From the NCBI GenBank assembly GCA_049325595.1, contig JBMOLF010000010.1:96001-160000 (forward strand): a stretch of 64,000 bases of DNA. The letters are read 5' to 3'. The stretch is from Candidatus Babelota bacterium. GTDB lineage: Bacteria; Babelota; Babeliae; Babelales; Vermiphilaceae. Shown here piece by piece: positions 1 through 64,000 of the stretch; position 1 is the stretch's first letter, and the number at the start of each line of letters is the position of its first letter. Made by a program: the position numbers and the translations under genes. Below the pieces are notes generated by a model. That model was not told the DNA's origin, did no database searches, and saw nothing but the letters and a program-made list of their open reading frames with translations.

Positions 1-860
1 ATGCATTGGAATACACGGTTATTGTTAGTGCTGACTCAAGCGAAGCGGTGTTAAATCAATATTTAGCACCATATGTTGGGTGTACCATTGGTGAATTTTT
101 CCGAGACCAGCAAAAAGATGTGTTAATTGTATATGATGATCTATCCAATCATGCAATTGCATTCCGTGAAATGTCTTTACTGTTGCGCCGAGCGCCGGGT
201 CGCGAGGCATATCCAGGTGATGTGTTCTATCTGCACTCTCGTTTATTAGAACGTGCTGGTAAGATGGCAAGCGGTGGATCGTTAACGGCATTGCCTATTG
301 TACAAATACAAAGCGATGATATTACTGCTTATATTCCTACTAATTTAATATCAATTACTGACGGTCAAATTTTTTTAGATACCCGCTTATTTAATCAAGG
401 AATCAGGCCAGCAGTAAATATTGAATTGTCAGTATCTCGAGTAGGTGGTGCTGCACAAACTGCTGCAATAAAAAAAGTTACTAAGGCGTTGCGCTTAGAA
501 CTTGCTCAATATAATGAATTGTTAGATTTTGCTCAGTTTGGTACCGAACTTGACGAAGTTTCTCGTAATAAATTAGCCCGTGGCGAACGAGCAGTAGCAC
601 TGTTAAAACAAGAGGCAGGTGTTACTTATTCATTTGTTGATCAAAGTTTGATGCTTTTCTTGCTTAAAGAAAACTTTTTGGATGTATTAGCTCCTAAGCA
701 TGTGCGTGAGTTTGCCTTACAATTTGTGAGCTATGTTAAAAATGTATACCATGATGTGTATGCTATGATTTATGATACCCAAGATATGCCTGATGATATA
801 AAAGATCATCTTATTATTATCGCAAAGGAATTTAGCTCAGTTTTTGTGCCTAAAGAATAA
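1..860 (+). CDS. atpA: F0F1 ATP synthase subunit alpha, 5'-truncated by the window edge
   Basis: Motifs YDDLS..A.AFRE.SLLLRRAPGREAYPGDVFYLHSRLLERA, PTNLISITDGQIFL, SVSRVGGAAQ; frame is open from the window start. Confidence 0.97.
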   Translation, partial: ALEYTVIVSADSSEAVLNQYLAPYVGCTIGEFFRDQQKDVLIVYDDLSNHAIAFREMSLLLRRAPGREAYPGDVFYLHSRLLERAGKMASGGSLTALPIVQIQSDDITAYIPTNLISITDGQIFLDTRLFNQGIRPAVNIELSVSRVGGAAQTAAIKKVTKALRLELAQYNELLDFAQFGTELDEVSRNKLARGERAVALLKQEAGVTYSFVDQSLMLFLLKENFLDVLAPKHVREFALQFVSYVKNVYHDVYAMIYDTQDMPDDIKDHLIIIAKEFSSVFVPKE

Positions 861-866
861 AAGAAC

Positions 867-894
867 AACAGCCTCTTTGATAAAAGAGGCTGTT
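867..894. terminator. Probable bidirectional intrinsic terminator
   Basis: Perfect 12-bp inverted repeat AACAGCCTCTTT-gata-AAAGAGGCTGTT between convergent genes. Confidence 0.8.
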
Positions 895-899
895 ACTTT

Positions 900-1850
900 T
901 TACAGTCCTTTTTTCATGTGCAATAAATATTTTATTTCTTGAGAAGTTTTTGCACCCTTATTAATAAGAAATTTTTTAGTTTGTGCAGTTACCTTAAGAT
1001 CATCTTCTATTAAATCGAGCACAGTTAGTTCGTCATCGTTAAATTGATTTATATTAGCACCATTATCAAGCAGGGCTTGTATTGCTCTTATATTATTTTG
1101 TGTTGCATGATGTGCAAGTGCTGTGTATCCTTCATTGTTTTCGTGGGTTATTGATGCACCTTTGTTAATGAAAAATTTAATTAAGACCGGATCTTCTTCA
1201 TAAAAAAGAATTGAAGAGCCAGTATTATCGGTATGGTTTATATTAGCATTATGATCCAAAAGCAGTTGTGCAATCTTAATATTTGGTGCAAAAAAAAGTG
1301 CCGTTAATCCTTGGGTATCTGTAGCATTAACAAAAACACCGAGTGATAATAATTTTTTAATTAAGCTATAACGATTTTCATTTACCGCTTTCATAAGCAA
1401 AGTGCTTTTTTTATTACATAATTGTGCATTAGGTCCTGCAACTAAATATGAGACACGTGGGCCTTCGTGAACAATTTTTAATGCGTTAAGAAATTTTTCT
1501 TTTATAAAATATAAGTTATCAAGATCTTCTTTTGAAATAAGGTTTTTTGGTGCTATATGTTCTTCATCAGTTTGTGAAATTGCACGACTAGGGCTTTTTA
1601 GATAACCATCTAAAATAGCTTCACGTTCGGTGATAGTATATACCTTGCTGCTTAGCAACAGTGAATACAATAGATCCAATCCTGCTGTAACCGGTAGATT
1701 GAGTATTAAATGTATCGCTTTTTTAACAGAGTGTTCTTTTTCGATCTGGTCTAAATTTGCTTTGAGTGATTTTTGGTAATGACTCAGGCCATGAATAGTA
1801 TGGCTTGCCAGTAGGTAAAAAATAGTAGCTAGTATTGATACATAGTTCAT
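900..1850 (-). CDS. Signal-peptide ankyrin repeat protein
   Basis: AGGAG before ATG at 1850; hydrophobic N-terminus; about 5 ankyrin repeats (GLTALFFA, GYTALAHHA, LLDNGANIN). Confidence 0.9.
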   Translation of the reverse strand: MNYVSILATIFYLLASHTIHGLSHYQKSLKANLDQIEKEHSVKKAIHLILNLPVTAGLDLLYSLLLSSKVYTITEREAILDGYLKSPSRAISQTDEEHIAPKNLISKEDLDNLYFIKEKFLNALKIVHEGPRVSYLVAGPNAQLCNKKSTLLMKAVNENRYSLIKKLLSLGVFVNATDTQGLTALFFAPNIKIAQLLLDHNANINHTDNTGSSILFYEEDPVLIKFFINKGASITHENNEGYTALAHHATQNNIRAIQALLDNGANINQFNDDELTVLDLIEDDLKVTAQTKKFLINKGAKTSQEIKYLLHMKKGL

Positions 1851-1936
1851 ATAATCTCTCCTTTTTATCACCAGCTTAACAATCTTTTATAACTCAATTG
1901 AATACTTGATTACTTAGAGTGGTAAATTTGAAGATT

Positions 1937-2650
1937 TTAGTGTGTAAATTCTTTATAGCAATTAGTTTGGTATTGGGATGGCGTAGCAGTAAATATGAGT
2001 TTGGGATCAACCCCATTTACTTCTAAATCTTCATAACATATTAAATTTTCAATACCCATTTCATCAGGTTTATTTAAAATTCCTAATTCGTAATAATTTA
2101 ATTCTTCATTATCACTAGCATTCTCGATAATAGTTTCTGCGGTATCAGATGATTCAGATGATTCTAACGAATAGGATAATTCTGATGAGAGATTAGATAG
2201 ATCAATTTTTTTACACGATTTAATATGCGCTAATAAGCTTGATATAAGAGTATATTTAATCCCACATGAACATTGAAAAAAATCATTAGCATAATGACCT
2301 AAAAAGCATGAAGCAACACCGACAGCATTTGCTTTGCTTGTGGTTTTGCAATCAGGGTAAGGGCAATGATACTGAATAGCTTTACGTCCATCAGGTCTAA
2401 CCGTATAGCTTGTTTCTCCACCTTTAATATAATCTTTAATCGATTCAAACGTGGTGAATTGTTCAAATTTATTTGCAAAAAATTGAGTAATTCTACTATC
2501 AACTTGTGCCTTAACAAAGTTTTTAACATCAAATTCACTATACGAATTACCTTCTAATGATTGGCAACTATTTCTTATACTTTTATGGCTCATAGCATGA
2601 ATCGATTGAGTAATACATAAGAGTAATAATTTTAATATAATTTTTTTCAT
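1937..2650 (-). CDS. Signal-peptide zinc-finger protein (paralog 1)
   Basis: MKKIILKLLLLCITQSIHA-M; YHCPYPDC..C.xH and FQCSC-x12-H-x3-C fingers; acidic Ser-rich tail. Confidence 0.8.
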   Translation of the reverse strand: MKKIILKLLLLCITQSIHAMSHKSIRNSCQSLEGNSYSEFDVKNFVKAQVDSRITQFFANKFEQFTTFESIKDYIKGGETSYTVRPDGRKAIQYHCPYPDCKTTSKANAVGVASCFLGHYANDFFQCSCGIKYTLISSLLAHIKSCKKIDLSNLSSELSYSLESSESSDTAETIIENASDNEELNYYELGILNKPDEMGIENLICYEDLEVNGVDPKLIFTATPSQYQTNCYKEFTH

Positions 2651-2663
2651 ATAGTTTACTCGG

Positions 2664-3380
2664 TTAAAAGCTTGAATTTTCATAGCCATTTAAAGAATCA
2701 AATTGAAAAGATGTAATCTGTTCGATTTGATTTTCAATAGCATCAAAATCAGTCTTTTTAGAAGCGCAGATATTTAATGGTGATTGATAGTTATTTATAA
2801 TAAGTTTTGGCAGCTTATATAATTGATCTGTAGATGGTTGATTTTTTAATTTGATAATTATCGATGGTATTGGTATTGCCACATTGTTTTCGGTGGTGTT
2901 ATTGAGAGGTTGAGAAAATTGTCTTTGTTTTTTGCAAGACTTTTTTATGTGAGACCATAAGCGTTCTATATTTTTGATTGATTTATCGCACTGAGGGCAA
3001 TGAAAAAAATGATCATAGTGAGAAAGAAAGCAGGAAGCAACTTCGTTGATATTTTTTTCTCTGATTGTTTGACAATTCTTATATGGGCAGTGATATTGAA
3101 TTATTGTTTCTGAATTTTTCTTAACATAGGTTTTTACCCCATTTTTAACATGCTCCCTAACTGCAGCAAAACTAGTAAGTTGAGGATATTCATCAGCAAA
3201 AAAATTACTAATTTTATTGTTAACAAGTTCCATAACGCTACATTTAATTGTTGTAAAATCTGTCTCAGAAAATTTTTTGTTCTTGATTATGCGGTTATGT
3301 GTTATTGGGGTGCTATTCTCCATTGGGTAAAGAAATGAATACATGACTAATGCAAGCGCGACAGATAAAATTTTTTTCAT
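2664..3380 (-). CDS. Signal-peptide zinc-finger protein (paralog 2)
   Basis: MKKILSVALALVMYSFLYP-M; YHCPYKNC...VASCFLSHY and FHCPQC-x12-H-x4-C; clearly alignable to 1937..2650. Confidence 0.8.
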   Translation of the reverse strand: MKKILSVALALVMYSFLYPMENSTPITHNRIIKNKKFSETDFTTIKCSVMELVNNKISNFFADEYPQLTSFAAVREHVKNGVKTYVKKNSETIIQYHCPYKNCQTIREKNINEVASCFLSHYDHFFHCPQCDKSIKNIERLWSHIKKSCKKQRQFSQPLNNTTENNVAIPIPSIIIKLKNQPSTDQLYKLPKLIINNYQSPLNICASKKTDFDAIENQIEQITSFQFDSLNGYENSSF

Positions 3381-3638
3381 AAAAATGCCTTTATATAATG
3401 ATAATCATTAAAAATTAAAATATATTCGGACAGCAAATTTCTGTAAAGCTTTTTAGGTATTGGCAAGGAGGAATTTTGTGTTAAAAAAGCTACTTAGTTA
3501 AAAGATGTGCGATCATTAATCCTAGACGAGCTTACGCTTTGATCGAAGGGATATCTGATTGTTTTATAGGAAAAAATATCTTTTAATATTGAGAATTTTT
3601 AAAAAAATGATAAGCTACAGAATAATCTTTTCTAAATT

Positions 3639-3715
3639 GTGCCTGTAGCTCAGCTGGATAGAGCAACGGATTTCTAATCCGTAGGTCATAGGTTCGAATC
3701 CTATCAGGCACACCA
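3639..3715 (+). tRNA. tRNA-Arg(UCU)
   Basis: Acceptor GTGCCTG/CAGGCAC, anticodon arm ACGGA-TTTCTAA-TCCGT, GGTTCGAATCC T-arm, encoded CCA; 77 nt. Confidence 0.97.
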
Positions 3716-5161
3716 AGTTTGACGTTCCGAACAATTTAAGATCAAATCAAATGGCTTTTGCGCCTCGTAGACGATGTTTTCACCATCCACCTGTAAGTTC
3801 GATAGTACGAGCTTAATTAATTGCCGTTTTTCTGTAACTTCAGAACTTTTAAAAATATCATAGGCGTGATTTGTCAGATCTAGTATGTATTTTGCGGTAA
3901 TATAGTAGTTATCTTCTGCCTCTTGTAAGCGCTCTAATTTGAGGGTTACTTCGGCAAGCTGATCTCTAAATGATTGGTAAAATTTGTCATACGCGCTCTC
4001 AGTAATTCTCCCTTTGAGTTTATCAAGGTATAAATTGTCCATCATTTTGGTCAGGGATTGGTGTTGGCCCGTAAGCTCTTTGTATTGTTTCGTTTGAAAA
4101 TCCATCTTATATTGGTGGACTTCATCCAGCGTTTGCTTGATAGTGGCTGCTACGTTGGCTGGCATTTGGAGATTCTTAAAAACTTGGCTGAGCTTTTCGG
4201 TTATTGTTTCTTCACGTAACCAGGCTGCACCATGCTTGCCGTTGTATTGGGTGCAATGGTAATACACAAAACCTTTATGCTTTTCTGGGGTGATTGCCAA
4301 TCCGCAGGTAGCGCATCGAAACATACCTCGATAGATATAGGGCAATCCGGCAAACTTGGCAGGCTTCTTTTTATAGCTTGCTTTTACTTCTTGCACTCGA
4401 TCAAAAAGAGTTTTGGGGATAAGTGGTGGATAACGATGGGGATAAAATTTATCATTTCTTTCCATCACCCCGTAATAGAAATGATTTTTGAGAATATGAT
4501 CGGTAAAGCCTTTAGACCAGGTAACGTTATAATCTTCTTTGAGCTTTGCCCGTAATAAATCCATGGAGTAAACCCCAGTGCCATACAGCTCAAATGCTTT
4601 TTGAACAATATAGGCCTTGTGATCATCAATGATAATATCTTTTTTACCATCCGGTGTTTTTATATTTTTGTATCCTAATGGCGCTTTACCAGGCAACTCG
4701 CCTTTGCGTAGCTTTTGCTCATTGGCACGGCGCACATTGTCGCTAATAGCATCAGAGTAATATTTGGCCAACCCTAAGCTGATGTTAAATTGAAACTTTT
4801 CAGTAGCGGATATCCTACTATTGATAACCTGCCCTTCTGAGACAAAGTGAAGCTCAATCTGATCACACAATGCTTTTTCGTATAATAAAGAAATACGCTT
4901 ATCAAATACATTACGGGAAAGCCGATCAACCTTATCGCAACATACGATAACTTTTTCTTTTTGACTCAAAATTAAATCGATAATGCGATCAAACTCAGAG
5001 CGCTCTAATGAGTAAGCGCTTTCATCAAAACTACAGATGTTTAAAATGGGGTAGCCTTTTTGCTCACAATAGCGCTCAAGGCGGGCAATCTGCGCAGGTA
5101 ATGAGTTACCGGCTTCTCGTTGTTCTTCAGTACTCACGCGGGCAATAAGAATGGCTTTCAT
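3704..5161 (-). CDS. Large serine recombinase (integrase)
   Basis: N-terminal ARVST catalytic Ser, DRLSR, recombinase domain (P.GY), zinc ribbon CATCG...YYHC, coiled coil; TGA stop at 3704-3706 inside the tRNA. Confidence 0.95.
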   Translation of the reverse strand: MKAILIARVSTEEQREAGNSLPAQIARLERYCEQKGYPILNICSFDESAYSLERSEFDRIIDLILSQKEKVIVCCDKVDRLSRNVFDKRISLLYEKALCDQIELHFVSEGQVINSRISATEKFQFNISLGLAKYYSDAISDNVRRANEQKLRKGELPGKAPLGYKNIKTPDGKKDIIIDDHKAYIVQKAFELYGTGVYSMDLLRAKLKEDYNVTWSKGFTDHILKNHFYYGVMERNDKFYPHRYPPLIPKTLFDRVQEVKASYKKKPAKFAGLPYIYRGMFRCATCGLAITPEKHKGFVYYHCTQYNGKHGAAWLREETITEKLSQVFKNLQMPANVAATIKQTLDEVHQYKMDFQTKQYKELTGQHQSLTKMMDNLYLDKLKGRITESAYDKFYQSFRDQLAEVTLKLERLQEAEDNYYITAKYILDLTNHAYDIFKSSEVTEKRQLIKLVLSNLQVDGENIVYEAQKPFDLILNCSERQTWCA

Positions 5162-5266
5162 GGTGGTCTCTGCTTAGTTGAAATTTTTAAATCCTTAGCA
5201 GTTTAGTGATTCATGAAAATATTTCTAGAGTTAATGACAGGGGCGTATGAAAAAAGTATCGTACCA

Positions 5267-5295
5267 TAGACAATGTATCATGATCGTGATACGAT
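5267..5295 (+). promoter_or_regulatory. Sigma70-like promoter of the TA operon with a palindromic operator
   Basis: TAGACA-17 bp-TACGAT with inverted repeat GTATCA-N6-TGATAC (5275-5292) over the spacer and -10. Confidence 0.6.
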
Positions 5296-5320
5296 AAGAT
5301 ATAAAAGTCTGGAGAAGTAA

Positions 5321-5704
5321 ATGTCTAAAAGTTATATAGTATATGAAGGCGAACAATTTACCATAGAATGGTATTTTGACAGCCGTGGAACAAGTCGGGC
5401 TCGGGAATATTTTAATGAATTATCACATGATAGAAAAAATAAATTTTCCTATCTGCTTTTTCTTCTTGCTAATAGAGGGAAAATATTCAACCAAGAAAAA
5501 TTTCGTTATGAAGGTGATCAGATATATGCTTTAAAGCCAACACCGGATCGGTTCTTATGCTTTTTCTATGATGGTTCAAAAATAATAATTACTAATGCAT
5601 ATGAAAAGAAAACAGCAAAGATGCCGGTGCGTGAGAAAGAAAGAGCATTAAAGGCAAAAGCTGATTATATAAAAAGATGTCAAGGAGGAACCTATTATGA
5701 CTAA
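5321..5704 (+). CDS. Type II toxin, RelE/ParE (HigB/Gp49-like) family
   Basis: 127 aa; IYALKP...RFLCFF...IIITNAYEKKTAKMP..E..RA; upstream of and overlapping an HTH gene. Confidence 0.85.
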   Translation: MSKSYIVYEGEQFTIEWYFDSRGTSRAREYFNELSHDRKNKFSYLLFLLANRGKIFNQEKFRYEGDQIYALKPTPDRFLCFFYDGSKIIITNAYEKKTAKMPVREKERALKAKADYIKRCQGGTYYD

Positions 5705-6029
5705 AAAAAAGATGAAATCTACTCTTGAGGAACATATTGAATCAATGACGCCAAAACAACGAAGAGAGTTTGAAGCTGAATATCAAGAGCTTTTATTGTC
5801 TGAATTGCTTTTAGCTGCTATGGCCAAAGATGAAGTTTCAGTAAGAGAGCTGGCTAGAATGGCTGGTGTATCGCCTACGGTAGTGCAAGCAATGCGCACG
5901 GGAACAAAAAAAGATTTTAGCATGCAGAGCTTTTTTAAAGTGTTAAAAGGTCTTGGTTGTAAAAAAATAATGGTAGAGCTTAATGGTCAATTAATCCCAT
6001 TAGATATATCTCAATCAATTAAAAAATAA
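5697..6029 (+). CDS. HTH (XRE-like) antitoxin
   Basis: SVRELARMAGVSPTVVQAM helix-turn-helix; overlaps the toxin stop, HigBA-type gene order. Confidence 0.85.
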   Translation: MTKKKMKSTLEEHIESMTPKQRREFEAEYQELLLSELLLAAMAKDEVSVRELARMAGVSPTVVQAMRTGTKKDFSMQSFFKVLKGLGCKKIMVELNGQLIPLDISQSIKK

Positions 6030-6205
6030 TGGCAAGAAGTAGAAATTATAAAGATCTATTAATTGAATCATTAAAAGATCCTACAGAAGCAGTAGGTTAT
6101 CTAAATGCCATTCTTGAAGACTACAAAGATAATGATGAAAAATCACAAATAGTATTGCAAGTAGTACTAAAAGATATCGCGCAAGCACAAAAAAATTATC
6201 GTTAA
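6029..6205 (+). CDS. 58-aa protein resembling the N-terminal half of addiction-module antidote (HI1420-like) proteins; not in the ORF track
   Basis: TAATG coupling to the antitoxin; MARSRNYKDLLIESLKDPTEAVGYLNAILED...LKDIAQAQ; stops where the HTH normally begins. Confidence 0.6.
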   Translation: MARSRNYKDLLIESLKDPTEAVGYLNAILEDYKDNDEKSQIVLQVVLKDIAQAQKNYR

Positions 6206-6230
6206 TGATACAGAGAGGAGCACTACAGAA

Positions 6231-6905
6231 ATGTGGTGCTCGTTTAATTACAACTTTTCAAGAGAGTTGCATGAGCTTAAAATGAGTAAAATACGCTGCT
6301 TATTAAAATATTGCGGGAAGTATTATTTAATCTGCTTTATTAGATTTGTGAAAGACAAGGTTTTAGTAAGCTTTACAAGTTCTCATTGGTCAGAAATATT
6401 TGGTTTGGAAATTGAACATCATTTTAATTATCCTAGTAATGGAAAATTACATAGCACTTACAATCATTTTGACAAGACTAATGATTCAGATAATTTTTTC
6501 ATTCATGCCTATAGCAATAAAATAGTTACTAAATCTTTTAAAAATGGCCAACAAAAAAAAGATGAACGCAACGGTAAAGAATTATTAAATCACTTTATTA
6601 ATAATAATTGTAGACCATTATCTGAATATGAAACTACAAGTACTTTTTTTGATTTTCCATGTATTGGATTTGCAATTTGCTCAATTCCAGAAGAGCAATT
6701 TAAAAAATTTCAAGCTTCATTCCCCAAAGAAAATGATGTGATAATTGACGCAGAGTTATGGAATGGTACTTGTGTGACTATAACGCCATATGTTGCAAAC
6801 AAAGAATATGAACTTTCTTTTTTTCCTTTTGCTATAAAAAGTGAAATCGACTGTGGAAAATTAAAAATTGGTATACGTGTAAGCCTCAATAAGCAAAATG
6901 TTTAA
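6231..6905 (+). CDS. Hypothetical protein (element cargo); start may be 6282
   Basis: 224-aa ORF with no recognised motif. Confidence 0.6.
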   Translation: MWCSFNYNFSRELHELKMSKIRCLLKYCGKYYLICFIRFVKDKVLVSFTSSHWSEIFGLEIEHHFNYPSNGKLHSTYNHFDKTNDSDNFFIHAYSNKIVTKSFKNGQQKKDERNGKELLNHFINNNCRPLSEYETTSTFFDFPCIGFAICSIPEEQFKKFQASFPKENDVIIDAELWNGTCVTITPYVANKEYELSFFPFAIKSEIDCGKLKIGIRVSLNKQNV

Positions 6906-8046
6906 GGTTTATTGGTTTAAATTTCTTTAAACATTCGCGCACCGTTTCAAATGGGCTTTGGGTACCAACTATTTTTACTTTTTGTACATCTTTAATAAGC
7001 CGATACCAGCTGCGTTGATTGCATTTGGCAAATAGCGCTCTTAGTTCCCGTATATTTACGACATCTAATGCTTTTGATAAGCCATAGGTAATTAAAATTT
7101 GCTTAGGGCTTAGTTCAGGATTGTTAATAATTAATGAAGCTAGCAATGCTTTATCGACCTGTCCTTCGTAGCCTTGGCGGAGTAGGATGGGTGCTTTGTA
7201 ATCCAAGATTGCTAATCGTGCCCTTTCAATCTCATCAAGATAATGTAAAAGAACTTTTTTAGAGATGGTTGGTTTGAATAAGCTTTTAAAAGAAAGATCT
7301 GATGGTATATGCAAAACTTTAAAAAGCTGTTTAATTTTGTGCCGTTTATTTAAACGTACTTCCATGCGCAAGATTTCAAGTTTGTTGCGATTATTAAATC
7401 TATCAAGAAAGTTTAATTGTAATTCGTTATCTTTTTCTAATGCACGTTTGCTGCTCGCTTGTGCTTTCTCAAGATCTTTTATTTTGTCATAGAATACCAC
7501 TTCATATGAGTTGCAATGCCATTTGTAGCTGTGGCCTTCATTGCGATAATCAGTTTGATTTACATCAAGAGTAAGCTTAGTGTTTGCTTCTTTAATTTTG
7601 TTTATGTAGTGGTAAGGTGTTGAGCCATCAGTTAGTGGAATATTTTTTGAGTAGTGGATAGCTGATAGCGGTGCTTTTGCTAATGTTGCTGGTGTTGTGT
7701 GTATGCCCATGTTTGCAAGCACCTGTGCAAGCTTATGAGTAAGTGCTGCAAAATCTTTGGCGCGTAATTCTTGAAAATTGTTACCAAACATGAGCTTTGG
7801 CAATGATAACTCAATTTTGAGCGACACTGTTGAACCACCTAATGGGTTGATGCGGTGAGCGAGAGTAAGGCATGGTTTGTAAATACCCAATGCAAATTCC
7901 CTTTTGGTGGGATTTTGTTTTGATTGGATGCCGTGCGATTGGTTCGTGTAAGGTTGTAAAACCCATTGCGCTGATGGTGAAAATAATTCAGGATCAGTGA
8001 GCGTAAATTGGTCTTTGCGTAAAAGAATTACTACCGTGTCTATCAT
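6886..8046 (-). CDS. Putative rolling-circle replication initiator (Rep_trans / phage gII-X-like)
   Basis: MIDT start behind GAGG; ELSLPKL.FGNN, VVFYDK..DLEK and ILRMEVRL resemble the YDK and R.E.RL motifs of this superfamily. Confidence 0.65.
   Translation of the reverse strand: MIDTVVILLRKDQFTLTDPELFSPSAQWVLQPYTNQSHGIQSKQNPTKREFALGIYKPCLTLAHRINPLGGSTVSLKIELSLPKLMFGNNFQELRAKDFAALTHKLAQVLANMGIHTTPATLAKAPLSAIHYSKNIPLTDGSTPYHYINKIKEANTKLTLDVNQTDYRNEGHSYKWHCNSYEVVFYDKIKDLEKAQASSKRALEKDNELQLNFLDRFNNRNKLEILRMEVRLNKRHKIKQLFKVLHIPSDLSFKSLFKPTISKKVLLHYLDEIERARLAILDYKAPILLRQGYEGQVDKALLASLIINNPELSPKQILITYGLSKALDVVNIRELRALFAKCNQRSWYRLIKDVQKVKIVGTQSPFETVRECLKKFKPINLKHFAY
7158..7187 (-). repeat. 30-nt palindromic repeat in frame within the Rep-like gene
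   Basis: Minus strand TCCTAC-TCCG-CCAAGG-CTAC-GAAGGA-CAGG has the same layout as the tRNA-linked hairpins; encodes ILLRQGYEGQ. Confidence 0.7.
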
Positions 8047-8302
8047 ACAACACATACCTCAAACAAACGAATAAGCAATTGCTTAAAGATAATGCGGCAG
8101 CTAAAAAAGACAAGACCTGGTTTTTAATCCAGGCCTTACTTACTTCTTTTGATCGTACTTTTTTTGCACGACGACATATATTGGTTCGTTGATCAACTTG
8201 ATGCAGCAATGATATAAATGCTACAAGCTGTTGCAAATCTGATGGTGACAACGCAAATGTCTGCGCTCGTGTACGCGTACGAGTAGTTTTCTTTAATGTC
8301 AT
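7994..8302 (-). CDS. Small basic hypothetical protein upstream of rep
   Basis: 102-aa ORF overlapping the rep start; contains hairpin AAGACCTGG-N8-CCAGGCCTT (8112-8137). Confidence 0.45.
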   Translation of the reverse strand: MTLKKTTRTRTRAQTFALSPSDLQQLVAFISLLHQVDQRTNICRRAKKVRSKEVSKAWIKNQVLSFLAAALSLSNCLFVCLRYVLYDRHGSNSFTQRPIYAH

Positions 8303-8584
8303 AAAATTTCTGTTCTAACAATGAGTTGAATATATGAAGATTGCTTGCTTAGTAGGCAAATTGTTTTTGAGGATGATTATGCCTGGATTCAGATAACCAT
8401 AATGCATAATCAATAATATAGAACAGATTCATGGGTTTCTCTTGTGAGAATAAAGTTTGCTTTATTACAACGAGAAGCAAGTATAAATAGTTTGATATGG
8501 ATTGCAAGAAGATAACATTCTTTAAAATAAAAATAGGTGCAGATTTAATTGGCTACACCTATTTTAGAATAGATTTGGGAGAGA

Positions 8585-9136
8585 TTATCGTACTTCTGCA
8601 GTAACATCAAGAAGTGATTCAGATAAATCATTGCCTTTAAGATCTAAATTAATACCAAGGCCTATTTTCTTCTGATTAACTAAATCAATATTCTCTGACC
8701 AGTACGTTATGATGCCTGGGCCTGTACGTATTGAATTGAACATAACCCTAATACCATCTAAATCTGCAGGATTAATCCTTGGTCTTATAGTAATAAATAG
8801 AGCGCCTCTAACATTATTTCTTTCATCAGATACTTTAATTGTAGCATCTCTAATTATCGCATCTCCTGAACGTACTGGGCGCAAGGTTATTGGCACATTT
8901 TTTACTGTTTTTCCAGGTTTTAATAAGATTAATCTTATTTCTTCTTTAGAATAAACATCGCCAGGTAAATCACCGACAGCTTCAGACAAGAAAAGATCCT
9001 GATGAGTGTGATTAGTCACTTGAGCATAGTAGGCAAAAACTTTATCAAGATTGTTTTGGTGTGGTTCTGCAGGCTGCATTGCATTTACAATTCCTAAAAC
9101 AGTGAATGTGAATATCATTTTCTTCATTAAATTCAT
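8585..9136 (-). CDS. Signal-peptide hypothetical protein
   Basis: MKKMIFTFTVLGIVNA-MQ; followed by hairpin AAAATAGGTG...CACCTATTTT near 8530-8565. Confidence 0.75.
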   Translation of the reverse strand: MNLMKKMIFTFTVLGIVNAMQPAEPHQNNLDKVFAYYAQVTNHTHQDLFLSEAVGDLPGDVYSKEEIRLILLKPGKTVKNVPITLRPVRSGDAIIRDATIKVSDERNNVRGALFITIRPRINPADLDGIRVMFNSIRTGPGIITYWSENIDLVNQKKIGLGINLDLKGNDLSESLLDVTAEVR

Positions 9137-9651
9137 TTGGAATTTCCCTTAAAAAAATTTATTAACCTATACTAAGAATAACAAAAGAGATATTCTAATA
9201 GCAATAAATCGCAGGGAAAAGATGAATAAAAAATCTGTAATTTTACATTTATATAAATAATCAAACTTAAGTATTCAAACTAAGACCTACTTCCGAAAAT
9301 AACGTTTGCAGGTTTATTAAGCTCACGGTAAACTCAATTTCGCCGTTCCTGAACATATCTATAAAGTGATGATGTATGTAGTTGATATGGCTGCACTGCA
9401 AAATATAATAGCTTATGGAGCAAAAAAATTAGTTTAAAATTGATTAATTTTTGCACTGCATATTGCATGTAGCGGCTTGTAAAAGAACGTTATGAATGAT
9501 CAATCTGAGTGAGCACACATTATTGCTCAAAAATCTGTGTAATTAGAAATAGATTTTCTTGAGGCGTATCTCTTGGTACCATTAGAGCTACATTATATTT
9601 GTATATATTTTGTATTATGAAATTGTATTTTAAAGGTTTTAAAAAAGATTC

Positions 9652-10509
9652 ATGAAAATTAGATTTTTCCTATTTTTTTATTTGTTATTTTCACAAACCA
9701 GTTATTCCATGGATTTAATGGAAATGTGTGTTAGTGATAGTGATGCGACTACAACAGATATATTTGATAATTTTTCAGATGATTATTTATCTGAAGAAAT
9801 AAGTACGTGTGATATTCCTAAACAACTCAGCGAAATTACTGAAGCATACAACGGTTATTTTACAAACATTTATAATTCTTATGTTTTAGATGCTCAGCAA
9901 ACAGCTACTCAATTTTTTTCAAATAAAATGAATGAGATGATTTGTTGCTCAGCATTGCTCAAGAGTTGCAACCACAATACCAATAAAATTGAGTTATCTC
10001 TTGAACAGATGTCTTGCTCTGAAGAATCTGAATTAGATAATGCCCCATCAAAAAATAATAGCAAAGCTTATGAAACCACATATACCTACGAAGATGATTA
10101 CAAATATCAACCATCACAAGATATAGTTAATGATCCAGTAAAGCTTGAACGGTATGATAGATTTCATACATTGATCAATCTGCGCTATAAAGAAGCAAAA
10201 AAGCTATGTTGTAGCCAATCATTTAAAACGATCAGAGCATTTAAAAAACATGTTACTGAACACCATGTAACCTGTGTTAAACAAAATAATAAAACAATTT
10301 CGCAATATCACTGTAGTGATTCTGTATGTCAGGAATGTCCTTATAAATCGGCTGATGCGGCAATAAGCCATTTTTTACACAAACAAAATCCAAAGTTATT
10401 TTGGTGCCCAGAGTGTCCTTGGAAAATAAAAAGTTATACGGCATTTTACCGCCATTATAATTTTAATTGTCCCACATTAAAAAAATCTTGCACTGCCAAA
10501 ATAAAATAA
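9652..10509 (+). CDS. Signal-peptide zinc-finger protein (paralog 3)
   Basis: Signal peptide, acidic N-region, then CCSQSFKTIRAFKKHVTEHH, YHCSDSVC..SHFLH and FWCPEC-x12-H-x4-C. Confidence 0.8.
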   Translation: MKIRFFLFFYLLFSQTSYSMDLMEMCVSDSDATTTDIFDNFSDDYLSEEISTCDIPKQLSEITEAYNGYFTNIYNSYVLDAQQTATQFFSNKMNEMICCSALLKSCNHNTNKIELSLEQMSCSEESELDNAPSKNNSKAYETTYTYEDDYKYQPSQDIVNDPVKLERYDRFHTLINLRYKEAKKLCCSQSFKTIRAFKKHVTEHHVTCVKQNNKTISQYHCSDSVCQECPYKSADAAISHFLHKQNPKLFWCPECPWKIKSYTAFYRHYNFNCPTLKKSCTAKIK

Positions 10510-10524
10510 TTAGAGGTAATTGTT

Positions 10525-11496
10525 TTAGAAATCATTAAAATTCATCTCTTCTAAATAGTTTTGAGATTCATCGTATGAGCATTGATTAAGTTGGTAAGCA
10601 TAATAATTTTCTGGTGATTGTGTTATGTCATTAAGAGCGATTACATTGGGCCTTATACCCGGCTGATATGAAGCGACAATTTTTTGTACAGGTGTTTTTA
10701 GTTGACTGTTTTCTAATTCACTGTTGTAAAGAGCACATTCATTAAGGTAATGATCTTTAAGGATTTTATATTTTTCAAATTTTTCCTTGCATCTAGGACA
10801 AGTAAAAAAAATTTTATCAAAATGTTTTACATAACAGTTTGCTACTGAATCTATTTGCCGGTCGTCACAAAAAGAACAAAATTTATAAGGACAATGATAA
10901 AATCTATCTAGATCACGATTAAACTTAATACATTGTTTTAATTGTTCCCAAGTTTTGATATGCAATTTATTGGGTTGATTAGGATTACCAAAATTTTTTT
11001 CAATTTGTTGATCAATGTATGAATCAAAATATTTTTTATGATCAAAATCATTGCTTTCTAATTTATTACTCTCAATTTCTTGATACGAATTGTTTTGCTC
11101 AACTCTTTTGTTCTCGCTCTCAATTGGCGTTGATTGCTGTAATTGAGCAATTTGTTTATCGTCATTATCATCTTCGATAATGATGATATTGTTGTTCTGA
11201 TTTAATTTGTTACGGCCAGTAAAAAAAATGAGTTTAGGGGTTTTAGGTTGAGTTGGCTTTATAATAATGCGAGGAGTCTTATTACTGGGTTTTTTATCAA
11301 AAAGAATATTATCAGGCTGTGTATTTACACGAATGCGTAAATGTTGATTGCGGTGAGGTTTGTTGTACTTTATGGAAAAATCTGGCTGTTTGCTGGTGTT
11401 ATCCATTGCGTGTATGACAGCATTAATAATAAACAAACAACAAACTCGGTATTGTTTTGATGTTTTGCTTGATTGATTGTTTATATACTGAGCCAT
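10525..11496 (-). CDS. Signal-peptide zinc-finger protein (paralog 4)
   Basis: Hydrophobic stretch ending VIHA-MD; YHCPYKFC...VANCYVKHF and FTCPRC-x12-H-x4-C; N/Q-rich regions. Confidence 0.8.
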   Translation of the reverse strand: MAQYINNQSSKTSKQYRVCCLFIINAVIHAMDNTSKQPDFSIKYNKPHRNQHLRIRVNTQPDNILFDKKPSNKTPRIIIKPTQPKTPKLIFFTGRNKLNQNNNIIIIEDDNDDKQIAQLQQSTPIESENKRVEQNNSYQEIESNKLESNDFDHKKYFDSYIDQQIEKNFGNPNQPNKLHIKTWEQLKQCIKFNRDLDRFYHCPYKFCSFCDDRQIDSVANCYVKHFDKIFFTCPRCKEKFEKYKILKDHYLNECALYNSELENSQLKTPVQKIVASYQPGIRPNVIALNDITQSPENYYAYQLNQCSYDESQNYLEEMNFNDF

Positions 11497-11643
11497 TTCT
11501 ATGCACCATTCATTTTAAATTAATTACTTATTTTTTGAGCATACTATGCTGTTTGAATCCAGTTGCAAATGTTTTTATTTCTATTGATATTTTTTTGATT
11601 TCAAACAGAATAATATAATAAACTTTTTTATGTTTGGATTATT

Positions 11644-12453
11644 ATGTCTTATATAATTGTTGTGGCTTTAATGTATATTGTACAAGCAGCATCTTTGGTA
11701 ATTGCTTGTGATAAACTCAACTCATCAAATGAATTTGAATTTGATTTAGGAATTCTTAACAAATCAGAAGAATTTCCCGTGCAGGAGTGGTATGAGATTC
11801 CTAACAATCAGTTCATTGACTCAAATGGTGCTATTGATCAACCTACTATACAACCAATACCAGTTCCTATGGCAGTATCGAACGATTATTACCAGCAGCT
11901 TGTCTATTCCAATTATCAAATTAATGTTATTGCACCACTCGTGATTCAACAATTAGTAGTTAACAATAATGTTATCTGTTCACCTAATGCCGATAACAAA
12001 CAATGCCATTATAATTTTATACCCTATGATCCTGTTAAAAATATAAGGAAAACTAGGAATACTCATCAAAAGAATAAGTTTACAAAAGTGATAGGTAAAG
12101 CAGCGACATCAAACCCAAATCAAAAAATTACTGATATTAAAAAAATCGTAGAAAAACGATTAAAGCGCATTCCCAAGCAATGCCATAAGACTACTTTTAA
12201 TACTATAAACGAGTTATATCGACATTTAAAACAAGATCATCAAACGCCACTAGGATTTAAATGCGGATATGTAAACACAGATCAAGATGGTAATGAATTA
12301 AATACATGCCAAGAAATTTATTTAACTGAAAATGGATTTAAAAATCATTTCATTACGCATTTATCACCAAATGCTTTTGAATGCCCTGCTTGCGCTTTTC
12401 GTTTCTCTTGTAGAAACAGTTTATATGTTCATTACCAAAATAAACATCTTTAA
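11644..12453 (+). CDS. Signal-peptide C2H2 zinc-finger protein (paralog 5)
   Basis: Hydrophobic N-terminus; three fingers ending in canonical FECPACAFRFSCRNSLYVHYQNKH. Confidence 0.85.
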   Translation: MSYIIVVALMYIVQAASLVIACDKLNSSNEFEFDLGILNKSEEFPVQEWYEIPNNQFIDSNGAIDQPTIQPIPVPMAVSNDYYQQLVYSNYQINVIAPLVIQQLVVNNNVICSPNADNKQCHYNFIPYDPVKNIRKTRNTHQKNKFTKVIGKAATSNPNQKITDIKKIVEKRLKRIPKQCHKTTFNTINELYRHLKQDHQTPLGFKCGYVNTDQDGNELNTCQEIYLTENGFKNHFITHLSPNAFECPACAFRFSCRNSLYVHYQNKHL

Positions 12454-12644
12454 TTTTAAAAATAAAGTTATTCAACATAGAAAATTCATATAAATATTTT
12501 TTCCCTGAGATACTTATTTGTCTAAAGATATTTATTGAATGTTGTATAGGAAAAGAATTATCAATAATAATTGAGTGAGCCTGACACTTTAATAAAAATT
12601 ATTTGTGTTAAAAAGGGGGCTTATTATCTAAAAGGAAGTAAATT

Positions 12645-13205
12645 ATGAATCGAATGGCGACTCTTTTACTTATTTTTTATAGTTATTTGTTATATCCAGT
12701 AGTTACTCCTTTAACTGTTGAGCGGGTTTTTACTGACTTATTGGTTGAAGAAGAAGAATTATTTGTTCGCGCTTTTGTACAAGGTTTTAAAGATATTCCC
12801 CACGACATTTTAAAAATATATGATATTCCTGCGCGTGCACGTTTTGTATTTGAGGACGAGCGCAAACAACTGCATGATAAAACAAAAGAAATTTTCTTCT
12901 TGCGTGCAATAAAAGATAATCAATTAGTAGGATTAATTACCTTTCAAACTTATGGATCTGACCAGATTGTTTATATTCGTGCGTTAGCGGTTGACCCAGC
13001 ACACATGCGTACCGGTGTGGGTACATTTTTGGTAAGTCAATGTAAAGAATTTATACCTAGCGCTAAAGAATTAGTATTAGCAACCCGTAGTTGCAATTAT
13101 GGCGCTATTGCTTTTTACAAAGCGCTTGGCTTTTTCGAGTATGATGAAGTTCCGTATGGTTGGGATCCAACTTTGTTTATTGGTTTGAAATATCAAATTT
13201 ATTAA
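12645..13205 (+). CDS. GNAT family N-acetyltransferase with hydrophobic N-terminus
   Basis: LAVDPAHMRTGVGT motif A and N.GAIAFYKALGF motif B. Confidence 0.9.
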   Translation: MNRMATLLLIFYSYLLYPVVTPLTVERVFTDLLVEEEELFVRAFVQGFKDIPHDILKIYDIPARARFVFEDERKQLHDKTKEIFFLRAIKDNQLVGLITFQTYGSDQIVYIRALAVDPAHMRTGVGTFLVSQCKEFIPSAKELVLATRSCNYGAIAFYKALGFFEYDEVPYGWDPTLFIGLKYQIY

Positions 13206-13524
13206 GCTGTTATTAGAAATAATCATCTTTAAAAAAGTCTGTAAGTTGTTGGTAATTCACGCTAAAAATTTAGTATCAACTAAAATGACGATAGAAGAGA
13301 AATTTTAAATTATAATAGGAGTAAGTATATTAATCTTATTTGTATAGTATAAAAGATCGTAAAGAAATGTTACGATTGAGTTTATTAATGTATCGAGCGT
13401 TGAATATGATTTTTGATGTGTTAAAAACAATTCAAAATTATTGGATAATAAAAATGAAAAAAATTCTTAAGATAATTTGCTCTTGCTTAATGTACATTAT
13501 TGAGGGTTTACTATTTCCTTAAAA

Positions 13525-13956
13525 TTATTCTTCAAATATTTTCTTGCTGCGCATTTTCTTGATTGAGGCACGGCGTGTTTTTTGTTGCAAGCGTGCTTCC
13601 TTTGCAGTTTTAGGCTCTTTAGTCTTAATTCGTTTTTTAGGTACAATTAATGCTTTGCGAACAGTTTCAGCCAATGTATTGAGCGCTGCTTTTTTATTAT
13701 GTTCTTGGCTACGAGAAACGCTACTATGCACAATTAAATCGCCATCCTCTGTTAATCGTGATTGAAGTTTTTCTAATAATCTTGCTTTTTGTTCATCAGA
13801 AAGAGCAGTACTTTTTTTTACATTCCAACGAATGGTAATGCGCGTTTCAGTTTTATTAACATGTTGGCCACCGGCGCCGCCAGAACGACTGGTTGAAATT
13901 TCTAGTTCATGTTCTGGTATTACAACGCCATTTTTTATGGATAGATCGTACTTCAT
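13525..13956 (-). CDS. arfB: Alternative ribosome rescue factor B (peptidyl-tRNA hydrolase)
   Basis: RSGGAGGQHVNKT, RSQ..NK, basic C-terminal tail. Confidence 0.93.
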   Translation of the reverse strand: MKYDLSIKNGVVIPEHELEISTSRSGGAGGQHVNKTETRITIRWNVKKSTALSDEQKARLLEKLQSRLTEDGDLIVHSSVSRSQEHNKKAALNTLAETVRKALIVPKKRIKTKEPKTAKEARLQQKTRRASIKKMRSKKIFEE

Positions 13957-14032
13957 AACATTCCAGTTTTTTAAGAATGATTACTCTTAACAATGATTCT
14001 AGATTAACAGATATTGCATGAGCAATTAAAAC

Positions 14033-15097
14033 TTATGTTCCAAAAAATAAATGAGCTCGCTCTAGTAACCGATCAAACTCATGCTGATTATTGGTGAGTG
14101 AATCTTGACCCCGAATAAACGTAATTCCCAAAATGCCCTCATTTTTTGGTGCAAAATAAAGTAATTCATCGCGCAAATAATTACCTTTTGCTGCTGGCAT
14201 CGTGACTTTAAAATTAATTAAATATTGTAACTGTTCAATTGGCTGCTGTTGCAGAGTAATTAAATGTCCTTGTACGGGAATGAGTCGTAGATCGTTAGTT
14301 AATTTTTTTGCACCAAGACCCGCGCAATTAAAAATAATTGATTCATCAAGATCATCAAATTTTTCGATTTCTTGTTTTACAATTGGTATCCTCAGCTGCT
14401 TGATTAAATACGTAAGTTCATCCATGAGCGCAGCCGGATTTATAAAAAGTGTTTCATATTGGTGTGCCGGATATTTTTTGCCATTACCAAAGTCAATTGT
14501 TATTGTTTGAGGAGGGGTTACGAGTTTATGAGCTACATAAGGCGTAAAACCAGGATCGATATTAATGTCATAATAGGCAGGTAGTAATTTTGGTCCATGA
14601 GTTATAAAAGGATGAGAGCCTTTAATTATTGATAAATAGGTTTGATAAGACTCTATACCCCGTGCATGAAAAATAGCAGTTTCTAGTTCGTTTGATACTT
14701 TACGGGGTCGGGGAAAGAAAAATCCAGCAGCTTTATGTGACGAAATATCCGTTTGCTCTCGAGCAACAATATGCACATTATAGTCTCGGCGTACTAATTC
14801 TATTGCCGTTAACAGGCCATAGCATCCTGCGCCAATTACCGTAATGGCTTGTTTTTTTAGTGAAGGGTGATGAGCAACTTGTTGTTCAAATTGTCGCAGT
14901 GATTCATTTACGCAGCCAAAAAGAAAGGTCCAGCCTGCTCCACCATGACCATAGTTGTGGAAAACAAATTGATTGTTTATTTGCTCGTATGAAATATTGA
15001 ACATGCGCTCGCGGTGGCCACGAATACATATAATTTTTTCTTTAATTGCTTGATCGCTTAATTGAGGTGGAACAAGATTTACTACTTTTGTATACAT
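14033..15097 (-). CDS. FAD-dependent D-amino acid oxidase family protein, permuted motif order
   Basis: HNYGHGGAG precedes VIGAGCYG; IFNCAGLGA and PVQG motifs. Start chosen at ATG 15097. Confidence 0.85.
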   Translation of the reverse strand: MYTKVVNLVPPQLSDQAIKEKIICIRGHRERMFNISYEQINNQFVFHNYGHGGAGWTFLFGCVNESLRQFEQQVAHHPSLKKQAITVIGAGCYGLLTAIELVRRDYNVHIVAREQTDISSHKAAGFFFPRPRKVSNELETAIFHARGIESYQTYLSIIKGSHPFITHGPKLLPAYYDINIDPGFTPYVAHKLVTPPQTITIDFGNGKKYPAHQYETLFINPAALMDELTYLIKQLRIPIVKQEIEKFDDLDESIIFNCAGLGAKKLTNDLRLIPVQGHLITLQQQPIEQLQYLINFKVTMPAAKGNYLRDELLYFAPKNEGILGITFIRGQDSLTNNQHEFDRLLERAHLFFGT

Positions 15098-15194
15098 TTT
15101 CTGAAAGATTAAATTGTGGCAAAATGAAAATTTAATATTAAAATAATATTGTTTAAATGACAAAATTCAAAAATATATTATTCAAAAGGATATC

Positions 15195-15800
15195 ATGAAA
15201 AGGTTAATTATCATATCGTTATTCTCGTGCTTAGGGTATGCGTCAGAAAACCAGAATATTGCGATCTTTGATTCTATTATCAAAAACGGCTTTACAGAGG
15301 TTCCTGCGTTGCGCCACCAAGTTTTAACGCCTGAAGGACGAGTAGAAATCTTGCGAAACCGAGCGTCTGAGCGGTTAAATCAAATAACCTTTAATCGAGC
15401 TTTAAAAGGTATTACTCCGTATCAGGTAGAAACGAGTCGTTATTATCAAGCGAAGTTAGAAAGTGTTCAAGCTACTTTTATGGTTCCTGAAAGTTCATTA
15501 CTTTATAGCATTAAAAATCATTTTCTTACTCTTGTTGCATCTGGCATCGTAGCTAATGAAATGGCATTGATAAAAGGACATTTAGATGAAGAAAAGGTTA
15601 AAAAATTTGAATATGATCGTCTTCACGATTTATGCTTACTATCATTGCTTCTAAGTGCGGATAAAAATAAATTTAATATTTCTGATCTCTCTGAATTGTT
15701 GCCTATGCTTGAAGAAACTCATCAATCATGGCCGCCGATAAAATTTTTACACCTCGTTAATAAACAGTCTGGCTATAAAACCATAAAAGAGCTGTTGTAG
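15195..15800 (+). CDS. Signal-peptide hypothetical protein
   Basis: AAGGA RBS; MKRLIIISLFSCLGYA-SE. Confidence 0.75.
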   Translation: MKRLIIISLFSCLGYASENQNIAIFDSIIKNGFTEVPALRHQVLTPEGRVEILRNRASERLNQITFNRALKGITPYQVETSRYYQAKLESVQATFMVPESSLLYSIKNHFLTLVASGIVANEMALIKGHLDEEKVKKFEYDRLHDLCLLSLLLSADKNKFNISDLSELLPMLEETHQSWPPIKFLHLVNKQSGYKTIKELL

Positions 15801-15937
15801 CATTGATTAGAGTCTTTAGGATAGGACAATGCAAATCAATGATTAATTTAGATGAATAATCAAGAATCTGATAAGTAAACTTTTTTTCTATTTCTGATAC
15901 GTTTAACAACGTAGTGTTTAATACGAAAGGAAAGTGC

Positions 15938-16384
15938 ATGAAGAAATTATTTATAGGATTATTGCTTTTAACAGTTAGTGTAGTTGCAATACGCTGCAAA
16001 CCATTAATCAAACAAGGAACAACTATGTCATCACGCCAAAAGACTGATTCAGGATTAGAATACGAAATTTTACAAGAAGGTACTGGTGCTAGTCCAAAAC
16101 GAGGACAACATGTTACCGTGCATTATACCGGTTGGTTGCCTTCAAATGGCCCAGAAAAACCCTTTGATAGCAGTGTAAAACGTGGCACACCATTTACCTT
16201 TATTCTTGGTGTTGGCCAAGTAATTAAAGGATGGGACGAAGGTGTTGCTGGTATGAAAGTGGGCGAAAAACGTCGCTTGTACATTCCATCAAAACTTGGC
16301 TACGGTGCATATGGTGCAGGTAATTTAATACCGCCACACTCGGCATTAGTGTTTGATGTTGAGTTACTTGGTATTTCAAATTAA
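15938..16384 (+). CDS. FKBP-type peptidyl-prolyl isomerase with signal peptide
   Basis: VHYTGWL, FDSS, LGVGQVIKGWDEGV, IPSKLGYG, LVFDVELL. Confidence 0.95.
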   Translation: MKKLFIGLLLLTVSVVAIRCKPLIKQGTTMSSRQKTDSGLEYEILQEGTGASPKRGQHVTVHYTGWLPSNGPEKPFDSSVKRGTPFTFILGVGQVIKGWDEGVAGMKVGEKRRLYIPSKLGYGAYGAGNLIPPHSALVFDVELLGISN

Positions 16385-16397
16385 AGCTTGGTTTATT

Positions 16398-16433
16398 AAA
16401 AAAGTCCTCAGCAACTGCTGGGGATTTTTTTTT
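16398..16433 (+). terminator. Intrinsic terminator
   Basis: GTCCTCAGCA-ac-TGCTGGGGAT hairpin followed by a T run. Confidence 0.75.
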
Positions 16434-16435
16434 GC

Positions 16436-16466
16436 TTGACTCTTACGTTGCGTAATACTTTATTCT
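16436..16466 (+). promoter_or_regulatory. MerR-type promoter/operator
   Basis: TTGACT-19 bp-TATTCT with dyad TTACG-ttg-CGTAA in the spacer; the 19-bp spacer is the MerR hallmark. Confidence 0.85.
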
Positions 16467-16499
16467 CTTTTGCATAGTTTAATGGTAAGGAATTTACTA

Positions 16500-17267
16500 A
16501 TGTATTATTCAGTGAGTGAATTGGCAAAAATTTCTGGTGTTAGTATACGCACTCTTCATTATTATGATGAAATTGGATTACTTAAACCTTGTTACATAAA
16601 CGAAGCGGGTTATCGTTTTTATAACCAAAAACAACTCTTACTTTTACAACAAATTTTATTTTACAAAGAACTAGGCTTTGAATTAAAACAAATTAAGACC
16701 ATTCTTACCAATCCAAATTTTGACGTAATCACATCACTAAAATCCCAAAAGCAGCTACTCACTGATAAACGTGCAAAGACAGATCAACTTATCAATACAC
16801 TAGAAAAAACAATTACCCATCTTGAAAGGCAAAAAATCATGCAAGAACACGAACTATTTTGGGGATTTAGTAAAGAGAAGCAAGCGGCTTACGAAAAAGA
16901 AATGATTGAAAAATATGGCCCTGAAATTGAAGAGCATATTAACCAAAGTTATAAAAAAATGAAAAATTGGACTAAGGCTGATTGGGACCAAATAAAACAA
17001 GAAGCTGATAATATTAACAGAGATTTAGTTGTATTATTACTCAACAACGTTTCTGTTGATGATAAACAGGTGCAATTGGTCATTGCCCGACATTATCAAT
17101 GGACTTGCAAATTTTGGCAACCAAATGCACTATCATATGCAGGGCTTGCGGATTTATACACGCAACACCCTGATTTTAAAAAATTATATGATGGTTACCA
17201 CAAAGACTTAGCTGAATATATTGCAACAGCAATGAAATATTTTGCTCATAATAAATTAAGGCAATAA
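16500..17267 (+). CDS. MerR family regulator with TipAS domain (Mta/TipA-like)
   Basis: SGVSIRTLHYYDEIGLLKP..GYRFY, LQQILFYKELGF; C-terminal Y.GLADLY...PDF. Confidence 0.93.
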   Translation: MYYSVSELAKISGVSIRTLHYYDEIGLLKPCYINEAGYRFYNQKQLLLLQQILFYKELGFELKQIKTILTNPNFDVITSLKSQKQLLTDKRAKTDQLINTLEKTITHLERQKIMQEHELFWGFSKEKQAAYEKEMIEKYGPEIEEHINQSYKKMKNWTKADWDQIKQEADNINRDLVVLLLNNVSVDDKQVQLVIARHYQWTCKFWQPNALSYAGLADLYTQHPDFKKLYDGYHKDLAEYIATAMKYFAHNKLRQ

Positions 17268-17394
17268 CTTTTAAAACATTTTTTTAAAAAATTACAACAA
17301 TATCTAGCAACAGAATTATCAGTCTATTATAGTGCGACTTAGAATCTTATTTTTTGTTTTATTAAAACTAATTTTTAAAAAAGAGGAGTAAGGC

Positions 17395-18141
17395 ATGAAA
17401 AAGATATTCCACATGTTTATGCTAGTGAGTTTATTGCCTATGCATTGTTTAGCGAGTGAACTAACAGAAACGCGTAGTAAATGCAAAGACTACAAACTTT
17501 TGAAAGTATGTTCGCTGCTTGCAAATTGCGTGAATATTAATGGGACGCTTACTCTTAATGGTACAAACATTAATAATTTAATTAACATATCAAATATTAT
17601 TAGTTCAGGTAGTCCCCTAGTAAATTCATTGGTACCTTTTTCTTCGGGTCTTTTAACATTGGGTGTTGATTTGCCTTTAGGATTACCAACAACAGGTATC
17701 TTACTTGGATTTGGTTCAAGCAATTTAGCAGATTTGGTTGATCCGGGGCTTACCGTTACTAATACTGGATACGCTTTTTCTGTTCCACGTGCAGGTACTT
17801 TGCATGATTTAAGAGTAAGTGTAGATTCTGTTTATGCAATTGGGGCACCTTCTACACCATTTAGTCTTACCTTCACTATTATTGTATCTAGCTGTACGGC
17901 AGGTACATTAACTCCTTATACAGCTACTGCATTAGCAGCTACAGCTACAACAACCGCGCCAGCACAACCCATTACAATATTAACAGCCGGTGGAGCTGGT
18001 TGTGGATCAAGTGCAACATCAATTCCAGTTGCTGCAGGTGACCGTGTTGCATTATTGGTAACCCCAAACATTGCTATTCCAATTACTACTTTAGCAACTC
18101 TCTCATTAAGCGCGGGTGTACTTTATAGTCCTGCTTTATAA
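17395..18141 (+). CDS. Secreted protein with BclB C-terminal-like domain
   Basis: Signal peptide; PFSSG...GFG...AFSVPRAGTL...IPVAAGDRVAL...LSAG pattern; Thr/Ala/Gly-rich. Confidence 0.6.
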   Translation: MKKIFHMFMLVSLLPMHCLASELTETRSKCKDYKLLKVCSLLANCVNINGTLTLNGTNINNLINISNIISSGSPLVNSLVPFSSGLLTLGVDLPLGLPTTGILLGFGSSNLADLVDPGLTVTNTGYAFSVPRAGTLHDLRVSVDSVYAIGAPSTPFSLTFTIIVSSCTAGTLTPYTATALAATATTTAPAQPITILTAGGAGCGSSATSIPVAAGDRVALLVTPNIAIPITTLATLSLSAGVLYSPAL

Positions 18142-18148
18142 TAGTTAT

Positions 18149-18178
18149 AAGGATCTCATTACCTTTGAGATCCTTTTT
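18149..18178. terminator. Intrinsic terminator between convergent genes
   Basis: AAGGATCTCA-N7-TGAGATCCTT plus T run. Confidence 0.75.
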
Positions 18179-20353
18179 TTATATTTTTGACATTGCAATG
18201 TCTTGATATTCCAACTGTTGTTCAAGAAAGTTTGCAGGCCATTCGGCATTAATATCTATTATAATACCTTTTGATGAAGTAACAGGAACAAGTCGGGGGA
18301 AAATCTCTGCAACTTCTTTTAATTCTCCTTGGATAGCTTGACGGTTCGATTTTAAAATGGTGATAAATTCTGGGTTGCGTACGCAGGATCCATATGTTTT
18401 CATTAAATTTTCAAGGGCAACGCCGTCGGCAGTTGATTTAATACGTTGTACTTCTATAGTTAAATCTTTAATGGCTTGCTTTGCTTTATTTATATCAGTG
18501 ATTCCAACATCAATTACGGTATGTGGTTTATTGCCAACATTAAATGTTTCTTGTACTATCTTGAGTCCGCCATGATCGAGCAAGTAATTTAAAATTGCGG
18601 TATTTGCTTGCGCATGTGCTTGTACAATTTCTGTAGCATGTTCTTTTTGCGAAAGCAAACGCCGTAATCCTTGTTGGGCCATGTGTGTTATAAACCATTC
18701 AATTAATTTTTCCCTGCCTATTTTTTTTGGCCAATCTTTGTAAACACCGGCTTGTGCAAGCTGGTCAAAATTATAAATGCTGGTATACAATGCAATAATT
18801 TCAGCGCGTAATTCTTCTAAGCCATCACTGTATTTACCTATAAATTCGTTGATGTTGGCTTTGGTAAGCTCTATTGTTTGACCTACTTTGTAGGTTTTAC
18901 CATCAATCATGAGTGGATCACCTTCAACAAACGTATGGTAAGCAAGTTTGCCACTACCATGCCCAAGTGTTTCGTGAAGCAGCGTGAGAATGTCCCATAA
19001 ATCGTTGTTCAACATGCCTTGAGGATCATGTTGTTCTAGCCAATCAGCATGTTCTTTGCTCATAAATAACCGTAATGCGAGCCCAGGGTTTAAAAGTTGT
19101 CCCAGACCCTTTCCTTGTTGATAGATTATTTGCTTTGAGCCGTATTGTGAGCGAATATCGTTATAATTTGGCAGACAATAAGCGGCAGTTATTCTTACCG
19201 GTCCTGCATCACCCGAACCAAAAAGTTTAGCATTCACCGAAGCATTAGGAAGGGCAGTTACATCGTGTAAATTTGACCGCATAAACTCGCTCGGGAAAGG
19301 AAGTTGCGCTTCAAGAGATGGTAACAGGGCATTAAGTGTTGCCATATCAACTACTTTGATAGTGACATCGGCTTCAAATGATCCGCGGTATTTTTTAGGG
19401 TCTTGGTATACTTCAACAAATCCAAAATTAAAATCAATACGACTATTTGTTTTTAGCCATTCGATTGAAAATTTTCTAAAATCCTCTTCATTGCCTGATT
19501 CAAGATAACGAATTAAATGTTCAAGGCTTGCAGGAATATGATTATCAAAAATAGTAGAATGTTGTACGGCGAAATTTTTAGCTTGGGTAAGCCAATAATG
19601 TGCTACTTCAAGCTCGGCAGAATATTTACCACCTATTTTGTAGGTTGCTGCCCGCGCAATTCGTTTGCCTGTCGCATTGTCTATGTATAAATAATTATTA
19701 AGCGCAGCACGTTCTTGTAGCGGTAGGGACATAAAATCATCTTCAGTAAAATCGGCGCTATAAAAATTGCCTGCGCTTTTTTCAATGCTGCCGCTTACGG
19801 TGAGTGTTGGTTCAATTGTAGCTACAAAAAGAGAATCATGTAATTGTGCAATGAGATCTGATGCATTTTTTTTGCCGATAGATTGTGCGGCTAGTATAAG
19901 ATTTTCTGGTGTGAGAGTTTTGAGATTAAGTCGTTCAGGTGTTCGCTTGTGATCTTCAAACTCTTTTAAAAAATATTGTCCATGATGAGCATGAAGATAC
20001 ACTAAAAATAATTGTGCTTCTTTTATAAATTGCTCTATTGTCTCTTTGTCGCTGAAAGAAATTAAATGTTTATTGCGTACAATCGTTTCAAAAAGATCAA
20101 TTAAATCCAAAGCATGTCGATGTACTTGATCTGCATAAATTTTATTTCCGGGCAAACTGGCCCGAAACATATAATAAGCAAAAATCCGTTCTTCAGGTTT
20201 TAAATTATTCCAAAGATCAGGTAGTTGGTCGTTATATTGTGTTGCTATTTCACTATATTGTTCGATTTTTGTTGGTGCTTTTTGCAAAGCAATTATGGTT
20301 TGAGCTGCGTGAAGAACAGTAGCGATCATGAGTGCTCCAATTATAAGATACAT
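18179..20353 (-). CDS. Dipeptidyl peptidase III (M49) with signal peptide
   Basis: HETLGHGSGKL zinc motif, EELRAE, GFVEVYQDP, LPNY..IR..YGSK, QAH.QA. Confidence 0.92.
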   Translation of the reverse strand: MYLIIGALMIATVLHAAQTIIALQKAPTKIEQYSEIATQYNDQLPDLWNNLKPEERIFAYYMFRASLPGNKIYADQVHRHALDLIDLFETIVRNKHLISFSDKETIEQFIKEAQLFLVYLHAHHGQYFLKEFEDHKRTPERLNLKTLTPENLILAAQSIGKKNASDLIAQLHDSLFVATIEPTLTVSGSIEKSAGNFYSADFTEDDFMSLPLQERAALNNYLYIDNATGKRIARAATYKIGGKYSAELEVAHYWLTQAKNFAVQHSTIFDNHIPASLEHLIRYLESGNEEDFRKFSIEWLKTNSRIDFNFGFVEVYQDPKKYRGSFEADVTIKVVDMATLNALLPSLEAQLPFPSEFMRSNLHDVTALPNASVNAKLFGSGDAGPVRITAAYCLPNYNDIRSQYGSKQIIYQQGKGLGQLLNPGLALRLFMSKEHADWLEQHDPQGMLNNDLWDILTLLHETLGHGSGKLAYHTFVEGDPLMIDGKTYKVGQTIELTKANINEFIGKYSDGLEELRAEIIALYTSIYNFDQLAQAGVYKDWPKKIGREKLIEWFITHMAQQGLRRLLSQKEHATEIVQAHAQANTAILNYLLDHGGLKIVQETFNVGNKPHTVIDVGITDINKAKQAIKDLTIEVQRIKSTADGVALENLMKTYGSCVRNPEFITILKSNRQAIQGELKEVAEIFPRLVPVTSSKGIIIDINAEWPANFLEQQLEYQDIAMSKI

Positions 20354-20401
20354 TTTTATCCAAGTGTAAAAGGTTGGCCGACGAATAACAAATCGACATG
20401 A

Positions 20402-21394
20402 TTAATTTTTTTGTGAATTTTCAAATAATTTTTTAAATTCGCTGTATCCTTCCTTGTCTAAATCCTCTAAAGGAATAAAGCGAAGAGCTGCAGAATTAAT
20501 GCAATATCGTTTACCTATCGGGGCAGGGCCATCATCAAAAACATGTCCTAAATGTGAGTTGCCGTTAGCGCTTTTTACCTCAGTGCGCACGATGGGTAGG
20601 GTGGTATCATCTTTGTAAATAATATTTTCAGCTATCAAAGGTTTAGTAAAACTTGGCCATCCCGTTCCTGAATCATATTTATCAAGTGAACTAAATAGGG
20701 GTTCTCCGGTAACAATATCAACATATATTCCCGGCTTTTTGTTATCCCAATATTCATTCTGGAAGGGTTTTTCTGTAACACTGCATTGCGTGACTTGGTA
20801 TTGCAAAGGAGTTAATTTTTTTTTTAGTTCTTGATCACTTGGTTTGTTAAATTTTTGCACCGGATTATGCCAAATTTTTTTCAAAAATTGATCACGGCCT
20901 GAACTTTGTCGATACAATTTATAGTGAGTAGGATTGTTTTGAGCATAATTTTGATGATATCCTTCAGCGAGATAAAACGTAGTATAAGGGAGTATTTCGG
21001 TTACAATTGGCTTATTAAATCTACCAGATTGATTTAAATTTTTTTTTGATTCTTCAGCTAACTTTTTTTGTTCTAGATTGTGGTAGTAAATTGCTGAACT
21101 ATAATGAGGACCCCGATCAATAAATTGGCCACCAGAATCGGTTGGATCGATTTGTTGCCAAAACGTATCTAATAATGTTTGATAACTAACTTTATGTGGA
21201 TCATAGGTAATTTGTACCGCTTCTTTGTAGCCTAATGATGCATAATTTTGATATGTGGGATTTTCTCCACTACCACCAGCATAACCAGCATAAACAGTTT
21301 CTACGCCAGATAATTGTTCAAATGGCGATTGCATGCACCAAAAGCATCCACCTGCAAAAGTTGCTACTTCTTTTTGTGAGAGTTGATTTTGCAT
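20402..21394 (-). CDS. msrAB: Fused methionine sulfoxide reductase MsrA-MsrB
   Basis: GGCFWC (MsrA); [24 protein letters not shown] (MsrB). Confidence 0.97.
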
Positions 21395-21540
21395 TATGGT
21401 TCCATTTCATATAGATTTTTTGTTCTTATCAGCTTTGCAAAGTGATGTTGATATGCTCAATAGTTTTTACAGATTCATATTCTTGCACTATTTACATAAT
21501 TGCCTATGCTAGAGGTGGTTTTTTTAATTAGAGGTTTACT

Positions 21541-22308
21541 ATGAAAAAAATCATTCTTATTTTGATATTCTCTATCCATTCATTGATATCGGGTAATTAT
21601 TCGTTGTATGACATTAATTCACTTTCTGAAGTGATATCTTGTGTTGATAATAATACTTTAGTAATTTTTGATATTGATAATACTTTACTACACCCGGCCA
21701 CAGATCTTGGCTCTGATCAATGGTTTTATCATAAAGTACAAGAACTGATGCTCGATGGTATTGATCATCAAAAAGCTTTACAAGAAATGCTGCCTATCTA
21801 TTTTCATATCAATCACCATATACATTTAGTGCCTACCGAAGCTGATGCGTTAGAAATTGTAAAACAGATTCAACAAAAAACAGATTTTGTTATGTGTTTA
21901 ACAGCTCGTTCATTGTCTCTGATAAGAGTTACCCAGGAGCAATTGCGGAAAAATAATTTTAGTTTCAAATTGTTTGATTTAAAACATCATGAATTTCACC
22001 TTACGTATCCCTGTTGTTATAGTGATGGTGTTTTATTTTGCGCAAGTAACGATAAAGGAATAGCGCTGTTTGCATTACTTGATCATGTAGGATTTACGCC
22101 AGGTAAAATTATTATTATTGATGATAAAGAAAAAAATTTGCACGCTTTGATACATGCGGCACAAAAAAGAAAAATTCCATGCATTGGATTACGCTATGCC
22201 GGATGTGATCATCGAGTGGTGAACTTTGATAAGCATCGTACACAAGTTGAGTTTGAAGATTTTATTAGCAAACATCCATTGGCAACTAATTTAGGGGAGA
22301 ATAAATGA
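21541..22308 (+). CDS. HAD-like DUF2608 family protein with signal peptide
   Basis: FDIDNTL, LTAR, KG.AL, IIIIDD HAD motifs; LGSDQWF. Confidence 0.8.
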   Translation: MKKIILILIFSIHSLISGNYSLYDINSLSEVISCVDNNTLVIFDIDNTLLHPATDLGSDQWFYHKVQELMLDGIDHQKALQEMLPIYFHINHHIHLVPTEADALEIVKQIQQKTDFVMCLTARSLSLIRVTQEQLRKNNFSFKLFDLKHHEFHLTYPCCYSDGVLFCASNDKGIALFALLDHVGFTPGKIIIIDDKEKNLHALIHAAQKRKIPCIGLRYAGCDHRVVNFDKHRTQVEFEDFISKHPLATNLGENK

Positions 22309-22877
22309 TAAAAGATTTGTATTATGTCACGGGCAATCAGGGCAAATATGAAATGGTAAAAAATTATTTGGCTGCCTATGCATCGGTTACCATCAAAAAT
22401 ATCGATTTAGATTTATTTGAAGAGCAAACGTTGGACTTGCAAAAAATAGCCATTTCTAAAGCTGAGCAGGCGTGGTCAAAAGTGGGCAAGCCAGTTCTTG
22501 TTGATGATTCGGGAATTTTTTTTAAACAATATAATCAATTTCCTGGCGTAATGACAAAATTTGTTTTTCAAGCATTGGGGTTTGAGGGGTTGTTTCGGTT
22601 ATATGATGAAGGTGACGAAGCAGAATTTGTTACGTATCTTGGATTTAAAGTAAGCGATAGCCAAACAAAAATTTTTGAAGGATGTGTTAGAGGCACGCTT
22701 ATAAAACCACACAATTATGATAAGCAAACTGACCTGCCCTATCAGCATATTTTAGTTCCTTACGGCCAGGAAAAAACTTTATTTGAACTCACTAAAATTA
22801 TGGGTTATTCAGAATTTAATCCGCGTATTATTGCATTGCAAAAATTAATCGATTATCTAAAGCTTGATCAAGCCTAA
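22305..22877 (+). CDS. Non-canonical purine NTP pyrophosphatase (Ham1/RdgB family), divergent
   Basis: VTGNQGK, KA..A, VLVDDSG, FPG..TK, FEG.VRG. Confidence 0.85.
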   Translation: MIKDLYYVTGNQGKYEMVKNYLAAYASVTIKNIDLDLFEEQTLDLQKIAISKAEQAWSKVGKPVLVDDSGIFFKQYNQFPGVMTKFVFQALGFEGLFRLYDEGDEAEFVTYLGFKVSDSQTKIFEGCVRGTLIKPHNYDKQTDLPYQHILVPYGQEKTLFELTKIMGYSEFNPRIIALQKLIDYLKLDQA

Positions 22878-22945
22878 TTTTATTGACTATTTGTACAAAA
22901 AATATAAAGTTATACTATATCAAATTGGATGTGGAGGTTTATCCG

Positions 22946-23689
22946 ATGAAATTACTTTATATTACTCTTTTGATTGGTATTTATTCAGGTTTTCAAGCGA
23001 ACGGATCTTTTTTTAGTTCTCAATCAAACTATTTTGATTATAGCCAACCATTACCTGCTCATCTCAAACAAATACTTGATCAGAATTATCAACAGATAAA
23101 AGAGCATGCAAAACCATTGACTGGTGCTGTTACTTTTAAATTTTTACCAAATTGGTATGTAAAAAATAGCGCAGAAGCTCGTCTAAATGGTGCTAAAAAA
23201 TTAGCTGCTGCAATTCAAACTACTAATAAGAGTGATCTTTTTATTTTGCCAAGAAAATATCTTTATGAAGGTATAAACAATCGAACATATGCTATTGCCG
23301 AACATATTGAAAAAAAAGATGATATTTTCTCACAAGATGAGATAAAAGAAATAATACGAGTAGCAAAAAATAGTAAGTGGTATGATTGCCACTCAGGAAA
23401 CTTTTTTAGAACCCCATCTGGTAAAATAGCTATTATTGATACCGAAAGTAGTAATGCCGATAATATTACCAACGAATATGAATTGAAATTTATAATTGTT
23501 CATAAACTACTCACTAAAAGTAATCCAAAAATTTTTACTCCAGAAACAAAAAATTATTTAGAAAAAAAATATAAAGATTATATCGATTGGCCAAAAGATA
23601 GTCATATAGCCTATTTAAAAAAACGAAAAGATATTAAAAACCGATGTCAGCGTGTTAGTAATCAATTACATGAGTTTATGGGATTTTAA
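22946..23689 (+). CDS. Signal-peptide protein with kinase-like motifs
   Basis: GGAGG RBS; WYVK, DCHSGN, IAIIDTE. Confidence 0.6.
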   Translation: MKLLYITLLIGIYSGFQANGSFFSSQSNYFDYSQPLPAHLKQILDQNYQQIKEHAKPLTGAVTFKFLPNWYVKNSAEARLNGAKKLAAAIQTTNKSDLFILPRKYLYEGINNRTYAIAEHIEKKDDIFSQDEIKEIIRVAKNSKWYDCHSGNFFRTPSGKIAIIDTESSNADNITNEYELKFIIVHKLLTKSNPKIFTPETKNYLEKKYKDYIDWPKDSHIAYLKKRKDIKNRCQRVSNQLHEFMGF

Positions 23690-23710
23690 TTAACCAAAAT
23701 TTAACATATT

Positions 23711-23742
23711 AAAAAAGCGTACTGCAATTGGTACGCTTTTTT
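23711..23742. terminator. Bidirectional intrinsic terminator
   Basis: AAAAAAGCGTAC-N8-GTACGCTTTTTT between convergent genes. Confidence 0.8.
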
Positions 23743-23759
23743 ATTGCACAAAATTTCAA

Positions 23760-24560
23760 TTATTGTTTGGTTGCACGGTAACGCTCAAGTTGAGTTTGAG
23801 GGTTATAATCTAACCACAATTTGCCTTTTAATCGATACCATTGATACATAAGCCAAGAACAACTACGTTTGCCCCAATGTATTTGTTTTTCCTTGATAGC
23901 GATCCAATTTTCAGATCCGATTTTATCAACGGCTGCAATTTCATTTTGGGTAATATCTTTATGTGTTTTAACAATGAATGCTGTTTTTGCTGCATATAAA
24001 GCGGCAAGATAACTGCCAATAATTAATGCTAATTTAGACTGTGTTGCTTTTTTAATATAAGGGGTTACCGTTTGGGTTAGAGCGCTTAACTCTTTTCTAT
24101 AGAGGATGCTTGCTATGCCAATTGTTGTCCATAAACTGAATTTTTCAAATGATTTTAAATGGTTCCATGCGTTATTTTTTGATAAAATTTCCGGATTGCT
24201 ATTGTTTTGAATGCGTTGTAATTGAACAGCAATCTCAGCAGCTTGTTCTTCTTCGGAAAGATAGAGAAAAAAATTAGGACGCAATAGAATGATTTTGTTG
24301 CCCACTTTTTTTACAAAACGATTCATTCTTGTTGCGGTATAAAACTGAACATCATTTTCAGTTAATCCAAAGTTTTGAAGTACGTTTTTCACTGCTTCTG
24401 GTAATTGATCGGTATAAGGCATTACTTCATTATATGAGTCATACAAGATTGCTTCATACGCTTTTTCATTACGATAATCTTGCTTGTAGTTATCATTTGA
24501 AGATGCTTCTTCTGTGTAAATAGCAAAAGTAGTAAGAAGTAACGCTAATAATAATTGCAT
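23760..24560 (-). CDS. Signal-peptide membrane protein, possible inactive M48 peptidase homolog
   Basis: AGGAG RBS before ATG 24560; LSEEEQAAEIAVQLQRI, two hydrophobic segments, QNEIAAVD. Confidence 0.55.
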   Translation of the reverse strand: MQLLLALLLTTFAIYTEEASSNDNYKQDYRNEKAYEAILYDSYNEVMPYTDQLPEAVKNVLQNFGLTENDVQFYTATRMNRFVKKVGNKIILLRPNFFLYLSEEEQAAEIAVQLQRIQNNSNPEILSKNNAWNHLKSFEKFSLWTTIGIASILYRKELSALTQTVTPYIKKATQSKLALIIGSYLAALYAAKTAFIVKTHKDITQNEIAAVDKIGSENWIAIKEKQIHWGKRSCSWLMYQWYRLKGKLWLDYNPQTQLERYRATKQ

Positions 24561-24710
24561 GAAAAAACTCCTTTGATTTGTTGTAAAAAATTGTGGTAAC
24601 TCTAGCATATTTTGATAAATACACAACCGAGTAGCCATTCATCGAGTTTATAAATTAATTACCTATGTTACACTAAAAATATTCAATTGTTTGTTAATAA
24701 AGGATTAATA

Positions 24711-24917
24711 ATGCGTTATGCACAACCAAACTATTCTGGCATTCTCTATCTTTTGTTAGGTATTTTTCTTATTGCATGGTCAAGCGCTATTTTGCTCAGA
24801 ATTGCGGCATTTATTTGTGGCCTATTTTTAATTAACTCAGGGCTTAGTCTTTTAGGATATCGCAGCTTAACTTCATATGCATCTCCGTTATTTATGCGCG
24901 GTTTCAGAGGCTTCTAA
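24711..24917 (+). CDS. Small two-helix membrane protein
   Basis: AAGGA RBS; two hydrophobic segments. Confidence 0.65.
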   Translation: MRYAQPNYSGILYLLLGIFLIAWSSAILLRIAAFICGLFLINSGLSLLGYRSLTSYASPLFMRGFRGF

Positions 24918-24985
24918 TTTTAAATTTATTGCAACAATACTATAGGGCTTGTTAGGTTTTCTCAAACAAAGCAAGTGAGGTGCCT

Positions 24986-26182
24986 ATGAAAGCTGTTGTA
25001 TTTAAAGGAATTGGATCTATAGCTGTAGAAAATGTAGCTGATCCTGTTCTTGTCGATCAAAAAGATGCTATTGTGAAAATAACCACTAGTGCTATTTGTG
25101 GAACTGATTTACATTTTGTTCGTGGAACTATTGCAGGCATGAAGCCTGATACGGCCTTAGGACATGAAGCCGTAGGGGTTATTGAGCAGGTCGGTGATAA
25201 GGTTAAAGAATTTAAAGTTGGTGATCGGGTAATTGTGCCCTCAACTATTGGCTGTGGTATTTGTAGCTATTGTCAAAAAAAATTATTTGCTCAATGTGAT
25301 AATGCTAATCCTCATGGACCTCATGCAGGTACTGCTTTTTACGGAGGTCCAGCAGACAGTGGTCCTTTCCAAGGCATGCAAGCTGAAAAAGTACGTGTGC
25401 CATATGCAGATGTTAATTTAATTAAAATTCCCGACTCATTGACTGATGATCAAGTTATTTTGTTATCTGACATTTTACCAACTGCCTATATGGCGGTTGA
25501 AATGGTAGATGTTAAACCCACTGATTCGGTTGCTGTATTTGGCTGCGGTCCTGTGGGTCAACTGGTAATTTTATGCCTCAAGCAATTAGGCGTTAAAACT
25601 ATATTTGCGATTGATCGAGTGCCCTATCGTTTACTCAAAGCACAATCGCAAGGTGCTCATATTTTAAATTTTGATCTTGTTGATCCGGTTATTGAATTGC
25701 TTAAACTTACTAATAATCAAGGGCCCGATAGAGTAATTGACGCGGTTGGCGTTGATGCTGAGCGTCCGGTTTGGTGTACTCAAGAAGAGGCAAAAAAATT
25801 TGATGAAGAGGTACAAGAAGTTGCCCCAAAAACAAACATAAAAGATGGCAACTGGATTCCTGGCTCAGGTCCATCACAAGCACTTGATTGGGCCGTTAAG
25901 TCAGTAGCTAAATGTGGAACAGTTTCAATTATTGGCGTGTATGCGGATGCCTCAAAAAAATTTTTAATTGGCGATGCAATGAACAAGAATGTAGTAGTTC
26001 GCATGGGTAATTGTAATCACCGAGCTTATTTTCCAAAATTATTAGATTGGGTACAAAATAAACAGGTTGATTTAACTGCTTTTATATCTCATAAAATACC
26101 ACTTGATCAAGCTCTAGATGCTTATAAGCATTTTGATAAGCGCGAAGAAGGGTGGTTAAAAGTAGTTTTAAAAATTGTCTGA
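24986..26182 (+). CDS. Zinc-dependent alcohol/formaldehyde dehydrogenase (MDR family)
   Basis: ICGTDLH, GHEAVG, CGIC..C...C, LSDILPTAY, GCGPVG. Confidence 0.93.
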   Translation: MKAVVFKGIGSIAVENVADPVLVDQKDAIVKITTSAICGTDLHFVRGTIAGMKPDTALGHEAVGVIEQVGDKVKEFKVGDRVIVPSTIGCGICSYCQKKLFAQCDNANPHGPHAGTAFYGGPADSGPFQGMQAEKVRVPYADVNLIKIPDSLTDDQVILLSDILPTAYMAVEMVDVKPTDSVAVFGCGPVGQLVILCLKQLGVKTIFAIDRVPYRLLKAQSQGAHILNFDLVDPVIELLKLTNNQGPDRVIDAVGVDAERPVWCTQEEAKKFDEEVQEVAPKTNIKDGNWIPGSGPSQALDWAVKSVAKCGTVSIIGVYADASKKFLIGDAMNKNVVVRMGNCNHRAYFPKLLDWVQNKQVDLTAFISHKIPLDQALDAYKHFDKREEGWLKVVLKIV

Positions 26183-26236
26183 TCTAACCCTAATTTTTAC
26201 AAAATGCTCAAATAAGGTAAACTTTTTAAAAAAACC

Positions 26237-27304
26237 GTGCAAATGTACTCTTTTGCGGTATTGATTATGAAATATGGTTTATTGTTAATTTCGTTTATTG
26301 TAATGAAGATACATACAAAAAATGACTATGAATGGGTAAATTTAAATTCTTTGGCTATTCAAACGATTTTTTATCAAGGAATGCTTTCATCACAAGTTCA
26401 AGCAGCACGTTATACTAGTGAACAAGGTTTTATTGCAACCACTGGTGAACATGTGCATTGCAAGCATGGAATTGATATTATCAATAATCTCTATATTGGC
26501 GATGAAATAGACGAAGTAGTTCCTTGGCGTGCTCCGCACTACAAAAAATCTTTTTGGAAATCGATAAAAGCTCGTTTTCACAAATTAATAAGTCGCGCTG
26601 CAAATAAACGTGATGGTATTCATATTGTTGCTAATAGTAATGGTCCTAGTTTGCAAGCGCACATTGTTAAATTTAAAAAAGTTAATATCGCCCAAAACAA
26701 TGATTTAGTTAATCACAAACACAAATACGAGTTATGCTGCAAAGAATTTCCAGAACAAAAATTGGGCTTTTTTGGTGTTTCGCGAGGTGCCGCAACTACG
26801 TTTATTGCATTGGCTTGTAATAACTATGATTTATCAAAAATCAAGTTTGTTATTCTCGAAGGCTGTTTTGATGCGATTGAGCATTTAATTAAATTGCGTG
26901 TGCCGGTTCTTGGAAGCTACGGGTGGAGTAGAACGTTGCTCAATAAACTATTGTATTCAGTTTTTGGTGATTATCGTTTTGATGGAATCAGCCCATTATC
27001 AGTTGTTGAGCAATTTCCTCATTCTATTCCTGTGCTTTTTGTTACCTCAAAAAAAGATAAAAATGTGCCTTATGAATCTACTATGAACTTAGCCCATCAT
27101 CTTGCTAAATCGGGCCATCCACATGTTTATGTTTTAGTGCTCTCAAATTCGGGGCATAATGGCTATTATAAAGATAGTCTTGATGACCGATATCTTTACC
27201 GATGCTGCGTTCATGCTTTTTACAAAAAACTCAATTTACCTCATATTCCTTTCTATGCTGAACAAGGTAAAGAGTTGTTAAATTCATGCAAATTAAACGT
27301 CTAA
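26237..27304 (+). CDS. Alpha/beta hydrolase; start uncertain
   Basis: GVSRG nucleophile elbow, SKKDKNVP (Asp), SGHN (His). Confidence 0.8.
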   Translation: MQMYSFAVLIMKYGLLLISFIVMKIHTKNDYEWVNLNSLAIQTIFYQGMLSSQVQAARYTSEQGFIATTGEHVHCKHGIDIINNLYIGDEIDEVVPWRAPHYKKSFWKSIKARFHKLISRAANKRDGIHIVANSNGPSLQAHIVKFKKVNIAQNNDLVNHKHKYELCCKEFPEQKLGFFGVSRGAATTFIALACNNYDLSKIKFVILEGCFDAIEHLIKLRVPVLGSYGWSRTLLNKLLYSVFGDYRFDGISPLSVVEQFPHSIPVLFVTSKKDKNVPYESTMNLAHHLAKSGHPHVYVLVLSNSGHNGYYKDSLDDRYLYRCCVHAFYKKLNLPHIPFYAEQGKELLNSCKLNV

Positions 27305-27446
27305 TTATTCAAAAACGGTTATTTTTTTGATAAACTGCGAAAATTCGGCCTTTGCTTGATCCAAATAGAAACTTTTATTGACTTTGTTTTGTATTGAGCT
27401 ATTCTGATAGTAGATTTAAAAACGAAATTTAATGGAGGAAATTCGT

Positions 27447-28193
27447 ATGAAATCTATAAAAACAATATCTTTATCATTGTTGTCATTGGTTGTGGTTGGT
27501 TCACAGCTTAATGCAATGAATATTCCAACCAAAGTTGGACCACATGCAACATTTATTGCTCGCATTACACCTAAAAGACAACCGGTTAATTTTTTTGCAC
27601 CGGTGGTAAATGTTGAACCTGCTATTAATGTTGAAGATCCATATGCGATCGCAACACAGCAAGAATTATTAGATCAATCGGCAGGATTACCTGCGCAAGA
27701 AGTTGTAGCCTCAGTATCATTTGCACAACGTGCACAACAATTTGCAAAAAATGCTTTTAATGCTGCATCTGAAAAAGCACAAACTTTTAAAACAGCAGTA
27801 GCTGAAAAAGCAAAAAATGCTTATAACAGTGAAATGGTTCAAAAAGGTTTTGCAAAATTAGCAAACGTACATGAATTTGCAGTAACACAAGGTAAAGTTG
27901 TTGCAGCTAAGGTATCTGAAAAAGCAACCCAAGCTATGGAATTTGTAAAAGAAAATCCAAAATTAGTTGCTGGTGTAGCAGCTGGTTTAATTGCTACTTA
28001 TGGTGTATACAAAGTTGTTACTGATTTGCTTAAGCAAAGAGACAGCGATGTTGTTGTAGATGAAAAAAAAGAACAACATTTTAGTGAATTAACTCCCGAA
28101 GAAGCTCAGAAGCTTATAGGTATGGGTAATGGCATGGAAGAATCTATCATAGATCCAGAACATGCAGCACAAATGGAAGCAAATAGACAATAA
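27447..28193 (+). CDS. Signal-peptide Ala/Lys-rich protein with one internal TM helix
   Basis: GGAGG RBS; SQLNA-MN; amphipathic region; NPKLVAGVAAGLIATYGVYK. Confidence 0.8.
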   Translation: MKSIKTISLSLLSLVVVGSQLNAMNIPTKVGPHATFIARITPKRQPVNFFAPVVNVEPAINVEDPYAIATQQELLDQSAGLPAQEVVASVSFAQRAQQFAKNAFNAASEKAQTFKTAVAEKAKNAYNSEMVQKGFAKLANVHEFAVTQGKVVAAKVSEKATQAMEFVKENPKLVAGVAAGLIATYGVYKVVTDLLKQRDSDVVVDEKKEQHFSELTPEEAQKLIGMGNGMEESIIDPEHAAQMEANRQ

Positions 28194-28211
28194 GAACTTC
28201 TTTGAAGATGT

Positions 28212-28239
28212 AATCCCTCTCTTACGAGAGGGATTTTTT
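28212..28239 (+). terminator. Intrinsic terminator
   Basis: AATCCCTCTC-ttac-GAGAGGGATT plus T run. Confidence 0.8.
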
Positions 28240-28331
28240 ATGCAAAAAATTGAATAAAAATTGTTTGTTTAATTTGCTATTTTCGCCCGATATGATATTC
28301 TATTAGTAATAAATTTGTGGAGGTTAAAACT

Positions 28332-29093
28332 ATGAAAATATTACAATCAATTATAATAGGTTTAGCTGTTTTGGTGGGCTCAGCTCAAGCAGATTGGACT
28401 TCTGTTAAATTTATCGATCGCGTAAATACCGCGGTTAAAAATGGCAATGTTGGTCCTCAATGGGTACCAGTTGCTCCAAAAATTAATCCAGCGCCGTCTG
28501 GTTGGACCTCGCCTAAGTTTATTGACCGTGTAAATGCGTGGCAAGAACGTATGCCAAAGCGTGAACTTACATCGGTAACTGAAGTTATTCAACCGAAAGA
28601 AATTGTATCAATGCAGCAAGAAGCGGTTAATTTTACAGAAGTTGAAAAAAATTCATTAGCTGAAAAAGCAAAATGGCTTGTTAATAACGCAAAAGATGTT
28701 GCTTCTAACTTGATTAAAAATGTATACGATAATGCAACAATGCAAAATGTATTAACAAAAGCTCAGGATAACAAAAAAGTTATTACTGGTGTTGCTCTTG
28801 GTGCAGCAGTGTTGTATGGTGGTTATAAATTATATTCATATATAACAAAACCAAGTAAATCTATTGTTTATGACACTGACAATAATGCACAAGAAGAGGC
28901 ATTTCAAAAGAGGTACGAACAATTAACTCACAAGCAAGAAGTGGTATCAAGTAATAAAGCTACCCAAATTGTGAGTTCTATGAATCAACAAGCGCAAATG
29001 CCAGCTATGATGAAAAATGTGAATGGTATACTCACAGAACAATCACGTTTGCAAAACTATCATGCAAAACCGAGTAATGTAAAATTATTTTAA
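28332..29093 (+). CDS. Signal-peptide protein with one internal TM helix
   Basis: GGAGG RBS; duplicated WTS.KFIDRVN motif; NKKVITGVALGAAVLYGGYKLY. Confidence 0.8.
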   Translation: MKILQSIIIGLAVLVGSAQADWTSVKFIDRVNTAVKNGNVGPQWVPVAPKINPAPSGWTSPKFIDRVNAWQERMPKRELTSVTEVIQPKEIVSMQQEAVNFTEVEKNSLAEKAKWLVNNAKDVASNLIKNVYDNATMQNVLTKAQDNKKVITGVALGAAVLYGGYKLYSYITKPSKSIVYDTDNNAQEEAFQKRYEQLTHKQEVVSSNKATQIVSSMNQQAQMPAMMKNVNGILTEQSRLQNYHAKPSNVKLF

Positions 29094-29118
29094 AAAGTAT
29101 AACTCTATTACTATATTT

Positions 29119-29158
29119 AAAAAGGCATGTTGTTGTTAAATCAGTGACATGCCTTTTT
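29119..29158 (+). terminator. Intrinsic terminator
   Basis: AAAAAGGCATGT...ACATGCCTTTTT. Confidence 0.75.
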
Positions 29159-29248
29159 GTTTTTTTCTACCTGGACAATTTTAGAAATATTGGTAGATTT
29201 ATACGCAGTTTATAATCTTCAATATATTTACTACATGGAGTCTTTCGT

Positions 29249-29710
29249 ATGAAATACTTACTTTCTTTATTTATGTTGTTATCTATTGTTTCAGTAAACG
29301 CAATGGAAAATAATTTATCACGTTCTGAGTCAGACAGTTTTGTATCAGCTGAATCTTCATGTGAAGAAACAAAATCATTTGTAACAACTGCAATGGCTTC
29401 AGCTACCGAAAAGGTTGGAGAAGTTGTTGAGGCAGCTAAACAAAATGCAGAAGAAGCAGTAACAAAAGTTGAAGGTAAGTGTGCTAAATTTGGTAAATCA
29501 GTAAAAGCTAAATTTGCATCATTGCGTGGAAAAACTCCAACTTTTGCATCAATCAAATCTGGTATTAAAGCTGGTGCAAAAAATATAGCTGCTAAAATTA
29601 AAAATAATCCAAAAAAATCAGCAGCAATCGTTGCAGCAACTGTAGTGACTGTTGCCGCTATAGTTGTTTGTGTAAAAAAATATAAAGAAAAAAAAGCTAA
29701 AGTTGCTTAA
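29249..29710 (+). CDS. Signal-peptide Ala/Lys-rich protein with C-terminal TM anchor
   Basis: SVNA-ME; NPKKSAAIVAATVVTVAAIVVCVKKYKEKK. Confidence 0.8.
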   Translation: MKYLLSLFMLLSIVSVNAMENNLSRSESDSFVSAESSCEETKSFVTTAMASATEKVGEVVEAAKQNAEEAVTKVEGKCAKFGKSVKAKFASLRGKTPTFASIKSGIKAGAKNIAAKIKNNPKKSAAIVAATVVTVAAIVVCVKKYKEKKAKVA

Positions 29711-29730
29711 TTTACACACAAAAAATCTTT

Positions 29731-29758
29731 AAAGCCCGGTATGTCCGGGCTTTTTTTA
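29731..29758 (+). terminator. Intrinsic terminator
   Basis: AAAGCCCGG-tatgt-CCGGGCTTTTTTTT. Confidence 0.8.
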
Positions 29759-29904
29759 TATCGTTTAGTATTGTTATACTCAATTTTATTCGTTTCTTGT
29801 TAATTTTTATAAAAAATAAGGCTCATTTTTTTTCTAAGTTGTTCAATTTTTCCACGATGCTACACTAATAAATAAAAGCCTATTTTATCTGTGGAGGTCG
29901 TTTT

Positions 29905-30396
29905 ATGAACCCGTCTTATACGGTAAAAAAAGTTTCGATGTTGCTGCTGTTGCAGCCAGACTTAGAAAAAGCGGTAGCTTTTTACCAAAAGCTAGGACTA
30001 AAGCTTGTGTTTCATCTCAAAGATCGCTGGGCTGAGTTTGTTTTAGGTTCTATTCAAATTGGATTATGTCCAACAAGCCAAGCACTACCTGAACGTCATA
30101 CCGGAATTGTTTTTCAGGTTGATGATGTATATCAAATGTACAATGCGCTTGGACATGAGATCACTTTTATGGCATCGCCTCAAGAAGCATTACACGGGAT
30201 TATGGCAAGCATAAAAGATCCAGGTAATAACATTATTGATATCTATCAGCCAACTCCCGAAAAACTTCATGATTTGGTAGAAAAAGTCAAAAATGAAGAA
30301 CAAAAATGCTGCAAAGATAATGCAACTGTGGTAGAAGATTCAGTAAAACAAGGTTGTTGCAAGAACGATTCTGCAAAATCTGAAGGATGCTGCTAA
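29905..30396 (+). CDS. VOC/glyoxalase family protein with three C-terminal Cys-Cys pairs
   Basis: DLEKAVAFYQKLGL, IVFQVDDV, KDPGNNII; tail KCC..GCC..GCC. Confidence 0.85.
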   Translation: MNPSYTVKKVSMLLLLQPDLEKAVAFYQKLGLKLVFHLKDRWAEFVLGSIQIGLCPTSQALPERHTGIVFQVDDVYQMYNALGHEITFMASPQEALHGIMASIKDPGNNIIDIYQPTPEKLHDLVEKVKNEEQKCCKDNATVVEDSVKQGCCKNDSAKSEGCC

Positions 30397-30573
30397 ATAC
30401 GCATTTTTTGGTTATTTGCTGCAAACTATTTTTAAGAAAATATGAGTCTGGTAATATCAAGTAAAATTAGTTGAAATTTTTAGATTATTTTCTATAATAC
30501 GATTAACTTAATCGTCATAAAAAGCGATGGAAAAGAAAAAATCAAACCAGTATAAGAATGTATAGGAGGCGCA

Positions 30574-30852
30574 ATGATTGATACATTAAAACCACTTGGT
30601 GATCGTGTATTAGTTAAACGAATTGAAGAGCAAGAAAAAACCGCTGGTGGAATTTATATTCCTGATGCGGCCAAAGAAAAGGGTCAAATGGGCGCGGTAG
30701 TTGCCGTTGGTCAAGGCCGTGTAGATAAAGGAACAGTAGTCCCTCTTCAAGTAAAAGTTGGTGATAAAGTAATTTTTGGCAAATATGCTGGAACCGAAGT
30801 AGCCGACAATCATATTATTATTCGTGAAGATGAAATTTTAGGTACTTTTTAA
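30574..30852 (+). CDS. groES: Co-chaperonin GroES
   Basis: [30 protein letters not shown]. Confidence 0.98.
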
Positions 30853-30867
30853 GTACACAATAGATAG

Positions 30868-32526
<1,659 letters not shown>

Positions 32527-32548
32527 TAAAGAATCTTACTATCAATCC

Positions 32549-32586
32549 AAAAAAAGGCTCATGGAATTTTCCATGGGCCTTTTTTT
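32549..32586 (+). terminator. Intrinsic terminator of groESL
   Basis: AAAAGGCTCATGGAA...TTCCATGGGCCTTTTTTT. Confidence 0.8.
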
Positions 32587-32845
32587 ATGCAATAGCTTGA
32601 TCTGATCGAATCAAAATTCAACTTGAATGAAATAGATATTTTTTTGGCATTTTTTTTGTCGATTTATATTCTCAATTGCCTAATTTAAAAAATATTAAAT
32701 TGGGCAAATTTTATTGAAAATAATAAATTTACCCATTAAATATTTTCTACTTGAATAATTCTAGCGTAAAATTTAACATTTTATTATTTTTGTGTAATAT
32801 AAGAAGTGAGCCAAGTTAATTGGCATTTTGTTCTATGGAGGTTAT

Positions 32846-34309
32846 ATGAATAAATTAATAGTATCAGTTTTACTACTCATGATGGGTGGTACAACTTTAG
32901 GTATGTATAAGAAAGAAGAAATCCAAGCGGTTGAATTAAATGATTCAGCAGCAATTTCGCAAGAACATACCAAACAAATAAAACATATACATTTTTTCAA
33001 TGATGGCAGCATGCTTTCTATTGGCCAGGATAAAGCAGTTTATTGGAATGATAAATTTCAAAAAACTAAAGAAGTTAACTGGGACAATGTTGGTATGCCA
33101 TTGGTTGTTGCATCATCCAATGATTACATTGCAATAGCTCATAGCTATAAAAAAATAAGCATTTATAAACCAGATTTAACTCTTAAAACTGAGTTTGACT
33201 TTGAGAAATTGCATGTTGAAGCGTTATGCTTTGTAAACGATAATCAGCTTGTTGCAGCAATGTCAGATGGTATAATAATATTGTTAGATATAAGCAATGG
33301 TTTGCGTCGACCATATACGTTGCGTCATGATAAAAATACCGGCGAAAAAATTGAGACTGTCAAAATTAAAGCATTAAAATATAACAAAGCTAAAGAAATT
33401 TTGCATATTTCTTGGGATGATGGTGCTATTGGTCAATGGGATGTTTGTATAAATGAAAGATTGCCTGCATTAGAATTAGAAACTAACACGCAAGTTATTG
33501 ATTTTGCCTATTCGCAAGACAAAATGCTTACGGTTTCTGATGATGAATATATGCGTATATGGGAAGCTGGCAATAAATTAGGCTCATATAAAGTACAAGC
33601 AACATTTAATTGTGGAAAAAAATGCTCTGTAATAGCGGTATCTTCTGATGGCTCATTAGCAGCAGTAGCACATTTTAAAGGTATTGATATTTTTGATATT
33701 ACAAATAATGAATTAATCGAAAAAGTGAATTTACCTACACGTGCCCAAAAGCTTTGCTTTACACCTGATAATACCCTAATTATTAGTACTGGAAAGCAAT
33801 TATTTAAGCACATGATTGCATATGAATTGGTAAAGCCTGCGCATATAGTAAACAATGTGCAAGATGAGGCTCTAAATACAGATACTCCTGAACAGCGTTA
33901 TTTTGCAGCTTGGGAAACGTTTGCTACCATCAAGAATGAAGAGAATATTCAAGAACGCATTTCAAACTTAAAAGCATTGTTAACAAAAACTTACCATTTT
34001 GGTAGTGACACTGAAAAAGCTTTTCGTATTATGATTCAACAAAAAATTGCTACATCATATTTTGATTATGCTATGTCGCAAAAGAGTGCAAGAGATCGTT
34101 ATTCTGAGTTAGTCGCGTTGAAGAATAGCACGTATTTAAATTGTTTTGATTTTGCTGAGAAAGCAGAATTTGAACGTAAAATACAAAACGAGATTAATAA
34201 AGTTGGTCTGGTGAGCTCATTATGGTTTACGTGGTCAGGCAAAGCAAAAAGTTGGCTATCTAATAAGGTAACCAATACGTTAATGAAGTTAACACCACTT
34301 CTTCCATAA
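32846..34309 (+). CDS. Signal-peptide WD40-like beta-propeller protein with helical C-terminal domain
   Basis: Repeats ending D..I..WD / D..MRIWE; GGAGG RBS. Confidence 0.75.
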   Translation: MNKLIVSVLLLMMGGTTLGMYKKEEIQAVELNDSAAISQEHTKQIKHIHFFNDGSMLSIGQDKAVYWNDKFQKTKEVNWDNVGMPLVVASSNDYIAIAHSYKKISIYKPDLTLKTEFDFEKLHVEALCFVNDNQLVAAMSDGIIILLDISNGLRRPYTLRHDKNTGEKIETVKIKALKYNKAKEILHISWDDGAIGQWDVCINERLPALELETNTQVIDFAYSQDKMLTVSDDEYMRIWEAGNKLGSYKVQATFNCGKKCSVIAVSSDGSLAAVAHFKGIDIFDITNNELIEKVNLPTRAQKLCFTPDNTLIISTGKQLFKHMIAYELVKPAHIVNNVQDEALNTDTPEQRYFAAWETFATIKNEENIQERISNLKALLTKTYHFGSDTEKAFRIMIQQKIATSYFDYAMSQKSARDRYSELVALKNSTYLNCFDFAEKAEFERKIQNEINKVGLVSSLWFTWSGKAKSWLSNKVTNTLMKLTPLLP

Positions 34310-34315
34310 CTTAAT

Positions 34316-34350
34316 AAAAAAAAGCCCTACAACACTGTAGGGCTTTTTTT
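34316..34350. terminator. Bidirectional intrinsic terminator
   Basis: A-run AGCCCTACA-acac-TGTAGGGCT T-run between convergent genes. Confidence 0.85.
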
Positions 34351-34963
34351 ATTGCAGATCACACTTTTTTTTCTCACTGGTAGCTGATGTTTTAATAGTA
34401 ACCGGTTTACTAATTGCAGATTCTATTTGCTCAATGGTTCCAGACTTTAATGCGGTCAACAATTCTTGTCTATTGTGTTTTATGATACTAATGTCCTTTT
34501 TTTTAATATTGACATCGGTAAGATCAGTAGCTTCTTTGAATTGTTTGAATTCATCTAACTTTTCAAGATATAAATAGTATTTTGCTTCAATGCTATTTCT
34601 TTTATTTTCTTCGCCAGAAATTAAGGGATTAATATTTTTTTCATCAAGAACCGATTTTGCTAAAAGTCTGAAGTCTGTTAAAACTAATCTTTCTACTAAA
34701 TTTTCTGCTGAGCTTTCATAGTGAGGCATTATAACAATCGGTGTATTATTATTGTATATTATTCGTAATGATCCATGCATTATAGCATTGAGTAATGATA
34801 TTTTATTTGCAATGCGCAAAACATCTTCGTTGGTACTCGACCTGTTTGATATATTAAAATTACGATAGTAATTTTCTATATCTTGATCTGATCGTTCGCT
34901 TGCCTTACTTATACATACCAGAAAAATTAAATTAAGAACAAAACGTGTTGTTATTATTTTCAT
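34349..34963 (-). CDS. Signal-peptide hypothetical protein ending in a CaaX-like motif
   Basis: Hydrophobic N-terminus ending SKA-SE; C-terminus EKKKCDLQ-stop. Confidence 0.75.
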   Translation of the reverse strand: MKIITTRFVLNLIFLVCISKASERSDQDIENYYRNFNISNRSSTNEDVLRIANKISLLNAIMHGSLRIIYNNNTPIVIMPHYESSAENLVERLVLTDFRLLAKSVLDEKNINPLISGEENKRNSIEAKYYLYLEKLDEFKQFKEATDLTDVNIKKKDISIIKHNRQELLTALKSGTIEQIESAISKPVTIKTSATSEKKKCDLQ

Positions 34964-35028
34964 ACATAATCCTTTTTTAGCGACTTGTTTATTTGATTAT
35001 GAAAGAAATAAAACAACAAAATCAATTG

Positions 35029-36525
35029 TTAAAATGAGCCACCCGCTTTAAACCAAAAACCCCATAGTGTCAGTGTGGTATTCTTTTGGGGAAACTCCGC
35101 ATAAAACCCCATACCAAGAAAAGTATCAATAGTTTCGCCATAATTAAAAAAGCCATAAGCTGCATGACCGCGGTGATTAAGCGATGCGCGAGCAGAGGCG
35201 GACTTTAAATTAAGATCAGTTTTTTTTATGGGTACAAAAATTGGACATCCACAATCATCAACGTCATTTGGGGCCAGGCAAGCAATTGTACTTTTGCTAG
35301 CAGATGAAGCAGTTAGAACCTGTGCACATGGATCAAGTGGTCCGCAGCCAGCTATGCCATAAATTTCTTGAAAACAATCGGTTAATTCTATGCGCTCGTC
35401 AGGTTTGCCCCAGATACCATAGCCAATTTCAAATTCGCCATAATTATTAATAAAGCGCCATCCCGTAGAAAAATCAACGCGATTAAATGGGCGAACGGTA
35501 ACATTTTGAGTTAAAATATTTGCACCAGGAATAAATTGATCTGGTGGGCCATTTTTTTTGTTGAGCAATAAATATCTACTCCATGGTTTTCCCTTTAAAT
35601 CAATCGTGCGATATTCATTGCCGCGTATCAAAAAAATACTCTCAAAATTTATAAACAAGCAAGATGAATATGCAGAATTATCACGATTCAAAACAATTTG
35701 AAAATTAACTCCAGTAATAAAGCCAAGATGTCCATTATTACCAAGAAATGGATTAAATATATAATCGGCATTTTGTCCATTTGCAGTGGGCAATGACACA
35801 CCGGTGTAATAGATTACTTCAAAATCATCACAGGCAAGATAAGCACGTCCAAATCGGATAGTAAGTTCAGCAAGTCCCAATCGGGAATGACCAGTCGGAC
35901 GAATTTTAGCGTAACGCCAGGCAGGTTGATTAAAAGCGCTGATTATATCTTGAGCTGGACAATCTCCTAAGCCGTTCACGTCAAATTGTCGCAAATTAAT
36001 ATTATTATCAACTGCAACAATCGGAGCGGTAAAACTTACCCACGCATCACCAATAAAAGGCAAATTTTTTAAAATGCATGATAAATCTTGGTTATAATCA
36101 AGTATTACTGCTAGTTGTCGTTGACAAGGATTAATTGTCATTCTTCCTCTAAAATGAGGATTATTAATGCCAAGCCATTCTGCACGTATATCGCGCATTT
36201 CATTTGTAGGAATACAATCACCTTCAACTAGTAATTCAGTACGGCAGCGTGGTAAAAAATATTGAATCGTTCTTTCATCACTGAGCGATTGTTGATACAT
36301 GCCGCGAATTTGAAAGCTGGCTTTAAGTGGACCTCTTTTATTATAAATAAAATTATGCCATACCGACTGCCATGCTGGTACATTTTGATATATGGGATGA
36401 GTGAACATGAATGACTGGCTTGTTTTTAAATTAGGCGATCGGAATCTTAAAAATTCATACGATGATCCTTTTAGTACAGATGCCATGCATATAATAAATA
36501 AGGCACCGCGGAGAAAAATCTTCAT
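35029..36525 (-). CDS. Signal-peptide Cys-rich protein, probable outer-membrane beta-barrel
   Basis: Alternating aromatic/hydrophobic strands; C-terminal WGFWFKAGGSF. Confidence 0.55.
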   Translation of the reverse strand: MKIFLRGALFIICMASVLKGSSYEFLRFRSPNLKTSQSFMFTHPIYQNVPAWQSVWHNFIYNKRGPLKASFQIRGMYQQSLSDERTIQYFLPRCRTELLVEGDCIPTNEMRDIRAEWLGINNPHFRGRMTINPCQRQLAVILDYNQDLSCILKNLPFIGDAWVSFTAPIVAVDNNINLRQFDVNGLGDCPAQDIISAFNQPAWRYAKIRPTGHSRLGLAELTIRFGRAYLACDDFEVIYYTGVSLPTANGQNADYIFNPFLGNNGHLGFITGVNFQIVLNRDNSAYSSCLFINFESIFLIRGNEYRTIDLKGKPWSRYLLLNKKNGPPDQFIPGANILTQNVTVRPFNRVDFSTGWRFINNYGEFEIGYGIWGKPDERIELTDCFQEIYGIAGCGPLDPCAQVLTASSASKSTIACLAPNDVDDCGCPIFVPIKKTDLNLKSASARASLNHRGHAAYGFFNYGETIDTFLGMGFYAEFPQKNTTLTLWGFWFKAGGSF

Positions 36526-36607
36526 TACACAAATCCTTTAAAAGCTATGCTCGTACGCTCAATAGCTTAGGATAGGTTGCGTATAAAAACAAGTAGGTGA
36601 TCGTTAT

Positions 36608-37522
36608 CTAATTCGCTTCTAATGCATTATGTAAAGCTTGTTCTACGTCTAAGCCCTTATTAATAATGCCATCAAGAGCTATTATCAATTGCTCAGCTGA
36701 ATGAAGATTTCGTTGGAACAAATTGCGGCCTATAGCAACACCATGTGAATTTCCTAAATGTATTTGATTATAAATAGATTGCAGTAATGTTTTAAGATCT
36801 TGATAATTACCCCCTGAGCAAATTATTTTGGTATTTCCAGCTGCTACTACTGCGCGATGTAAATCTGCTGTGGATTCAGCACCATTAACTTCAGGCATTT
36901 TTAGTTTTACAAAATCAGCACCTAAACTTGCTGCAACACCAGCTGCACCAATAATATACTCAGGAGATGTTTCGTTGCGTATAGTGCTACCTCGTGCATA
37001 CAGCCACACAAGAGCAACAAGGCCATGTTGATGTGCTTGAAATATTGCTTGAGCAGTTTCTTTTAACATCTGTGGCTCATACTGACTACCTAGATATAGG
37101 GTTATGCCTATGCCGCGAATTTTTAATCCAGAATGCTTTTTGAAAGTAATTACATCATGTACGCTCCATAATGGAGAGCTGTAAGGATCGATAACGCTAT
37201 TTTTTAGTGCATTAGTTTTGGCATTAAGTTTTATGACATAGTTAATTTCTGGATATAATTTGCCATAACGAGCTACCAATCCTAAATGAGCAGCAAAGGC
37301 ACCAACTTGGTTATGTTTTGCCAATTTAAAAAGATATTCAGGATGCTGCATCTGTTCGGTAACATGAATAAAGTCGTCATTTAAATGTTCAATTTTATGA
37401 TCACATACAAATAAAATTAAATTATCAGTATGTTGTGTTATAGCTTGATAATTGCTCACATATTCAGCATCGTAATTGCCTGGTACATCACTCGGCACAA
37501 TAATGGTACTTATTTTTTTCAT
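36608..37522 (-). CDS. Class I aldolase (DhnA/FbaB family)
   Basis: DHKIEH, KLNAKT, W.YARG, LGADFVK Schiff-base Lys, SGG, GRNLFQR. Confidence 0.88.
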   Translation of the reverse strand: MKKISTIIVPSDVPGNYDAEYVSNYQAITQHTDNLILFVCDHKIEHLNDDFIHVTEQMQHPEYLFKLAKHNQVGAFAAHLGLVARYGKLYPEINYVIKLNAKTNALKNSVIDPYSSPLWSVHDVITFKKHSGLKIRGIGITLYLGSQYEPQMLKETAQAIFQAHQHGLVALVWLYARGSTIRNETSPEYIIGAAGVAASLGADFVKLKMPEVNGAESTADLHRAVVAAGNTKIICSGGNYQDLKTLLQSIYNQIHLGNSHGVAIGRNLFQRNLHSAEQLIIALDGIINKGLDVEQALHNALEAN

Positions 37523-37533
37523 TGGTAAATTTC

Positions 37534-39171
37534 CTATACAATTTGATCTTGGATGAGTACTTTTTCAGCAATACGTTCAAAAAGTGGTACTGCAACAGTT
37601 GATGCGTACAAATTTTTTGAGTTTGCCTCTTTTACTAATACAACAACAACTCGCTTATAGTTATTCTTTTGAACAATGCCAGCACAACTAAATAAATTTT
37701 TGTCAGGATTATATTTTCCATTTTCTAGCATATTAGCAGTGCCGGTTTTACAAATAATGCGATATCCTTTTATGGCAGCACGTTTTGCGGTTCCTGCAAT
37801 AGTAGTTTGTTCTAAAATTTCCTGAATTACTTGCATTGTTTGAGATGAATATAAATGTTTATTTATTGCTGGTTCTATATCATCAAAAATTATACGGGGT
37901 ATACATTCAAAACCATTATTGGCGATCATTGCAAAAATGCGTGCTAATTGTATCAATGTAACGGTAACTTCATAACCATATGACAATGAAATTATTGATT
38001 GTTTAGACCACGTAGGGGGCGGATTGATATAGCCGCTATTTTCACCGAACATATTAATGCCAGTTTTTTTACCTAACCCCATTTTTTGATAATGATCGTA
38101 CAATTTTGTTCCTAACCGTTTGGCAACTTGGGCAATACCGATGTTGTTTGATAACGCGATCACCTGCGTGAAAGGAATCATACCTCTTACAGAGCTTGGT
38201 ACAGTATTAATTGTTCTTCCATCTATTACCGCGGTTTTACTATTTTTACAATCAATGATTTCATAAGGATGAACTATACCCTCTTCAAGAGCAGCTATTG
38301 CACTTAATACTTTTATAACTGATCCTAATTCATAAGCATCGGTAATTGCGATATTTTTAGTATGCTCAATTACAAGGTTGTACAAATTGTTAGGGTCAAA
38401 AGTTGGTACATTTGCCATTGCAATGATATGCCCATTAGCAGGATCCATAATTACTGCGGCAGCTGCTTTTGCATTAAATTCTTTTAATGTTTCTTGTAGC
38501 TCTTCTTGTACTAAAAATTGTAAATTTCCATCAATTGTTAATCGTATTGGTTTGCCATCATTACCATTTGATTGAATTTCCTTATTAAAATAAAAATGAC
38601 CTGATCGTGCATCACGTTCAAGACGATAATGGGTTGGTGTACCGGATAATTGTGTATTGTATTGAAATTCTATTCCCAACAAACCGTTGTTTTCAGCATC
38701 TACCGTACCTATAATATTCGCTGTTGCTGGGTTAGGATAAAAGCGACTTGGTTCTTGCAAAAATTTAATGTCAGATAAATTGCTTTGTTCTATTAACATG
38801 ATTTCTTCTGGTGTTAATTTGCGCTTTATATACATAAATTGAGTGTGTGGTTTTATTTGTAATCGTTCATAAGCATCGGAAAAATGTTGTTTTAAAAATT
38901 GTTTGATAGCAGCTGGGTCAGAGATTTTTGATGGTATAATAAAGGCTGTTAATGAATCTTTATTAAGAGCAAGTGGATTACCATTTCGATCGGTTATTTC
39001 TGCTCGTTGTGGGAAGCGAGTGATGCTAACCAAGTATTGTCGTTCTCCTAATTGAACATAATAAGATCCATGTATAATTTGAATGAAATAAAGATTTGCA
39101 ATAATCAGACTATAAAGTAGTACAAATCCAAAAAAAACAACTCCTGTTCGTCTTGAAATGCTACTATTCAT
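37534..39171 (-). CDS. ftsI: Class B penicillin-binding protein (FtsI/PBP3-like)
   Basis: N-terminal TM, R.EITDRNG, RFYP, G..GIE; SVIK, SNN, KTG transpeptidase motifs. Confidence 0.88.
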   Translation of the reverse strand: MNSSISRRTGVVFFGFVLLYSLIIANLYFIQIIHGSYYVQLGERQYLVSITRFPQRAEITDRNGNPLALNKDSLTAFIIPSKISDPAAIKQFLKQHFSDAYERLQIKPHTQFMYIKRKLTPEEIMLIEQSNLSDIKFLQEPSRFYPNPATANIIGTVDAENNGLLGIEFQYNTQLSGTPTHYRLERDARSGHFYFNKEIQSNGNDGKPIRLTIDGNLQFLVQEELQETLKEFNAKAAAAVIMDPANGHIIAMANVPTFDPNNLYNLVIEHTKNIAITDAYELGSVIKVLSAIAALEEGIVHPYEIIDCKNSKTAVIDGRTINTVPSSVRGMIPFTQVIALSNNIGIAQVAKRLGTKLYDHYQKMGLGKKTGINMFGENSGYINPPPTWSKQSIISLSYGYEVTVTLIQLARIFAMIANNGFECIPRIIFDDIEPAINKHLYSSQTMQVIQEILEQTTIAGTAKRAAIKGYRIICKTGTANMLENGKYNPDKNLFSCAGIVQKNNYKRVVVVLVKEANSKNLYASTVAVPLFERIAEKVLIQDQIV

Positions 39172-39436
39172 TGTCTTCTATTTTTCTAATTTGGGTTATT
39201 GCCATTTTTTTCATTTTTAATTGATTACTGGCATATTCTTTTATTTCTGTTTTATTAGATGCAAGTACATGTAATTGATGCAGTAATTCTTGTTTGGTTT
39301 TAATATGAATAGTAAGTTCTTTTTCTTGTTCTTGCTTTTCATAGGAAAGCTTGATCCAGCGACTTTGCTGATCGATATATACAAAAATCATTACAACTTG
39401 GAGCAAAATAAAAACAATGAGTTTGCCATAATGCAT
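39164..39436 (-). CDS. FtsL-like cell division protein
   Basis: TM plus coiled coil, IKEYASNQLKM; overlaps the ftsI start. Confidence 0.65.
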   Translation of the reverse strand: MHYGKLIVFILLQVVMIFVYIDQQSRWIKLSYEKQEQEKELTIHIKTKQELLHQLHVLASNKTEIKEYASNQLKMKKMAITQIRKIEDNE

Positions 39437-39532
39437 TTATTACCTTTCTTTAACTTAAGGTTAGAAAGTTCAATAAATGATCGTCAAGCAATGCTTTTTT
39501 GTTTATTCGACTAAATAGAAGTAATATTGAAT

Positions 39533-39558
39533 AAAAAAAAGGCCCGCTACTGCGGGCC
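39533..39558 (-). terminator. Intrinsic terminator of bamA
   Basis: GGCCCGC-tact-GCGGGCC with A8 on the + strand (T run on -). Confidence 0.8.
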
Positions 39559-39569
39559 ACTTTTAGTTT

Positions 39570-42251
39570 TTAATTCCAACCATAAGCCATGTTAAAATGT
39601 ACTTCGTGAACTGATTCACCTTTGCGAGGATCAAGTTTGAAGCCCCAGTCTATGCTAAGTGGCATTGGATTTAATAATCGAATACCAACTCCTACTGCAT
39701 GGCGATAATCAAATCCATTATGGCGTATAAATTGTGCAGGAACATCACGTGCATATGGGTTATCCCAGCCAGATCCGCCATCGTAAAATAAAAGACCTTT
39801 TACGCTGAAATCTGACATAATAGGGAAAATAAATTCAGCATTCACATATAATGCCTTACTTGCACCGATTGAGTCTCCAAGGAAGGAGTCTTCTAAATCA
39901 ATGACACCAAATTGTGGGCTGATTTGTCCCCATAAAAATCCTCTTACTGTGGCTGGTCCACCAATGTGGAAAAGATCGCGGTAAGGAATTAAGCGTCCTT
40001 TAAATGGATTGGCAAAACCCAAGAAAGTATGTAAGTGGAAAATAAGATCATACTCACCAATAAGTGGCGTGTAATAGTGAAAGTCAAAGTCAAACTTGTA
40101 AAAACCAGTACAGCCTTGAGTTCCTGAGAATGCACCCACAGCACGAGCAAGCCAACTATGCCCTCGATTTGGGTGTAATGGATGATTACGAATATCTTGT
40201 CCTAATTGTGCTACAATTGAAGCATACGTATTAGGTCGGAATAATTTTTGAAGTATTATGTCATAGGCAGCAGCTGCTTCAAAACGTTCAACTTCGTCAC
40301 GTGCACGTGTTATTATCGCACGCGGAATAGCCTGATATTTAATGTTATCAAGCCCCACAGCACATCGTACAAACACATCATTAATCCAAGGGAAGGTGCG
40401 CATTCGTGTTACAAAACCGCTTGTTACCACACCACCTGTATCAATTTCATTAATTGGTAAGGTATGGTGTACTTCCTCATAGGCAAGTCGTTTATGATAC
40501 GTATCAAAAGAACCAAAAATTGGTTTATCAAATAACCAAGGTTGAGTCATGTTAAACATGAAGCTTACATCTTCATGTGAGAATCTACTGGTAATATTGG
40601 TACGAATACCGGTTCCAAATAAGTTAATATCAGAGACATTCAATTCCATTGAAACACCTTTGAGTGGCGAAGAAATTGAACGATCTGTACCAGAAAATGA
40701 AAGCTGGAAAGAGGCATTACCCGTTCGCGCTTCTTTAACAATGAGGTCTAAGTCGGCCGTATCATCGTCAATACGATTGATTTTCCAGTTAACCCCTTCT
40801 CGTTGGTCAAAGTAACCTAGAGATTCAACACGATTTTTGGAAATTTCCATTTTTTGATTAGTAAGTAATTCACCCTCATCAAGAACTAATTGACGACGAA
40901 TAACTTTGTCACGTGTTTTTTTATTTCCACGAACAGTGATTCGATTTAAGGTAATTTTTTTACCAAGCTCGGTATAAAATGCCAAACTAATAGTTTTATT
41001 TTCTTCATCAACTTGAATTGACGGGTCGACATGGGCAAAAATATAACCATGCTCACCCCACACAAATTCTAAAGCTTTAATCGTTTCAACGACAAGTTCA
41101 CGAGAAAAAACATCTCCTGGTCGTATTGGAATACGACATAGAATAAATTCTTCAGAAAGTATTTCATTGCCCGGCACTTGAATATCTTTGATGTGATACA
41201 AAGCACCTTCTTGAATTTCGTAAGTTATAGTAAAACAACTATTGGTAGCATCTGGTTCAATAATAACGTCAGTTACTTTTGCATCATAATAACCATGATT
41301 TTGATAGTATTGTTCAATTGCATACTTATCGCCTTCTAAACGTTCTTCTTGAAAAATACCCGATCTATCTAAAAAGCTGAGCAACCAATCTTCTCGGGTA
41401 TACAATATGCTTCTTAACTTTTTGCTTGGAACATGGTTGTTACCGGTAAATTCAATACGCTTAACAACAGCACGTGGATGCTCGGTAATGAAAAATTTTG
41501 CCACCGCTTTATTACTATCATCAACTTCAAGTTCAGTTTGAATATCGATACGATGATATCCTTTTTCGCGATACAGGCGTTTAATTTTTAAGGCTATCGT
41601 GTCAAGTTCTTCTTTATCTATAGCGGGGATTTCATCAATTTTTAATTTCTCATAAATTTCTTTTTTCGTTAATTGATTGTTGCCGCTAAATATAAAGTCT
41701 TTAAGAGGGTATTTTTCCTGAACGATAATATAGAGCGTAATATTGTTTTCATCAATCTGTTCTGTTTCTATCGTAATATTTCTAAAACGCTTCAATTCAG
41801 TAAAAAGATTGCGAATAAGCTTACCAGTTAGTTGTGGATTAAAAGGCTGTCCAACTCGATATGGTATGCGATTTAATATTGCTTCAGTTGCAACATATAC
41901 ATTTCCTTGCACTATAATATTAGCAATAATAGGCATTTTTGATAAGGATACTGTAGTTTCTTCTTCTGCCTCATCATCACTTTCATCTTCGTCTGCTTCA
42001 TCATACTCGACATCATCTTCGGCATCTTCTTGCTCGACTATATCATCGTGATTGTCTTGAAAATTATCTTGATCAGACGATAATTCAAGAGCTTCTTGGT
42101 CAGTTATTTCTTCTTGCGATGATGTTGAGTGCATTTCTTCTGCAGGTAGCATTGTTGCTTGATTATTGTAAGAAGTATTGCAAAAGAGAGCTATTAATAA
42201 GAACGCTAGCCACGTCGCGCTCTTGTTTTTAGTAAGAACAGATCGAGTCAT
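39570..42251 (-). CDS. bamA: Outer membrane protein assembly factor BamA
   Basis: Five POTRA-like repeats (GN..TRDKVIRR), NLFGTG, TVRGF loop, P.PLSIDWG. Confidence 0.95.
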   Translation of the reverse strand: MTRSVLTKNKSATWLAFLLIALFCNTSYNNQATMLPAEEMHSTSSQEEITDQEALELSSDQDNFQDNHDDIVEQEDAEDDVEYDEADEDESDDEAEEETTVSLSKMPIIANIIVQGNVYVATEAILNRIPYRVGQPFNPQLTGKLIRNLFTELKRFRNITIETEQIDENNITLYIIVQEKYPLKDFIFSGNNQLTKKEIYEKLKIDEIPAIDKEELDTIALKIKRLYREKGYHRIDIQTELEVDDSNKAVAKFFITEHPRAVVKRIEFTGNNHVPSKKLRSILYTREDWLLSFLDRSGIFQEERLEGDKYAIEQYYQNHGYYDAKVTDVIIEPDATNSCFTITYEIQEGALYHIKDIQVPGNEILSEEFILCRIPIRPGDVFSRELVVETIKALEFVWGEHGYIFAHVDPSIQVDEENKTISLAFYTELGKKITLNRITVRGNKKTRDKVIRRQLVLDEGELLTNQKMEISKNRVESLGYFDQREGVNWKINRIDDDTADLDLIVKEARTGNASFQLSFSGTDRSISSPLKGVSMELNVSDINLFGTGIRTNITSRFSHEDVSFMFNMTQPWLFDKPIFGSFDTYHKRLAYEEVHHTLPINEIDTGGVVTSGFVTRMRTFPWINDVFVRCAVGLDNIKYQAIPRAIITRARDEVERFEAAAAYDIILQKLFRPNTYASIVAQLGQDIRNHPLHPNRGHSWLARAVGAFSGTQGCTGFYKFDFDFHYYTPLIGEYDLIFHLHTFLGFANPFKGRLIPYRDLFHIGGPATVRGFLWGQISPQFGVIDLEDSFLGDSIGASKALYVNAEFIFPIMSDFSVKGLLFYDGGSGWDNPYARDVPAQFIRHNGFDYRHAVGVGIRLLNPMPLSIDWGFKLDPRKGESVHEVHFNMAYGWN

Positions 42252-42418
42252 TATCTAAGCTCCTGAGCCAGTTGATACCGTTTTTTTAAGTTATAATTAC
42301 GTGTCAATGCAGAAAACTAGCATACTATTTTTTTTTGAATTGAACAGGCCTGTCGCTATTTAAAGAAAAAGTTTATGCTATATTTAAAGTGAGCAAACCG
42401 TTAAATGTGAGAAAAAAT

Positions 42419-43756
42419 ATGTTATCCATTACTAATACTTTATCGGCTACTAAAGAGCTTTTTAAACCACATAACTCAGAAAAAATAACAATGTATGTAT
42501 GTGGTATAACCCCCTATGATTATGCACATTTAGGGCATGGTAGATGTTATGTAACATTTGATTTATTGTATAGATTACTTTTAGCACTAGGTTATACGGT
42601 TACCTATTGTCGTAATTTTACAGATATTGATGATAAGATCATTGCAAAAGCGCAACAAGAATTTGGTGATGAGGCAAAATTTTTAGAGATTGCCAATCGT
42701 TATATTCAAACATTTAAAGAAGATATTGGACTTCTTAATTGCAAGAATCCATCAATTGAGCCGCGAGTAACTCAAACCATTCCAGAAATAATTTCATTTG
42801 TAAAGGGTCTTATCAAGGCTGGTAAGGCATACGAAGTTGATGGTGATGTTTATTATCATATTTCACAATTTCCAGGCTATGGTAAACTCTCAAAACAAAA
42901 GCTTGATGAATTGCGAGCCGGTGCTCGTGTTGAGCTGAGTGATAAAAAAAGAGATCCACTTGATTTTGCCTTATGGAAAAGTGAACCAGAAGGCCACTTT
43001 TGGCAAAGTCCGTGGGGATGGGGACGACCAGGCTGGCATATTGAATGTTCTGCTATGGCGGCTAAATTTTTAGGCGAGACTATTGATATTCATGGTGGAG
43101 GCATGGACTTAATTTTCCCTCATCATGAAAATGAAATTGCCCAATCAGAAGGCTTGTTTGAACAACCTTTAGCAAAATATTGGGTACATAATGGTTTTGT
43201 GCGTGTAAATCAAGTAAAAATGTCCAAATCTCTTGGTAACTTTTTTACGTTGCGTGATTTGTATGCAAAATTTGATCCCATGGTGATTCGTTTTTATTTT
43301 TTAAACCATCAGTATAAAGCGCCGCTTGAATTTTCATTAGATGATTTAGAGGTAATGAAAAAGACTTATCAGCGACTATGCAAATCTTTTGTTGGATCTT
43401 CTGCTCAAGTGGTTACTGATCGTGATATGTTAAATAGTAGTACGGTTCAAAAGATGCTCACATTTTTATACGATGATCTAAATACACCCGGCATGTTAGG
43501 GGTTTTATTTGAATCTCTTCCCTCGTTGCGTAGTACAGAGTCTGAGTTTTTTTCGGTTAAAAGATTTTTGCAAGAGATCTTAGGATTGTCGCTTGTGCCA
43601 TTAGTTGAACCAGAAGTTGTTATGACTCCTGAAATTGAACAATTAATAGCCCAAAGAGAACAAGCGCGATTAGAAAAAAATTGGCAACGTGCAGATCAAA
43701 TCCGCGAGCAACTCAAACAAATGGGCTATGATGTACAGGATAAGAAAATTAAATAA
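42419..43756 (+). CDS. cysS: Cysteine--tRNA ligase
   Basis: MYVCGITPYD..HLGH, DFALWK, GRPGWHIECSAM, KMSKS. Confidence 0.98.
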   Translation: MLSITNTLSATKELFKPHNSEKITMYVCGITPYDYAHLGHGRCYVTFDLLYRLLLALGYTVTYCRNFTDIDDKIIAKAQQEFGDEAKFLEIANRYIQTFKEDIGLLNCKNPSIEPRVTQTIPEIISFVKGLIKAGKAYEVDGDVYYHISQFPGYGKLSKQKLDELRAGARVELSDKKRDPLDFALWKSEPEGHFWQSPWGWGRPGWHIECSAMAAKFLGETIDIHGGGMDLIFPHHENEIAQSEGLFEQPLAKYWVHNGFVRVNQVKMSKSLGNFFTLRDLYAKFDPMVIRFYFLNHQYKAPLEFSLDDLEVMKKTYQRLCKSFVGSSAQVVTDRDMLNSSTVQKMLTFLYDDLNTPGMLGVLFESLPSLRSTESEFFSVKRFLQEILGLSLVPLVEPEVVMTPEIEQLIAQREQARLEKNWQRADQIREQLKQMGYDVQDKKIK

Positions 43757-43778
43757 AGATGATTTAAAAGCATTTGTG

Positions 43779-44582
43779 TTATAGCGGGGGTTGTTGATTA
43801 TGGTTGATCCTGGCTTGCTGTAATTTGCAATGTATTGTTAACCATAGAAGCAAAATAAAAATACCCCATGAAATGCCAAATAAAATTACTACAATTTTGA
43901 GGACTATGATTGGAGTTCTTTTAAAAAGTACGGTAAATTGTCTGTATGCCTGTAAAGTAATTATCAACATAATGAGAAGTTTTAATGTGGCTTTTTTCGA
44001 TAGATTCCAACTTGCTAATAAAGCGGCGATAGGTGTTTTTTGATTCACGCATATTTCGGGAATAAAAAAAATGAATCGACTGCACATGAAAAATAAAGTT
44101 GCAACGCCAATTATATAATGTACTTCTCTTAGATTCTGTGGGTTAACTTGAAAATAACCTCCAATTACTAGAATTGGTATTGAGATGTGCGCGACTATGC
44201 CTAAAAACAGTAAAACAAGTAATGCCATTGATATATATAACAAAAAACTATCGCGTATTGATTGGTGAAAAAGTTTTTTTTGATTATTTTTTTTATTCAG
44301 ATTATGAATATACCCTATACTGTTGGTCAAACCAATATAAAAGGGCATAGCTTTGATGGATTGTAAAATAAGATCAATGATAATTTTTATATAGAAGTGC
44401 TGATTGGTCAAAGGAGCAAGCCACGGACTCACTTGTGCCAAAGAAAAATTAACTATATATGATAGTAATAAAGTTGCGATATAGATAAGCGTTATTGGAA
44501 AGAATAGAATAACAAAATTTTTTTTATAAAAAGCAAAAGCTTCTTTTATTGATTTTGATAATAAATTCCATGTTAAATACAT
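43779..44582 (-). CDS. Multi-pass membrane protein
   Basis: About 6 hydrophobic segments; AL.ASW.LSK pattern. Confidence 0.7.
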   Translation of the reverse strand: MYLTWNLLSKSIKEAFAFYKKNFVILFFPITLIYIATLLLSYIVNFSLAQVSPWLAPLTNQHFYIKIIIDLILQSIKAMPFYIGLTNSIGYIHNLNKKNNQKKLFHQSIRDSFLLYISMALLVLLFLGIVAHISIPILVIGGYFQVNPQNLREVHYIIGVATLFFMCSRFIFFIPEICVNQKTPIAALLASWNLSKKATLKLLIMLIITLQAYRQFTVLFKRTPIIVLKIVVILFGISWGIFILLLWLTIHCKLQQARINHNQQPPL

Positions 44583-44639
44583 ATGAAATCTTTCATGAAT
44601 ATTGAATTAAGTAACATCGATATATAAGGTATAGGTAGT

Positions 44640-44897
44640 ATGAGGAAGCTAAAAATTATTCTTCTTGTGGGTGTCATGCCGTTGATTGCAAATGCAATGA
44701 TAAAAGATGAAGATAAAACATACGCACAATTTATTATAGCAGATTTTCTCACTCATCATAATCAAGAAAACAATAATGAATGGCATCGCAATGAGCAAAC
44801 ACACTGTTGGGAGCATTGCTGTTCATATAATATTAAATCGGCTCTGAATGTATATGAATCTCTTTTAAAAATTAAATTAGAAGAATTTACAGAATAG
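44640..44897 (+). CDS. Small signal-peptide hypothetical protein
   Basis: MRKLKIILLVGVMPLIANA-MI. Confidence 0.6.
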   Translation: MRKLKIILLVGVMPLIANAMIKDEDKTYAQFIIADFLTHHNQENNNEWHRNEQTHCWEHCCSYNIKSALNVYESLLKIKLEEFTE

Positions 44898-44957
44898 ATA
44901 GTTTTTTAACTATTCCCAACAAAAATAAAGATTTGTTAAAGTTGCAAAAAAAGATAG

Positions 44958-45536
44958 TTGGGGAAAATGAAAGTGTATTTATTAATATATTTTCCATTCT
45001 TGAGAGTAACAAATAATAAATTTTTTATTTTTGTTTTAAAACTTTTTTTAATGACAATAAATCATGTTTATGCGCAAGAAGGTTCATACAATGTAACAAT
45101 CAATATTGATAATAGCAGTAATCAGGGAATAAATAATCAAATACATCAGCAATGCAAATGCATTAAATATTTTGGGCAAAAATTACGAGAATGCATGAAA
45201 ACATTATCAAAAAAAGAGCAAAAAATTAATTATCTTGCGATGACAGAAGATGCCCAAATGGAGTATGTCAAATCTTTAACTCTTCTTGAACATATAGCAT
45301 TGATCAGGCTTTTTGAGCATGACACAGAAATAGGTCCAACTGAACAAGAAATTATTAATCAATTCAAAATGATTGAAGAAGTTTATAACAAAAGAAATAA
45401 ACTAAGTCCTGAAAATACAATTATATGTAGGTTATTTCCTTTTCCTTCATGTATACCATCAATTTGGTATGACTATTTATTGGCAGATTATGCTGTAGCA
45501 AAAAAAAAATATTTTTTAAAAAAAGGTAAAACATGA
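44958..45536 (+). CDS. Hypothetical protein; start uncertain
   Basis: 192-aa ORF coupled (ATGA) to the next gene. Confidence 0.6.
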   Translation: MGKMKVYLLIYFPFLRVTNNKFFIFVLKLFLMTINHVYAQEGSYNVTINIDNSSNQGINNQIHQQCKCIKYFGQKLRECMKTLSKKEQKINYLAMTEDAQMEYVKSLTLLEHIALIRLFEHDTEIGPTEQEIINQFKMIEEVYNKRNKLSPENTIICRLFPFPSCIPSIWYDYLLADYAVAKKKYFLKKGKT

Positions 45537-46171
45537 GCAATGACCTAACAAACCCGTTTAGAATTATTATCTATCTGTTGGGTGTTACTTTCTTTATTGC
45601 AGCAGAATCAATTAAGTTGCCAGTAAAAAATGGTTTTACTATACATATACAAAATAATTCAGTTCAAACAATAAATTCTTCTGATCAATGTACTAAGCCG
45701 ATGGAGAAAGTACCTGTAGTTAATTGGGTAACTAACCATCCAACTAAATCTTTACTTGCCAGTATTATAGCTCTTTATACAGTTGGTGGTATGCTTTTTT
45801 TCTTGCTTAAATATGGTGCTCGTTATATTGATTGTTGGTCAAGTTGGAAATCAGAAGTTCCCCTTACTATTTTAAAGCAGATTAAAATTAACGATTTAAT
45901 GGATGAGTTATTTATCGATGTAGCAAAGAAATATAAAGAACAAGAAAAATGGAAACTTTTATATAAAACTCTTTCTGATATTCAACGCTCAATAGCTCTC
46001 TATGCTGCAGCGTTTAAGATACACGGTTATTTTGAATATATTAAATTAGACTTTTTATGGAATCCAATCAGTAAAAAACAAACTATTTTAGAAAAAATAG
46101 AACGACTGGAATTATTGCAAGATCGCATTAGCCAATTTCTTACAGAAAAATACCATGCTCAGATTAGCTAA
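45533..46171 (+). CDS. Hypothetical membrane protein
   Basis: N-terminal hydrophobic segment plus internal TM; WSSWK motif. Confidence 0.65.
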   Translation: MSNDLTNPFRIIIYLLGVTFFIAAESIKLPVKNGFTIHIQNNSVQTINSSDQCTKPMEKVPVVNWVTNHPTKSLLASIIALYTVGGMLFFLLKYGARYIDCWSSWKSEVPLTILKQIKINDLMDELFIDVAKKYKEQEKWKLLYKTLSDIQRSIALYAAAFKIHGYFEYIKLDFLWNPISKKQTILEKIERLELLQDRISQFLTEKYHAQIS

Positions 46172-46649
46172 AAACTTAGTAGTGTTTTTTTGTTTGATGA
46201 GCATATCTACTTATGGTTATGGAATACTCAAACGAACACCAGCTTTTGATGCATTGGTTACACAATTATTAAACCAACAATATAATCATGTTGCCTTAAC
46301 CTCTGTTGATAACAATACAACAGTAAAACCAAATAATAAGTCTTATAATTCTTTAATAAAAAAGCTTAATCAAATTTCAGTTATTTACTTTGCAATTCGG
46401 TTAGGAACATATGATATGGTACATAACAGTAAATTAGGAAAAACTTTTGCAATAAAAGAAAATTTTATTTTAAAAAAACTCAATATTACAAAAATATGGC
46501 TGTATAAGCTAACCACGATAGCCATTGAAACATTAATACTCAAAACTATCATTAAATCTGGCATCTACATAGGTATGCATGATGCATTTGATGCAACTTT
46601 AGATAGCATCAAACGGTTATTTAAGATAATTTTGAGTATTATGTACTGA
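46155..46649 (+). CDS. Hypothetical protein
   Basis: Signal-peptide-like N-terminus; overlaps the previous gene. Confidence 0.6.
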   Translation: MLRLAKNLVVFFCLMSISTYGYGILKRTPAFDALVTQLLNQQYNHVALTSVDNNTTVKPNNKSYNSLIKKLNQISVIYFAIRLGTYDMVHNSKLGKTFAIKENFILKKLNITKIWLYKLTTIAIETLILKTIIKSGIYIGMHDAFDATLDSIKRLFKIILSIMY

Positions 46650-46970
46650 TTAACTTAAATATTCTTGAATGCGAGCTTTTAGATCATCTTTGCTCATGTA
46701 ACCAGTTTCTTTTGCTTTTATTTCGCCATTTTTAACGAAGATAAAAGTAGGAACCGAGGTTACGCCAAATTGAATAGAAAGATCGCGTGCTTCATCGACA
46801 TTTAATTTGACAAATTTGTACTCATCTTTTAATTCTTTTTCTAGCGCTTCAAATATAGGAGCCATTTGTTGGCAAGGTCCACACCAGCTTGCATATACAT
46901 CAATTACAACCGGGAGTGTAGAGTTAACAACTTCTTGTTGGTAATTATCTTTAGTTATAGAAACTGACAT
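46650..46970 (-). CDS. trxA: Thioredoxin
   Basis: WCGPC active site, 106 aa. Confidence 0.96.
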   Translation of the reverse strand: MSVSITKDNYQQEVVNSTLPVVIDVYASWCGPCQQMAPIFEALEKELKDEYKFVKLNVDEARDLSIQFGVTSVPTFIFVKNGEIKAKETGYMSKDDLKARIQEYLS

Positions 46971-47147
46971 TGCTTGTCCTTATGTTTTGATTATTTACCA
47001 TCTTATTTAGGGTATCATAAGTGGACTATTCTGACTATGATTGAGCAAGAATCATTTTTTACTATGTAACTTATTGCGTTTATAAGTCAAAGGACAGGAT
47101 ACTTAACAAAAAAGAGAGTTGTTTTTATAAAAAAATAGGAGAGGTCC

Positions 47148-48890
47148 GTGAAAATTTTATGCTACATAGTGCTGTTATTAGTGGCACAGATCAGCACAAC
47201 GGATATGTATGCCGCCTTTGGAGAAAGTGCAAAAAGAAGAACAAATCAAGAAGGTCAACAAGAAAATCAAGCACCCTCATCTCAAATGGTTGATACATCT
47301 GCTGATGATGATGAATTTGTTTTACCAGAGTTAAGTTCCCAAGAAGATGTAGATACTAAAGAAAAACGTAAAAGAGCAATTGAGTTAGTGCAACATGGTA
47401 TTAATTATGCAATGGACCATTCGCTTGATGAAAGCTTAAGTGCTTTTACTCATGATGCTAAGCAATTTAGGCATGGTGAACTCTATTTATTTGTATTTGG
47501 ACTTACTGGTAGTTGGCGTGGTGTGTGTCTAGCGCATGGTCAAGAGCCAACAATAATATGGCAAAATTTGATTGATAAGCGTGACAAATATGGAATTCCT
47601 TTGGTGCAAAAAATGATTAGCCGTGCCGAAAAAGGTGGCGGTTGGGTTACCTATCAATGGCGTAATTCGACTAAAACTTCATATGTGAAAATGTTCACTA
47701 AGGGTAATCAAAGTTTTTTAATTGGATCGGGTTATTATCCCCATTCAAAACCTGATGCAGTAGTCAGTTTGGTAAAGGGGGCAGTTTCTTATTTTAAAGA
47801 TATTGTGTATAACAAAAATTTAGATCCCGTTGATGCTTTTAGTACTTTTAGTTTTCCGGGTGGGCAGTTTGTTTATGGTGATTTATATCTTTATGCTATT
47901 GATGCCAATGGTACTATGGTAGCTAATGGCGAACGGCCTGGATTAGTGGGCGTAAATATTTTTGATCAAGGTATTGCCGCAGGAAAATTACTTGATAGAC
48001 AAATGCTTACTCAACTTCGTGAATCTAATTCAGGATTATGGTTTAGGTCTCAGCATAGAGGCACGCTTAAATTATCTTATGCAAAAAAAGTAAAAGATCG
48101 ACAAGGTAAAGAATATATTATTGCATCTGGTTATTATCCCTATGCAGACAGACGTGCAGCAGTTGAACTAGTGCGACGTGGTTATGATTCGATGAAAAGA
48201 CAGGGCAAATCAGTAACCGTGCGTGAGATTAACGAAACAAGAACTGATAGCTTTCGCTTTGGTGATTTATATCTGTTTATTTATGATATGAATGGTGTGT
48301 CTATAGCTAATGGTGATAGACCTGATTTTGTAGGCCTTAATCAGAGCAATGCCCAAGATGAAGATGGCAGATTTTATGTGAGAGAAATTATTGAAAAAGC
48401 AAAAAATGGTGGTGGCTGGATCAATTTTAGAATGAACAATGCAGTTCAAGTAGCTTATGTTGAACAAGTTGATATTGGCAGCGGTAGGTATGTAATTGGT
48501 ACTGCATTATTTCCAGTATCAAAACAAGAAACAGCACGTTTAATGTTAAGAGGTGCACGCGGTTATTTAGAACGAATGCCAGAACCTATTGCGATTCGTG
48601 AATTTTCAAATCCTAAAAGTCGTTTTATTCGAGGCGATTTATTTATTTTTGTTATAGATTCTACGGGAATATGTTGGGTGTATGGCGATACACCACATAT
48701 TATTTGGCGTAATTTGTTAAATGCCAAAGATGATACAGGGAAGCAATATGTGCGTCTTATGATTAATACTGCGCGAGGTGGACCTGGACAAGTAACATAT
48801 ACTATTAATGGTACCAAACGAACTGTGTTTGTAGAGCCGTTACAAAAAGGTGAGAATAATTTTATTTTAGGATGTGGCTATTATATTTAG
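47148..48890 (+). CDS. Signal-peptide protein with four tandem single Cache-like domains
   Basis: Four repeats of F..G(D/E)L(Y/F).F...G...A.G....G.N...D..G......I..A..GGGW..Y. Confidence 0.8.
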   Translation: MKILCYIVLLLVAQISTTDMYAAFGESAKRRTNQEGQQENQAPSSQMVDTSADDDEFVLPELSSQEDVDTKEKRKRAIELVQHGINYAMDHSLDESLSAFTHDAKQFRHGELYLFVFGLTGSWRGVCLAHGQEPTIIWQNLIDKRDKYGIPLVQKMISRAEKGGGWVTYQWRNSTKTSYVKMFTKGNQSFLIGSGYYPHSKPDAVVSLVKGAVSYFKDIVYNKNLDPVDAFSTFSFPGGQFVYGDLYLYAIDANGTMVANGERPGLVGVNIFDQGIAAGKLLDRQMLTQLRESNSGLWFRSQHRGTLKLSYAKKVKDRQGKEYIIASGYYPYADRRAAVELVRRGYDSMKRQGKSVTVREINETRTDSFRFGDLYLFIYDMNGVSIANGDRPDFVGLNQSNAQDEDGRFYVREIIEKAKNGGGWINFRMNNAVQVAYVEQVDIGSGRYVIGTALFPVSKQETARLMLRGARGYLERMPEPIAIREFSNPKSRFIRGDLFIFVIDSTGICWVYGDTPHIIWRNLLNAKDDTGKQYVRLMINTARGGPGQVTYTINGTKRTVFVEPLQKGENNFILGCGYYI

Positions 48891-48901
48891 TTAAAAACCA
48901 A

Positions 48902-48936
48902 AATGAGGTAGATATATTGTCTACCTCATTGTTTTT
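48902..48936. terminator. Intrinsic terminator between convergent genes
   Basis: AATGAGGTAGA-tatattg-TCTACCTCATT. Confidence 0.7.
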
Positions 48937-48957
48937 TAATTCATTGATTTTAAAAAA

Positions 48958-50565
48958 TTAGCGGCAAAAATAACCGTGAACCGTAAATGGAATATGGTGT
49001 GGTGCATATGCGCGGGCAATTTCTTTCATGTCTTTTGCATCTAATATAACTAAAAATGATTGTTTTTTAGCAGGATCTAATACTAAGCTTAAAATTATCC
49101 CATCATCTTCTGATTGAGTGCCAGGTCTTGCAACAAAAATTGGTTCAGTTGGATATCCTTCAACATTCCATAGGGTACTTTTTCCTGTATTCACATTAAT
49201 TTTAACTAAATTTTGAGCAAGTTTAGCCCCTACAGGTGTTTCGGTTGCATAAACGTAATTGTACGAGGTTGCATTGTTGTCATAATTAATGCGAGGAAGC
49301 TCGATGGCATGCGATGATAGTAATTTAGTTGCAATTTTTTTATTGGCAGGATCTAGGGTAAATCGTTTTAAATTCCCTTGGGGGGTTGGTTTACTATTAT
49401 CTTTCATATAGTCAAGATAGTATGCCTTGATAATATCCGGATTTTTGTAGCTGATCATATCAAGAATAATTTTTCCATTTTGTTCAAAAGCATTTACTTG
49501 GTGTAACGCAAAAAAAGCATCAGTATTAAGAGTAGTAATATGCTTTCCGGTATTTCTATCAACAACAATAAAGTTGGTTCCTAATTTTGGTTTCCATTTA
49601 AATGTTTCAATAAATGATTTTCCTTTTAAAACCAAATCTATTGGATTTACCACAAAAGGAACTTCTATGAGGATAATATAATGAGGAGTGACTGCAAAAC
49701 TATGCATATAAGATGGATAAGAAACCGGTAATTTGCAGAGAGGAACTCGCTCAGTAGAGCCTTCTTTTAAGGTATAAATAGTATAAGTGCTTGAACGTGC
49801 AAAAGTTGTAGCATAGCTAATGAGTTCTTTGCTCACTGGATCATAATGTGGGTGAGCACAGCTAAATTGAGCTTCAGATAATTTGTCATCAAAGATTATT
49901 GGCTTTTGTTTTTTTAAATTGGTGCATGAACAACACATAGGCTGTGTTGATTCGGTGAGCGCAATATAGTGATCATTCATTTTTATGATATTTACATTGG
50001 TATTATCATAAACTGGGCGTGATGAACTTGAAAAAAGTGATGCCCATTTTGAAAATGTTGAGGTTGGTGGTGGAGTACTACCGGTTATTTTACCTTTTTT
50101 GAGTGATTCTTTTCTATAGCCACTATCAATAAAAGCATTACTGTATTTTATGCCGGTATTAGATATTTTAAATTGATGGAGCATTGCAAATCCATCAAGC
50201 CAATGATCTGCAGTACTATCATTTAGTGCAAATTGTGCGGGGCCAATCGTTAAAAAGTTTCCATTAAGCCATTTAGGCAATGTTCCTTCGATTATCATTT
50301 CATGATTACAAAGTTCTTTACGTTGACAGGTAAACCCGAGATAGTATGTATTATCGTTTTTGTTAACAGAACATTCGGATTTGGGTATAGCAATACAAGT
50401 TGCCAGCTCAGTAGGTTTTTCATGTACCGTTGGCTCTTCTTGCATGAATAGATTGGTAGTTGATTGGGATGTACTAGTAATTAATTTATTTTCTTGAAAA
50501 AGATAGTAATATCCCGTTGTTGCAATGGCTAAAATAAAGAAACTTACCACAAAACTTTTTTTCAT
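48958..50565 (-). CDS. Carotenoid oxygenase (RPE65) family protein with N-terminal anchor
   Basis: G.LPKWLNG, HWLDG, CAHPHYD, YMHSFA, LHQVNAFE, ELPRIN, EP.FV.RPG..SEDDG, PFTVHG (four His ligands). Confidence 0.93.
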   Translation of the reverse strand: MKKSFVVSFFILAIATTGYYYLFQENKLITSTSQSTTNLFMQEEPTVHEKPTELATCIAIPKSECSVNKNDNTYYLGFTCQRKELCNHEMIIEGTLPKWLNGNFLTIGPAQFALNDSTADHWLDGFAMLHQFKISNTGIKYSNAFIDSGYRKESLKKGKITGSTPPPTSTFSKWASLFSSSSRPVYDNTNVNIIKMNDHYIALTESTQPMCCSCTNLKKQKPIIFDDKLSEAQFSCAHPHYDPVSKELISYATTFARSSTYTIYTLKEGSTERVPLCKLPVSYPSYMHSFAVTPHYIILIEVPFVVNPIDLVLKGKSFIETFKWKPKLGTNFIVVDRNTGKHITTLNTDAFFALHQVNAFEQNGKIILDMISYKNPDIIKAYYLDYMKDNSKPTPQGNLKRFTLDPANKKIATKLLSSHAIELPRINYDNNATSYNYVYATETPVGAKLAQNLVKINVNTGKSTLWNVEGYPTEPIFVARPGTQSEDDGIILSLVLDPAKKQSFLVILDAKDMKEIARAYAPHHIPFTVHGYFCR

Positions 50566-50708
50566 AGCCTGATACTTTCGCACTATGTCAATTTAATTGT
50601 TGGTTGGATACATAATTTCAAGTTTATAAGAATAAAAAAGCTAGTCAAATTAACTCGCTATTATTTCAGTTTGAAATAATAAAAATGATGATAATAAGTA
50701 TATTTATT

Positions 50709-50736
50709 AAAAAAAAGGCTCACCGTATGTGAGCCT
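50709..50736 (-). terminator. Intrinsic terminator
   Basis: AGGCTCAC-cgtat-GTGAGCCT with upstream A run on the + strand. Confidence 0.75.
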
Positions 50737-50765
50737 GCCTAAGTTTTGGATAATTTCTAGATAAT

Positions 50766-51449
50766 TTATTCAATCCAGGTAACAGCACCATTTCCAAAAT
50801 TATACACTCCACCAACAATGAGTAAGCGACCTTCCTGAATTAGTTCCTTAAGGAGTGGATTATTGCGTAATTTATTAACTTGATTGCGTACATTAGCCGC
50901 AATAGCTTGTTGTTTAGCATTTGGATTTGTAGGGTTTATGCTAGCAACAGCTGGACGAATTGCATTAATTACTGATTGGATGTCGCCTGGCTGTGGTTTA
51001 TTTGCTAGAGCAGCATCAACTGCGCCGCAATTTTCATGCCCTAAAACTACTATGAGAGGTGTTCTGAATGCAAGAGCTGCAAATTGTAAGCTACCAATAA
51101 GTTCTGCATTTGTTACGTTTCCAGCAACACGAGTAACAAATAGTTGTCCAGACTGAACATAAAATATTGCTTCTGGTGTAACGCGTGAATCAGCACAGCT
51201 TACAACTGCGGCAAAAGGGCTTTGCGCACCGCCGCGATTACGATCAAATTCCATACAAATTCTACCGCCACGCTGGTATTGAATATTTCCTTCTTTCAAT
51301 CGTCTTAAAGCTTCTTGTGGTTTTACATCAGTTGGTTTCACGGGTTCTTCTGTATCATATTTAATTTTTATATTTTCTTTTATTGTTGCAGCAAAATTGA
51401 TGCTCGGTATCACTAATAATAAGAAAAATTTTAAGATTTGTTTAGACAT
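50766..51449 (-). CDS. Beta-class carbonic anhydrase with signal peptide
   Basis: CADSRV, RVAGN, GHENCGAV zinc ligands. Confidence 0.95.
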   Translation of the reverse strand: MSKQILKFFLLLVIPSINFAATIKENIKIKYDTEEPVKPTDVKPQEALRRLKEGNIQYQRGGRICMEFDRNRGGAQSPFAAVVSCADSRVTPEAIFYVQSGQLFVTRVAGNVTNAELIGSLQFAALAFRTPLIVVLGHENCGAVDAALANKPQPGDIQSVINAIRPAVASINPTNPNAKQQAIAANVRNQVNKLRNNPLLKELIQEGRLLIVGGVYNFGNGAVTWIE

Positions 51450-51707
51450 ATTCTCTCCTTTTTTATTTAATTTTTATCTAAAATAACTTGCATTGAGTAT
51501 AAATTTTTTTTTGAAATAATTAAGTAAAATAAATCTACATACTCAATCTTGCTTTTGTGTTCAGAAAACATCTTACAAATATTATAATTATTCTCAGATT
51601 GAAAAATAAAGAAAAAGGTGGCGAAAAGATAATAATTTTTAAGAAAAGCTTTAATACTTATTTTTTTACACAAAAGCTCTATCAATTAATGATAGAGCTT
51701 AAAAGAT

Positions 51708-52184
51708 TTATTGTGGCAGGCAAGAACGAAGCATCCAAGCCATTTTTTCATGTTTTTCCATGATTTCAGTCAAGAAATTGGCTGTTCCTTCATCGTTAAG
51801 TTTTTGTTGTATTGTTACAATATCTTCACGCATATGACGAATAATTGTTTCATGATGCTCAAGCAAATTTTTGATCATTTGTTGAGTTGTTACTTTTTGT
51901 TCAATTTTTTCCTTGATGTGTGCGTATTTAGAAAAATCTTGTAATGTTCCTAATGAGAATTGGCCGAGTGAACGTACACGTTCGGCAATATCGTCAACTA
52001 ATTCAAAAAGTTCTTCATATTGTTTTCTAAAAAAAGCATGCATCGCATCAAAATAGGGATCAACAACATTCCAATGATAATACAGTGTTTGTGTATACAA
52101 AATATATTCATCAGATAATAGCTTATTTAAATGCTCGCATACTAATTTGCGATTGTCATCTGATATGCCAATATTAATTTTCAT
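51708..52184 (-). CDS. dps: Dps DNA-protection/ferritin-like protein
   Basis: HWNV..PYFDAMH, DDIAERVRSLG, HEKMAWMLR; AGGAG RBS before ATG 52184. Confidence 0.95.
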   Translation of the reverse strand: MKINIGISDDNRKLVCEHLNKLLSDEYILYTQTLYYHWNVVDPYFDAMHAFFRKQYEELFELVDDIAERVRSLGQFSLGTLQDFSKYAHIKEKIEQKVTTQQMIKNLLEHHETIIRHMREDIVTIQQKLNDEGTANFLTEIMEKHEKMAWMLRSCLPQ

Positions 52185-52289
52185 GTAATTCTCCTGTATA
52201 AAAATCTCTGTTATGAATATACACAAAAATACATAAAAAAAATCAATGTATTTCTAACAAAAAATGATCTTTAATACAATTCATAAAAA

Positions 52290-52913
52290 TTATTTTTTCT
52301 GAATTGCTTTATTAATTTTTTCTAAATATTCTTCTATGCTATTAATTCCTTTTTTGGTGCGTCTTGCATTGATAATTTCAAATGAAGCATCGCATGGTGC
52401 AATTTCACAATTGCCATTAGCTGGTACCACTTTTGTTCCATATCGTTGTTTTAGTCCTGAGCAAAAAGCCAAATGGTCATATAAATAAGCATAATTTTTT
52501 TTGCTAACCCTATTTTCTTTTGCCAATTGTCTAATAAGCATTAGACATTGAAACTGGAAAACTTGATCATGATTAGCTTGCTGTACAATACTCCATGCAT
52601 AGCTATCATAATCAGTTCCAAAAGTATCTATACATGGCCATTGATAATGAAGCATTATTTTTTTTAATTGTTCAGCATTAAACACGGTGATTTTTTTTAT
52701 GAGTTTTTCATCTTTATATTTTCGTGTTAATTCAATAAGTTTATTGAGTGCTTCTAATTCTTTTTTGGCAATTGAAATAGAATCTAAATTTTTATCAAAT
52801 TCTAGACAAAGCTTTTTTGTTTCTTTAAATACCTCTGCGCAATTTTTGCTGTTATCTTGGCTAAAAAGAGGAAAAAAATTGCAGAGCATAACAATAAAAA
52901 GCTTCATAAGCAA
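52290..52913 (-). CDS. Signal-peptide protein, DUF6624-like
   Basis: N...LKKI...Y.WP, AW.IVQ.A, YAYLYD......KQRYGT, N.RR...G. Confidence 0.7.
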   Translation of the reverse strand: MLMKLFIVMLCNFFPLFSQDNSKNCAEVFKETKKLCLEFDKNLDSISIAKKELEALNKLIELTRKYKDEKLIKKITVFNAEQLKKIMLHYQWPCIDTFGTDYDSYAWSIVQQANHDQVFQFQCLMLIRQLAKENRVSKKNYAYLYDHLAFCSGLKQRYGTKVVPANGNCEIAPCDASFEIINARRTKKGINSIEEYLEKINKAIQKK

Positions 52914-52940
52914 TCCTTAAAATTGGGATAAATGCTTATT

Positions 52941-53678
52941 TTATACTTTAATATTTCTTAAGGCTCGTTTGCAAATTTTGGAGGTATTTTCAGTATGAGA
53001 ACTTAAAATCCATTGTGTGCATAATGATTTTACCCATTCAGGATGGTCTTTTCCTGCATCATTTAGCCAATTGCCGACTGATAATTGAACATATCGACTG
53101 GGATCATCTTTTAATTTTTCTAAAAGTGACAATGCTTGCCAGGGTTCTTTTTTCAATTCTTTAATATGGCTACACCAAACACCACGTGGCCGTGTGATTT
53201 CACAAGCAAATCTTCTAATGTTCTCTTTAGAGTTGTGTGCCCAGGGCAATAAATTTTTGATGCCTTGATGCGGATTTTTAATTATTTCTTCTCTTAAGCA
53301 AAGCCATGCCCATTCACGAACACCAAAATGACTATCATTGGCAAGATCATAAATTAAAGTAAGTTTTTCATTAAATGGCTGTGAGGTTTGTGCGATTAAA
53401 AAGCAAGCTATACCCCGGACTGTATCTGAATTATGAGTTTTAAGAAAATCAAACAAAGTAAATTGATTTTTTTGATATATCAATTGAGCGGTAAGAAGCA
53501 TTTTTTTAGTGATACCAAGGGAATTATTGATAGTAAATTCTTTAAATTCTGGCAAAACAGAAGGAATAAGAATATTAAAATCAATGGACAAAGCTTCCAT
53601 CAAATTTTTAGTTTCTAGCTTTCCGGTATTAAGCAAAAATTTTTTTTCTTGGTTAGACACGATGTTTTGCCTTAGCAT
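52941..53678 (-). CDS. DNA alkylation repair protein (HEAT-repeat AlkC/AlkD-like)
   Basis: D.HFGVREWAW, RRFACEITRPRGVWC.HI, DPSRYVQ.SVGNWLNDA.K. Confidence 0.85.
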   Translation of the reverse strand: MLRQNIVSNQEKKFLLNTGKLETKNLMEALSIDFNILIPSVLPEFKEFTINNSLGITKKMLLTAQLIYQKNQFTLFDFLKTHNSDTVRGIACFLIAQTSQPFNEKLTLIYDLANDSHFGVREWAWLCLREEIIKNPHQGIKNLLPWAHNSKENIRRFACEITRPRGVWCSHIKELKKEPWQALSLLEKLKDDPSRYVQLSVGNWLNDAGKDHPEWVKSLCTQWILSSHTENTSKICKRALRNIKV

Positions 53679-53854
53679 GGCCTGCCAGTCGTAGCCGATT
53701 TATACATATTAGCCCGTGCTATGCTTATCCAGGCCTATTGGCTTGGCACGTGTGCGGCATAGCCTTTGGCGACGACGTAAGCTATGCAGGGCATGCTTCA
53801 TTGTTAAAATGATTTTATGGCTGTGCCATGTGTAGTTCGTAGAACGAAACATGG
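53678..53854. repeat. Composite palindromic repeat array 3' of tRNA-Ser(UGA)
   Basis: Proximal unit (minus, 53854-53818) CCATGT-TTCG-TTCTACGAA-CTAC-ACATGG-CACAGCCA; inverted unit 53712-53800; partial unit from 53678. Confidence 0.75.
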
Positions 53855-53943
53855 AGGAGAGGGAGGGATTCGAACCCTCGATTCCCATCTCTGGGAATAA
53901 CGGTTTTCAAGACCGCCGCATTCAACCGCTCTGCCACCTCTCC
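53852..53943 (-). tRNA. tRNA-Ser(UGA)
   Basis: GGAGAGG acceptor, GCGGT-CTTGAAA-ACCGT anticodon arm, long variable arm, GGTTCGAATCC, CCA. Confidence 0.96.
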
Positions 53944-54001
53944 AATTGAGATGCCTTATTATAATATAAGTAAATTCATAGTTTTTCAAATTTTTTTCAC
54001 T

Positions 54002-54577
54002 TTAATAGACTATTTTATCTTTTTTATCCTGCCATAAGGTGAAAAGTTCTTTGGCTTTAGGTTGGCATGTTGTTACGTGAGTAGTTTTAATAAGACGTTG
54101 TTCTTCAGGGGTTTGTAACTCTTGATAAATTAATGAATCATCAAAACCAACCTGAGCAGCATCAAGTTTGGTAGCCGCATAATAAATATGTCGTGGACGA
54201 GCCCAATAAATAGCGCCAAAGCACATAGGGCATGGCTCACAACTAGTATATAATTCACAATCTAAAAGCTGAAAAGTTCCCAATTTTTGACAAGCAAGCC
54301 TAATTGCCATTACTTCTGCATGAGCAGTAGGATCGTTAAGGCTGGTAACTTGATTAGTTCCAACCGCAATAATTTTACCATTATTAACAATGACTGCGCC
54401 AAAAGGACCACCTTTACCTTCGAGCATGCTGTTCTTTGCTGCATCAATAGCAATATTAAGAAAATAAGAAGATTGATCAAAAGGTAGCACTATTTTTTTG
54501 GGTGTTTTTTTTCTTTTAAAAAAATAATAACCAATGAATAAGCTTACTATAACTACCAAATAAATAAGACCAATCAT
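54002..54577 (-). CDS. Nucleoside/guanine deaminase (GuaD-like, CDA fold) with N-terminal TM
   Basis: GGPFGAVIV, DPTAHAEV.AIR, SCEPCPMC, GFDD. Confidence 0.9.
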   Translation of the reverse strand: MIGLIYLVVIVSLFIGYYFFKRKKTPKKIVLPFDQSSYFLNIAIDAAKNSMLEGKGGPFGAVIVNNGKIIAVGTNQVTSLNDPTAHAEVMAIRLACQKLGTFQLLDCELYTSCEPCPMCFGAIYWARPRHIYYAATKLDAAQVGFDDSLIYQELQTPEEQRLIKTTHVTTCQPKAKELFTLWQDKKDKIVY

Positions 54578-54586
54578 TAATTTTCC

Positions 54587-56422
54587 TTACATATTTTGAT
54601 ATGAATCGAATGAAAAATTATTAATCAAATCACAAGCATAGCATGATCCATTACTATTGCTAATGGTATTGCACATTGAGCAAAGTAAATGTCCGCAGTG
54701 TGTATAGAGTGTATTTGGTATTTCTTTTAATTGATAAGCACAACTAGGACATTTACCATGATTAGATTTCCAAATGCAATGAGCAATATATTCGATTAAT
54801 TCTTTATTTTGTGGATCAATAAGATCCAAGGGTGTTTTACCACTATCAGAGCACCATGTCATATCACTGAAAGTAAAGTTTTTAGTTGATAATAGCCATT
54901 GAACCATTTTTGTATTATTTTCGCGGGCTGCTAGATGTAAACCATTTTCGTTATACTGAGTTAGTTTTTTAATCATGCCTCCTGATTTATATAGAAATTC
55001 ACTAATTGCTATGTTGCCACATGCAATAGCCCACAGCAATGGTGTTAATCCATTAACATATTCATTCTCAAGAAGATCCATATTTTCTTGTAGCAATTGT
55101 TCAAGAAATGTTTGATTGTCAAAATAAATTGATCGATGCACTAAGAAGCTTTTATCTATCTTTAGATTGTTATTATTGCAAAGATATTCTGCAATATCAT
55201 TTTTTTGGTTTTTTAAGGCAATATTTAAAATATTATCATGTTCATCTTGGGCTGACAAAACAACAAAACGATGCTTCTCTATTAAGTTCTTTACAACTTC
55301 CCGGCTGCTTTTTTCGCATGCAAATTTAAGATATTCATGCATTTGAATTTCATCTATTTTAAATTTTTCAAGCAAAGCATTAATAGTTTCACATGATTGA
55401 GCTAAAATCGCTTCGTGTAAAGGGGTATGGCCGTTTTTCGCTTGATAGTTATCAAGAGTTATTTTCTTTTTCTCTTTTAAAAATTCTTTTATAAATTCAG
55501 CCTTGCCATTTAAGGCAGCATAGTGAAGTGCGCTTTTATCTTCTTTATCAGTCTCATTGGATCTGTGTTTTATATGACGAAGAATTTTATAAATATCAAA
55601 ATGTCCTTCACGAGCAGCATAGAGTGCTGGTAGTACAGCAAATATATTTCGTTCTGTTTTTAATTGTGGGCGTACTTCTAAAATTTTTGTTACCATCGCC
55701 ATATTACCTGCTTGAGCAGCAAAATGTAGCACATTTTCTTTGTCTCTACTGGTACTTGTTATTTTTATTCTGTCCATCAGATAACTAAATACATCAATAG
55801 AAACTGTTGGTTTTGCCATAGCAGAATGCAATAATGCATTATTGCCGTGGTCATCCGTTTCTAAAGGATCGTAATGAAACTCTTCAATCATGACTGTAAC
55901 CATTTTAAGACAGCCAGCCTTGCATGCCCAATGTAAAGGGGTTTCACCACGATAATTACACAAAAGATGTTTTCCTTTGAAACTATGTAATATTTTAAAA
56001 GCCTCTATTGAATTATTCTTAGCTGCATAATGATGAGGATAATTACCATGGTCATTTGCTTCAAGAGGGTTCATTTCATATTTGTGTATAAGTTCTTCTA
56101 GTATTGATGACTGATTACCTAATGCGGCTAAGTGAAGCAGAGTTGTTTTTTTTGGGGTTGGGAAATTATATGAGATAGTTAAATCAAACAATTCTTTATG
56201 TCCATAAACAGTCGCATGTTGTAGAGCTTCATTCATCTTTTTAGTAAAATCTGGATCACTTGGAAATTGACTTTTTATAGTGCTTAAGATTAGATCAGCT
56301 GGCTTTTTTAAAAATACCATCTCTTTTATATCACAAGCAGTGCTTTGATTTGTTATTGGTGCGTCGTTGGTGTGGCTTAATAAATGAAATAGAAAAATAA
56401 GTACTACAAAATAAATAGTCAT
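54587..56422 (-). CDS. Signal-peptide ankyrin repeat protein with C-terminal RING-HC finger
   Basis: More than 10 ankyrin repeats (GETPLHWAC, GHTPLHEA, GLTPLLWA); C-x2-C-x14-C-x-H-x2-C-x2-C-x9-C-x2-C. Confidence 0.88.
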   Translation of the reverse strand: MTIYFVVLIFLFHLLSHTNDAPITNQSTACDIKEMVFLKKPADLILSTIKSQFPSDPDFTKKMNEALQHATVYGHKELFDLTISYNFPTPKKTTLLHLAALGNQSSILEELIHKYEMNPLEANDHGNYPHHYAAKNNSIEAFKILHSFKGKHLLCNYRGETPLHWACKAGCLKMVTVMIEEFHYDPLETDDHGNNALLHSAMAKPTVSIDVFSYLMDRIKITSTSRDKENVLHFAAQAGNMAMVTKILEVRPQLKTERNIFAVLPALYAAREGHFDIYKILRHIKHRSNETDKEDKSALHYAALNGKAEFIKEFLKEKKKITLDNYQAKNGHTPLHEAILAQSCETINALLEKFKIDEIQMHEYLKFACEKSSREVVKNLIEKHRFVVLSAQDEHDNILNIALKNQKNDIAEYLCNNNNLKIDKSFLVHRSIYFDNQTFLEQLLQENMDLLENEYVNGLTPLLWAIACGNIAISEFLYKSGGMIKKLTQYNENGLHLAARENNTKMVQWLLSTKNFTFSDMTWCSDSGKTPLDLIDPQNKELIEYIAHCIWKSNHGKCPSCAYQLKEIPNTLYTHCGHLLCSMCNTISNSNGSCYACDLINNFSFDSYQNM

Positions 56423-56477
56423 AGAGCTCCCCCTTACAAAGAAGCTTAGACTATAAGGGGGAAAGATTTAAATTATT

Positions 56478-57053
56478 TTATTGCGCATCAGATTCTTGAG
56501 CTAAACGGAAATAGTGTTCAGCGCGCTCTAAATTGTTTTCAGCTTTATAAAGAGCACTTAAATTGATAAATGCTTCATACAACCGATGTTCGTCGGCAGC
56601 GCGATGAAAATATTTTTTTGCCAATTCAAAGTTTTTTTCTTGCTCATATACACAAGCCAACACAAATTGTGCTTGCGGAAAATTGTTAGTATCAGCAGCG
56701 CAATGTAAATAATGTTTTGTTTTTGTAGCATCAGATTGGGAGTCATAAAACAATCCAAGATTTAATTGGGCATGAGCAAGATTATGCTTGTCAGCTGCTA
56801 TGTGTAAATAGTGAAGAGCTTTTTCTGTATTATTTTCGTGGGCATATAAAAAGCCAAGATTATTGTGAGCGCCTGGATGATCATGTTCATCGGCAGCTTG
56901 ATGATAATATTTTTTTGCTAATTCGTTATTGTTTTCATCTTCGTATAATAATGCCAAATTAAATTGAGATTGTGCATCATTAAGTTGATCGGCGCCAAAA
57001 TGAAGAGCTTTTTTATCTTTAGGTTGATGATCTGAGCAATGATTAGTACACAC
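56478..57053 (-). CDS. Sel1-like repeat protein
   Basis: About 5 repeats of A(Q/H).NL(G/A).LY.......A..Y...AAD. Confidence 0.88.
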   Translation of the reverse strand: MCTNHCSDHQPKDKKALHFGADQLNDAQSQFNLALLYEDENNNELAKKYYHQAADEHDHPGAHNNLGFLYAHENNTEKALHYLHIAADKHNLAHAQLNLGLFYDSQSDATKTKHYLHCAADTNNFPQAQFVLACVYEQEKNFELAKKYFHRAADEHRLYEAFINLSALYKAENNLERAEHYFRLAQESDAQ

Positions 57054-57197
57054 GAAAAATCCTTAAGTGAGTTGATGAGTGAAAAATTAATTAATAATTT
57101 ACAAGATTTTTGTATCTATCTAAAGTAGGTAATTTTGATTGTAGAGAAATTTTTGCAATTTTTTATTCAAGATAAATAACGTACTAGTAAAAGAACA

Positions 57198-57361
57198 TGG
57201 CTTGTCAGCTGTAGCGGGCAATGTTTATAGTGTTTAGTCCAGCCTGCGTGTCTCACTTTGTTCGCTTACTTCGGCGGACAGCTTTCGCCACTTTTTTTAT
57301 AATAATTTATTATTCATTTGAAAGAATATGGCTTGCCAGCTGTAGCTTTAGCGAAAGCTGG
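57198..57361. repeat. Composite palindromic repeat array 3' of tRNA-Arg(ACG)
   Basis: Proximal unit (minus, 57361-57329) CCAGCT-TTCG-CTAAAG-CTAC-AGCTGG-CAAGCCA; inverted unit 57237-57288; partial direct copy from 57198. Confidence 0.8.
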
Positions 57362-57435
57362 TGCGCCTAAAAGGAGTCGAACCTTTAACCTTCAGATCCG
57401 TAGTCTGACGCTCTATCCAGTTGAGCTATAGGCGC
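57359..57435 (-). tRNA. tRNA-Arg(ACG)
   Basis: GCGCCTA/TAGGCGC acceptor, TCAGA-CTACGGA-TCTGA anticodon arm, CCA; 77 nt. Confidence 0.96.
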
Positions 57436-57478
57436 ATATATTTCAATAATATATACAACTTTAAGTTGTATCACAATT

Positions 57479-57637
57479 TGGTTGTGCCATGCAAAGTTCA
57501 TAGAACGGTCCGTCTACGCTTATCCGGGTCATCAGACTCGGCAAGCTTCATCGGACAGCCTTCGCAATTATATATCAAAGATATTTTTAATACCTTAACA
57601 TGGCCTGCCAGTCGGAGCCTTTATTGGCGAAGACTGG
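57479..57637. repeat. Composite palindromic repeat array 3' of tRNA-Ser(GCU)
   Basis: Proximal unit (minus, 57637-57601) CCAGTC-TTCG-CCAATAAAGG-CTCC-GACTGG-CAGGCCA; inverted unit 57508-57565; partial unit from 57479. Confidence 0.8.
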
Positions 57638-57725
57638 TGGAGAGAGGGGGATTCGAACCCCCGCGCCCCATTTCTGGAGCTCTTGCTTAGCAGGCAAGCG
57701 CTTTAAGCCACTCAGCCACCTCTCC
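57635..57725 (-). tRNA. tRNA-Ser(GCU)
   Basis: GGAGAGG acceptor, CTTGC-CTGCTAA-GCAAG anticodon arm, long variable arm, CCA. Confidence 0.95.
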
Positions 57726-57918
57726 GATACAAGACATCAAAGAGAATAAAGCATTTGCCATTTTATGCAAGTAGTTTGACATTTTTTCTATAAGTTTATC
57801 CCTTTTTTTTGTTTTGTATATATCAATTTTTTTATTTTTATAGGTATCTTATAGCATTTAATGGAGCTGGCCTGTTATAATTAAATGCGTATTTATTCAA
57901 CAAAAAAGGATAATCTAT

Positions 57919-58215
57919 ATGCCATTGCTTATTGAAGTTAAAGCAGTACCTCAATCAGGAAGACATGAGTGGTCTTTAGACAAAGCTGGACGTATTAAAG
58001 TGCATTTAAAAAATCCTGCTGAAGACCATAAGGCTAATAGTGAAATTATTAAATCTTTGGCAGAAATAGTTGGTATTCCTCAAAGTAAAGTGGAAATAGT
58101 CGCAGGATTGGCAAGTCGTAATAAAAAAATAAAAATTGGCGCAGAGATTACCTTAGAGCAGTTGTTGCAAAAATTAGGCATCGAGCAACAACAAAATATT
58201 TTTAAAAAAGGCTAA
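57919..58215 (+). CDS. DUF167 (YggU-like) protein
   Basis: VKAVP, PAED.KAN.E, V.IV.G..SR.K. Confidence 0.85.
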   Translation: MPLLIEVKAVPQSGRHEWSLDKAGRIKVHLKNPAEDHKANSEIIKSLAEIVGIPQSKVEIVAGLASRNKKIKIGAEITLEQLLQKLGIEQQQNIFKKG

Positions 58216-58218
58216 TAT

Positions 58219-59400
58219 ATGCCCTTTTATAAATGGCATGGGGTTGATTTATTAGCAACTTCTTGTTCGGGTAAATTGTATGCGTCATCAATTGAGGAAT
58301 TAAACAATAAACTACGACAAAAAAATATAGCATTATTACGCGCTCGTCCGATAAAAATAATATATTACCGAAAACCACGATTGGCTGATAAAATGGCAGT
58401 GGCAACTCATTTGTCTTATCTTATTAAGGCAGGCATATCAATACCACAGGCACTTGAGTTGGTTGGGAATCAGTTTGCTAACAAAGCATTAGCATGTATG
58501 CTTTATGAAGCTTCTCAAAAAGTGACACAAGGACAGTCTTTAAGTAATGCGATGTGTTCGTATACTATTTTTGATCCGTTGCTTGTACGTTTAGTTGAAA
58601 TAAGCAACCATACTGGCAATGTAGAACGAGCATTTGATCAAGCAATAAATTATTTGTCTGAGCGACAAGTTCTTTATAGAACGTTGTGGTCTGCCGCTTC
58701 TATGCCCCTTATTACTTTTTTTTTATTTATGGGGATTTCAATTTTTGCCTTGCTGGTGCTGATTCCCCAGTTTGCCCATTTATACCAATCAATGAATATT
58801 CAATTGCCTGAATCTACTCAAAAGTTGTTGATGATAAATCAGTTGGCAAACGATAAAGATCTTTATGTACTTGGTGGTATGGCTATAGCTTGTTGTGCCA
58901 GTATTTGCCTATGCATGAAAAGGTTTTTTAAAAAAATAGTTATGGCGATATTTTGGCATTTTCCTGTTTGCTCTCGAGTAATGCGTTCGTATGTATATGC
59001 ATTGTTTTTTGATTCGGTAGGTTACCAATTACAATCTGGTATTCCACTTGCTGATGCGCTTAAATCCAGCATAGTAATAGTTAATGATCTTCCGGTGATT
59101 ACTTTATTTAGAGGGATTATTCAAGAAGTAGAATCAGGCATGTCTCTTGGAAATTCGATGGCTCGTGCAAACTTATGGCAGCAGGATACTATAGCGATGA
59201 TTAATATAGGTTATGAATCAGGTACACTTGCCACTATGATAACTGCTATAGGAATGCGTTATCGCCAATATTTTCAAAAGCAACTAGAAAAAATAACTTT
59301 CTTTTTCCAGCCATTTTTACTCTTAGTATTAGGCCTTATGATTGGTTATTTTGTCTATGCTCTTTATATGCCTATCTTTTCCGTTGGCAATAGCTTTTGA
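58219..59400 (+). CDS. Type II secretion/type IV pilus platform protein (GspF/PilC family)
   Basis: L..LIKAGISI.QAL, G.SLS.AM, YP-like MP, SGIPLADAL, IGYESGTL, QP.L...ALYMPIF. Confidence 0.9.
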   Translation: MPFYKWHGVDLLATSCSGKLYASSIEELNNKLRQKNIALLRARPIKIIYYRKPRLADKMAVATHLSYLIKAGISIPQALELVGNQFANKALACMLYEASQKVTQGQSLSNAMCSYTIFDPLLVRLVEISNHTGNVERAFDQAINYLSERQVLYRTLWSAASMPLITFFLFMGISIFALLVLIPQFAHLYQSMNIQLPESTQKLLMINQLANDKDLYVLGGMAIACCASICLCMKRFFKKIVMAIFWHFPVCSRVMRSYVYALFFDSVGYQLQSGIPLADALKSSIVIVNDLPVITLFRGIIQEVESGMSLGNSMARANLWQQDTIAMINIGYESGTLATMITAIGMRYRQYFQKQLEKITFFFQPFLLLVLGLMIGYFVYALYMPIFSVGNSF

Positions 59401-59483
59401 AAAACAATCTTTTTTTCCTTTTAGAAATTGACGGACCTAAGAAATTGATTTATTATTTAACTACCATTTCAATAAAAAAGCAT

Positions 59484-59571
59484 GCCGGAATGGCGGAATT
59501 GGTAGACGCACGGGACTCAAAATCCCGCGGTGTTTGACACTGTGTCGGTTCGAGTCCGACTTCCGGCACCA
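59484..59571 (+). tRNA. tRNA-Leu(CAA)
   Basis: GCCGGAA/TTCCGGC acceptor, CGGGA-CTCAAAA-TCCCG, long variable arm, CCA. Confidence 0.96.
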
Positions 59572-59586
59572 ATTAATGGCGTAGCA

Positions 59587-59922
59587 ATGAAAAATTCATG
59601 CATATTTTGCAAAATTATTCAAAAGTCTCTTCCTTCTCAAATTGTTGCTGAAACAGATGATATTCTAGTTATTAAAGATATCGCTCCCAAGGCTCCTATA
59701 CATTATTTACTGTTACCAAAAAAACATCTTAAAGATTTACGTGAGTTAACTCCTGATGATTCTAAGCTAGCAGGTAATCTTTTATTAATGGCTGCGCTGT
59801 TAGCAGAAAAAGAAAATACCGGTTTTCGCTTAGTAGTAAATAATGGTGAAGATGCGGGGCAAATAGTATTTCATGCCCATGTGCATTTTTTAGCGGGCAA
59901 AAAGATGAAGCATGATTTATAA
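59587..59922 (+). CDS. HIT family nucleotide-binding protein (HinT-like)
   Basis: CIFCKII, DIAPKAP.H, N.G..AGQ.VFHAHVH; start moved to ATG 59587 because 59530 lies in the tRNA. Confidence 0.93.
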   Translation: MKNSCIFCKIIQKSLPSQIVAETDDILVIKDIAPKAPIHYLLLPKKHLKDLRELTPDDSKLAGNLLLMAALLAEKENTGFRLVVNNGEDAGQIVFHAHVHFLAGKKMKHDL

Positions 59923-59932
59923 TCTTTTGTAT

Positions 59933-60019
59933 GTCGAGATGGCCAAACTGGCAGACGCACCAGCTTCAAGTGCTGGCGGTGGCAACAACATGCCGGTTCA
60001 AATCGGGCTCTCGACACCA
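59933..60019 (+). tRNA. Degenerate tRNA-Leu (anticodon CAA), possible pseudo-tRNA
   Basis: Intact acceptor GTCGAGA/TCTCGAC and anticodon stem CCAGC/GCTGG, CCA end; mismatches in D, variable and T stems. Confidence 0.75.
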
Positions 60020-60023
60020 TAAA

Positions 60024-60359
60024 TCAACTGATTTTAAGACCATTAGCAACAGGACGTTCTGGCTGTAATAAAACACACCTGCCTTCATTATCAACTATTC
60101 CTGTAACTAAACAGTCTGAGGAAAAGTCAGCAATTTTTTTAGGTGGAAAATTGATTACACCAATAATTTGTTTCCCAATAAGATTTTCGGGTGTATAAAA
60201 TGCAGTAATTTGAGCACTTGATTTTTTTATACCAAACTCCCCAAAATCTATCCATAACTTGTAGGCAGGTTTCTTGGCCTTAGGAAACTCTTCTACTCTG
60301 ATAATGGTGCCGGTCCGTAATTCGATTGCATCAAATTGTTCCCAGTTTATTAAATTCAT
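60024..60359 (-). CDS. csaA: tRNA-binding protein / secretion chaperone CsaA
   Basis: FPKAKKPAYKLWIDFG, KKSSAQIT..Y, NFPPKKI. Confidence 0.9.
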   Translation of the reverse strand: MNLINWEQFDAIELRTGTIIRVEEFPKAKKPAYKLWIDFGEFGIKKSSAQITAFYTPENLIGKQIIGVINFPPKKIADFSSDCLVTGIVDNEGRCVLLQPERPVANGLKIS

Positions 60360-60468
60360 GTTAATTTACCTTTGCTGGTTATGACATAACTAATAGCAAG
60401 ATTGGCTGACATTATATATGAATTTACTTATCTTGTTAAAAAAATTAGAGATTAAAAATAGGTGAGCT

Positions 60469-61404
60469 GTGTACAATGTAATGAATATGCTTAAAATTTT
60501 CTGGGGTTTTGCGCTGTTAGCAAGTGGTATTGTCGCTAACAAAATTATTTTACTTTACGTGCCACCAATTTTATCAGTTGCGTTGCGCATGATTATTGCA
60601 GGATCGATATTGCTTGCATTTGCTTTACGTCGCGTGCACAATTTACGCTGGTCTTATATCAAACAAGATGCGTTTGCGCTCATTGGGGCAGGTACTTTGA
60701 CAACATTGGTTCCAGCAATTTTAAAAGCATATGCGCTTAAAAATATGCTTTCATCTAAGGCGGCTTTTTTAGGAAGTTTAGATCCTTTTGTTACTGCCAT
60801 GTATGCGTATTTGTTTTGGCGGGAAACATTAAATTGGCAAAAGGCGGTAGGAATATTTTTTGGTTTTGCGGGCGCAGTAATAATGTTAGTATCATCAGCG
60901 CCGGCAGAAGCTAACTTAATTGCATGGGGACGTTTGTCATATCCTGAGCTAGCAGCACTTGCTGCTATGGCTTTAGGTCGACTTGGTTGGATGGTAGTTC
61001 AAAAATTAATGAGATCAAATCGTTATAGTGCTGCAGAAATGAGTAGTGTGAGTATGTTATTTAGTGGTAGTTTGGCGTTTTTACTATCTCTTTATTATGA
61101 GCAAATAACCACTGTTTGTTTTGATAATTTGACTCATTTATTTGCTGCATTGTTATGGACCGCTATTATCGGTAATGTAATTGCGTACACTATGTATACA
61201 AATTTCTTAAAGCATTATAGCTCTACCTTTATCTCATTGACTGGATTTTCAGTGCCCATATTTGTCTATTTATATGGTTGGATGTTGCTTGGTGAACCAC
61301 TTACCTTTTCATTTATAGCAGCTATTTCAGTCACCTTAATTGGTGTGTTAATTTTTTACAGTGCAGAAATTAAAAAGCCGTCATTCTTTGCTTATAAACA
61401 ATAA
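60469..61404 (+). CDS. EamA/DMT family transporter
   Basis: About 10 TM helices in two repeats; P.F..LYGW.LLGE.L. Confidence 0.88.
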   Translation: MYNVMNMLKIFWGFALLASGIVANKIILLYVPPILSVALRMIIAGSILLAFALRRVHNLRWSYIKQDAFALIGAGTLTTLVPAILKAYALKNMLSSKAAFLGSLDPFVTAMYAYLFWRETLNWQKAVGIFFGFAGAVIMLVSSAPAEANLIAWGRLSYPELAALAAMALGRLGWMVVQKLMRSNRYSAAEMSSVSMLFSGSLAFLLSLYYEQITTVCFDNLTHLFAALLWTAIIGNVIAYTMYTNFLKHYSSTFISLTGFSVPIFVYLYGWMLLGEPLTFSFIAAISVTLIGVLIFYSAEIKKPSFFAYKQ

Positions 61405-61449
61405 TATTGTTTTTATACAAATAAAAGACAGAACTCAAAAATAGATCAA

Positions 61450-61893
61450 TTAATTATGTAACCACAATCTTAGCTTTTTTTGTAAAAAGGCTGCAAAAGT
61501 AAGAGCCGAATAAAATAATACAAATTTAATGCCTAAATGTACCACATAATCTGCTATATATACCAATTGTTTGATTACTGGAGCGGAAAAATCAAACCAG
61601 TTATAATAAAGACATTTAAGAGGTGCGAGTCCTAATTTTACTGCTAAATAGCGTGTAATAAATTTAACAAATTCGCCTGCGAGAACTAAACTACCTGAAA
61701 GTTTAATTTTTAGATCATAATCGGCAAGATCAAGTTTAACTAAAGACGCCAAGATTACCGGTAATAAAAAAAATACGAGTACATGTAATATTCCTAGATC
61801 ATAATAATAACTAAAGAGAAGAATGCTTGGGATAGAAATTAAGACCCAGAATATTAAATAAAAAGCACATTTAGTGTTATTTTTCATATTCAA
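61450..61893 (-). CDS. Hypothetical membrane protein
   Basis: About 4 hydrophobic segments. Confidence 0.65.
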   Translation of the reverse strand: MNMKNNTKCAFYLIFWVLISIPSILLFSYYYDLGILHVLVFFLLPVILASLVKLDLADYDLKIKLSGSLVLAGEFVKFITRYLAVKLGLAPLKCLYYNWFDFSAPVIKQLVYIADYVVHLGIKFVLFYSALTFAAFLQKKLRLWLHN

Positions 61894-61930
61894 CCATGTA
61901 TTAAAAAATTTTAAATTTTTATTTATATTG

Positions 61931-62845
61931 TTATGTTGCTAAATCACTTTCTGGATCAATGGGATTTTTTAGTTCATCGCCATAAAAAAGATACAATCCA
62001 ATAAATACAATTACTGCTGAAATAACAAAATTCCAGGTAATTGTTTCATGTAATATTAGCCATCCATAAAAAGCAGTAAAGAGTGGCCCAAGAAAGCCGG
62101 CGAATGATAAAAACGTTGCGGTGTATCGCTTTAATAAGTGCGCATATAAATTATGGCAAATAATATTGCTAATCAAAATGATAAGCAATAACCATCCAAT
62201 AAAACTTCCAAGTGAAGGTATAGGTTGAATACCTTCGGTAAATATACCCGTAGCTAGAGCGAATAGTCCGCCAATAAACATGCTAAAGCCATTGATAAGT
62301 GAAGGAGAGTGATTGCGATGACGAACCATTTGGCGCATTACAATCCAACTATAACTATGAGCGGCAACTGCTCCTAAAATGGCAAGTTCGGGCCAAGAAA
62401 CAAATGATATTTCTCCGATAATTTGTTCGGATTTGGAAGTGGTCATTAAAAGAGGAATAATTCCAATAAATCCAATTGCAAGTCCAATCCATTGGCGTAA
62501 TGTAGGTTTTTCTTTGAATATCAAATATGAATAAAATGATGAAAAGAATGGTGCTACATTAAATAAAAAAGCTGTTTTTGAGGAGGGTAAATAGGTTAAA
62601 CCCCAAAATCTGAGAATATAAGTTATATAAATGCCAAAGAAAATAATTTGAGCAAGCAACCATAAATCTTTTTTGTGAAAACTAAATCGTTGTCGAACAT
62701 AAAATCGCTCATAACCGAGCAGTAATGCACCGGCAATAACCATACGAATGCCCGTATAGAAAATAGGTGTCACATAGCTGAGCAAAATTTTACTCATTGG
62801 AAAAGAAGTAGCAAAAAGAGCATAGAGTAATAAAATTAAAAACAT
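61931..62845 (-). CDS. EamA/DMT family transporter
   Basis: About 10 TM helices; paralog of 60469..61404 (SSK.AF, PELA, LK.Y..TF.S..GF). Confidence 0.88.
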   Translation of the reverse strand: MFLILLLYALFATSFPMSKILLSYVTPIFYTGIRMVIAGALLLGYERFYVRQRFSFHKKDLWLLAQIIFFGIYITYILRFWGLTYLPSSKTAFLFNVAPFFSSFYSYLIFKEKPTLRQWIGLAIGFIGIIPLLMTTSKSEQIIGEISFVSWPELAILGAVAAHSYSWIVMRQMVRHRNHSPSLINGFSMFIGGLFALATGIFTEGIQPIPSLGSFIGWLLLIILISNIICHNLYAHLLKRYTATFLSFAGFLGPLFTAFYGWLILHETITWNFVISAVIVFIGLYLFYGDELKNPIDPESDLAT

Positions 62846-62993
62846 GGCGCTCCATATAGTCAGATCTGATAATTTTTTTATTTTTAGTGTATAACAAAAG
62901 CCTTAATTTGTCTTTGGTCTTTTTTATGTTACATTCTTTGCAGTTTAGAGAATAAATAATGCTTTGGTAAGAATTTTTATGAAGAGGTTTTGG

Positions 62994-64000
62994 ATGAATC
63001 GTGTGTATGCTTTTTTAGTGAGTATATTTCTTTCTATTTTTTCAACAACAGTTATGAGTTATATTTCAATGGCTGCTCCGATTGGCCCTTGGATTGCTCC
63101 TACATTAGTTTTATGTGCCAGTTTATTATTTTCATGGGTACGTTCTAAAGAAAGTTTTACTACCACAGTTGCTCTGGTAACTGCAGCAGGATCTGTTGGG
63201 GGGATAATTGCAACCGCATTTGCATTTTCATTTCCGGCTATTTATTTTCTTGATTCGGCAACATTTAATCGTTGGTTAGGAAACCCATGGTATTTTGCAC
63301 AAATTATGACCGGGTTATCTTTAGCTGCTGGTAGTTTTGGCATTTGGATTGCCAACTTGTATGAGGATGATTTAATACAAGTACAACAATTACCTTTTCC
63401 TATTGGTCAACTCATTTATAAAATGATTTCAGCAGGCAATCAAGTACGAAAAGGGATCGAGTTAGTAGTTGGTTTTGTTTCTGCAACTATAATTTCTATT
63501 TTACAAGACGGTCTTTTTTTTAAAGGATTTGTCCCTAAAGCAATTACGTTATTACACGCCCGATCTTTGAGTGTTATTTCTATTCCGCTACTTCGTTTTG
63601 ATCTTTGGCCAATGCTGTGGGCGATTGGTTTTGTTACTGGTCATGTAATCGCAATTCCCCTATTGGTTGGCGCAATATCAAAAATTATTATTATAGATCC
63701 ACTTAATAATGTCTTTTTCCCCTCGCTGAATAGTATGGATTTTGTATTAGCGTTTTGCAGCGGTATGGTGTTAGCAGGAGCGGCATTAGGATTTTTATTT
63801 AGTCCTCAAGCTCTATGGAATTCACTAAAAAAATATGTTGATAAAAATAACACAGCGTATAATTTTTCCCGTTATACAAAGAACATTCTCATACAGGGTC
63901 TCATAACAATACTAATCTGTATGGGGTATTTATCATATTTTGGATTTGGAAGTCTGCCAATTGCATTGTTGCTGTTAGCCTCAGGAATATGTAGCTACCA
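62994..64000 (+). CDS. OPT family oligopeptide transporter, 3'-truncated by the window edge; not in the ORF track
   Basis: GAGG RBS; MNRVYAFLVSIFLSIFSTTVMSYISMAAPIGPW...AAGSVGGIIATA..FSFPAIYFL...QLPFPIG; highly hydrophobic. Confidence 0.7.
   Translation, partial: MNRVYAFLVSIFLSIFSTTVMSYISMAAPIGPWIAPTLVLCASLLFSWVRSKESFTTTVALVTAAGSVGGIIATAFAFSFPAIYFLDSATFNRWLGNPWYFAQIMTGLSLAAGSFGIWIANLYEDDLIQVQQLPFPIGQLIYKMISAGNQVRKGIELVVGFVSATIISILQDGLFFKGFVPKAITLLHARSLSVISIPLLRFDLWPMLWAIGFVTGHVIAIPLLVGAISKIIIIDPLNNVFFPSLNSMDFVLAFCSGMVLAGAALGFLFSPQALWNSLKKYVDKNNTAYNFSRYTKNILIQGLITILICMGYLSYFGFGSLPIALLLLASGICSY

What the first reader, a model, noticed from the sequence alone, without database searches (positions are those of the whole stretch)
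3639..9368. Serine integrase whose C-terminus appears to be swapped by integration into tRNA-Arg
Seen: the integrase reads ...SERQTWCA-stop, where TGG TGT GCC TGA is the antisense of the tRNA 3' end, so the att junction lies within the coding sequence. About 5.6 kb away, on the same strand and beyond the last cargo gene, is an orphan 33-codon frame (9368-9267) HFIDMFRNGEIEFTVSLINLQTLFSEVGLSLNT-stop. Inference: circularisation would fuse it in frame to give ...W-C-(A/H)-F-I-D-M-F-R-N..., so the excised and integrated elements would encode integrases with different C-termini. That could be a built-in directionality or inactivation switch, analogous to the split SSV1-type tyrosine integrases. From memory this tail resembles the ends of related serine recombinases, but that is unverified. 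Against: no duplicated tRNA 3' end is visible at the proposed attR.
Basis: partly seen in the sequence, partly recalled or inferred. Interest (0 to 1): 0.75.

Follow-up and report, generated by a model that had tools for sequence, protein, structure and literature searches.

The report
Serine integrase gene split by integration
A small mobile island next to a tRNA-Arg gene has its recombination site inside its own serine-integrase gene, so the inserted copy makes a shortened enzyme and the conserved last 33 codons lie stranded at the island's far end; this copy looks no longer able to excise.

Summary
The 485-aa large serine integrase (3704-5161, minus strand) ends W-C-A-stop, read antisense off the last 12 bases of tRNA-Arg(TCT). 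The 33-codon orphan frame (9368-9270, stop 9269-9267) is there.

The reading is supported for the family. In Babeliales relatives the integrase's last conserved residue is always this Trp, whose codon is the antisense of a tRNA's CCA (61 of 87 pattern matches abut a called tRNA, of eight anticodon types). The orphan peptide is a conserved module. A profile built without the window ranks it first in the whole genome (E 4.8e-12). It occurs in 84 of 201 Dependentiae genomes, almost always as a short orphan frame on the integrase strand at the island's far end. The central dinucleotide, taken in the tail's reading frame, is the same at both island ends in 25 of 28 loci. Unsplit integrases carry the tail contiguously.

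The window's copy is probably fixed. Its far-end core has no copy of the tRNA end, and the central dinucleotide differs (GT against AT).

Precedents exist: Mx8 IntP, archaeal SSV-type integrases, and Dehalococcoides DsiB, where the overlap was noted. This scan has recorded the same layout on other DNA before. The tail's function is untested.

The parts
3639..3715 (+). tRNA-Arg(TCT), the integration target. It is intact, and its last bases are also the last codons of the integrase on the other strand.
   Evidence: ARAGORN. It is the only tRNA-Arg(tct) in the genome.
3704..5161 (-). Large serine integrase, integrated (short) form, 485 aa, ending W483-C484-A485-stop read off the tRNA antisense.
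   Evidence: ORF and translation. Pfam gives Resolvase E 1.2e-19, Recombinase E 8.3e-9, and Zn_ribbon_recom E 8.3e-5, which at 23.3 bits is below the 25.3 cut-off. Full-length relatives are 57-69% identical.
3710..3711 (.). Predicted central (crossover) dinucleotide of attL: GT on the integrase strand, the 2nd and 3rd base of the codon after W.
   Evidence: Inferred from relatives. The cores shared by attL and attR intersect at this codon. The GTCAAC / GTC(T)AC inverted repeats lie 6 nt to either side of it.
3712..3741 (-). P' arm of the attachment site. It also encodes integrase residues of about 475-484.
   Evidence: The consensus P' arm is conserved whichever tRNA is occupied.
5321..5704 (+). 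Cargo: Gp49/HigB-like toxin candidate.
   Evidence: Pfam PF05973, E 1.1e-10. Relatives occur in 8 related loci.
5697..6029 (+). Cargo: HTH (Cro/C1-type) protein, the likely antitoxin partner.
   Evidence: Pfam HTH_26, E 5e-5. PHROG transcriptional regulators. Relatives occur in 9 loci.
6029..6905 (+). Two cargo ORFs (58 aa and 224 aa) of unknown function.
   Evidence: No Pfam or NCBIfam family. The 58-aa ORF has only one weak PHROG match of unknown function (phrog_5645, E 0.004); the 224-aa ORF has none.
6886..8055 (-). Second core gene of the element, 389 aa, on the integrase strand. Possibly a rolling-circle replication initiator (Phage_CRI/G2P-like). This is a lead only.
   Evidence: tblastn finds it at about 60% identity in 69 related loci. 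ESM Atlas features score 0.97 and structure TM is 0.54-0.86 to clusters partly carrying PF05144. Against this, Pfam finds it in 0 of 10 members and my own AF2 model has pLDDT 48.
8585..9136 (-). 183-aa ORF between the core gene and the tail. Function unknown.
   Evidence: No family found. A 32%-identical relative lies in the variable region of the sister genome.
9267..9368 (-). Orphan C-terminal tail of the integrase (33 codons plus the stop). Its first codons double as the P arm.
   Evidence: Translation. Top genome-wide hit of the tail profile built without the window, E 4.8e-12. Aligned with 25 other tails.
9369..9374 (.). Degenerate attR core. Relatives at the same tRNA carry a copy of the tRNA end here (TGG TGT on the integrase strand); the window has CAT CAT, with central dinucleotide AT instead of GT.
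   Evidence: Intact cores at tRNA-Arg(TCT) are seen in L113 and L052, and partly in L111.

Best explanation
The stretch 3710-9370 is a roughly 5.65-kb integrative element inserted at the 3' end of tRNA-Arg(TCT). It belongs to a large Babeliales/Dependentiae family of elements. Two genes are shared across that family: a large serine integrase and a 389-aa protein that may start replication.

The element's attachment site, attP, lies inside the integrase gene. The P' arm encodes the last conserved residues up to Trp483. The crossover dinucleotide lies in the next codon, and the P arm encodes the start of a conserved tail of about 33-45 aa.

The Trp codon TGG is the antisense of the universal CCA, and the next codon is the antisense of the discriminator base and the acceptor end. 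The element therefore brings its own copy of the last 4-6 bases of the tRNA and leaves the tRNA intact.

Integration separates the tail from the gene. The inserted copy encodes a short enzyme that stops a few codons into the tRNA antisense. The free circle would encode the long enzyme with the tail. So would the older copy in a tandem array, which becomes joined to the newcomer's tail.

Shown: the anatomy, the conservation of the tail, the in-frame shared cores in relatives, and the existence of contiguous forms. Inferred: that the two isoforms differ in activity, for example that the long form is needed for integration and the short form is weaker or changed, which would lock or bias the direction.

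The window's own copy has lost its attR core. It is most likely a fixed, non-excising resident that still holds an intact short integrase gene.
For: - **tRNA junction.** In all 12 full-length relatives from 41 related genomes the match ends at residue 483 or 485, and 13 of 15 loci have a tRNA abutting that end. Across 91 locus sequences, 61 of 87 matches to the C-terminal pattern have the Trp codon within 3 nt of the 3' end of a called tRNA: Glu-TTC 17, Asp 13, Asn 11, Arg-TCT 7, Gln 6, Arg-TCG 3, Glu-CTC 2, Arg-CCT 2. After the Trp the residues follow the tRNA.
- **Independent second case.** L031 has a 12-nt direct repeat at the tRNA-Glu end and again 10.4 kb away.
- **Strand and position of tails.** A profile from the window and L031 tails finds 36 hits at E<=1e-3 in 84 non-duplicate loci, the two seeds included. 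Of these, 35 are on the integrase strand and 30 lie upstream of a recognised integrase end.
- **Shared core.** The central dinucleotide is the same at attL and attR, taken in the tail's frame, in 25 of 28 loci. Shared cores are 4-12 nt long.
- **Site symmetry.** The inverted repeat GTCAAC / GTC(T)AC lies 6 nt to each side of that dinucleotide.
- **Contiguous forms.** These are a 522-aa integrase (534-aa open frame; L051, 33% identical to the window's, aligned through the Trp), its 520-aa relative, and four distant LSRs of 546-597 aa ending in the tail. In that second subfamily, 2 of the 11 proteins found carry the canonical tail contiguously, 8 read antisense into tRNAs, and 1 runs on past the Trp into another, tail-like sequence.
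- **L057.** A 94-nt stretch, 100% identical to the integrase 3' end, is fused to the tail.
- **No independent start.** 16 of 30 orphan tails have no ATG, GTG or TTG between the upstream stop and the tail.
- **Distribution.** The tail occurs in 84 of 201 Dependentiae genomes. Among the listed matches the open frames are mostly 33-120 aa, and one is 534 aa.
- **The window's own frame.** E 4.8e-12, rank 1 of 49,971 segments, with a profile that excludes it.
Against: - No circle junction or empty site was seen. The runs that hold this DNA are kept as contigs only and showed neither.
- The window's attR has no copy of the tRNA end, and its central dinucleotide differs from attL (GT against AT). In-frame fusion cannot be shown for this copy.
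- The only short identity between the two ends of the window element is a 4-mer. A crossover there would be out of frame and give a stop two codons on (my reading).
- The tail folds with low confidence (pLDDT 35-53), and no solved recombinase carries it. Its role is therefore unknown.
- The sister genome is not a clean empty site.
- In 3 of 28 loci the dinucleotides differ (window, L037, L044).
- Some contiguous forms could be products of tandem arrays rather than free circles. That is inference.
Confidence: 0.8

Rival explanations
1. This is an ordinary overlap. The integrase is complete at 485 aa, the element simply carries the tRNA's 3' end as many tRNA islands do, and the 33-codon frame is an unrelated or chance open frame.
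For: No duplicated tRNA end at the far side in the window. The short form keeps all catalytic and zinc-ribbon positions that are invariant in 12 family members.
Against: The frame is the top genome-wide hit of a profile built from other loci. It is found contiguous with integrases. Its position, strand and frame relative to the core are conserved in relatives.
Confidence: 0.04
2. The conserved far-end sequence is kept only as DNA, as the P arm bound by the integrase, or as a separate small gene. It is not part of the integrase protein.
For: The first 8 or so codons of the tail coincide with the P arm, which mirrors the P' arm. 14 of 30 orphan frames do have a possible start codon upstream. The window's frame can start at a TTG.
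Against: Conservation runs about 100 nt from the core, well past the roughly 25-nt half-site usual for large serine integrases (established knowledge, not tested here). It follows an amino-acid pattern across sequences only 27-49% identical. 16 of 30 frames have no start codon. The same peptide ends uninterrupted integrase ORFs.
Confidence: 0.07
3. The window's element is still mobile and recombines at the 4-nt identity that follows the CCA (3715-3718 and 9363-9366). This would restore an intact tRNA with its flank and give a circle whose integrase stops two codons after Thr482, without the tail.
For: That 4-mer is the only identity between the two junctions. A crossover there would give a sensible attB with a complete tRNA including CCA (read).
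Against: It lies 5 nt from the symmetry centre used by the family. It would make the tail useless, although the tail is conserved here. A 4-mer match within about 10 nt is easily chance.
Confidence: 0.08

Closest known systems
Dehalococcoides ssrA genomic islands and their serine recombinase DsiB (McMurdie et al. 2011, PMC3146451; passages read)
   Same: A large serine recombinase sits next to attL, with its 3' end always overlapping the attachment site at the tRNA-like 3' end of an RNA gene. The authors already suggested that the gene may be fully functional only on the circle, or beside an adjacent island that supplies the 3' fragment.
   Different: The target there is ssrA (crossover placed in the T-loop, 20-bp repeat) rather than the acceptor/CCA end of ordinary tRNAs. 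No conserved detached tail was shown: the authors report that the C-terminal part is divergent. A second small recombinase, DsiA, accompanies DsiB; no other ORF of the window's element matched a resolvase domain.
Myxophage Mx8 integrase (review PMC6070905, passage read; Tojo et al. 1996 seen only as a reference title)
   Same: attP lies within the integrase coding sequence, so integration creates a gene with a new 3' end. The review says the changed enzyme is not inactivated but altered in specificity. This makes it a bacterial precedent for a C-terminus swap.
   Different: It is a tyrosine recombinase of a phage, and the family and mechanism are unrelated.
SSV-type 'suicidal' integrases of archaeal viruses and plasmids (review PMC8371274, passages read; PMC7253208, abstract only)
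   Same: The recombination site lies inside the integrase's own ORF, and integration partitions the gene. This has been proposed as a directionality control without an RDF.
   Different: These are tyrosine recombinases and the gene is cut into two large pieces. The review states that self-disrupting recombinases are found only in archaea. Here only the last 33-45 residues are removed, and all catalytic and DNA-binding domains remain.
Phage-type large serine integrases (phiC31, Bxb1, A118/LI, SPbeta SprA, CcrB)
   Same: Domain order of resolvase, recombinase and zinc ribbon. NCBIfam's best partial matches are CcrB and XisF, far below their cut-offs. Short, imperfectly palindromic att sites around a central dinucleotide are inferred.
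   Different: From memory, those att sites lie outside the integrase ORF, and directionality is set by a separate RDF protein. None of the solved chains carries the tail. The Islander paper (2014, PMC4383910, passages read) says serine integrases were not known to target tRNA genes.

Membership tests
Large serine recombinase (LSR / serine integrase) | N-terminal resolvase-type catalytic domain with the serine nucleophile | tested here: met
   PF00239, E 1.2e-19, residues 3-155. R8 and S10 are invariant in 12 family members.
Large serine recombinase (LSR / serine integrase) | Recombinase domain (PF07508) followed by a zinc beta-ribbon domain | tested here: met
   PF07508, E 8.3e-9. PF13408, E 8.3e-5, at 23.3 bits just under the 25.3-bit cut-off. 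C283, C286 and C303 are invariant.
Large serine recombinase (LSR / serine integrase) | Long coiled-coil inserted in the zinc-ribbon domain | tested here: inconclusive
   Seen only in the AF2 model of the 33%-identical relative P0002: helices 339-386 and 392-417, at pLDDT about 76-93. The window protein itself was not modelled.
Large serine recombinase (LSR / serine integrase) | Short att sites with inverted-repeat arms around a 2-bp crossover | tested here: met
   Comparative evidence only. Inverted hexamers lie 6 nt each side of a dinucleotide that is the same at attL and attR in 25 of 28 loci. There is no biochemical test.
Integrases whose attP lies in their own gene (Mx8 IntP, SSV-type) | Recombination site inside the integrase ORF, so that integration changes or splits the product | tested here: met
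   for the layout; for the unsplit forms.
Integrases whose attP lies in their own gene (Mx8 IntP, SSV-type) | Tyrosine recombinase catalytic fold | tested here: not met
   The protein is a serine recombinase. It works like these systems in layout but is not a member.
SSV-type suicidal integrases | The gene is cut into two parts, neither of which holds a complete enzyme | tested here: not met
   The short form keeps all three Pfam domains and every position invariant in the family. Only the last 33 codons are detached.
DsiB-type ssrA islands | Target is the 3' end of ssrA (tmRNA gene), with a co-encoded small recombinase DsiA | tested here: not met
   The targets are tRNA genes of eight anticodon types. 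None of the other island ORFs matched a resolvase domain.
DsiB-type ssrA islands | The 3' end of the serine recombinase gene overlaps attL, with the stop codon outside the island | tested here: met
   The stop at 3704-3706 lies left of the predicted crossover at 3710-3711.

The most novel reading that the evidence does not exclude
A widespread bacterial clade of large serine integrases sets its directionality through its own gene structure instead of a separate RDF. Only the free circle, or a copy reconstituted in a tandem array, makes the long, tail-bearing enzyme that integrates. The inserted copy makes a tail-less enzyme with reduced or altered activity. The crossover sits at the universal acceptor/CCA end, so the same design can move between tRNA species: eight anticodon types are seen. 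Many copies, like this window's, end up locked in place.
Probability: 0.3. Interest if true: 0.8.

Novelty: new variant of a known kind. Interest (0 to 1): 0.6.

Why it matters
- **Directionality.** Large serine integrases are studied and used as genome-engineering tools because their direction is thought to be set only by a separate factor, the RDF. A natural family whose gene is rewritten by each integration would add a second, built-in way to couple enzyme form to the state of the element.
- **Target range.** These enzymes target the acceptor/CCA end of many different tRNAs. A 2014 survey said serine integrases were not known to do this.
- **Genome annotation.** For Dependentiae and similar small genomes, this explains the many short orphan frames and integrase fragments next to tRNA genes.

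Tried and rejected
- **Empty-site comparison.** The same-genus genome G001 has no integrase. Its tRNA-Arg(TCT) is followed by a remnant of about 35 nt of the integrase 3' end (alignment score 55 against a shuffle maximum of 41) and then by 16 kb of non-homologous, variable DNA. No boundary could be read from it. I thought I saw a tail remnant there, but the far-side alignment is not significant (34 against a shuffle 95th percentile of 39), so I dropped it.
- **Circle junction from reads.** One run holds the stretch fully and two hold small shares. All are kept as contigs, and the long contig was filtered out. No joint linking about 9370 to about 3710 and no empty site was seen. This is no evidence either way.
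- **Structure of the tail.** The AF2 model of the natural 522-aa unsplit relative, with a 25-row alignment, has mean pLDDT 80.7 overall but 35-53 over the tail, so no fold or contact can be claimed.
- **Structure of the 389-aa core protein.** Mean pLDDT 48. I did not send it to a fold search.
- **Sequence searches for the 389-aa protein.** Pfam 0 of 10 members, NCBIfam nothing meaningful, PHROGs none, PDB profile none.
- **Tail profile against PDB sequences.** Seven irrelevant hits at E about 1.
- **Direct or inverted repeats of attL in each locus by BLAST-short.** Only L031 gave a clear repeat. The others needed the tail profile.
- **The 4-nt identity as crossover for the window.** Rejected as the family mechanism; see the rival explanations.
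- **Literature.** Searches found no description of a serine integrase with a conserved detached tail at tRNA genes. Durrant et al. 2022 (PMC10083194; terms searched in the text) does not mention tRNA targets or ORF overlap. Its supplements were not read.
Full report
**1. What is in the window**

ARAGORN finds tRNA-Arg(tct) at 3639-3715 on the + strand. On the other strand the ORF 3704-5161 encodes a 485-aa protein ending ...SERQTWCA-stop. Reading, W483 is 3715-3713, which is the antisense of the tRNA's CCA. C484 is 3712-3710, A485 is 3709-3707 and the stop is 3706-3704.

Pfam places a resolvase domain (E 1.2e-19), a recombinase domain (E 8.3e-9) and a zinc-ribbon domain (E 8.3e-5, just under its cut-off) in the usual order of a large serine recombinase.

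**2. The junction with a tRNA is a family trait**

The window lies in a 1.29-Mb Babeliales/Dependentiae assembly (record titles).

- Full-length relatives (57-69% identical) occur in 12 places among 41 related genomes, and all match up to residue 483 or 485.
- In 13 of 15 loci scanned, a tRNA abuts that end.
- With 80 more loci from GTDB genomes, 61 of 87 matches to the C-terminal pattern have the Trp codon within 3 nt of the 3' end of a called tRNA. The tRNAs are Glu-TTC, Asp, Asn, Arg-TCT, Gln, Arg-TCG, Glu-CTC and Arg-CCT.
- Of the 26 other matches, at least seven are not integrase ends. Several more still read the antisense of a T-arm, or stop at a contig end.
- Up to the Trp the sequence is conserved whichever tRNA is occupied. 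After it the residues follow the tRNA.

**3. The orphan frame is the enzyme's real tail**

- In L031 (tRNA-Glu) a 12-nt direct repeat marks both island ends.
- A profile from these two peptides finds 36 hits at E<=1e-3 in 84 non-duplicate loci, the two seeds included. 35 are on the integrase strand and one on the other strand. 30 lie upstream of a recognised integrase end, at 4.6-15.5 kb.
- A second profile, from 31 tails and without the window, ranks the window's frame first among 49,971 six-frame segments of the whole genome (E 4.8e-12).
- In a sample of 201 genomes of the phylum, 84 have the tail. Among the listed matches the open frames are mostly 33-120 aa, and one is 534 aa.
- 16 of 30 orphan tails have no possible start codon between the upstream stop and the tail.
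- The same peptide ends uninterrupted integrase genes:
  - a 522-aa protein (534-aa open frame) in L051, 33% identical to the window's and aligned through the Trp;
  - its 520-aa relative;
  - four distant recombinases of 546-597 aa.
- In the L051 subfamily, 2 of the 11 proteins found carry the canonical tail contiguously, 8 run antisense into tRNAs, and 1 runs on past the Trp into another, tail-like sequence.
- In L057 a 94-nt stretch, 100% identical to the integrase 3' end, is joined directly to the tail, 5.65 kb from the copy that ends in tRNA-Asp.

**4. Where the crossover lies**

The sequences shared by the two ends are 4-12 nt long. They intersect at the codon after the Trp.

Taking the 2nd and 3rd base of that codon as the centre, the dinucleotide is the same at both ends, in the tail's frame, in 25 of 28 non-duplicate loci. 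The hexamers GTCAAC and GTC(T)AC lie as an inverted repeat 6 nt to either side. This is the layout expected of a serine-integrase attP (established knowledge of the family; not tested biochemically here).

It follows that the element supplies the last bases of the tRNA, that the tRNA stays whole, and that rejoining the ends gives W, two residues, then the tail, in frame. In the Asn class the far end has no TGG. This fits tRNA genes that did not encode CCA before insertion (inference).

**5. The window's own copy**

Relatives at the same tRNA-Arg(TCT) keep TGG TGT before the tail (L113 and L052), or part of it (L111). The window has CAT CAT there, so there is no copy of the tRNA end, and the central dinucleotide is AT against GT at the tRNA side.

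All 38 tRNAs of this genome encode CCA, so the original site should have left one. I infer a small deletion or replacement at 9369-9374. Because serine recombinases need matching central dinucleotides to religate (established knowledge), this copy is probably fixed.

The sister species has a remnant of about 35 nt of an integrase 3' end after the same tRNA, which suggests long residence at this site. The genome also holds degraded integrases at tRNA-Asp and tRNA-Glu, and three more tails.

The short integrase gene itself keeps every position that is invariant in the family.

**6. The rest of the element**

- A Gp49-like/HTH pair, a likely toxin-antitoxin.
- Two ORFs of unknown function.
- A 389-aa ORF on the integrase strand that is conserved in 69 related loci. 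The ESM Atlas places it next to clusters partly annotated as Phage_CRI/G2P replication proteins. Pfam finds nothing in 10 members, and my own model is poor. I treat a replication role for the circle as a lead, at about even odds.

**7. How it most likely works**

Shown:
- the anatomy;
- the conservation of the tail;
- the in-frame cores in relatives;
- the existence of unsplit forms.

Inferred:
- The free circle makes the long enzyme and the inserted copy the short one.
- The two forms differ in activity, so that integration changes the enzyme that made it.
- In tandem arrays the older integrase would be rejoined to the newcomer's tail, which may explain some contiguous genes.

The direction of any effect is unknown. 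The tail folds with low confidence, and no solved recombinase carries it.

**8. What is known**

- The Islander paper (2014) states that serine integrases were not known to target tRNA genes, and that the Mx8 and SSV integrases extend across attP.
- For Mx8, attP lies in the integrase coding sequence, and integration makes a new 3' end with changed specificity.
- McMurdie et al. 2011 noted that the serine recombinase gene dsiB always overlaps attL at its 3' end, and suggested that it may be fully functional only on the circle. They found the overlapping part divergent and showed no detached conserved tail.
- My searches found no description of the present design. Supplements were not read.
- This scan has noted the same layout at least seven times on other genomes. 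One of those reports was later marked as partly fallen, without saying which part.

**9. Verdict**

For this copy, excision is doubtful. It is a new variant of a known kind of layout, and the functional claim is still open.

Noticed in passing
window 57300-57358, 57575-57634 and 53790-53851 (downstream of tRNA-Arg(ACG), tRNA-Ser(GCT) and tRNA-Ser(TGA), all on the - strand); also elsewhere in the genome: Nine of the genome's 38 tRNAs are followed by a shared trailer: CCA, two bases, CTTCG or TTTCG, a hairpin, then TGGC-3 nt-GCCA (TGGC alone after tRNA-Gln). Some trailers are identical for 60 nt behind different tRNAs. The same motif forms the chromosomal flank of attR in relatives at other tRNAs. 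It could be the B' half-site preferred by these integrases, or the decayed remains of earlier elements, since by eye its start resembles the P' arm.
   Followed up: partly
own genome C17:203-520 (-), outside the window: A 38-codon C-terminal integrase fragment ending in the Trp is followed by about 75 nt that read as the antisense of the trailer motif, and then by W-R plus a full tail. This suggests nested or tandem insertions that use the trailer's GCCA end as a target.
   Followed up: partly
L057:5706-5799 and 11359-11452: A 94-nt perfect direct repeat of the integrase 3' end lies at both ends of a 5.65-kb element. The left copy is fused to the tail. It may be a remnant of a tandem dimer, or an assembly that wrapped round a circular form.
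   Followed up: partly
window 6886-8055 (-): A 389-aa ORF with no Pfam, PHROG or NCBIfam family is the most conserved gene of these elements after the integrase (69 loci at about 60% identity). The ESM Atlas puts it near Phage_CRI/G2P rolling-circle replication proteins.
   Followed up: partly
window 5232-6021: In run X3 a contig of a related strain joins 5232 to 6021 with 405 other letters in between. The Gp49/HTH pair is therefore replaced by something else in that relative, so the cargo module is exchangeable.
   Followed up: no
own genome C10:282430-283951 and C7:6916-8440, outside the window: Two more integrases of the same family lie at tRNA-Asp and tRNA-Glu, both broken by stops or frameshifts. 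More orphan tails lie on C19 and C15.
   Followed up: partly
L062, L069, L072, L084 and protein P0008: Some integrases run on past the Trp into a different but mutually similar sequence (W-L-x-x-L-x-T-L-R-x-x-x-W...) instead of a tRNA. This may be a variant tail or another kind of target.
   Followed up: no
L051:11440-12155: The split-type integrase and the unsplit 522-aa integrase converge on a roughly 700-nt gap with no tRNA called.
   Followed up: no

Follow-up and report, generated by a model that had tools for sequence, protein, structure and literature searches.

The 3' ends of tRNA and tmRNA genes are classical integration sites. The hairpin repeats considered here lie at such ends, and their nearest kin are best sought among three described systems: Ssn/NTS, REP/RAYT and IS200/IS605. 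IS200/IS605 elements have hairpins at their ends, insert directly 3' of a short fixed sequence, terminate in a target-like sequence, possess hairpin-adjacent bases complementary to the junction, and occur as gene-less derivatives. The REP/BIME/REPIN sequences associated with RAYT are short imperfect palindromes that lie in either orientation and also form mosaics; a single enzyme gene is accompanied by numerous copies without a gene. In Neisseria meningitidis the GIY-YIG nuclease SsnA is accompanied by NTS/SRM hairpin repeats, as set out in the main text of Chenal et al. 2025 (PMC11893778). Proteins of the Ssn system fall in CDD family cd10448 and cleave ssDNA only, a few nt 5' of the hairpin. 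Behind tRNA genes themselves, the E. coli tyrT/rtT trailer repeats (Rfam RF00391) are repeated structured sequences that re-copy the tRNA's own 3' end, and PMC5217627 reports that Methanopyrus tRNA genes are followed, after some 10 bp, by a palindrome unrelated to the present one. Full-text literature searches turned up no account of a GIY-YIG/hairpin element located at the ends of tRNA or tmRNA genes.

The window analyzed here, a stretch of 64,000 nucleotides from a Candidatus Babelota genome (assembly GCA_049325595.1, contig JBMOLF010000010.1, positions 96,001 to 160,000), contains three tRNA genes directly followed by hairpin units that can be compared with each of these systems. With the Ssn system, as presented in the main text of PMC11893778, they share a single-domain GIY-YIG protein (80-94 aa) that is encoded between hairpin repeats of its own and has Tyr, Tyr and Glu at about the same positions (the mutated Y6, Y17 and E64 of SsnA versus Y5, Y17 and E63 here), as well as a conserved C directly past the palindrome, which is critical for SsnA binding. 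Judged by the published description and the SRM pattern, they differ from it in their low copy number, their anchoring at tRNA/tmRNA CCA ends, and a conserved leader of two hairpins in which a triplet covaries. The IS200/IS605 traits listed above recur here, but the element is associated with no Y1 HUH transposase, its sole linked gene encodes a GIY-YIG hydrolase, and the proposed junction pairing would, as read from the sequence, be plain Watson-Crick over 6 bp, including the target's CCA. The REP-type organization recurs as well, but there is no RAYT, and the copies are undispersed and tied to one class of genomic position. Unlike the tyrT/rtT repeats, which are also found directly behind tRNA genes, the present units share only CCA with the tRNA and match no Rfam family. 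We consider it probable that each window hairpin forms the left end of a non-autonomous copy of a small nuclease-associated mobile DNA element, which inserts exactly after the CCA that ends tRNA and tmRNA genes.

Organization of the hairpin units

The three window hairpins are real. They conform to the consensus CCA-xyz-TTCG-[inner hairpin]-CT(A/T/C)C-z'y'x'-TGG-C(2-3 nt)GCCA, located directly 3' of the carrier tRNA or tmRNA gene (Table 1). As the original prediction had it, the tRNA itself supplies the first CCA in 3/3 window units and a CCA terminates every unit; the predicted folds agree with the stems it described, the other tRNA genes of the window (Arg-UCU and two Leu-CAA) carry no such motif, and the window is devoid of a mobilizing enzyme. 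The predicted folding energies of the first hairpin (H1) behind tRNA-Ser(UGA), tRNA-Arg(ACG) and tRNA-Ser(GCU) are -8.6, -9.5 and -13.3 kcal/mol, respectively (z-scores -2.3, -1.0 and -2.8, each individually modest), and those computed from single sequences for the long arrays do not stand out (z -0.75, -0.77 and -2.7).

The window copies consist of H1, an AT-rich spacer, a segment (anti-H1) that complements the 5' arm of H1 and covaries with it, and a second, inverted hairpin (H2), a layout that is also the conserved leader of the 80-aa GIY-YIG nuclease gene described below. A repeat of CCA-xyz at the ends of the window copies is absent. With regard to annotation, the longest ORF reported by the ORF finder for the next gene places its predicted start (ATG at 53678) inside the element.

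Table 1. Coordinates of the three tRNA-associated arrays in the window (CM, covariance model)
Feature	Position	Strand	Details
tRNA-Ser(GCU)	57635..57725	-	ARAGORN; Rfam tRNA 63.4 bits; CCA 57637-57635 = first 3 pairs of H1
H1 hairpin, GTC type	57601..57637	-	CCA-GTC-TTCG-CCAATAAAGG-CTCC-GAC-TGG-CAGGCCA; -13.3 kcal/mol; CM E 1.6e-8
AT-rich spacer	57566..57600	-	begins TGTTAAGG, the conserved spacer start in relatives
Anti-H1 GCGAAGGCTG	57556..57565	-	complements H1 5' arm, one G:T
H2, second hairpin of same type, inverted	57508..57555	-	nested insert in loop
Orphan 3' half of TGC-type H1	57479..57507	-	ends CACAACCA
122-nt segment missing from near-identical contig of another sample	57506..57627	.	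10 differences in 3575 nt; side 255; also in X5
tRNA-Arg(ACG)	57359..57435	-	ARAGORN, Rfam
H1 hairpin, GCT type	57329..57361	-	CCA-GCT-TTCG-CTAAAG-CTAC-AGC-TGG-CAAGCCA; CM E 1.5e-8
Anti-H1 GCGAAAGCTG	57279..57288	-	perfect complement of CAGCTTTCGC
H2 module	57237..57278	-	near-identical to module 3' of tRNA-Arg(UCU) in a different family's genome (L154)
Orphan 3' half of H1	57198..57215	-	GCTAC-AGCTGA-CAAGCCA; second copy of right end
tRNA-Ser(UGA)	53852..53943	-	ARAGORN, Rfam
H1 hairpin, TGT type	53818..53854	-	CCA-TGT-TTCG-TTCTACGAA-CTAC-ACA-TGG-CACAGCCA; CM E 4.9e-4
Anti-H1 TGAAGCATG	53792..53800	-	one G:T against CATGTTTCA
H2 with two levels of nested hairpin inserts	53713..53791	-	
Nested hairpin, 31 nt	53748..53778	.	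missing from low-depth contigs of two other samples (X3 depth 2, X4 depth 3.7)
Orphan 3' half of GTC-type H1	53678..53696	-	GGCTAC-GACTGG-CAGGCCA; array right end

Distribution at tRNA and tmRNA ends

The units show a clear specificity for tRNA ends. Across the whole 1.29-Mb genome the motif is found 3' of 10/39 tRNA/tmRNA genes. The genome-wide enrichment at tRNA 3' ends anticipated by the original prediction was examined with a covariance model trained on 76 hairpins, all from other genomes; it returned 14 matches at E<=1 in the 1.29 Mb, of which 10, including the top 9, start at a tRNA or tmRNA CCA. Searches of the genome with the ten trailers using blastn recovered only 12 regions, ten of them the trailers themselves. 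One of the copies, behind tmRNA, carries the nuclease gene, and the remaining nine are nuclease-less arrays.

Among 41 related genomes the covariance model detected the hairpin in 30, at 1-18 copies per genome, and a motif pattern gave 20 matches as against none for its reversed control; in relatives, a tRNA CCA forms the start of 17 of 19 loci. A scan of public genomes, with a pattern derived from the present finding and with phylum counts that represent a sample, recovered at least 120 loci from many phyla. The family is thus not lineage-specific; a Mesorhizobium strain, for example, carries the element behind tRNA-Leu(CAG) (loci L041, L079 and L087). Among the matches listed, 84/120 begin at the CCA of a called tRNA or tmRNA, and Rfam searches of 20 listed loci lacking a called tRNA/tmRNA added four further tmRNAs and one cut tRNA, the additions including the internal CCA of a two-piece alphaproteobacterial tmRNA. 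On the question of whether the CCA belongs to the element, a CCA is encoded in 33 of 37 neighboring tRNAs, which speaks for neither answer. In Rfam searches of the window, the wider region and eight relatives' loci, in both gathering and E-value modes, only tRNA and tmRNA families reached threshold and none covered the element at E<=5; the sub-threshold matches across these loci were at chance level.

Covariation of the variable triplet

The three variable outer pairs had been left free in the search pattern. Position 4 of the outer stem is nevertheless Watson-Crick paired in 89/105 unique hairpins (shuffles: mean 33, maximum 52) and position 5 in 94/105 (shuffle mean 55). In alignment A1, 96.1% of the cells are paired, compared with 82.5% in shuffles (0/500 reach the observed value) and 21-47% for slid partners, so the stem covariation reported in the original prediction is strong and above shuffled expectation. 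Mismatches in the stem, read on the tRNA strand, comprise 12 G:T and 22 A:C, with no bias towards G:U.

The triplet xyz covaries four ways, its partners being the 3' arm of H1, the downstream complement and the 3 nt past the terminal CCA. The exact 8-mer complement occurs downstream in 38/117 loci (other triplets: 20/2106), and in 29/32 of the leaders ahead of nuclease genes. The 3 nt after the terminal CCA match xyz in 34/121 cases, against a permutation mean of 7.9 and maximum of 17.

The associated GIY-YIG nuclease

The search for a nuclease gene flanked by the motif, which the original prediction had proposed, led to a candidate elsewhere in the genome, of the GIY-YIG kind that the prediction had itself named: an 80-aa ORF behind tmRNA (C7:69559-69798), the genome's only small GIY-YIG gene, preceded by the same hairpin leader (H1/H2) and followed by a terminal hairpin. 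PF01541 covers its residues 1-72 (E 1.4e-14), NCBIfam gave no match for the protein, and in the PDB it is most similar to UPF0213 BH0048 (E 6e-6) and SLX1 (E 2e-4). Across 22 homologs, the catalytic residues Tyr, Tyr, Arg, His/Asn and Glu are conserved in position.

The link between hairpin and nuclease gene extends to other genomes. Homologs occur in 27/41 relatives, at 1-5 copies and with stop codons in some; H1 units stand on both sides of the ORF in relatives, and a tRNA or tmRNA gene lies 74-436 nt upstream on the same strand in 19 of the 28 nuclease loci fetched. The covariance-model hairpin and the nuclease occur together in 25 of the 41 genomes, the hairpin only in 5, the nuclease only in 2 and neither in 9, counts that come from related and hence not independent genomes; with this query, a homolog is missing in 5 of the 30 hairpin-bearing relatives. 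For the distant loci, among the matches listed, such an ORF lies within 400 nt on the same strand in 26/120 and on the opposite strand in none. GIY-YIG enzymes hydrolyze DNA and, to our knowledge, do not join strands; the pasting step of the proposed element is therefore without a candidate.

Occupied and empty sites

Gain and loss of the units is seen among close relatives. A genome of the same genus (G001) has empty sites at all three window tRNAs: the CCA of Ser(GCU) is followed by 9 nt and then tRNA-Arg, the CCA of Arg lies 35 nt ahead of the next gene, and that of Ser(UGA) 21 nt ahead of the next gene. In the study genome the spacer GAAAT(T/A)TA(C/T) is kept 3' of the insert; because it survives there, xyz is borne by the element and the left boundary falls exactly after the CCA. 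Hairpins are present at both ends of the element. Near-identical TGC-type units stand behind tmRNA, Ser(CGA), Ala(GGC) and Ser(GGA) on three contigs.

At a finer scale, 122 nt of the Ser(GCU) array are missing from a near-identical strain, the joint running from just past the TTCG of H1 to the orphan half-hairpin, and close strains differ by indels within the element. This 122-nt difference could represent a deletion between short repeats instead of an insertion. The contigs lacking the 31-nt nested hairpin are those of relatives, with 13 other letters differing. Joints skipping 57436-57633 and 57430-57638 were set aside because of their short sides (28 and 20 nt), and may stem from other organisms.

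Alternative explanations

The units could instead be primarily an RNA element, with H1 and the downstream complement forming alternative structures in a tRNA-leader co-transcript that govern how the tRNA 3' end is freed and/or how the nuclease mRNA is expressed from the tRNA promoter, their spread among tRNAs being secondary. Such an element may sequester the CCA, as the second reading of the original prediction had it. The conserved covarying leader ahead of the ORF is also expected of such an element. Their constant placement on the tRNA sense strand with a start at CCA, the two mutually exclusive pairings of one 5' arm conserved across phyla, and the AU-rich spacer are compatible with it, and the predicted minimum-energy RNA fold takes the long-range helix in 12/32 leaders and the local H1 in 5/32. 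Genes for RNase E/G and for an enzyme of the CCA-adding type are present; the 95%-complete assembly yielded neither RNase R/II nor a bona fide RNase Z, so that a hairpin abutting the CCA would need a dedicated route of processing. Against this, the lack of G:U enrichment among sense-strand mismatches does not favor selection at the RNA level, H2 is the same motif inverted, which suits recognition on both DNA strands, the congener's orthologous tRNAs work without the element, and no Rfam family matches. In the RNA runs, at most 0.07 of the sampled words were contained. All told, we regard a primary role in RNA as rather unlikely. A domesticated, host-serving nuclease-plus-repeat system of the Ssn/NTS kind, modulating for instance recombination or DNA uptake, with repeats merely piling up behind tRNA genes, would fit the nuclease of similar size flanked by hairpin repeats, as in PMC11893778. 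It is less probable still: the main text of that paper makes no mention of tRNA, the published SRM pattern has 0 matches in the genome (shuffles 1-4) and any match in only 3/170 loci, none overlapping H1 in the 146 H1-bearing loci, and the units number 1-18 and not hundreds per genome, at one exact position, the CCA end, without clustering around genes.

The palindromic units in both orientations and their nesting recall a classical REP/BIME family mobilized by RAYT (a Y1 HUH transposase), as may the CT(A/T)C of the tRNA strand, which in alignment A1 reads G(T/A)AG on the opposite strand beside and ahead of the inner hairpin (compare the GTAG/CGTC of REPs), and the genome does contain PF01797 matches. 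Of the four Y1 genes, however, two are intact, near-identical IS200-like copies that have different terminal hairpins of their own, and two are decayed; H1 flanks none of the four, no Y1 gene stands beside any element copy in the genome, and the copies are not dispersed over intergenic regions. RAYT/IS200 was accordingly rejected as the mobilizer, and a classical REP origin appears very improbable. Of the REP-like reading in the original prediction, the CCA-end target and the new CCA at the end of each unit stood, in line with insertion right after the CCA and the empty sites of G001; the classical REP/RAYT form did not. Equally remote is an origin as leftover att sites or duplicated tRNA 3' ends of integrase-borne islands. 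The classical use of tRNA/tmRNA ends in integration, a large serine recombinase gene abutting tRNA-Arg(UCU) in the window, and a 68-nt copy of the Gln trailer recurring 5.4 kb downstream speak for it, but that very tRNA-Arg(UCU) is without the element, none of the three tyrosine recombinase genes is near the carrier tRNAs, no integrase gene is adjacent, the units reproduce nothing of the tRNA 3' part except CCA, and the same 33-nt design recurs, covarying, across phyla.

Proposed mechanism and implications

For the favored mobile DNA element, a full copy comprises: 1) H1, whose 5' arm combines the target's CCA with the three element-borne bases xyz; 2) an AT-rich spacer, followed by a segment complementary to CA-xyz-TTCG(C); 3) another hairpin of this design, placed on the opposite strand; and 4) the gene for a single-domain GIY-YIG protein of about 80 aa, followed by a terminal hairpin ending in ...GCCA. 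By analogy with the Ssn enzymes, the nuclease may recognize the hairpins as single-stranded DNA, with the arm z'y'x'TGG pairing with CCA-xyz and thereby setting the place at which DNA would be cut and joined. The putative target would be a stem followed by ...CCA, offered either by a tRNA acceptor end or by the tail of an earlier element, which would account for the tandem and nested arrays. A bolder proposal, which we hold as speculative and on present odds doubtful, is that these elements constitute a new class of single-strand DNA transposon lacking an HUH transposase, in which the 80-aa GIY-YIG protein reads the hairpin, the 6-nt DNA 'guide' arm (z'y'x'TGG) pairs with CCA-xyz, and any stem plus ...CCA in unwound DNA becomes a target. 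Under such a guide mechanism, the four-way covarying triplet would represent natural, re-programmable target recognition by DNA-DNA pairing.

The arrangement also raises the question of how tRNAs mature when their CCA is locked in a trailer hairpin. If the mobile-element interpretation holds, the system would be a tRNA-end-specific addition to the short list of hairpin-guided DNA elements represented by IS200/IS605, REP/RAYT and Ssn/NTS, and its enzyme a candidate programmable single-strand nuclease. It would also mean that a very small, uncatalogued nuclease-plus-hairpin element has colonized the 3' ends of essential tRNA and tmRNA genes in many bacterial phyla.

Hairpin units at the 3' ends of tRNA genes

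The original prediction described, directly behind three minus-strand tRNAs in the window, a unit of the design CCA-xyz-TTCG-[inner hairpin]-CT(A/C)C-z'y'x'-TGG-C(2-3 nt)GCCA, where xyz is an element-borne triplet and z'y'x' its partner. This hairpin (H1) is indeed present behind all three, folds as drawn in each, and takes the tRNA's own CCA as its first CCA; the remaining three of the six tRNA genes detected by ARAGORN are without it, as had been stated. Because the z-scores of the single-sequence fold energies are just -1.0 to -2.8, these energies are modest evidence only, and the weight of evidence for the hairpins comes from comparison. The GC-rich stretches 3' of the hairpins proved to be the same modules in all copies: H1 is followed by an AT-rich spacer, by a segment complementary to CA-xyz-TTCG(C) (anti-H1), and by a second hairpin (H2) of inverted H1 design (stem, G(A/T)AG, C..G, CG(A/T)A, stem), whose loop frequently contains nested hairpins. 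An orphan half-H1 (3' side), terminating in CCA, closes the array in the window.

The assembly (1.286 Mb, 34.7% G+C, 24 contigs) contains 38 tRNA genes plus a single tmRNA gene, and CCA is encoded in every one of them. The unit lies directly 3' of 10 of these 39 genes: tmRNA, Ser(UGA), Ser(GCU), Ser(CGA), Ser(GGA), Arg(ACG), Arg(CCU), Arg(UCG), Gln(UUG) and Ala(GGC). When compared with their own genome by blastn, the ten trailers returned only 12 regions, 10 of them the trailers themselves. A covariance model derived from 76 hairpins, of which 74 came from other genomes and two from the window, yielded 14 genomic matches at E<=1; ten of these, the nine top-ranking ones among them, begin at a tRNA or tmRNA CCA. 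The other four comprise a further module within the trailer of Ser(GGA), a diverged element copy on contig C17, one probable chance match, and a weak antisense match (E 0.036) overlapping the 3' end of tRNA-Trp. At this last site the conserved tail of the element, TGGCAGGCCA, matches the final ten bases of tRNA-Trp in reverse complement, a complementarity that may be coincidental.

Coordinates of the element and associated features (plain numbers, window positions; C numbers, contigs of this genome)
Feature	Location	Strand	Remarks
H1 behind tRNA-Ser(UGA)	53854-53818	minus	-8.6 kcal/mol, z -2.3
H1 behind tRNA-Arg(ACG)	57361-57329	minus	-9.5 kcal/mol, z -1.0
H1 behind tRNA-Ser(GCU)	57637-57601	minus	-13.3 kcal/mol, z -2.8
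Nested hairpin, 31 nt	53748-53778		
Diverged element copy	C17:289-373		
Antisense match at tRNA-Trp	C10:180505-180549	minus	
GIY-YIG gene	C7:69559-69798		80 aa
Longest ORF behind tRNA-Ser(UGA) element	52941-53678	minus	ATG overlaps element's last base
Three inserted genes	54002-57053	minus	between tRNA-Arg(ACG) and tRNA-Ser(UGA)
Second tRNA-Leu(CAA)	59933-60019	plus	33.3 bits vs Rfam tRNA; neighbour 59.7
Large serine recombinase gene	3704-5161	minus	485 aa; 3' end overlaps that of tRNA-Arg(UCU), 3639-3715
Recombinase remnants	C7:8363; C10:282507		behind tRNA-Glu; behind tRNA-Asp
Further recombinase remnants	C17:373-480; C15:~86540		
tRNA-Gln trailer and its repeat	C15:81114-81183; C15:86567-86634		68 nt, 94% identity, 5.4 kb apart
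Intact IS200-like elements	C15:98579-98941; C19:7018-7380		near-identical; 155-aa Y1 transposase; own terminal hairpins
Decayed Y1 copies of a second type	C9:90303; C17:2221		

Covariation of the stems and the triplet

The wide search pattern left xyz and z'y'x' unconstrained. Among the matches listed, the fourth pair is nevertheless Watson-Crick in 89 of 105 unique hairpins (shuffle mean 33, maximum 52), distributed as G-C 42, C-G 21, T-A 18 and A-T 8, and the fifth in 94 of 105 (shuffle mean 55). The predicted stem covariation is likewise upheld by the hairpin alignment A1, in which both sides change in 6 of 10 pairs (four pairs were fixed by the search pattern): 96.1% of cells are paired versus 82.5% in shuffles, a value reached by 0 of 500 shuffles, and sliding the partners leaves 21-47% paired. 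In 38 of 117 loci among the matches listed, an exact 8-mer complement of CA-xyz-TTC follows at a distance of 2-68 nt, against 20 of 2106 control tests with the triplets of other loci, and xyz recurs in the three bases 3' of the terminal CCA in 34 of 121 cases (permutation mean 7.9, maximum 17). The triplet therefore covaries with three other segments, in the H1 arm, in anti-H1 and behind the terminal CCA.

Gain and loss between close relatives

The same-genus genome G001 is syntenic with this one, yet empty at all three window tRNA sites. There, tRNA-Ser(GCU) is separated by 9 nt from tRNA-Arg(ACG), and the next gene starts 35 nt after the tRNA-Arg CCA and 21 nt after that of tRNA-Ser(UGA). 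Since this 9-nt spacer can still be made out beyond the 3' end of the 190-nt insert in the present genome, the insert starts exactly after the CCA and carries its own xyz. A contig of another sample, with 10 differences in 3575 positions, joins 57505 to 57628, that is, from just after the TTCG of H1 to the orphan half-hairpin, and the 31-nt nested hairpin is absent from low-depth contigs of relatives.

For the gene behind the tRNA-Ser(UGA) element, the aligned G001 ortholog points to a GTG ~19 nt downstream of the ATG (around 53659) as the true start. The three genes between tRNA-Arg(ACG) and tRNA-Ser(UGA) resemble, by eye, a Sel1-like repeat protein, a 611-aa ankyrin-like repeat protein and a deaminase-like protein; these tRNAs lie 13-126 nt apart in more distant relatives (loci L018, L026), so in this genus inserted genes have broken up the tRNA cluster. 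The second tRNA-Leu(CAA), to judge from its score, may be a decaying duplicate. The serine recombinase and remnants of its C-terminal coding sequence with an adjacent inverted repeat constitute a second, integrase-borne family using tRNA ends in this genome. The downstream copy of the tRNA-Gln trailer adjoins an inverted repeat of this recombinase type, and the pair may bracket an island as direct repeats.

Distribution in other bacteria

A strict pattern found the element in 20 of 41 related genomes (reversed control 0/41), and 17 of 19 fetched loci start at a tRNA CCA, with many different anticodons. The covariance model extended its presence among relatives to 30 of the 41, with 1-18 copies each. 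A wide scan, in which each prokaryotic species was represented by one genome, gave at least 120 loci, which by record titles include Alphaproteobacteria (several Mesorhizobium), Verrucomicrobiota, Acidobacteriota, Planctomycetota, Nitrospirota, Patescibacteria (Saccharibacteria among them), Dependentiae/Babeliales and others. Among the matches listed, 84 of 120 begin at the CCA of an ARAGORN tRNA or tmRNA; Rfam models, applied to 20 non-ARAGORN loci (18 from the wide scan, two from relatives), recovered four more tmRNAs and one cut tRNA. By eye, T-arm/acceptor-like sequence precedes most of the remaining wide-scan loci listed, and about six resemble chance matches. In two-piece (permuted) alphaproteobacterial tmRNA genes (loci L074, L077, L116; two such genes are in the Rfam set) the element is found within the gene, immediately 3' of the acceptor piece's internal CCA and in the segment that is cut out of the precursor.

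A linked GIY-YIG nuclease

The search for a nuclease gene flanked by the motif, as originally proposed, was successful. The single small GIY-YIG gene of the genome lies 200 nt behind the tmRNA, is preceded by H1, spacer, anti-H1 and H2, and is followed by a hairpin ending GAGCCA; the only other PF01541 match belongs to a long 443-aa open frame on contig C11 and not to a mini-gene. The 80-aa protein matches Pfam GIY-YIG (E 1.4e-14) and no NCBIfam model, its best relatives of solved structure being UPF0213 BH0048 and SLX1, and the predicted catalytic positions are kept in 22 homologs. Homologs occur in 27 of the 41 relatives (1-5 copies, several with stop codons). A same-strand tRNA or tmRNA lies 74-436 nt upstream in 19 of 28 fetched loci, two of the other nine being at contig starts. 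The architecture is common to all 32 H1-to-ORF leaders, with anti-H1 exact in 29. Among the matches listed, 26 of 120 distant loci have a nuclease ORF within 400 nt on the element's strand and none on the opposite strand. Hairpin and nuclease co-occur in 25 of the 41 genomes, with hairpin only in 5, nuclease only in 2 and neither in 9, these related genomes not being independent.

Relationship to known systems and level of action

The closest known system is the Ssn family of single-domain GIY-YIG enzymes, which, according to PMC11893778, bind to hairpin repeats in single-stranded DNA and make their cut a few nucleotides 5' of them. The published repeat pattern does not match this element, and the main text of that paper makes no mention of tRNA, at whose ends the element is found here. 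The layout also resembles that of IS200/IS605 and REP/RAYT, but the Y1 genes of this genome, considered as a source, belong to ordinary IS200-like copies with different ends. No Rfam family matched the element, and full-text literature searches found no description of it.

The element could alternatively be a selected RNA structure, its two exclusive pairings forming a possible RNA switch. The H1 5' arm does have two such pairings, and in RNA folding the long-range helix is used in 12 of 32 leaders and the local H1 in 5. A selected RNA helix, however, would be expected to show an excess of G:U, which is not seen among the stem mismatches on the tRNA strand of 127 hairpins (12 G:T, 22 A:C), and H2, being inverted, places the H1 motif on the opposite DNA strand. 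As to tRNA maturation, genes for RNase E/G and for a CCA-adding-type enzyme are present, and neither RNase R/II nor a bona fide RNase Z was found in the 95%-complete assembly. We regard the element as acting at the DNA level first, with a role at the RNA level being possible.
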